Origin: a virus
Taxonomy: Duplodnaviria > Heunggongvirae > Uroviricota > Caudoviricetes
DNA length: 6,830 nt
Virus record (IMG/VR): IMGVR_UViG_2671180805_000011
Reading direction: 5' to 3' (one strand)
Part shown: positions 1-6,830 of the stretch, piece by piece
Position numbering within the stretch: position 1 is the stretch's first letter
Layout: each line of letters begins with the position of its first letter
Program-made: the position numbers and the translations under genes
Notes under the pieces: model-generated
The model's input: the letters and a program-made list of their open reading frames with translations, nothing else
Databases searched by the model: none
Told to the model about the DNA's origin: nothing

Positions 1-33
1 AATGGTAGTGTCCGCTATTGCCAGTACACCTCA
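1..33 (+). mobile_element. Right terminal inverted repeat of an IS3-family element whose body lies upstream of the window
   Basis: Bases 1-35 are identical to 2758-2792, which immediately follow the transposase OrfB stop at 2747; ends in ...CACCTCA, the TG...CA style of IS3-family termini. Flanks diverge after position 35. Confidence 0.5.
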
Positions 34-160
34 GGGTATAAGGGGTTATGGCCACCGGACTACCAAACGGCTGCCAGCCCTCTTTCAGTTTATGTGTCAG
101 CTTTTCCGCAAGATCTGACGGCGGCGCCGCCCTGACAACATCATAGTGTTTAAATGCCAT
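34..160 (-). pseudogene. Small prophage ORF interrupted by the IS end (N-terminal 42 codons: MAFKHYDVVRAAPPSDLAEKLTHKLKEGWQPFGSPVAITPY...)
   Basis: Minus-strand ATG at 160-158 with GGTGGAAAG upstream; reading frame runs straight into the IS terminal repeat at 33. The GWQP-containing sequence resembles small DUF1737-type prophage proteins (from memory, not searched). Confidence 0.3.
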
Positions 161-353
161 GGTTCTTTCCACCATCTGAAAAATAATTCTTTAAAATACC
201 TGACATGTAATACAGAAAAAACACAAAACCATACCTTAAATAAAAACCTGATTATCAAGCAGATATGCATGGATAAACTACAAGACGAGATATAAACCAC
301 CCTGCATTTAAATAAACAATAAACAACATCAGAAAAATAATTCTGCTCTATGG

Positions 354-380
354 TTTACATTCAAAAATATCATTTATACT
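354..380 (+). promoter_or_regulatory. Candidate sigma70 promoter for the 421-756 ORF
   Basis: TTTACA (354-359), 15-nt spacer, TATACT (375-380); AAGGAA Shine-Dalgarno at 410-415 before ATG 421. Confidence 0.35.
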
Positions 381-420
381 TTTCAGAACATCACCAGCAA
401 GGCATAAACAAGGAAACTAA

Positions 421-756
421 ATGAAGTGGATTGTGATTGATACAGTTATCCAGCCATCATGCGGAATATCTTTTTCAGTCATATGGAGTAAAATAAAATT
501 AATAATCTGGTATCAATCGGATGCTTTCTTACCTCCTGAAAGTATATTTACACTGACTCACACAGGCATCATGCTCAATAACAAAGTGCTACCTGTAACC
601 ATTTACAACGTAGTACCATTCAATAAAACATTCTGGAATTCAATCAAAAATAGCCAGGAATGCCCTACAAATACAGATAACGTATTGAATGAATGCTTTA
701 ATAACCGTTGCACTCTGCAAATATGTCCTTATGGACTAAAACAACAAAGTCCATAA
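421..756 (+). CDS. Hypothetical Cys-rich small protein (111 aa), AT-rich, unknown function
   Basis: ORF track; good RBS and promoter-like hexamers upstream; strongly AT-rich relative to neighbouring phage genes; transcribed convergently to the phage late genes. No family recognised. Confidence 0.4.
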
Positions 757-779
757 GGAGTTTACTCACATCTGACAAA

Positions 780-810
780 ATCAATATAAACAGCCCCTCC
801 GGAGAGGGGC
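780..810 (-). terminator. Hairpin GCCCCTC-CGGA-GAGGGGC (793-810) with U-rich tail on the minus strand
   Basis: Perfect 7-bp GC-rich stem; minus-strand downstream sequence UGUUUAUAUUGAUUUU. An imperfect copy sits at 2981-2997 at the same boundary of the conserved segment. Confidence 0.35.
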
Positions 811-1036
811 TGGAGAGTGGCGCTATGTGCCATTGCATGGTGCCGGGTGCCTCCCGGTGAATTCAGTACCAGCACCTGAATCCGCGATTATCCCATATAC
901 CTACTCGCTGATTGCCCCTCCGCACAGGGGGATTCACCATGCCAGTTTCTTTTAACAAACTCCCCGCAAACCAGACAACAGTCAACCGCCTGAATTGTGA
1001 AGTATTTAAAAATTTCTCCCGCTAACTGATACCCGG

Positions 1037-1123
1037 CTAACAGTCTGGCGTTTTCTTTTTCAGCAACGGGAAAGCAACAACCACCACACCCGCCACCAGC
1101 ACACCGTCAGCCAGCACTGACAT
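1037..1123 (-). CDS. Candidate 28-aa hydrophobic micropeptide (MSVLADGVLVAGVVVVAFPLLKKKTPDC)
   Basis: My own translation of the minus strand; below the ORF-track size cutoff. Single predicted membrane-like helix followed by KKK; no convincing Shine-Dalgarno. Second identical copy at 5806-5892. Confidence 0.15.
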   Translation of the reverse strand: MSVLADGVLVAGVVVVAFPLLKKKTPDC

Positions 1124-1203
1124 TATCCGGCTGCTGCAATGCCATTCACAAAAACAGTAAGCAATCACTTTTTACCGTAACAGGTGATAATCCAGATATG
1201 TAT

Positions 1204-1557
1204 CTACCCCAGATGAGTAATCCGAAGTTCATCCATACCACAGGTCCTGGCTATTCTGTTGTACTCCTGAACAAGAGCAAATAATTCTGAATTAGCAACC
1301 ATGAACTCATCGCAAACCCTCTGTATAGCATCACTATTCAGAATAATAACGTCTCTTCCCGAAAGACGATCAGGAGTACAGAACAAAACTGTCAAACGGC
1401 TGAAGGCCTTTGCTCGTGCTGCATTGACTATATCAATACGCTGCCTAAGGATGAAACACCCCGACGCCTCATCAATATTCACTCTACCCACACCATATGA
1501 ATGATAAATATTTAATGCTGAAAAAACCATTAGACCGTATAACAAACACTCAATCAA
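1204..1557 (-). CDS. Hypothetical protein (117 aa from TTG; 108 aa from first ATG at 1530), unknown function
   Basis: ORF track; sits directly downstream of tRNA-Arg(UCU), the slot stxA occupies in Stx phages. Promoter-like TTGTCA-16-TAAGTA upstream on the minus strand (about 1590-1563). Weak RBS, AT-rich; an antisense 67-aa ORF (1301-1504) overlaps. Confidence 0.3.
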   Translation of the reverse strand: MIECLLYGLMVFSALNIYHSYGVGRVNIDEASGCFILRQRIDIVNAARAKAFSRLTVLFCTPDRLSGRDVIILNSDAIQRVCDEFMVANSELFALVQEYNRIARTCGMDELRITHLG

Positions 1558-1667
1558 TACTTAACAGAACTTTTATTTTTGACAAACATAAAATATTTTC
1601 AACAATATCCTGAGCCAGGTATATTTCAGTATAAGGCTCTGCCGGAAGGAATCTGGAAGAATGAATA

Positions 1668-1744
1668 TGGCGCGCTGTACTGGATTCGAACCAGTGACCG
1701 ATTGCTTAGAAGGCAATTGCTCTGTCCGGCTGAGCTAACAACGC
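1668..1744 (-). tRNA. argO: tRNA-Arg (anticodon UCU)
   Basis: Reverse complement folds as a cloverleaf: acceptor GCGTTGT/ACAGCGC (one G-U pair), anticodon loop CUUCUAA, T-loop TTCGAAT, 3' CCA. One SNP relative to the copy at 3235-3311. Confidence 0.8.
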
Positions 1745-1757
1745 TGAATACCGATAA

Positions 1758-1823
1758 TGGACCGCCATCGGGGACCCGCCCCCGCACCAACAACCCTGTT
1801 ATCGTGTCGTCTGCTCTTCCTGA
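1758..1823 (-). pseudogene. 3' portion of an argN-like tRNA variant, truncated at the IS junction
   Basis: Shares the 3' acceptor end TGGACCGCCATCGGGGAC with argN (3325-3342) and matches 6527-6592 of the variant in module C; identity with module C stops at 1823/1824 where IS orfA sequence begins. Confidence 0.45.
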
Positions 1824-2790
1824 ACTTGAGCGAGATATATTAAAAAAAGCAACAGCGTATTTTGCACAGGAGTCGCTGAAAAATACGCGTTAATCGAACA
1901 ATGGCGACAACAATTTCCCATTGAAGCGATGTGTCAGGTATTTGGTGTATCCAGGAGCGGTTATTACAACTGGGTACAGCATGAACCCTCAGACAGAAAA
2001 CAAAGTGATGAGCGGCTAAAACTGGAGATTAAGGTGGCACATATCCGCACTCGCGAAACATATGGAACCCGGCGGCTCCAGACGGAGCTGGCAGAGAATG
2101 GCATCATCGTTGGTCGTGACCGACTGGCACGTCTTCGTAAGGAGCTAAGGCTACGCTGTAAGCAGAAACGCAAGTTCAGAGCGACTACGAACTCGAACCA
2201 CAATCTGCCAGTTGCGCCAAATCTGCTGAACCAGACGTTCGCTCCTACAGCACCAAATCAGGTCTGGGTGGCGGACCTGACGTATGTTGCCACACAGGAG
2301 GGATGGTTGTACCTCGCTGGCATCAAAGATGTTTATACGTGCGAAATTGTCGGCTACGCCATGGGAGAGCGCATGACAAAAGAGCTGACAGGTAAAGCCC
2401 TGTTTATGGCGCTCAGGAGCCAGCGCCCACCTGCCGGGCTAATCCACCACTCTGATCGAGGTTCACAGTACTGCGCATACGATTACCGGGTCATACAGGA
2501 GCAGTCTGGTCTGAAAACATCAATGTCGCGTAAAGGTAACTGTTACGACAACGCTCCGATGGAAAGCTTCTGGGGAACGCTGAAAAATGAGAGCCTGAGC
2601 CACTATCGTTTTAATAACCGGGATGAAGCCATCTCAGTAATACGGGAATACATTGAGATTTTCTACAATCGTCAGCGTCGTCACTCTCGTCTGGGGAATA
2701 TCTCCCCGGCAGCCTTCAGGGAAAAATATCATCAGATGGCTGCTTAAAAAAAGAACAAATGGTAGTGTCCGCTATTGCCAGTACACCTCA
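1824..2790 (+). mobile_element. 5'-truncated IS3-family insertion sequence (lacks left inverted repeat and most of orfA)
   Basis: Retains orfA C-terminus (...ELERDILKKATAYFAQESLKNTR), slippery run A-AAA-AAA at 1842-1848 for -1 frameshifting, complete OrfB and the right terminal repeat 2758-2790. Only ~967 bp versus ~1.2-1.3 kb for intact family members. Confidence 0.8.
1929..2747 (+). CDS. IS3-family transposase OrfB (DDE integrase catalytic domain)
   Basis: 272-aa ORF with the DDE signature contexts WVADLTY, HSDRGSQY and NAPMESFWGTLKNE; the -1 frame is open from 1830 (KKSNSVFCTGVAEKYALIEQWRQQFPIEAM...), as expected for an OrfAB fusion. Confidence 0.9.
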   Translation: MCQVFGVSRSGYYNWVQHEPSDRKQSDERLKLEIKVAHIRTRETYGTRRLQTELAENGIIVGRDRLARLRKELRLRCKQKRKFRATTNSNHNLPVAPNLLNQTFAPTAPNQVWVADLTYVATQEGWLYLAGIKDVYTCEIVGYAMGERMTKELTGKALFMALRSQRPPAGLIHHSDRGSQYCAYDYRVIQEQSGLKTSMSRKGNCYDNAPMESFWGTLKNESLSHYRFNNRDEAISVIREYIEIFYNRQRRHSRLGNISPAAFREKYHQMAA

Positions 2791-2996
2791 GGATAGCGGT
2801 CATGTGATGCCGGTTTCCCGGTAACTCAGCACCGGTATCTGAGTCAACGTTTTCTCTACTGGGTCATTTCCGATACGCCCTGCCTGCTGACAGGCTTTCA
2901 TCACATCTGAAAATATAGCACCCTGACTGATACTGTAGTACCTAAGGTTCCAGAAACTGTGATGTATCCGGCACAGAAAAGCCCCTCCGGAGAGGG

Positions 2997-3200
2997 CTGG
3001 AGAGTGGCGCTATGTGCCATTGCATGATGCCGGGTGCCTCCCGGTGAATTCAGTACCAGCACCTGAATCCGCGATTATCCCATATACCTACTCGCTGATT
3101 GCCCCTCCGCACAGGGGGATTCACCATGCCAGTTTCTTTTAACAAACTCCCCGCAAAACAGACAACTGTCAACCGTCTGAATTGTGAGACATTTAAAAAA
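2997..3200. repeat. Third, slightly diverged copy of the conserved ~200-bp segment
   Basis: Aligns with 807-1012 and 5576-5781 with a handful of substitutions (for example catgatgcc versus catggtgcc). Here it directly follows the argO terminator with no insert. Confidence 0.85.
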
Positions 3201-3220
3201 AAGGCCCGCAAAAGCGAGCC
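3195..3220 (-). terminator. Rho-independent terminator downstream of the tRNA cluster
   Basis: Minus strand GGCUCGC-UUUU-GCGGGCC followed by eight U (plus-strand A-run 3195-3202). Confidence 0.5.
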
Positions 3221-3234
3221 AGGGAAAATAAGTG

Positions 3235-3311
3235 TGGCGCGTTGTACTGGATTCGAACCAGTGACCGATTGCTTAGAAGGCAATTGCTCTGTCCGGCTGA
3301 GCTAACAACGC
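3235..3311 (-). tRNA. argO: tRNA-Arg (anticodon UCU)
   Basis: 77 nt; perfect acceptor GCGTTGT/ACAACGC, anticodon loop CUUCUAA, T-loop TTCGAAT, CCA encoded. Confidence 0.85.
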
Positions 3312-3324
3312 ATGATGCAGATAA

Positions 3325-3401
3325 TGGACCGCCATCGGGGACTTGAACCCCGCGCAGCCAGCTTCGAAGGCTGGCGCTCTTTCCTGATGAGCTAATGGCG
3401 G
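3325..3401 (-). tRNA. argN: tRNA-Arg (anticodon UCG)
   Basis: 77 nt; acceptor CCGCCAT/ATGGCGG, D-arm GCTC/GAGC, anticodon loop CUUCGAA, T-arm CGGGG-TTCAAGT-CCCCG, CCA encoded. Confidence 0.85.
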
Positions 3402-3408
3402 TATGTGA

Positions 3409-3484
3409 TGGTGGCCCTTGCTGGATTTGAACCAGCGACCTGGCGATTATGAGTCGCTCGCTCTCACCACTGAGCTAAAGGGCC
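3409..3484 (-). tRNA. ileZ: tRNA-Ile2 type (anticodon CAU, presumably lysidine-modified)
   Basis: 76 nt cloverleaf with CCA; closely resembles the E. coli ileX sequence as I recall it. Anticodon CAU alone cannot exclude tRNA-Met. Confidence 0.75.
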
Positions 3485-3524
3485 GGGAGCCGCATAATAA
3501 CGACGCGTAATTAATTCTTCAATA

Positions 3525-4583
3525 TCATCCGTTCTGGCTGACTAAATCCTGTACTTCCCGAACCGTCTGCTCAAAACGTTCAGTCTCCAGCTCAACGCCA
3601 ATTGCACGACGCCCGAGCGCCAGTGCCGCTTTCACTGTCGAACCCAACCCCATGAAAAAATCTGCAATCAGGTCACCCGGACGACTGCTAGCGCTGATTA
3701 TCTGCTGCAGCATTTCTGCCGGTTTTTCGCACGGATGTTTCCCGGGATAGAACTGCACCGGTTTATGCGTCCACACATCGGTATACGGCACCTGCACCGT
3801 CACGCCAAAATACCGCCGCAGATGTTTATATTCACTCAGCAGCTCCGCATACTGCCGGTTCAGTGAGGTATACGTATCCACCAGCTGGTGGTGGAGCTTT
3901 TCCAGTTCACCACGCCGATGCTTCTCTTCTGCCACCCGGGCAAACAGCGCCTGTAATTTCAGATAATCGCTTTCATTCGGCAACTGCCACTGACCGGCAC
4001 TGAACCAGTGCGACACCATGTTTTTCTTTCCTGTGGCATCTGCAATCTGTTTTGCCGTTATCCCCAGGGCAGCTCGCGCATCACGAAAGTAAGAAATCAG
4101 CGGGGCCATCACATGCTGTTTCAGTGCACTGCCCTTCGCCGCATACCCGGCATCTTTCGGACGATACGGCCCCTGATAATGTTCCGCGAACAGAATGCGC
4201 TCTGTGGCGGGGAAATACGCCCGCAGGCTTTCCTTGTTGCATCCGTTCCAGCGTCCGGACGGCTTCGCCCAGATAATATGGTTCAGCACACTGAAGCGTT
4301 CACGCATCATGATTTCGATATCAGATGCCAGGCGATGACCACAGAACAGGTAAAGACTTCCGGCAGGTTTCAGCACCCGCCAGAACTGCGCCAGACACTG
4401 GTCCAGCCACTTCAGGTAATCATCGTCGCCCTTCCACTGGTTATCCCAGCCCTCAGGCTTCACTTTAAAGTACGGCGGGTCCGTGACTATCAGGTCAACA
4501 GAATTTTCGGGTAACGACCGGATAAATTCCAGGCAGTCGGCGTTGATTAACTCACAACTGGATATTTTTACAGTATTAAGCAT
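3525..4583 (-). CDS. DNA methyltransferase (N6-adenine or N4-cytosine, beta-class motif order)
   Basis: 352-aa ORF; N-terminal catalytic motif IV ...SVDLIVTDPPY... and C-terminal AdoMet motif I DFFMGLGS. No adjacent restriction endonuclease, so likely an orphan prophage methylase. Confidence 0.85.
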   Translation of the reverse strand: MLNTVKISSCELINADCLEFIRSLPENSVDLIVTDPPYFKVKPEGWDNQWKGDDDYLKWLDQCLAQFWRVLKPAGSLYLFCGHRLASDIEIMMRERFSVLNHIIWAKPSGRWNGCNKESLRAYFPATERILFAEHYQGPYRPKDAGYAAKGSALKQHVMAPLISYFRDARAALGITAKQIADATGKKNMVSHWFSAGQWQLPNESDYLKLQALFARVAEEKHRRGELEKLHHQLVDTYTSLNRQYAELLSEYKHLRRYFGVTVQVPYTDVWTHKPVQFYPGKHPCEKPAEMLQQIISASSRPGDLIADFFMGLGSTVKAALALGRRAIGVELETERFEQTVREVQDLVSQNG

Positions 4584-4675
4584 GGATCATTAAGCCTGTC
4601 TCTGATAGGCTCATTCTGCTTTTGCGCAAAGCAGTGGGCCTGAGGTTTGCTTGTGAACCCAACGCATGAGCAGAT

Positions 4676-4706
4676 GGCTGGTGGGTGCCCCTAACACCCA
4701 CCAGCC
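4676..4706. promoter_or_regulatory. Perfect 12-bp inverted repeat GGCTGGTGGGTG-N7-CACCCACCAGCC in the methylase leader
   Basis: Seen directly; no adjoining U-tract on either strand, so not a simple terminator. A second smaller hairpin lies at 4616-4634 (CTGCTTT-TGCGC-AAAGCAG). Confidence 0.4.
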
Positions 4707-4723
4707 GCCCATTTACCACAAAT

Positions 4724-4747
4724 AAAAAAGCCTTCACTGCGGAAGGC
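4724..4747 (-). terminator. Hairpin plus U-tract overlapping the stop codon of the small HTH gene
   Basis: Minus strand GCCUUC-CGCAGU-GAAGGC followed by UUUUUUAUUU. Confidence 0.45.
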
Positions 4748-4931
4748 GTCTGTAACAACCGAACTGATAGTCTGCCAGACCCGCCATAACCAGCTGGGTC
4801 AGTATTAACTGGCAGCGTTCGCGTGAAAGGTAAGTATTCTGCGCTATCTCCCCGACTGTCGCCGGTTCGGTAACGCTTAATTCATTAAACACCACTCTGG
4901 CGGTTTCTGTCATATCCTGCTGTTTTAGCAT
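4734..4931 (-). CDS. Small predicted helix-turn-helix DNA-binding protein (65 aa)
   Basis: ORF track; AAGGAAAAG Shine-Dalgarno before ATG; segment VGEIAQNTYLSRERCQLILTQLVMAGL looks like a helix-turn-helix; immediately upstream of the methylase in the same orientation. Confidence 0.5.
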   Translation of the reverse strand: MLKQQDMTETARVVFNELSVTEPATVGEIAQNTYLSRERCQLILTQLVMAGLADYQFGCYRRLPQ

Positions 4932-5049
4932 GTCTTTTCCTTTTCCGGTTAACGTGACACACCAATAACTCTTGTCGAAAAAGCCAGCAAGCTGAAAGAC
5001 AGGTATTCACCGCCACCAGCGCGTTTACTGTACTGACGCGATTTCAGTC

Positions 5050-5075
5050 ATAAAAAACCCGCTCGGCGGCGGGTT
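5050..5075 (-). terminator. tR'-like terminator of the short late leader transcript
   Basis: Minus strand AACCCGC-CGCCGA-GCGGGUU followed by UUUUUAU; repeated at 6727-6752. Confidence 0.55.
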
Positions 5076-5122
5076 GTAGAAACTCTTCTAACGTCAGGCA
5101 TAAAACGCCCATCGTTATGACG

Positions 5123-5150
5123 AATTTACCACAGATTCCGGAAAAATCAA
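5123..5150 (-). promoter_or_regulatory. Late promoter pR'-like (-35 TTGATT, 16-nt spacer, -10 TAAATT), expected site of Q engagement
   Basis: Hexamers read on the minus strand, starting 5 bp after the Q stop; the TAAATT -10 matches my recollection of lambda pR'. Second copy at 6800-6827 with one nearby SNP. Confidence 0.5.
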
Positions 5151-5155
5151 CCTTG

Positions 5156-5644
5156 TTACCTAGTTACCTTTTTTAACTGCCGCTCAGCCCATGCTTCTTC
5201 AATATCAAACCGGGTCACCAGCGCATCATAAAATTTCTTAACTGTTTTTTCCCATGACGCGCGTGTTATCTGGTTTGTCACCTCGCATATAGCATTAAAT
5301 GCCTCCGTTGATGGTAGTCTTTCATAGCCACGACCACCACAACGCTGGCAGTCTCTGATAACAGGCATACCACGTTTTACCGACTCTTCACGATGAATGG
5401 CGACACCACGCCCACGGCAATCCTTACAGGCGGTGGAAACCTCACCCTTTCCGCCACACTCCGGACAGGCAACTTTTACCACCTCCCTGACTTTTTTCCA
5501 TTCTTCCCAGTAAGACGGATACACACCTTTCGTACACTTTGCCCATACCGGCGGCTTACCATCCGGATACTGGAAGGGCTGGAGAGTGGCGCTATGTGCC
5601 ATTGCATGGTGCCGGGTGCCTCCCGGTGAATTCAGTACCAGCAC
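5156..5644 (-). CDS. Q: Lambda-family late antiterminator Q, probably 5'-chimeric or truncated
   Basis: CxxC motifs (CPECGGKG, CKDCRGRG, CQRCGGRG) and C-terminus ...WEKTVKKFYDALV...KVTR match my recollection of lambda Q (...CRDCHGTGR...GRCKGVGY...WSRTVKPLYDALV...AVTR). The track ORF starts at GTG 5644; first ATG is 5603. Codons upstream of 5577 lie in the repeated conserved segment. Confidence 0.7.
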   Translation of the reverse strand: MLVLNSPGGTRHHAMAHSATLQPFQYPDGKPPVWAKCTKGVYPSYWEEWKKVREVVKVACPECGGKGEVSTACKDCRGRGVAIHREESVKRGMPVIRDCQRCGGRGYERLPSTEAFNAICEVTNQITRASWEKTVKKFYDALVTRFDIEEAWAERQLKKVTR

Positions 5645-5972
5645 CTGAATCCGCGATTATCCCATATACCTACTCGCTGATTGCCCCTCCGCACAGGGGG
5701 ATTCACCATGCCAGTTTCTTTTAACAAACTCCCCGCAAACCAGACAACAGTCAACCGCCTGAATTGTGAAGTATTTAAAAATTTCTCCCGCTAACTGATA
5801 CCCGGCTAACAGTCTGGCGTTTTCTTTTTCAGCAACGGGAAAGCAACAACCACCACACCCGCCACCAGCACACCGTCAGCCAGCACTGACATTATCCGGC
5901 TGCTGCAATGCCATTCACAAAAACAGTAAGCAATCACTTTTTACCGTAACAGGTGATAATCCAGATATGTAT

Positions 5973-6326
5973 CTACCCCAGATGAGTAATCCGAAGTTCA
6001 TCCATACCACAGGTCCTGGCTATTCTGTTGTACTCCTGAACAAGAGCAAATAATTCTGAATTAGCAACCATGAACTCATCGCAAACCCTCTGTATAGCAT
6101 CACTATTCAGAATAATAACGTCTCTTCCCGAAAGACGATCAGGAGTACAGAACAAAACTGTCAAACGGCTGAAGGCCTTTGCTCGTGCTGCATTGACTAT
6201 ATCAATACGCTGCCTAAGGATGAAACACCCCGACGCCTCATCAATATTCACTCTACCCACACCATATGAATGATAAATATTTAATGCTGAAAAAACCATT
6301 AGACCGTATAACAAACACTCAATCAA
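5973..6326 (-). CDS. Hypothetical protein, second identical copy of the 1204-1557 ORF
   Basis: ORF-track protein identical to the 1204-1557 product. Confidence 0.3.
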   Translation of the reverse strand: MIECLLYGLMVFSALNIYHSYGVGRVNIDEASGCFILRQRIDIVNAARAKAFSRLTVLFCTPDRLSGRDVIILNSDAIQRVCDEFMVANSELFALVQEYNRIARTCGMDELRITHLG

Positions 6327-6436
6327 TACTTAACAGAACTTTTATTTTTGACAAACATAAAATATTTTCAACAATATCCTGAGCCAGGTATATTTCAGTA
6401 TAAGGCTCTGCCGGAAGGAATCTGGAAGAATGAATA

Positions 6437-6513
6437 TGGCGCGCTGTACTGGATTCGAACCAGTGACCGATTGCTTAGAAGGCAATTGCTCTGTCCGGCT
6501 GAGCTAACAACGC
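6437..6513 (-). tRNA. argO: tRNA-Arg (anticodon UCU), identical to the 1668-1744 copy
   Basis: Same sequence as 1668-1744 at offset 4769. Confidence 0.8.
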
Positions 6514-6526
6514 TGAATACCGATAA

Positions 6527-6830: not shown

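Follow-up and report, generated by a model that had tools for sequence, protein, structure and literature searches.

The locus

The window, a 6,830-nt stretch of viral DNA (Caudoviricetes; IMG/VR record IMGVR_UViG_2671180805_000011), carries near its left end an AT-rich and cysteine-rich open reading frame that lies between the 5′ part of a DUF1737 gene and a gene for a small RNA of the STnc100 family (Table 1). This open reading frame is iraL, a prophage-borne gene that has already been characterised and that occupies its usual prophage slot here. The prophage around iraL is decayed by IS600 insertion and rearrangement; the cassette itself is intact.

Table 1. Features of the 6,830-nt window, ordered approximately by position.
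Feature	Position	Strand	Remarks
IS600 sequences	1-33; 1825-2790		Terminal end (1-33); 5′-truncated copy abutting the tRNA-Arg region (1825-2790); from alignment
DUF1737 gene, 5′ part	34-160	-	Pfam PF08410, E = 9.5e-16; first lysis-side late gene
AT-rich iraL cassette (putative moron)	161-791		631 bp; runs from the DUF1737 start codon to the STnc100 terminator
Direct repeat CAnCATCnGAAAAATAATTCT, 21 nt, two copies	170-190; 324-344	+	From a repeat finder; upstream of iraL
iraL promoter and 5′ UTR	354-420	+	-10 TATACT 375-380; start A388; Shine-Dalgarno AGGA 411-414
Putative -35 TTTACA	354-359	+	15-nt spacer to TATACT; assignment made in this analysis
iraL coding sequence, predicted RssB anti-adaptor of the IraM family	421-756	+	ATG 421; TAA 754-756; 111 aa
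C-terminal tail, aa 79-111	655-753	+	Four-cysteine motif C81-x10-C92-x4-C97-x4-C102-P-Y-G; cysteine codons 661-726
STnc100-family prophage sRNA gene	782-971	-	Tail-to-tail with iraL; Rfam RF02076
Intrinsic terminator of STnc100	791-812	-	G+C-rich hairpin and U-run; 35 nt past the iraL stop codon
Further STnc100 copies	2969-3158; 5541-5740	-	124 and 104 bits (first copy 132)
Duplication, ~1 kb	804-1823; 5573-6592		About 99.8% identity
DUF3927 ORF, duplicated	1037-1168; 5806-5937	-	43 aa
117-aa ORF, duplicated	1204-1557; 5973-6326	-	No Pfam or NCBIfam family match
Six phage-type tRNAs	1668-1744; 3235-3311; 3325-3401; 3409-3484; 6437-6513; 6614-6689	-	Anticodons Arg-UCU (three), Arg-UCG (one), CAU (two)
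N6/N4 DNA methyltransferase gene	3525-4583	-	352 aa; Pfam N6_N4_Mtase, E = 8e-42
Winged-helix ORF	4734-4931	-	65 aa; TrmB-like (weak); precedes the methyltransferase gene
Chimeric ORF with Q fragment	5156-5644	-	162 aa; junction 5573/5574; C-terminal part matches Pfam Antiterm, E = 1.5e-31

Alignment to CFT073 and E. coli 042 stops at 33/34, where the IS600 end cuts the DUF1737 gene; intact relatives continue to the holin, lysozyme and Rz genes. An exact search for the IS600/DUF1737 junction among species-representative genomes gave no match. A 35-nt IS600 end recurs at 2758-2792. The repeat of window positions 1-38 at 2758-2795 was considered as a second DUF1737 copy or 'empty site' and rejected, as alignment shows it to be the IS600 terminal repeat.

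The window has the appearance of two late regions of lambdoid type that have recombined. The duplicated segment holds most of STnc100, the DUF3927 and 117-aa ORFs and tRNA-Arg(UCU), with the two ORFs placed between the tRNAs and STnc100. Of the three STnc100 copies, the first is the only one to adjoin iraL. The third is without the terminator stem, which was lost at the junction where the truncated Q gene is now fused, and the first 23 or so residues of the resulting chimeric ORF are read from STnc100-derived sequence. The two tRNAs with a CAU anticodon are called tRNA-Met by ARAGORN and tRNA-Ile in the annotation of relatives.

Identity and distribution of iraL

On the NCBIfam model NF007393 (IraM) the 111-aa protein scores 162 bits, above the cut-off of 121; its residues 1-110 align to profile positions 1-113 of 114. 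It shares 61% identity with K-12 IraM over 107 aligned amino acids. Its closest characterised counterpart is IraL of CFT073 (WP_000871291.1), with which it agrees at 110 of 111 residues; the sole change is a serine at position 74, which is leucine in CFT073. The two coding sequences differ at 2 of 336 nt. We assigned a gene to the iraL subtype where nucleotide identity to CFT073 iraL was at least 95% and the iraL promoter and start-site region was conserved. The window gene belongs to this subtype, whereas K-12 iraM reaches only 70% nucleotide identity, and that within the coding sequence alone.

The gene is widespread. The exact window protein is the common Shigella allele, named IraM, found in a cluster of 1045 members and on approximately 1000 contigs, and window positions 1-1823 are 100% identical to several Shigella sonnei chromosomes. 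Of 5426 complete E. coli genomes, 1446 carry a 511-bp region around the ORF at 90-100% identity, always annotated as IraM, and the same region occurs in four deposited phage records. A 2014 study (PMC4045071) found iraL more often in Shigella and in uropathogenic and prostatitis isolates than in commensals, and less often in EHEC/STEC isolates. What began as a cysteine-rich ORF of no assigned role thereby becomes a gene with a published function, promoter and phenotype.

Promoter and upstream region

The initial annotation had proposed that this ORF has a promoter of its own with a near-consensus -10 element, and published mapping agrees. The start of the iraL mRNA was determined by 5′-RACE in CFT073 as ACATCACCAGCAAGGCATAAACAAGGAAACCA (Hryckowian et al. 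2014, PMC4045071). This sequence corresponds to window positions 388-419 with one mismatch, at 418, so that the start site falls seven bases past TATACT. Over 288-420, the region that those authors used as the 'native promoter', the window differs from CFT073 at 387 and 418 only, and the -35 and -10 regions are the same in both. Immediately upstream of the gene, an AAGGAAA motif at 410-416 places AGGA six bases 5′ of the ATG.

A generic sigma-70 scan missed the TATACT promoter because the best -35 element, TTTACA, lies just 15 nt away, and the hits that the scan did return were at chance (3 found against 3.3 expected). Sequence pattern alone is thus insufficient to establish a promoter here, and it is the mapped transcript of CFT073 that identifies it.

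Two conditions are linked in later papers to higher iraL expression or IraL level: a fur mutation in CFT073, and a temperature shift from 23 to 37 °C. Scanning 161-420 for a Fur box gave a best score of 11 of 19 matches, no better than shuffled sequence; consequently, the rise in the fur mutant is not accounted for by an obvious Fur site. H-NS silences iraM, which agrees with the suggestion in the initial annotation that H-NS binding be considered for this AT-rich region.

Further upstream, the two copies of CAnCATCnGAAAAATAATTCT are the same at 19 of 21 positions, a level reached by none of 200 dinucleotide shuffles of 161-420. The copy at 170-190 lies at the cassette's left edge, and that at 324-344 covers -64 to -44 relative to the transcription start. 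The repeat may be a site for a regulator or the scar of a recombination event.

The cassette as a moron

The composition of the cassette sets it apart from its surroundings. GC content is 34.5% in the ORF, 29.6% in the upstream region (161-420) and 32.2% over the block 161-790, against 52.8% in the DUF1737 fragment, 55.3% in STnc100 and 49.2% in the rest of the window. The earlier description of a 111-aa frame with a Shine-Dalgarno sequence and an AT bias relative to its neighbours therefore stands in all of its parts: frame, AGGA and GC values. Further, O157:H7 prophages retain the DUF1737/esterase start codon on one side and the STnc100 stem on the other, and between the two they carry approximately 220 nt of unrelated sequence in place of the 631-bp AT-rich block.

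In E. coli 042, CFT073 and phage vB_EcoS-640R1, the minus-strand order is Q, tRNAs, DUF3927, DUF1737, holin, lysozyme and Rz. Within this Q-to-Rz stretch of intact relatives, iraL is the only plus-strand gene, and it lies between DUF3927 and DUF1737. This gene order indicates that iraL is convergent with the late operon, as the initial annotation had read from the window alone. The same arrangement is found in a deposited phage genome.

DNA similarity between iraL and K-12 iraM is restricted to 419-740. It ends with the coding sequence, from which it follows that the control regions of the two genes are unrelated. Together, the flank comparison, the composition, the promoter and the divergence from iraM outside the coding sequence support the reading of iraL as a discrete, self-promoted phage moron. 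The earlier proposal of an independently expressed moron of the lysogenic-conversion type fits this picture well, given a sigma-70 promoter of its own, a discrete cassette and the predicted stabilisation of RpoS in the lysogen.

STnc100 and the hairpin downstream of iraL

The small RNA gene that meets iraL tail-to-tail matches Rfam model RF02076 with 132.4 bits (gathering score 47) over model positions 1-206. The STnc100/PasD family of sRNAs is known from the literature. At its iraL-proximal end is a stem of 9 bp, 7 of them G-C pairs, that is followed on the minus strand by UUUAUAUUGAUUUUG. This hairpin has a predicted fold energy of -21.7 kcal/mol (z -3.3), a stability matched by no shuffle out of 200. 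The hairpin aligns to the 3′-terminal stem-loop of the STnc100 model, which identifies it as the terminator of the sRNA itself. It had previously been read as a hairpin that would stop minus-strand read-through. The direction was right, in that the U-run is on the minus strand; the role was too narrow, since the hairpin is not merely a barrier and belongs to STnc100. Late transcription modified by Q would be expected to pass through this terminator by lambdoid antitermination.

On the plus strand, the stem is followed by GAGAGUGG, which has no U-run, and this is the sole hairpin downstream of iraL. As no plus-strand terminator for iraL is evident, iraL mRNA may run on antisense into STnc100. 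We speculate that prophage induction and RpoS control could be coupled through transcriptional interference, with iraL mRNA possibly antisense to STnc100 and Q-driven late transcription antisense to iraL.

Action on RssB and RpoS

We consider it very probable that iraL is a prophage moron for a small cytoplasmic RssB anti-adaptor that stabilises RpoS in growing cells. This function is assigned to the window gene because its protein is identical at 110 of 111 residues to the characterised IraL of CFT073, and because data from S. sonnei point the same way. [quoted passage not shown]

The sequence of events proposed for the lysogen is as follows. During exponential growth, transcription of iraL would start at its own sigma-70 promoter and would not depend on the late promoter of the phage. 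IraL would then bind RssB, the response-regulator-like adaptor, and RssB held in this way would be unable to pass RpoS (sigma S) to the ClpXP protease. RpoS would be stabilised as a result, and the general stress regulon raised in growing cells. On this account, iraL would be a clear case in which a gene brought in by a phage resets a core regulator of its host, keeping RpoS high during growth.

The structural basis of this proposal comes from K-12 IraM. In the IraM-RssB crystal structure (8TWD), a PmrD-like beta-barrel packs against the receiver domain of RssB at its alpha4-beta5-alpha5 face, and IraM also contacts the linker and C-terminal domain of RssB, excluding sigma S (PMC10844676). The window protein matches chain A of 8TWD in a phmmer search with E = 6e-31. 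An AF2 model, built on an alignment of 34 family representatives from an exhaustive profile search, has a mean pLDDT of 86.4 and superposes on 8TWD_A with a TM score of 0.90 and an rmsd of 1.2 Å over 78 columns. With 16 close homologues the pLDDT had been 59.9; the deeper alignment fixed the core and left the tail at moderate confidence. Remote-homology search and structure prediction, both recommended in the initial annotation, have thus yielded the IraM family (162 bits) and a PmrD-like fold (TM 0.90 to IraM). A signal peptide or membrane role was also considered and set aside, the hydrophobic N-terminus corresponding to beta-barrel strands in the solved IraM structure.

For IraM, 15 residues are given as contacts with RssB (clusters I-III and P66), and 11 of these are identical in the window protein: I4, I6, W22, K26, I42, C14, F18, W30, I61, Y62 and P66. 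The remaining four are conservative replacements (T13S, L75I, H63N and I64V). The IraM-RssB structure and this conservation of contacts suggest that residues 1-78 of IraL would form a PmrD-like beta-barrel that docks on the receiver domain of RssB at the alpha4-beta5-alpha5 face, with RpoS excluded. [quoted passage not shown]

The serine at position 74 replaces the leucine of both CFT073 and K-12 and lies in an alpha-helix, beside contact residue 75. This bears on whether the gene could be intact yet silent or inactive in this Shigella background, and so a decaying passenger instead of a working regulator. The causes proposed for such a loss are L74S, silencing of the AT-rich cassette and the nearby IS600-driven rearrangements. 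The cassette has a GC content of 32%, and the prophage is clearly degraded, with DUF1737 cut at 33/34 by an IS600 end, a partial IS600 at 1825-2790 and a truncated Q. We nevertheless regard inactivity as improbable. No damage is seen in the promoter, 5′ UTR or ORF, all nearly identical to those of CFT073, and S74 is the common Shigella allele, carried by about 1000 contigs. Deletion of iraL lowered sigma S in S. sonnei (PMC4045071), and window positions 1-1823 are identical to S. sonnei chromosomes.

The fold raises a different concern, namely that the protein might be a PmrD-like connector acting on another response regulator, such as PmrA, and not on RssB. Foldseek aligns the model to PmrD structure 4HN7 with a TM score of 0.73, and homologues of the window protein bear the precomputed Pfam label PF11183 (PmrD). 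The likeness is one of fold only: identity to PmrD is only 14-20%, no Pfam PmrD match was obtained at E <= 0.1 and the NCBIfam PmrD model was not matched by the window protein. NCBIfam instead assigns the protein to IraM, and just 1 of 34 relatives touches the PmrD model, weakly (E = 0.003). With RssB binding demonstrated experimentally for an IraL that is identical at 110 of 111 residues (PMC4045071), a PmrA-type target is very unlikely indeed, and action on RssB remains by far the preferred reading. A scan of the window protein and 34 relatives against Pfam gave no meaningful match, and it was NCBIfam that resolved the family. The PF11183 label on homologues differs from this local Pfam-A result, a discrepancy that is probably due to a difference in Pfam version or threshold.

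The coding status of the frame is secure. Relative to K-12 iraM, dN is 0.26 and dS 1.77 (saturated), giving a dN/dS of 0.146, and the frame is conserved. The initial annotation had held that lack of conservation of the reading frame would overturn its proposal, and this dN/dS speaks to the contrary. A chance frame in an AT-rich spacer, with the sRNA and its terminator as the sole functional elements, might have been entertained because some stop codons are scarce in AT-rich DNA and the ORF has no Pfam match, but it is already refuted by the conservation data, with synonymous change saturated against iraM at a dN/dS of 0.146, and by 97 family representatives, a solved homologue structure and published genetics.

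The C-terminal cysteine tail

The crystallised IraM fragment comprises residues 1-78. The tail beyond it was removed and was described as less conserved and flexible (PMC10844676). Its conservation was assessed here in an alignment of 34 full-length family representatives, which are 20-62% identical to the window protein and all match NCBIfam IraM; the exhaustive profile search had returned 97 representatives at E <= 0.001. Only M1, W72, C81, C97 and C102 are invariant among the 34. C92 and P103 are each present in 33 of them, and all four cysteines occur together in 33. Contrary to the description in the structure paper, conservation across the wider IraM family is strongest at the four-cysteine motif. 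By comparison, C14, through which K-12 IraM contacts RssB, lacks conservation, being threonine in 27 of the 34.

The family motif was defined as C-P-x-C-x-C-x4-C-P-Y/F-G, and the window protein has its cysteines at C81, C92, C97 and C102. The initial annotation had noted that the cysteines form no recognisable motif. The tail is under-described, but its cysteines are a signature shared by the IraM family, to which the protein belongs as IraL. Three anti-adaptor papers say nothing of cysteines, zinc or metals in IraM. AF2 confidence over the tail is at pLDDT 57-74.

We speculate that C81, C92, C97 and C102 may make up a small module, binding zinc or responding to redox state, on which the stability or activity of IraL and IraM depends. 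If true, the anti-adaptor would be under a post-translational control not described before. Taken jointly, the proposals that the cysteines form a zinc or redox module, or that iraL, STnc100 and the late operon are coupled by antisense transcription, are tentative, and we would sooner doubt them than rely on them.

Comparison with known systems

The nearest known system is IraL of uropathogenic E. coli CFT073 (ycgW, c1429), which is located in the phi-potB prophage. The two loci have the same promoter, start site and 5′ UTR, with 2 differences over 288-420, and the same neighbours, with DUF1737 on one side and STnc100, DUF3927 and tRNAs on the other. They differ at residue 74, which is leucine in CFT073 and serine in the window, and in the state of the prophage, as the DUF1737 gene of the window is cut by IS600 and its prophage is rearranged.

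IraM of K-12 (ycgW, b1160), encoded beside the e14 element, resembles the window IraL in family, length class and possession of the four C-terminal cysteines. Its genomic context is different. The literature further separates the two in behaviour: Mg2+ starvation induces IraM, and both domains of RssB are in contact with it, whereas IraL acts in log phase and contacts the N-terminal domain only. RssC is the Salmonella member of the IraM/IraL family, with about 49% identity to iraL by ClustalW (PMC4045071).

A more distant likeness is to PmrD, which protects phospho-PmrA. PmrD shares the fold of a beta-barrel, hairpin and helix (TM 0.70-0.73; see PMC10844676 on the fold), but it differs from IraL in sequence (14-20% identity), in target and in length (about 85 aa), and is without the four-cysteine tail.

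As a genetic element, iraL is best compared with the classical lambdoid morons stx, bor and lom. Like these, it has an autonomous promoter and a deviant composition, lies between modules of the late region, and is present or absent among otherwise collinear prophages. Unlike classical late-region morons, it is oriented against late transcription, and would consequently not be co-expressed with the late operon. The positions of stx2 and iraL mirror each other around the same small RNA gene: stx2 lies just upstream of STnc100, and iraL just downstream.

Follow-up and report, generated by a model that had tools for sequence, protein, structure and literature searches.

A cassette of ~655 bp, lying directly after the tRNA gene argO in a lambdoid prophage region and in the position that the Shiga toxin genes hold in phage 933W, is probably composite late-region cargo: a gene under selection, ORF1, for a 92-residue soluble protein that we infer to be a small binding protein transcribed late under Q, joined to a relic of the tciAB module. 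As this slot carries Shiga toxin in lambdoid phages, its other recurrent occupants are candidate induction-linked factors. Of the complete E. coli genomes, about 22% carry the occupant described here, whose selected 92-aa gene is left unannotated by RefSeq in the records examined; the sole gene annotated by RefSeq in the cassette, encoding a DUF3927 protein, is probably a relic, and the gene model is corrected below. In kind this is ordinary biology, a known hotspot of the late operon being filled by modular cargo, with no new mechanism or class of element.

Layout of the window and its tRNA modules

The window, meaning the whole 6,830-nt stretch of DNA that was analyzed, holds all relevant features on its minus strand, tRNAs and cassette genes included. 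ARAGORN revealed three tRNA modules, A, B, and C, in which tRNA(CAU) is ileZ, tRNA-Arg(UCG) is argN, and tRNA-Arg(UCU) is argO. The features are as follows.

782-971, 2969-3158, and 5541-5740, minus strand: the sRNA gene STnc100, which bounds the slot on the right (Rfam RF02076; 132, 124, and 104 bits)
1013-1667, minus strand: cassette copy A, between argO and STnc100; not in module B nor in 933W at the same point
5782-6436, minus strand: cassette copy C, identical to copy A, within a 1,017-bp perfect repeat
1037-1168 (copy C, 5806-5937), minus strand: ORF2, 43-aa DUF3927/TciB-like gene, N-terminally remodeled (PF13064, 95.6 bits; phrog_1470)
1169-1188 (copy C, 5938-5957), minus strand: residue of the junction between the 3' end of tciA and the start of tciB, read as a deletion scar (18/20 nt shared with phage JLK-2012 at its tciA stop/tciB start)
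1204-1482 (copy C, 5973-6251), minus strand: ORF1, gene of a 92-aa conserved protein, GTG start (dN/dS, no indel, phrog_2873)
1483-1557, minus strand: 5' leader of ORF1, misread as an N-terminal extension in the 108- and 117-aa models (not frame-conserved)
1668-1744 (module A, its only tRNA gene), 3235-3311 (module B), and 6437-6513 (module C), minus strand: argO, tRNA-Arg(UCU), left flank of the slot (ARAGORN, Rfam tRNA)
3325-3401 (module B), minus strand: argN (ARAGORN); in module C a remnant of argN lies between ileZ and argO
3409-3484 (module B) and 6614-6689 (module C), minus strand: ileZ, CAU anticodon (ARAGORN, Rfam; tRNA-Ile/ileZ in 933W and RefSeq)
3195-3224, minus strand: intrinsic terminator that follows argO in module B and represents the slot without cargo (its homologue in 933W is the terminator annotated on the upstream side of stx)
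3494-3522 (module B) and 6699-6727 (module C), minus strand: pT-like tRNA promoter, TTGCGG-17-TATTAT, upstream of ileZ (read from the sequence)

Positions 807-1823 and 5576-6592 form a perfect repeat (1,017 bp, 100% identical) that contains the cassette, argO, the argN remnant, and most of STnc100; the STnc100 copy at 5541-5740 is truncated at 5576, and the STnc100 terminator lies at 786-812. A sequence-only reading of the same DNA had reported a segment of ~650 bp twice downstream of argO, at 1013-1667 and 5782-6436, and both copies were confirmed inside this repeat. The boundaries it gave proved right to within about 10–20 nt: in the alignment of modules A and B, homology is gone a few bases past the end of argO at 1668 and is back at about 1002-1022. 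Module B, likewise as described, is free of the insert and has the terminator alone (3195-3224) after all three tRNAs. The insert had also been called AT-rich; its GC content is indeed below that of the window, but only moderately so (41.5% vs. 47.7%), with 31% in the leader at 1483-1667.

The upstream side of module A is severed by a truncated IS600 (junction 1823/1824), and at the downstream end of module C, position 5576 marks the junction with a Q antiterminator gene (PF03589), represented by its C-terminal part. Q has a single visible, N-terminally truncated copy in the window (5156-5644), upstream of module B; the Q of module C falls outside the window, and module A is separated from any Q by IS600. 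The three-module layout was absent from every complete E. coli genome, where the canonical locus is a single unit consisting of RusA, Q, a 65-aa ORF, a methylase, ileZ, argO, the cassette, STnc100, IraM (encoded on the other strand), a DUF1737 remnant, holin, and lysozyme. The window is therefore an IS600-scrambled, defective prophage region. By sequence, ileZ of modules B and C is preceded by the pT-like promoter and a tR'-like terminator, and the 933W annotation places the putative tRNA promoter pT at the equivalent of 6699-6727. Since the promoters upstream of module A have been lost to IS600, only module C could be expressed canonically here.

The slot between argO and STnc100

Alignment with 933W revealed homology at both flanks of the insert, bearing out the earlier proposal that it sits where Shiga toxin sits in Stx phages. 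All three modules are homologous to the flanks of stx2AB in 933W through argO and again from about 40 nt upstream of STnc100, and Rfam places STnc100, an established prophage sRNA family (bioRxiv 10.64898/2026.05.13.724894), immediately downstream of each module. The order is argO, terminator, stx2A, stx2B, STnc100 in 933W and argO, cassette, STnc100 in the window, with argO upstream and STnc100 downstream of the cargo on the same strand (Rfam, 933W alignment). In 933W, STnc100 begins 75 nt past stx2B, and the antisense AsxR lies beside it. Three states of the slot can thus be compared directly: terminator plus stx2AB in 933W, terminator alone in module B, and the 655-bp cassette, with the terminator replaced, in modules A and C. 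The sequence-only reading had overlooked the STnc100 gene downstream, as well as ORF2 on the same strand (1037-1168).

The likeness to the stx2AB locus of 933W and Sakai Sp5 lies in the slot itself, which follows ileZ-argN-argO, precedes STnc100, and belongs to the late strand, on which Q and pR' would precede it, as Q does in the canonical E. coli loci. According to PMC6266700, stx sits downstream of Q and is controlled by pR'; by analogy, expression of the window cassette would also be expected to follow Q antitermination. The differences concern the cargo, which in the window is unrelated to Stx and consists of a predicted 92-aa cytoplasmic hairpin protein and a tciB relic, and the terminator between argO and cargo, which 933W retains and the window cassette replaces. 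Taken across the loci compared, the argO-to-STnc100 slot is a modular hotspot that may be empty or hold stx, tciAB, ORF1, or ORF1 together with tciAB.

Gene model and coding evidence for ORF1

Judged by its pattern of substitution, ORF1 is a genuine conserved gene under purifying selection. Against the L008 clade, its 279 nt align gap-free at 32% nucleotide divergence, with 24/22/44 differences at the three codon positions and a dN/dS of 0.26. The ratio was 0.22–0.26 against other E. coli clades and 0.10–0.33 in every pair with unsaturated dS among six clades. Both flanks behave differently in the comparison with L008: the leader measures 75 nt in the window vs. 68 nt in L008, has 3 gap openings, and is out of frame in L008, and the stretch between the stops of ORF1 and ORF2 is 50% identical, with 4 gap openings and 57 gap columns. 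ORF1 is read as coding because it has no indel, third-position-biased differences, and low dN/dS, while its flanks gain indels.

The aligned start is GTG in every clade examined except Citrobacter, which has ATG. In the L014/L018 clade, a Shine-Dalgarno motif, AGGAG, precedes the GTG at a distance of 4 nt; the window has only GGGT. Deep searches identified divergent homologues with 21–63% identity, all of them 91–110 aa long and starting at the aligned position, and R23, N64, and N75 are invariant among 19 family members. Nearly all members of the protein collection are full length, with clusters of 253, 146, 175, and 370 members vs. a few singletons with deletions. The ORF had been described as 108–117 aa long; the readings from TTG 1557 (117 aa) and ATG 1530 (108 aa) are open mechanically, but the conserved gene comprises 92 aa from GTG 1482. 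We rejected both longer models, given the unequal length of the extension in the two clades and the start of distant homologues at the GTG position.

Family and predicted fold of ORF1

The same ORF had been said to belong to no recognizable family, which does not hold: a profile search assigned ORF1 to PHROG 2873/4827, and the overlooked ORF2 is Pfam DUF3927/TciB-like. ORF1 matches phrog_2873 with an E-value of 5.6e-58 (residues 1-92 on profile positions 17-108) and phrog_4827 with an E-value of 2.2e-5; of the family members, 19/19 match the former and 16/19 the latter. The phrog_2873 profile has 108 positions because gene callers took an upstream ATG, and the conserved protein corresponds to positions 17-108. 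The match to 2873 covers ORF1 at full length, and both PHROG families lack functional annotation. No Pfam or NCBIfam match was obtained for ORF1, and its family is a small one, with 20 representatives in 1.8 billion clusters.

Structure prediction, which had been suggested together with the profile search, gave a two-helix hairpin (helices 3-35 and 50-81; pLDDT 85.8 and 88.9), for which a fold search returned no informative match. Because of this predicted hairpin, the ORF1 product most likely binds a partner molecule rather than acting as an enzyme. GapR/UPF0335 (DUF2312) was considered as a relative and rejected, the profile matching PDB sequences at E-values of 0.05–0.19 over helix 1 only and the Pfam family matching 0/19 members at E ≤ 1. 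We found no relation of ORF1 to P1 TciC or to any other sequenced phage protein, and tblastn over 50,697 phage records matched only mEp460. PADLOC models of anti-phage defense gave nothing at E ≤ 0.1 for ORF1, ORF2, the TerB and DUF3927 proteins of L014, or IraM.

ORF2 as a probable tciAB relic

ORF2 passes the Pfam gathering threshold for DUF3927 (95.6 bits, threshold 25; residues 2-43 aligned to profile positions 7-53) and belongs to PHROG 1470, labeled "TciB-like". The tciAB genes, which encode a TerB-domain protein and a small DUF3927 membrane protein, are known from P1/D6-like phage-plasmids and from lambdoid phages such as JLK-2012. In D6-like elements they adjoin phage tRNAs (PMC6799933), and the name "tci" is based on TerB homology alone (PMC9603915, PMC6799933). 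JLK-2012 has the order Q, three tRNAs, terminator, tciA, tciB, STnc100, yjhS/DUF1737, S, R, Rz, without ORF1, so that its tciAB (tRNAs–terminator–tciA–tciB–STnc100) occupies the same place as the window cassette. The 3' two-thirds of ORF2 is 93% DNA-identical to JLK-2012 tciB.

Intact tciA–tciB pairs (TerB plus DUF3927) occur in L014, L019, and JLK-2012. The window differs from them in that tciA is reduced to the 20-nt scar, and a TerB-domain tciA immediately upstream with overlapping stop and start is not present at ORF2. The 5' part of ORF2 is short of JLK-2012 tciB by 20 nt (11+4+5), so that the first hydrophobic segment is gone: one segment (windows 14-24) is left vs. two in the TciB proteins of JLK-2012 and L014. 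In the L008 clade, the region equivalent to ORF2 is interrupted by stop codons.

A probable course of events can be read from the intact order in L014 (E. coli) and L019 (Citrobacter), which is ORF1, terminator, TerB-domain gene, DUF3927, holin. A deletion would have taken out ORF1's own terminator and nearly all of the TerB-type tciA and remodeled the 5' end of tciB; what is left would be the 43-codon ORF2, with one of the two TciB hydrophobic segments and with tciA gone as a partner for translational coupling. On this comparison, ORF2 is probably a non-functional relic of a tciAB module, and ORF1 and tciAB are, by the order of genes in related loci, separate neighboring modules fused by deletion. 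A single functional ORF1–tciAB operon was rejected: tciAB of JLK-2012 lacks ORF1, Morganella and Serratia carry ORF1 without tciAB, and a terminator lies between the two in L014.

Two statements of the sequence-only reading are thereby qualified. Its description of the insert as a discrete moron stands as regards a cassette that is present or absent, but the cassette is composite, a small gene fused by deletion to a tciAB relic. It had also named decay from a known gene as the finding that would speak against new cargo; this is the case for the tciAB relic, about one third of the insert, and not for ORF1.

Distribution and genomic context

The full cassette was detected at an identity of at least 98.9% in 1,183 out of 5,426 complete E. 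coli genomes (~22%), among them CFT073 with 99.1%. Of 50,697 phage records, a single one, that of mEp460, contains it. The insert is hence, as had been asked of it, a recurrent presence/absence element. ORF1-family DNA was present in 1,314 complete E. coli genomes (24%), in 1,185 of which it is of the window type, defined by at least 95% identity. Among the matches listed, no window-type entry has a RefSeq annotation over ORF1; within the cassette, RefSeq annotates only ORF2, as "DUF3927 family protein". No publication dealing with the cassette cargo came up in our literature searches, which covered DUF3927, the tci genes, and the ileZ/argO slot.

The ORF1 family is confined to Enterobacterales. 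A scan of species-representative genomes with a narrower alignment detected it only in E. coli and one MAG contig. The context in E. coli, Salmonella, Citrobacter, Morganella, and Serratia is Q or a methylase, then (tRNAs), ORF1, (terminator, TerB plus DUF3927), and holin/lysozyme, and the homologues in the Salmonella, Citrobacter, Morganella, and Serratia prophages lie on the late strand. ORF1 usually stands a few hundred bases past a phage tRNA cluster, the tRNA set of which differs by clade. One homologue, P0039, comes from a plasmid-like contig, where it has a fimbrial operon as its neighbor and a tRNA still upstream.

Expected transcription of the cassette

From argO to the STnc100 terminator, no terminator-like site was found except one weak hairpin of 3 GC pairs inside ORF1. 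A terminator follows the ORF1 stop in L013, L014, and L018, and in Salmonella and Citrobacter an intrinsic terminator lies about 45 nt before the ORF1 start. On induction, ORF1 would be transcribed from pR' by Q-modified RNA polymerase, as stx is. In the window's clade, where the post-tRNA terminator has been replaced, it would for that reason probably also share with the tRNAs a transcript that starts at the pT-like promoter.

Classical lambdoid morons, reportedly so defined by Hendrix and colleagues, provide a useful comparison. Like them, the cassette is polymorphic for presence between otherwise homologous late regions, being missing from module B, 933W, and JLK-2012, and its GC content is below that of the flanks. 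Unlike them, it has, as far as the sequence shows, neither a promoter-like site beyond chance expectation nor, apart from the weak hairpin, a terminator ahead of that of STnc100, and it appears to be part of the tRNA/late transcript, which would end there.

Alternative explanations

The comparison with morons leads to an alternative that we regard as unlikely, namely that ORF1 is a lysogenic-conversion gene, switched on in the uninduced lysogen by a promoter of its own in the AT-rich leader or by transcripts that start at the tRNA promoter and read on, and of benefit to the host rather than the phage. It overlaps with the Q-dependent late-cargo explanation and is compatible with it. With the post-argO terminator of module B and 933W replaced, transcripts from the tRNA promoter should indeed run into ORF1; the GC content of the cassette under that of its surroundings and the homologue by the fimbrial operon fit such a gene as well. 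A promoter-like site, TTGAAA-16-AAAAAT, is present at 1602->1575, but it scores 9/12, and the 4 such sites found vs. 1.9 ± 1.3 expected are within chance. Cross-clade alignment gave no conserved promoter upstream of ORF1; the leader is conserved over no more than about 45–75 nt, and the Salmonella and Citrobacter terminators leave a promoter no room before the start, which points to Q-dependent read-through. Also improbable, in our assessment, is that the whole insert, ORF1 included, is an unexpressed, decaying fossil hitch-hiking with a widespread prophage module. The weak Shine-Dalgarno sequence and GTG start in the window's clade, the lack of a RefSeq call for ORF1 in the records examined, and the visible decay of the neighboring tciAB module are what a fossil would display; moreover, the window copy lies in an IS600-scrambled defective prophage, and its clade is too uniform to reveal ongoing selection. 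Decay, however, is hard to reconcile with a frame of exactly 92 codons that stays indel-free at 32% divergence while its flanks gain indels, with dN/dS of 0.10–0.33 across all informative pairs, with the full length of nearly all proteins in the collection (the clusters of 253, 146, 175, and 370), and with a position and length kept as far as Serratia and Morganella.

Two further readings concern the product of the locus. TraM/TraR and the AraC-negative-regulator proteins are the anti-activators with which ORF1 can be compared, and it might by this likeness be a small anti-activator that binds an AraC-family regulator of the prophage; we hold this to be very improbable. ORF1 does lie 90–130 nt downstream of a 241–242-aa HTH_18/AraC gene in two E. 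coli clades, and its hairpin model superposes on TraM (2q0o) with a TM-score of 0.73. Yet the TraM match has an E-value of about 0.8 and is one among hundreds of generic hairpins, no sequence family link was found, and ORF1 has no AraC neighbor in the more than 1,100 genomes of the window's clade, nor in Salmonella, Citrobacter, Serratia, or Morganella. That the antisense ORF at 1301-1504 (plus strand) is the real gene, or that the product of the region is an RNA and not a protein, is so improbable that it can almost be dismissed. The antisense frame is open for 67 codons in the window and fully open in L014/L018, with a low apparent dN/dS of 0.21; this value is low because the antisense frame and ORF1 have third codon positions in common, i.e., it is a mirror effect. 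The frame contains 2 stops in L008, 2 in Salmonella, and 6 in Citrobacter, its ATG is GTG in L008, it has no family match, and Rfam gave no match within the cassette. The antisense ORF, broken in three clades, was accordingly rejected, and the choice between the two strands, which had been left to codon-periodicity analysis, falls on the sense frame by codon-position differences and dN/dS.

Possible role of ORF1

That ORF1 is a functional Q-dependent late protein whose repeated occurrence right behind phage tRNA clusters reflects a shared job is a tentative and unlikely proposal. Were it true, the job could possibly be to protect or exploit tRNAs during lytic growth against tRNA-targeting host defenses or colicins, or, alternatively, to modulate host physiology on prophage induction, in parallel to Stx; ORF1 would then be a widespread uncharacterized induction-linked factor in roughly one complete E. 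coli genome out of four. The tRNAs that precede ORF1 differ among E. coli, Salmonella, Serratia, Morganella, and the plasmid copy.

Neighbourhood of the Cassette in the Window

The surroundings of the cassette, the 655-bp insert between argO and STnc100, comprise the following features:

421-756, plus strand: IraM-like anti-adapter gene, 111 aa (NCBIfam NF007393, E 4.7e-48; phrog_4407)
782-971, 2969-3158 and 5541-5740, minus strand: STnc100 sRNA gene, three copies in 6.8 kb
1745-1823 and 6514-6613, minus strand: argN remnants of tRNA modules A and C
1824-2795, plus strand: truncated IS600 copy, with its break within orfA at 1823/1824

The IraM-like gene is convergent with STnc100, and the two share a hairpin terminator region. 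In E. coli prophages the cassette is regularly adjoined by this gene, which thus places a prophage-borne regulator of RpoS stability beside the stx-type slot. A second associated trait concerns the tRNAs. As argN is reduced in modules A and C, both of which carry the cassette, and is missing from the canonical cassette-bearing E. coli loci L001 and L027, where only tRNA-Ile and tRNA-Arg are found, the cassette and the loss of argN go together.

The third STnc100 copy (5541-5740) has no terminator, this being lost at 5576, where the copy is fused to the C-terminal ~140 codons of the Q antiterminator ORF (5156-5644); this joint is apparently a recombination junction. At 1823/1824 the truncated IS600 borders directly on what is left of argN in module A, and a 38-nt IS600 end is seen again at positions 1-38. 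The scrambled three-module layout, found in none of the complete E. coli genomes, probably arose by IS600-mediated rearrangement.

Further elements were mapped between Q and the tRNAs and upstream of ileZ:

3525-4583, minus strand: N6/N4 DNA methylase (PF01555), between Q and the tRNAs
4734-4931, minus strand: 65-aa winged-helix-like ORF, between Q and the tRNAs
6699-6752, 3494-3522 and 5052-5075, minus strand: pT-like promoters and tR'-like terminators

The promoter motif, TTGCGG/TTGAAG-17-TATTAT, lies immediately upstream of ileZ, with the tR'-like terminators just before the promoters; both correspond to features annotated as putative in the Stx phage 933W. The methylase and the 65-aa ORF recur as a pair upstream of homologues of ORF1, the conserved 92-aa gene of the cassette, in several other clades, including Morganella.

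ORF1 Homologues in Other Settings

An ORF1 homologue on plasmid-like contigs, and features accompanying homologues at other loci, are listed here:

L021/L022, 5001-5276: ORF1 homologue P0039, 91 aa, on 46 contigs
L013, 2714-2913: isrK, C4 antisense RNA and its a1/b1 target (Rfam)
L008, 3969-4694; L014, 4142-4870; L010, 4186-4911: AraC-family (HTH_18) gene, 241-242 aa

The contigs encoding P0039 are plasmid-like (Rep3, integrase), and a K88-like fimbrial operon (PapB/usher/chaperone) adjoins the gene. Since tRNA-Thr still precedes P0039 on them, it has the look of a piece of prophage that a plasmid has taken up. In Salmonella (L013), isrK, C4 and a1/b1 directly follow Q and come before both the tRNAs and the ORF1 homologue; they are a further instance of how densely RNA regulators are packed in this part of the late region.

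In one lineage of E. coli contigs (L003-L007), an IS3-family element has inserted precisely where the ORF1 homologue begins. The result is a chimeric 119-aa ORF (P0017) with an N-terminus encoded by the end of the IS. The AraC-family gene is found in two E. coli clades, directly upstream of the late-region ORF1 homologue; this gene may be one of the AraC-like regulators described for EHEC prophages.

Follow-up and report, generated by a model that had tools for sequence, protein, structure and literature searches.

The window, i.e. the whole stretch of 6,830 nt that was analysed, carries a methyltransferase gene and a small ORF between a late control region and tRNA genes. All cassette elements are on the − strand (the sense strand of the late genes), and the order on this strand is Q, pR', tR', small ORF, hairpin, leader, methylase and tRNAs. 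Every element listed in a preliminary description of this DNA was found on the − strand at the position given there. The cassette thus lies where late-operon morons lie: 3' of Q-pR'-tR', 5' of late/lysis genes and on the same strand.

The Q antiterminator ORF (5156-5644; Pfam Antiterm, E = 1.5e-31) is directly followed by the predicted late promoter pR' (5123..5150, − strand), which was read from the sequence, with −35 TTGATT at 5145-5150 and −10 TAAATT at 5123-5128. A short leader with a lambda-like AACGATGGG pause motif comes 3' of pR'. The intrinsic terminator tR' (5046..5075, − strand; terminator scan) is the upstream boundary of the cassette. It consists of a stem at 5056-5075 and a U-tract to 5046, its fold has −11.2 kcal/mol and the same element is found at 6723-6752 in an empty copy of the region. 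The downstream boundary is the ileZ tRNA (3409..3484, − strand; CAT anticodon; ARAGORN, Rfam tRNA and RefSeq), which is called tRNA-Met CAT by ARAGORN and tRNA-Ile by RefSeq. According to ARAGORN, argN and argO are next. The promoter scan gave a promoter-like site (TTGAAG-17-TATTAT) at 3494-3522. In the window, Q is truncated at 5573, where another module joins, so this copy of the cassette would be expressible only via Q in trans, or not at all.

The preliminary description had proposed a discrete insertion between tR' and ileZ, and the junction alignment bears this out. A matching copy at 6640-6830 lacks the cassette, and both flanks match the empty copy (3381-3524 and 6586-6729: 94%; 5043-5153 and 6720-6830: 96%). 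The upstream break point is directly 3' of the tR' U-tract (...TTTTTTAT^), and the downstream one is 3 nt past the methylase stop codon. The extra DNA between tR' and ileZ is therefore 3525-5042 (1,518 bp). Its ends carry an imperfect 10-bp direct repeat. In the empty copy, 33 nt separate the end of tR' from ileZ. As the preliminary description had said, the cassette has no restriction gene next to it: it is flanked by Q, tR' and tRNAs, and a linked restriction endonuclease gene was found neither beside it nor in annotated relatives.

The large ORF (3525..4583, − strand) encodes a 352-aa beta-class N6-adenine methyltransferase. Based on ORF, Pfam, PADLOC and identity data, it is almost certainly of the M.EcoGI/M.EcoGII type. 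Its earlier reading as a DPPY amino-methyltransferase is right: residues 29-340 match Pfam N6_N4_Mtase (PF01555; E = 7.9e-42), and DPPY is found at residues 35-38. PADLOC gave MTase_II (E = 4.6e-163). With FxGxG (FMGLG) at 310-314, also read from the translation, the beta-class motif order is present: N-terminal DPPY, central target-recognition domain and C-terminal FxGxG. A weak HTH_3 match at residues 167-195 fits the helical, HTH-bearing recognition domain described in PMC11551740. Identity to M.EcoGII was 324 of 349 positions (~93%); a small number of the mismatches may stem from misreading, as the M.EcoGII sequence was taken from machine-read text (PMC11551740, Table S1). The exact protein was found in S. 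sonnei chromosomes.

M.EcoGI and M.EcoGII are non-specific, their target being any adenine (PMC5778455), which for this family in effect answers the methylome question raised in the preliminary description. They are silent in the lysogen, constitutive expression is deleterious, and a switch-on at induction was proposed by the authors (PMC5778455). In vivo as well as in vitro, M.EcoGII has full activity on its own (PMC5778455), and it can also methylate RNA (PMC5778455; PMC11551740). By analogy with this literature, the enzyme of the window would be non-specific, silent in the lysogen and toxic as well.

The segment is a prophage cassette that is common and has been characterised before: annotations of it exist, and the biochemistry of its enzyme class has been described. 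It is ordinary in the prophages of E. coli and Shigella. Shigella sonnei chromosomes contain the segment with 100% identity, and 2,010 of 5,426 complete E. coli genomes cover at least 80% of a queried 1.76-kb stretch (window 3400-5160). Coverage to this extent was also found in many Stx2 phages. The cassette of phage 1720a-02, named by Murray et al. as carrying a very similar enzyme (PMC5778455), has a DNA identity of 94.8%. In the annotation of E. coli TOE17, the order is Q, small ORF, methylase, tRNAs, then holin and lysozyme; in phage phiP27, it is Q, small ORF, methylase, tRNAs, stx2e and holin. A tR'-like terminator was found 5' of the cassette in nearly all of ~60 loci across Enterobacterales.

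The small ORF (4734..4931, − strand) encodes a stand-alone protein of 65 aa belonging to PHROG 331 (E = 1.4e-37), for which a winged-helix fold is predicted. NCBI names it 'TrmB family transcriptional regulator'. Pfam matches to TrmB, MarR and DprA_WH were all sub-threshold, an NCBIfam search gave no match and a profile search against PDB sequences gave nothing significant. The HTH-type fold claimed for this ORF is supported by a confident AF2 model (H1-S1-H2-H3-wing; pLDDT 90.7) whose structural neighbours include MarR, IclR and OhrR. Hence, the proposed check by fold prediction returned a DNA-binding-like fold, and the possibility that such a fold is missing can be set aside. The predicted recognition helix carries Arg/Gln and the wing Arg-Arg, and only two Cys are conserved (C40 and C59).

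Homologues of the small protein formed 334 clusters, all from Enterobacterales. Only 85 clusters were found at 50% identity among 1.84 billion representatives, and essentially all of these were 22–114 aa long. Of 77 testable GTDB loci, 61 have the small gene directly 5' of the methylase; about one fifth of the loci have the methylase without it. Just 3' of the tR'-like terminator, essentially all small-gene loci from Escherichia to Xenorhabdus carry an element that we call the U-box (4954..4991, − strand), with fixed spacing: CTTGCTG, 13 variable nt, GAGTTAYnTGTRTGTCA. It is also present in a Stx2c phage, and none was seen in the upstream sequence examined for 16 loci without the small gene. 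The U-box is predicted to be promoter-like. A hairpin was considered for the Xenorhabdus U-box and rejected; its pairing was not consistently compensated, and a promoter-like DNA element is therefore preferred. A CII-type TTGC-N6-TTGC site in the U-box was not conserved. The winged-helix protein would be an accessory module that can be separated from the methylase and has a conserved element of its own upstream.

One role for such a module is that of a partner subunit which alters the substrate choice or the activity of the methylase (e.g. DNA versus RNA). There is a precedent in Stx phages, where the MT-A70 methyltransferase M.EcoPA8orf6770P forms a 1:1 complex with the upstream-encoded winged-HTH protein PNB-2 and is redirected by it to 16S rRNA (Gong et al. 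2023, PMC10810198). The RNA methylation by M.EcoGII would suit this role, as would the adjacency of the two genes across Enterobacterales, the slightly acidic character of the small protein (6 basic versus 7 acidic residues, counted in its sequence) and its top fold matches, which include N-terminal winged-helix domains of SAM-dependent methyltransferases. We nevertheless consider a partner subunit unlikely. M.EcoGII needs no second protein for full activity, methylase identity is similar (75–79%) in loci with and without the small gene, and a Rosetta-stone search among the 1.84 billion representatives found no fusion of the small protein to the methylase. Moreover, the methylase partnered by PNB-2 is of another family, and PNB-2 itself appears to be so too.

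Between the small ORF and the methylase are a terminator-like hairpin and the leader. The hairpin (4720..4747, − strand; terminator scan) is at the end of the small ORF, and the site begins inside the stop codon of the ORF. Its stem GCCTTC/GAAGGC (4730-4747) is followed by TTTTTTATTT on the − strand, and the fold has −8.9 kcal/mol. An equivalent hairpin precedes the leader in other loci, including those without the small gene, with a U-run of varying quality.

The 5' leader of the methylase mRNA (4581..4719, − strand) is structured and conserved, as found by folding, covariation and a covariance model. It is ~135 nt long, ends at the methylase ATG and has a minimum free energy of −60.5 kcal/mol (z = −3.8). 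Five helices were defined: P0 (4631-4635/4707-4711), P1 (4676..4706), P2 (4646-4651/4669-4674), P3 (4616-4634) and P4 (4591-4613). In 42 leaders, 94.5% of cells were paired, compared with 30–45% when the partner was slid. There were 26 double-change cells (reached in 0 of 500 shuffles) and seven pairs with double changes (reached in 2 of 500), although these shuffle tests overstate significance because the leader sequences are related. The P2 pair 49-75 was CG in 21, AU in 8, UA in 4 and UG in 3 leaders of the first set. In viral contigs it was UA in 20, CG in 8 and AU in 5; this set is partly independent, the contigs having been chosen for an exact 21-nt match within P0/P1 and their alignment made with the model from the first set. 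P4, too, covaries. P0 and P3 had no informative variation, and P0 competes with an alternative pairing, AUGGGCG/CGCUCAU.

The covariance model R1 found one copy per locus, always on the sense strand and always ending at the methylase ATG. Leader identity was 82.5%, compared with 70.8% for the CDS. The methylase start codon has no Shine-Dalgarno sequence. In a search of Rfam 15 with the window and five diverse loci, no family matched the leader or the palindrome discussed below; a chance-level match to P26 was on the opposite strand (24 bits versus a gathering score of 36, E = 0.1). From the raw MAFFT alignment, RNAalifold recovered only P0 and part of P1, because the distal P1 arm was mis-registered. 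For the final structure, it was replaced by a hand-defined structure, the covariance model and a mutual-information scan. An outer P3 stem (GGCCCAC/GTGAGCC) and a P4 stem (ATCAG/CTGAT) were dropped because a C-A mismatch is conserved and T-to-C changes go uncompensated; GAGC/GCTT is the better fit.

A coding leader was also considered. A 60-codon ORF in the window runs across the leader, ends in ATGCTTAA and overlaps the methylase start. Coupling through such a uORF was rejected: in most genera, either a TAG in the P1 loop ends the frame or InDels shift it, and no leader ORF was conserved in frame across the loci compared. The 5' end of the leader is TGTGGTAAAT, which is identical to the −10 region of pR' (5124-5133). 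This element may be a promoter or a sigma-dependent pause element; as a promoter, it would give the methylase a promoter of its own.

P1 is the perfect palindrome of the preliminary description. It is a 12-bp inverted repeat (GGCTGGTGGGTG/CACCCACCAGCC; 4676-4687 / 4695-4706) with a 7-nt loop, and no such repeat occurred in 200 dinucleotide-preserving shuffles even with three mismatches allowed. Folded as RNA, it has −29.1 kcal/mol (z = −5.8). It was suggested that the palindrome might turn out to be a generic repeat, which does not apply: it occurs once per locus, at the junction of small gene and methylase, and the methylase is directly 3' in 77 of 79 testable viral contigs. In the other two, the small gene and P1 are kept and another gene replaces the methylase. 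P1 is therefore at a module junction and is not exclusively linked to the methylase.

E. coli and Shigella have a perfect palindrome. The arms are asymmetric outside the E. coli group, with a bulge in the 3' arm and a loop of 6–10 nt. The 5' arm is nearly invariant and the 3' arm drifts. Departures from Watson-Crick pairing were mostly G.U on the sense strand only, with 26 G.U versus 1 other in the viral contigs and 35 G.U versus 5 A.C in the pooled set. The hairpin is rebuilt with other sequence in Providencia (GACTGTAAAGGTG/CACCCTTACAGTC) and in Xenorhabdus. Moreover, the leader with P1 intact was found in 14 loci without the small gene. Together, these data make it probable that P1 is a helix of the RNA rather than an operator.

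If P1 acts as RNA, it could still be something other than a translational element, namely a transcription attenuator (a terminator-type block) or a processing or end-protecting hairpin of a cleaved late transcript. The very stable stem would suit this, as would the CUUUU that follows the equivalent GC-rich hairpin in many Xenorhabdus loci and the recurrence of terminators between small gene and methylase. We regard such a function as improbable. In the window and in all long-form leaders, P1 is followed by AUCUGCUCAUG or AUUCGCUCAUG and not by a U-tract, and the conserved helices P2–P4 downstream would be left unexplained. The stem also comprises only 12 bp, and classic RNase III substrates are typically longer than that.

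The preliminary description had compared the layout to controller-protein regulated modification genes, with the palindrome as a possible operator. In such a circuit, the winged-helix protein would bind the palindrome as dsDNA and repress or time transcription of the methylase, perhaps from a promoter at TGTGGTAAAT. The predicted fold, with its basic and polar residues in recognition helix and wing, is of a DNA-binding type, and the gene order in the 61 loci and the perfect symmetry in E. coli and Shigella agree with it. A −10-like TGnTAAAT, read from the sequence, is 7 nt 5' of P1, and with its own U-box the small gene could be made independently of Q. The comparison does not hold up well, and we consider a controller circuit quite unlikely. 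No HTH_3 (Xre/C-protein family) match was found in the small protein with Pfam, and a restriction gene is absent. The palindrome is 3' of the small gene, within the methylase leader, and this leader persists where the small gene is missing. Variable loop lengths and bulges also count against an operator, since a dimeric dsDNA operator would tolerate them poorly, and G.U changes on one strand only point the same way. Finally, the small protein of a Stx2c phage is just 50% identical and has other residues in the recognition helix, whereas the P1 5' arm there is nearly identical.

The Chi octamer GCTGGTGG is present on both P1 arms (4677-4684, + strand; 4698-4705, − strand), with the sense-strand Chi on the 5' arm. 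Seven Chi octamers were counted in the 6.8 kb versus 0.26 expected (0 of 200 shuffles), five of them within the 1.5-kb cassette. In 80 loci, Chi is strongly biased to the late-sense strand in the flanks (217 versus 51) and in the cassettes (95 versus 21). The invariance of the 5' arm may come from a constraint as a Chi site and not from RNA function. A palindrome acting mainly as DNA, i.e. as a back-to-back Chi pair that halts RecBCD from either side and makes a recombination hotspot with the hairpin as a by-product, would account for these counts, the strand bias, the drift of the 3' arm beside a nearly invariant 5' arm and the mosaic breakpoints adjoining P1, but it is very unlikely, as both-arm Chi is limited to the E. 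coli group, compensatory changes keep the hairpin in Providencia and in many Xenorhabdus loci although Chi is lost there, the covarying P2 and P4 are unrelated to Chi and Chi function needs no hairpin.

The reading we prefer, and hold to be reasonably likely, is that of a lambdoid late-region cassette in which an M.EcoGI/GII-type methylase forms a Q-dependent, terminator-insulated anti-restriction module with a cis-acting RNA leader. Judging from the position directly 3' of pR'-tR', transcripts from pR' would stop at tR' in the lysogen, and the second terminator-like hairpin after the small gene would block leakage, so the toxic enzyme would be off. At induction, Q-modified RNA polymerase would pass both terminators and transcribe the small winged-helix gene, the leader, the methylase, the tRNAs and the lysis genes. 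The methylase would then mark adenines of the replicating phage DNA in any context and protect the progeny from adenine-sensitive restriction enzymes. An anti-restriction module made with the late genes, as put forward in the preliminary description, fits the position and the published behaviour of M.EcoGI/GII (PMC5778455).

In this late-region cassette, P1 would be part of a ~135-nt RNA leader physically tied to the methylase start codon. We infer a post-transcriptional role for the leader, which would act in cis on translation and/or mRNA stability and thereby set the enzyme dose. That it controls either of the two is plausible, if somewhat short of an even chance. In phage Mu, the small protein Com remodels an mRNA hairpin and thereby activates the translation of mom, a toxic DNA-modification gene. 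More tentatively, and with considerable doubt, the leader (P0–P4) could be an undescribed cis-regulatory RNA motif that is dedicated to M.EcoGII-type methylase genes across Enterobacterales and gates translation of the toxic methylase. The winged-helix protein could then be a trans-acting partner, either a Com-like RNA-binding activator or a PNB-2-like substrate-directing subunit.

Among the closest known systems are M.EcoGI and M.EcoGII from prophages of E. coli O104:H4 C227-11 (Murray et al. 2018, PMC5778455), which are of the same family and essentially the same enzyme. Like M.EcoGII, the enzyme of the window has the beta-class order DPPY...FxGxG, and its gene is an orphan carried by a lambdoid prophage; phage 1720a-02 and Stx2 phages have near-identical cassettes. 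Unlike M.EcoGII, this allele, known here from sequence, has three extra C-terminal residues and ~25 substitutions. Laboratories make wide use of M.EcoGII, which clearly exemplifies the anti-restriction methylases of phages. The M.EcoGII literature examined gives no account of how phages silence, and then dose, the harmful enzyme, and the upstream winged-helix gene and structured leader are not described in the M.EcoGI/GII literature examined. Across Enterobacterales, the natural gene comes with a strongly conserved, folded leader, additional putative terminators and, in most cases, a small gene for a winged-helix protein, which has a conserved upstream element of its own. Leader, terminators and small gene are concrete, testable elements for regulation of the methylase.

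With the C-protein restriction-modification systems (such as PvuII, Esp1396I and AhdI), the cassette shares a small HTH-type protein beside a modification gene and a palindrome nearby. It differs in that the protein is predicted to be a winged helix and not Xre/HTH_3, and in that the restriction gene is absent. The palindromic C-box of those systems is 5' of the controller gene, whereas the palindrome here is 3' of the small gene, behaves as an RNA helix and belongs to a leader that persists without the small gene. The similarities to Mu com-mom are a toxic late DNA-modification enzyme, a preceding small ORF, a structured leader and a poorly exposed start codon. However, Com is a zinc finger with four Cys, in contrast to a winged helix with two conserved Cys, the genes here do not overlap and mom is not a methyltransferase.

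M.EcoPA8orf6770P-PNB-2 is similar in that the gene for a small winged-HTH protein is immediately 5' of that for a prophage methyltransferase, and in that a terminator is found between the upstream genes. It was set aside as a direct counterpart because it is of a different family and at a different locus: M.EcoPA8orf6770P is an MT-A70 enzyme that needs its partner, whereas the enzyme here is PF01555 and a close relative is active alone. PNB-2 and the 65-aa protein appear unrelated, a comparison made by the primer-encoded termini of the PA8 genes only, which differ. Like the lambdoid late-operon morons (stx genes, tRNA genes and nanS-p), the cassette occupies the slot between Q/tR' and lysis on the same strand, is polymorphic for presence and absence and has sharp boundaries at terminators, and dependence on Q antitermination is expected. 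Unlike other late-operon morons, it has a DNA methylase as cargo, an unusually conserved non-coding leader and a possibly autonomous, promoter-like upstream element.

Read along its minus strand, the window consists of lambdoid-prophage late regions joined as a mosaic. Around the insertion, the order is Q, pR'-like promoter, tR', 65-aa ORF, hairpin, inverted repeat, 352-aa ORF and, downstream of it, the tRNAs ileZ, argN and argO. The Q antiterminator ORF lies at 5156–5644 (Pfam Antiterm, E = 1.5e-31), the 65-aa ORF (small gene) at 4734–4931 and the 352-aa methyltransferase ORF at 3525–4583. A terminator scan placed tR' at 5056–5075 (hairpin plus U-tract) and a terminator-like hairpin at 4730–4747, followed by TTTTTTATTT. 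An inverted-repeat search found the perfect 12-bp palindrome at 4676–4706, which appeared in 0 of 200 shuffles even with 3 mismatches allowed. A second pR'–tR'–ileZ copy at 6640–6830 has nothing between tR' and ileZ, and the flanks of the two copies are 94–96% identical. According to their junction alignment, the extra DNA is 3525–5042 (1,518 bp; the cassette), starting directly past the tR' U-tract and ending 3 nt past the methylase stop codon; its two ends carry an imperfect 10-bp direct repeat. The elements, the flank match, the junction alignment and the shuffle test confirmed the insertion reported in the preliminary description: all elements were found, and those between tR' and ileZ are absent from the second copy.

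The sequence separating the small ORF from the methylase was better conserved than both genes. Over one set of 42 loci, this leader (4581–4719, minus strand) had a mean pairwise identity of 82.5%, and the methylase CDS one of 70.8%. Five helices were defined on the alignment of 42 leaders: P0 (UGGGC/GCCCA), P1 (the palindrome), P2 (UUCGCU/AGCGAA), P3 (GCUUU/AAAGC) and P4 (UGAGC/GCUUA). In these leaders, 94.5% of cells were paired, compared with 30–45% when partners were slid. Seven pairs changed on both sides (reached in 2 of 500 shuffles) and 26 cells were double changes (0 of 500); as the leader sequences are related, these shuffle controls are generous. P2 pair 49–75 ranked top in an unbiased mutual-information scan (CG 21, AU 8, UA 4, UG 3). 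It also varied (UA 20, CG 8, AU 5) in 35 distinct viral-contig leaders, which are partly independent, being chosen by an exact 21-nt P0/P1 match and aligned with the first set's model. P0 and P3 gave no covariation signal, and P0 has a competing pairing (AUGGGCG/CGCUCAU). Folding of the leader in the window gave −60.5 kcal/mol (z = −3.8).

P1 was 99.7% paired in the 35 viral-contig leaders, with 26 G.U departures and 1 other; pooled over 77 distinct leaders, there were 35 G.U and 5 A.C departures. This pattern points to RNA of the late-sense strand, because G.U is tolerated only there and would be a mismatch on the other strand or in duplex DNA. Providencia (GACTGTAAAGGTG/CACCCTTACAGTC), Xenorhabdus and Photorhabdus keep the hairpin too, but build it from other sequence. 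In the latter two, the fourth pair is U-A, G-C, A-U or G.U, the loop has 6–10 nt and a GGUGAA/UUCRCC pairing lengthens the hairpin.

A covariance model found exactly one leader copy per locus, in every case sense-oriented and with its end at the methylase ATG. This was the case in 47 of 83 sources (the window, 2 annotated records and 44 of 80 species-representative loci) and in 78 viral contigs that matched over the full length with a high score; of the remaining two viral-contig matches, one was cut at the contig end and one was weak. The leader was kept in 14 loci without the small gene, and the methylase lay directly downstream in 77 of 79 testable viral contigs with the 21-nt leader motif. 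The window and five diverse loci gave no Rfam match to the leader, no ORF through it was conserved in frame across the loci compared, and no Shine–Dalgarno sequence could be read at the methylase ATG. Hence, the palindrome appears to be part of a conserved structured leader that M.EcoGII-type genes carry and that is apparently undescribed, which is modestly new. Within the limited literature searched, no paper was found on such a leader, or on the separable winged-helix module and its conserved upstream element.

Only in the E. coli/Shigella version, a 60-codon ORF (4576–4758, minus strand) runs through the whole leader and stops at a TAA overlapping the methylase start (ATGCTTAA). Translational coupling via this ORF is possible there, but the frame is closed or shifted in most other genera. 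Long-form leaders have an invariant GATC (Dam) site at −7 to −4 of the methylase ATG (CTGATCyATG; 4584–4590, minus strand), replaced by TCGAT in short-form leaders. The first 10 nt of the leader (TGTGGTAAAT; 4711–4720, minus strand) are identical to the pR' extended −10 region (5124–5133, minus strand), and every leader has a conserved GTGRAAATGG motif at its start. This element may act as a promoter or as a sigma-dependent pause element, or may just be part of the extended P1 hairpin, to which it belongs in short-form leaders. Two viral contigs (L105 and L143) keep the small gene, the terminator and P1, but in place of the methylase they have AT-rich DNA with an unrelated ORF, starting directly past P1. 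Near window 4714, similarity to Stx2c phages is lost as well. These breaks place P1 at a mosaic recombination junction.

The palindrome can also be read as a Chi pair, since GCTGGTGG is present on both P1 arms. Seven Chi octamers were found in the 6.8-kb window (0.26 expected), at 1093–1100(−), 3878–3885(−), 3884–3891(+), 4677–4684(+), 4698–4705(−), 5013–5020(−) and 5862–5869(−); a second, overlapping inverted pair (CCACCAGCTGGTGG) is inside the methylase CDS. Over 80 related loci, Chi was biased ~4:1 to the late-gene sense strand (217 vs 51 in flanks, 95 vs 21 in cassettes); two Chi positions, −122 and +697 counted from the methylase ATG, are conserved. Sense-strand Chi would be in the orientation expected to halt RecBCD that comes in from cos. 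A Chi pair may explain the invariant 5' arm, but the hairpin survives where Chi is lost. For Xenorhabdus, whose hairpin is followed by CUUUU, P1 is a plausible attenuator or processing site; for long-form leaders it is not.

The 65-aa protein belongs to PHROG 331, a family of unknown function (E = 1.4e-37); its Pfam matches (TrmB, MarR, DprA_WH) were all sub-threshold. AlphaFold2 confidently modelled a winged helix (pLDDT 90.7) with H1 4–16, S1, H2 26–33, H3 37–49 and a beta-hairpin wing at 53–62. The closest solved folds were the DNA-binding domains of MarR, IclR and OhrR together with N-terminal winged-helix domains of SAM-dependent methyltransferases. The family is a narrow one, with 334 clusters of homologues at 90% identity, every one enterobacterial, and 85 at 50% identity in a set of 1.84 billion representatives, nearly all of 22–114 aa. 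Of 77 testable species-representative loci, 61 carry the small gene 5' of the methylase; they range from Escherichia to Xenorhabdus, Photorhabdus, Providencia and Morganella (protein identity 39–98%). A role as partner subunit of the methylase would have a precedent in PNB-2, which occurs with an MT-A70 enzyme in Stx phages (PMC10810198). However, M.EcoGII works alone (PMC5778455), and none of the 85 clusters is fused to a methylase. A C-protein was ruled out: the protein is not HTH_3, there is no C-box 5' of its own gene and no restriction gene is nearby. The controller-like layout proposed in the preliminary description, with the palindrome as a possible operator, is not supported. An operator for the small protein was weakened by the strand-specific G.U departures, the asymmetric P1 arms, the variable loop length, the leader's persistence in loci without the small gene, and the small protein of a Stx2c phage, which is only 50% identical with a different recognition helix, yet accompanies a nearly identical P1 5' arm.

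Between tR' and the small gene lies a conserved promoter-like 'U-box' (4954–4991, minus strand; CTTGCTG-N13-GAGTTAYnTGTRTGTCA), whose spacing is fixed and whose spacer varies. About 60 loci, ranging from Escherichia to Xenorhabdus, have it, and loci without the small gene showed none 5' of the methylase. For the small-gene module, it may serve as an autonomous promoter or as a protein-binding site. The sole sigma-70-like match in 3400–5700 (TTGAAG-17-TATTAT; 3494–3522, minus strand) is in the shared flank just 5' of ileZ, with similar sequence in the empty copy, and is possibly a Q-independent tRNA promoter.

The 352-aa protein has an N6_N4_Mtase domain (E = 8e-42), with DPPY at residues 35–38 and FxGxG at 310–314 (beta-class order). 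It is identical to the M.EcoGII sequence (PMC11551740, Table S1, SUPREM paper) at 324 of 349 positions. M.EcoGII methylates adenine in any context (Murray et al., PMC5778455), which already answers, for this family, the question of the target motif. As first described, no restriction partner was seen near the cassette, and none is expected. M.EcoGII and its twin M.EcoGI are prophage-borne and silent in the lysogen during normal growth, and their constitutive production is harmful (PMC5778455).

A tR'-type terminator directly precedes the cassette in nearly every locus examined, and the second terminator-like hairpin lies past the small gene in the window. With these positions and the published lysogen silence and enzyme toxicity, a three-part Q/tR' model is the simplest. 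In the lysogen, transcripts from pR' would be halted at tR'. We infer that after induction Q-modified polymerase would read through tR', that the methylase would then modify replicating phage DNA against restriction, and that the structured, start-codon-tied leader most plausibly tunes translation or mRNA stability.

The Q gene upstream of the cassette is truncated, with a junction to another module at 5573 (window 5541–5644). S. sonnei Q has 273 aa, and window identity to it stops at 5574; the joined module is a copy 100% identical to 804–1103. The remnant is a 162-aa ORF whose first ~22 residues are repeat-derived. Hence, the window cassette needs Q in trans or is dead. One of three copies of the Rfam sRNA STnc100 (782–971, 2969–3158 and 5541–5740, all minus strand) spans this junction; each is downstream of an argO tRNA and scores 104–132 bits (gathering score 47). 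An intact 111-aa IraM anti-adapter homologue (421–756, plus strand; NCBIfam NF007393, E = 5e-48) is on the opposite strand, as in E. coli TOE17 beside the same tRNA/STnc100 block. An IS3-family insertion sequence occupies 1825–2795, with a 272-aa orfB (rve domains; 1929–2747) and orfA reduced to its tail (in ORF 1579–1893). Its 38-nt end (2758–2795) is repeated at 1–38, and identical copies are dispersed among S. sonnei loci.

Neither the cassette nor its enzyme is new, and both are very common. Window 1825–5574 is 99.9–100% identical to Shigella sonnei chromosomes (e.g. HE616528), and at least 80% of the queried 1.76-kb segment (window 3400–5160) was found in 2,010 of 5,426 complete E. coli genomes, which often have more than one copy. 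The cassette was also found in Stx2a, Stx2d and Stx2e phages, phiP27 and phage 1720a-02, in records whose annotation places a 'DNA methyltransferase' and a 'hypothetical protein / TrmB family transcriptional regulator' in the interval from Q to the tRNAs. [quoted passage not shown]

Follow-up and report, generated by a model that had tools for sequence, protein, structure and literature searches.

A probable non-homologous breakpoint joins a terminator-less STnc100 sRNA gene to the 3' part of a Q antiterminator gene in a mosaic of two Shigella sonnei prophage remnants

Results

Layout of the window and its parent sequences

The window, by which we mean the whole 6,830-nt stretch of DNA analyzed here, contains three partial lambdoid late-region modules on its minus strand, which is the direction of phage late transcription. 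Comparison with Shigella sonnei genomes resolves it into a mosaic of two prophage remnants, X and Y, in the order X locus, orphan A (1824), Y block, orphan A (5575), X locus. The Y block (1825-5574; 3,750 bp) is 99.97-100% identical to remnant Y (loci L003-L011) and corresponds to one continuous Shigella sonnei stretch that runs from inside IS600 to inside Q. It comprises an IS600 element without its 5' end, the Y-type STnc100 gene, three tRNA genes, a DNA methylase gene (4583-3525, minus strand), a 65-aa ORF (ORF65), a late promoter/terminator region, and the 3' part of Q. The remainder of the window, positions 1-1823 and 5576-6830, is 100% identical to remnant X. Self-comparison of the window showed that 807-1823 and 5576-6592 match exactly over 1,017 nt, and the first copy of this duplicate holds STnc100, DUF3927, ORF117, a tRNA-Arg gene, and a decayed tRNA.

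In the order of late transcription, remnant Y consists of Q_Y (273 aa), the late promoter/terminator, ORF65, the methylase, three tRNAs, STnc100, a terminator, and IS600. Remnant X, read along the plus strand, starts with IS600, a DUF1737 fragment, IraM, a terminator, STnc100, DUF3927, and ORF117 and continues with tRNA-Arg, the decayed tRNA, tRNA-Ile, the late promoter, and Q_X (284 aa). The two remnants lie about 670 kb apart in CP104423.1, both in one orientation. E. coli and Shigella sonnei normally have the order Q, tRNAs, ORF117, DUF3927, STnc100, terminator, and IraM, and all 20 Shigella sonnei loci that we fetched show the normal arrangement. Judged by these identities, the window is a copy of remnant Y placed between two overlapping copies of remnant X by the paired joints at 1824 and 5575.

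Genes for tRNA-Ile(CAT) and tRNA-Arg are located upstream of every STnc100 copy. The middle tRNA of the cluster, which in module B is a tRNA-Arg (TCG) gene at 3325-3401, has decayed in the X-type modules (minus strand, 1745-1835 and 6514-6613): its ends are recognizable, its middle has been replaced, and ARAGORN makes no call; the joint at 1824 falls inside one of these relics. A region of 111 nt directly 3' of the Q fragment (5043-5153, minus strand), repeated at 6720-6830 (repeat family D4), carries a short-leader terminator in both copies (5075-5056 and 6752-6733 in the terminator scan). From its position directly 3' of the Q stop codon, we infer that this region contains the late promoter.

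Several further genes flank these features. The 65-aa ORF (4734-4931, minus strand) lies between the late promoter/terminator and the methylase, has its own terminator at 4747-4730, and gives a weak match to a TrmB-type helix-turn-helix (E = 0.0026). A 117-aa ORF without a Pfam match (minus strand, 1204-1557 and 5973-6326), called at 108 aa in certain genomes, separates the tRNAs from DUF3927 and is conserved across many prophages of E. coli and Shigella. Convergent with STnc100, a 111-aa ORF on the plus strand (421-756) is annotated by PGAP as anti-adapter protein IraM and matches PmrD (PF11183), a homologue of a host regulator within a phage late region. An N-terminal DUF1737 fragment on the minus strand (39-210; MAFKHYDVVRAAPPSDLAEKL...) is truncated by the right end of IS600, and of this IS600 copy only the last ~34 nt (1-34) lie inside the window.

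Three copies of STnc100, one without its terminator

The segment shared by the three modules, which a first-pass annotation had treated as a generic conserved repeat, is the gene of the prophage sRNA STnc100 (Rfam RF02076), normally situated about 1.2 kb downstream of Q and equipped with its own terminator. All three copies are on the minus strand and score well above the RF02076 gathering threshold of 47 bits. Copy A (971-782; 132.4 bits) is complete, with a terminator hairpin at 812-791 followed by a U-rich tail. Copy B (3158-2969; 123.6 bits) is of the Y type, 96% identical to the X type, and likewise complete, with its terminator at 2998-2980. Both terminators consist of a 9-bp GC-rich hairpin and a U-rich tail, in agreement with the earlier description of the segment as adjoining a hairpin in modules A and B. 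Copies A and C are identical to each other, and the terminator stem of copy B has three G instead of four.

The third copy, C, gives an Rfam match at 5740-5541 with 103.9 bits. Its 5' body (5576-5740) is intact, but model positions 174-197, which form the terminator helix, are replaced by 36 unmatched bases; neither the terminator scan nor the predicted fold showed a terminator or a hairpin with a U-tail here. The joint has thus destroyed the terminator of this copy. The next terminator on the minus strand is the one at 5075-5056, about 520 nt further on, and the transcript of the third copy would be expected to run to that point. Lacking terminator and U-tail, it probably does not work as a discrete sRNA.

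The joint at 5575

Base by base, the window follows Y through 5574 and X from 5576, exactly where identity with the other copies of the segment had been reported to give way to the Q coding body. The single A at 5575 belongs to neither parent, being T in Q_Y and G in X-type STnc100, and is the base that Y-type STnc100 has in module B. Codon 135 of Q_Y is split at the joint (5574-5576) and changed from ATC to TTC. Since kilobase-scale blocks of 100% identity switch within 1-2 bases, the joint is not a product of chance. Read along the minus strand, the 5' side of the breakpoint is an STnc100 gene cut within the 5' arm of its terminator hairpin, and the 3' side is codons 136-273 of Q_Y, a Q-lambda-family antiterminator of a Shigella sonnei remnant. 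We consider it very likely that this is a non-homologous breakpoint between a terminator-less STnc100 and the 3' part of Q rather than a functional gene fusion. A novel joint at 5575/5576 stands at the sequence level, as first proposed; its attribution to recombination is not established, and an assembly artefact is possible.

What remains of Q

The open reading frame list gives a Q ORF of 162 aa at 5644-5156 on the minus strand. Its genuine Q portion (5156-5574) is 100% identical to nt 404-822 of Q_Y and contains part of codon 135, codons 136-273, and the stop codon. Upstream, the Q frame continues through 23 whole codons derived from the sRNA gene (5577-5644) as far as GTG 5644 and includes an in-frame ATG at 5602; with the split codon 135, there are 24 foreign residues. 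The first-pass annotation had likewise drawn the first codons of the ORF from the repeat, but had placed the ATG at 5603. It had also put the retained Q-like sequence at about 140 residues, close to the 138 that we measured.

The loss is larger than the same annotation supposed. It had taken the 207-aa lambda protein as its reference, which would leave some 65 residues missing; intact Q has 273 aa both in the E. coli reference and in Shigella sonnei (Q_Y), so 135 of 273 residues are gone. Residues 1-113 of intact Q align to Q-lambda 1-113 and residues 182-273 to Q-lambda 116-207, with a 68-residue Cys-rich insert between these two parts. Aligned to full-length Q, the window ORF begins at Q_Y residue 136, and the N-termini of the full-length proteins are Q-lambda-like and unrelated to the STnc100 segment. 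To Q-lambda itself the 162-aa ORF aligns over residues 108-207 only. PF03589 is matched by ORF residues 67-154 (1.5e-31), and the four-Cys zinc-ribbon arm (CxxC...CxxC) is kept.

In Q-lambda, residues 1-44 form a torus in the RNA-exit channel of RNA polymerase, the globular body is made up of residues 61-113 and 153-207, and deletion of residues 1-38 abolishes antitermination while DNA binding is kept (bioRxiv 10.1101/2022.03.25.485794). The window fragment has no equivalent of the torus segment, and its globular body is incomplete, consisting of the second half plus the last six residues (108-113) of the first.

In normal Shigella sonnei genomes, another Q gene follows just beyond the window end, as had been suspected: positions 6792-6830 (minus strand) are the last 12 codons and the stop codon of the 284-aa paralogue Q_X, the body of which lies past the end. 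Comparison of Q_X with Q_Y (6792-6830 versus 5115-5161) reveals an 8-nt deletion in Q_X (TAACAAGG) that abolishes the stop codon, and Q_X gains 11 residues (LIFPESVVNSS) by reading into what is the late-promoter region in Y.

Translation of the Q frame

A survey of start codons found no well-spaced Shine-Dalgarno motif for either GTG 5644 or ATG 5602. The only Shine-Dalgarno-like motif, GGGAGG, is 16 nt upstream of ATG 5602 and lies inside the conserved sRNA hairpin. In intact STnc100 copies, the frame that is here fused to Q is open for 37-53 codons, which makes the in-frame extension of Q incidental. The proposed chimeric N-terminus of Q is accordingly a reading of the ORF finder only. Read-through of transcription from the sRNA promoter or the upstream late promoter might permit some translation, beginning at ATG 5602 or at internal start codons.

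Having lost its promoter context, its start codon, and everything that matches Q-lambda 1-107, the Q ORF is best regarded as a pseudogene and not as a hybrid Q; it is very probably non-functional, as the first-pass annotation had cautiously suggested. With its zinc ribbon and helix-turn-helix, such a fragment might conceivably retain DNA binding. The late promoter 3' of the fragment would rely on the near-identical paralogue Q_X for antitermination.

The twin joint at 1824

The joint at 1824 resembles that at 5575 in consisting of a single orphan A. On one side of it is the spacer between tRNA-Arg and tRNA-Ile of X; on the other is IS600, entered about 297 nt from its left end, within orfA. 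Of this IS600 only the last ~965 nt are present (1825 to ~2789); the left ~297 nt, including the start of orfA, are missing. A complete IS600 (IS3 family) has both terminal inverted repeats and an intact orfA-orfB; this fragment, without its left end, cannot be mobile.

Searches for the joints elsewhere

BLAST searches found neither joint, nor an ORF crossing one, in 5,426 E. coli genomes, and neither joint in phage and plasmid collections. Scanning GTDB representatives, IMG/VR, and JGI metagenomes for exact matches likewise returned neither joint, and an exact look-up among about 15 billion proteins returned no joint-crossing ORF. No full-length Q homologue was found with an N-terminus encoded by STnc100 sequence. 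Internal-start versions of the Q fragment of 122, 108, and 70 aa are on record; those of 122 and 108 aa were considered as products of the joint and were traced instead to frameshifted Q genes or contig-end truncations.

Discussion

Artefact or rearrangement

Whether the joints reflect the assembly or the organism is a close question, in which we lean slightly towards an artefact. We put at about even the chance that the joint at 5575 is absent from the organism and arose as an assembly, scaffolding, gap-closure, or library chimera of two paralogous Shigella sonnei remnants. The failure to find either joint in any collection searched, together with the normal arrangement of every Shigella sonnei locus fetched, points in this direction, and so does the near-perfect identity of the three blocks to normal loci, which leaves no divergence after the event. 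Each joint has exactly one orphan base, an A both times. Position 5574 is the start of two independent Shigella sonnei draft scaffolds and the end of a 343-nt exact repeat between Q_X and Q_Y, and 5576 is the start of a 33-nt block that is identical in X and Y. The left edge of the window lies about 34 nt into IS600, and its right edge coincides exactly with the point of divergence between X and Y, as is typical of contig ends.

The two draft scaffolds (L036, CXCB01000209.1; L038, CWUI01000229.1) are public Shigella sonnei sequences of 4.5-6.8 kb in which pieces of X and Y are separated by runs of N. This mixing shows that short-read assemblies routinely yield chimeras across both paralogous regions.

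Against an artefact, both ends at the joint at 1824 lie away from any branch point visible in the loci compared, and an internal exact duplicate of 1,017 nt is impossible in a plain de Bruijn contig. Paired-end scaffolding predicts the order X2, Y, X1, and the order observed is X1, Y, X2. Random ligation chimeras, for their part, would seldom land twice in one 2-kb locus with unchanged orientation, and no single assembler behavior accounts for all features.

Several specific routes were considered and set aside. A single de Bruijn k for all segment ends would imply overlaps of 34, 33, 40, and 343 nt, which are inconsistent, and could not contain the internal duplicate. Scaffolding with a single 'n' in the style of SSPACE or ABySS, the 'n' later being read as A, would fit the orphan bases, but the predicted contig order is the opposite of that found. 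Ligation of dA-tailed fragments would fit the orphan A's and not the return to the same locus. Among biological routes, homologous recombination between X and Y was rejected as the joined positions are non-homologous, and IS600 transposition as the joint at 1824 is internal to the element and not at an end. Pseudo-sites of a site-specific invertase at the 'CTG(G)AA' joints show only a loose resemblance, with misfitting core bases.

A genuine and very recent duplication-insertion in one Shigella sonnei-type strain is a serious contender, to which we give somewhat less than an even chance. Replication or repair would have switched out of X at the hairpin of the STnc100 terminator, continued along Y for 3.75 kb, and re-entered X 1,017 nt behind the point of exit. 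The flanking X segments, the two A's, and the Y block are all in one orientation, and X and Y are co-oriented in the chromosome; leaving and re-entering one locus in one orientation is what duplication-insertion by template switching would produce. One breakpoint lies within a stable GC-rich hairpin. Prophage remnants of Shigella are, moreover, heavily rearranged, which is evident from multiple copies of IS600, IS1, and IS21 in the fetched loci. Against such an event, microhomology amounts to 0-2 nt and each joint has gained 1 nt, an unusual outcome for illegitimate recombination in enterobacteria. The breakpoints also match the edges of X/Y identity blocks and the ends of draft contigs, and the arrangement was seen in no other genome searched.

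Could the ORF be a working protein?

It is very unlikely that the ORF encodes a working or regulatory protein, whether as a hybrid Q or as a truncated form that occupies the Q-binding site in competition with full-length Q. The retained zinc-ribbon arm and helix-turn-helix half of the body, and the DNA binding of Q-lambda without residues 1-38, speak for such a role. The deletion here is far larger, however, taking the equivalents of Q-lambda 1-107 and with them most of 61-113, which makes correct folding doubtful; a usable ribosome-binding site is lacking, the extra codons come from an unrelated sRNA gene, and the joint is unique and hence carries no sign of selection. Still more improbable, in our estimation, is a combined scheme in which a two-step template switch between remnants 670 kb apart began at the sRNA terminator hairpin and the product of an STnc100-'Q read-through transcript, with zinc ribbon and helix-turn-helix but devoid of the torus, would occupy Q-binding sites and dampen late transcription of the remnants. 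A reading without any joint, in which the conserved segment would be nothing more than the 5' region proper to Q, is refuted and can be given practically no weight. Unrelated DNA encodes the Q-lambda-like N-termini of the 273- and 284-aa homologues; the segment is found beyond the tRNAs, downstream of Q, in every reference locus; and it belongs to an Rfam sRNA family.

Significance and comparison with known systems

We return to a breakpoint between an sRNA gene and a truncated Q gene as the preferred reading. All components are known and identical to database sequence, and the feature is ordinary whatever its origin. Truncated Q genes and IS-riddled, rearranged remnants are routine in Shigella, and the biological weight of this instance is small. 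Its practical consequences are for annotation: ORF finders will report a 162-aa 'antitermination protein' where the proper annotation is a pseudogene beside a terminator-less STnc100 copy. The paired joints with one orphan base each also flag the stretch as a possible misassembly and call for caution in claims about prophage recombination or sRNA copy number.

Among known systems, the fragment is closest to the Q-lambda-type late antiterminators (PF03589; PDB 4MO1, 7UBJ, 7UBM) in the 273-aa variant WP_000762885.1/Q_Y, to which it is 100% identical over residues 136-273. It shares with Q_Y the four-Cys zinc-ribbon arm, the C-terminal helix-turn-helix half of the body, and a late promoter and terminator directly 3'. 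In contrast to Q_Y, it lacks residues 1-135, and thereby the torus N-terminus, most of the equivalent of Q-lambda 61-113, and the CPCC part of the 68-residue insert, as well as the native start codon and upstream context. Partial and split Q genes of E. coli and Shigella remnants, gathered in a 590-member 'antitermination protein, partial' cluster, are likewise 5'-truncated or split and are common in Shigella sonnei; the cases that we inspected are frameshift splits or contig-end truncations, and none is joined to STnc100.

The third STnc100 copy is identical to copy A over its 5' ~165 nt and has the same neighbors on its upstream side (DUF3927, ORF117, and tRNAs). STnc100 (RF02076) is related to PasD (bioRxiv 10.64898/2026.05.13.724894). 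Its terminator hairpin and U-tail are intact in every reference locus as well as in copies A and B, whereas the third copy continues into Q coding sequence instead.

At the level of gene order, each of the three modules keeps the layout of Stx-type lambdoid late regions, namely Q, late promoter/terminator, an optional methylase, a tRNA cluster, and downstream genes, and each carries, as those regions do, a cluster of tRNA-Ile(CAT) and tRNA-Arg. Unlike in the Stx-type layout, the modules of the window are chained head to tail via two non-homologous joints, are interrupted by IS600, and are free of stx genes.
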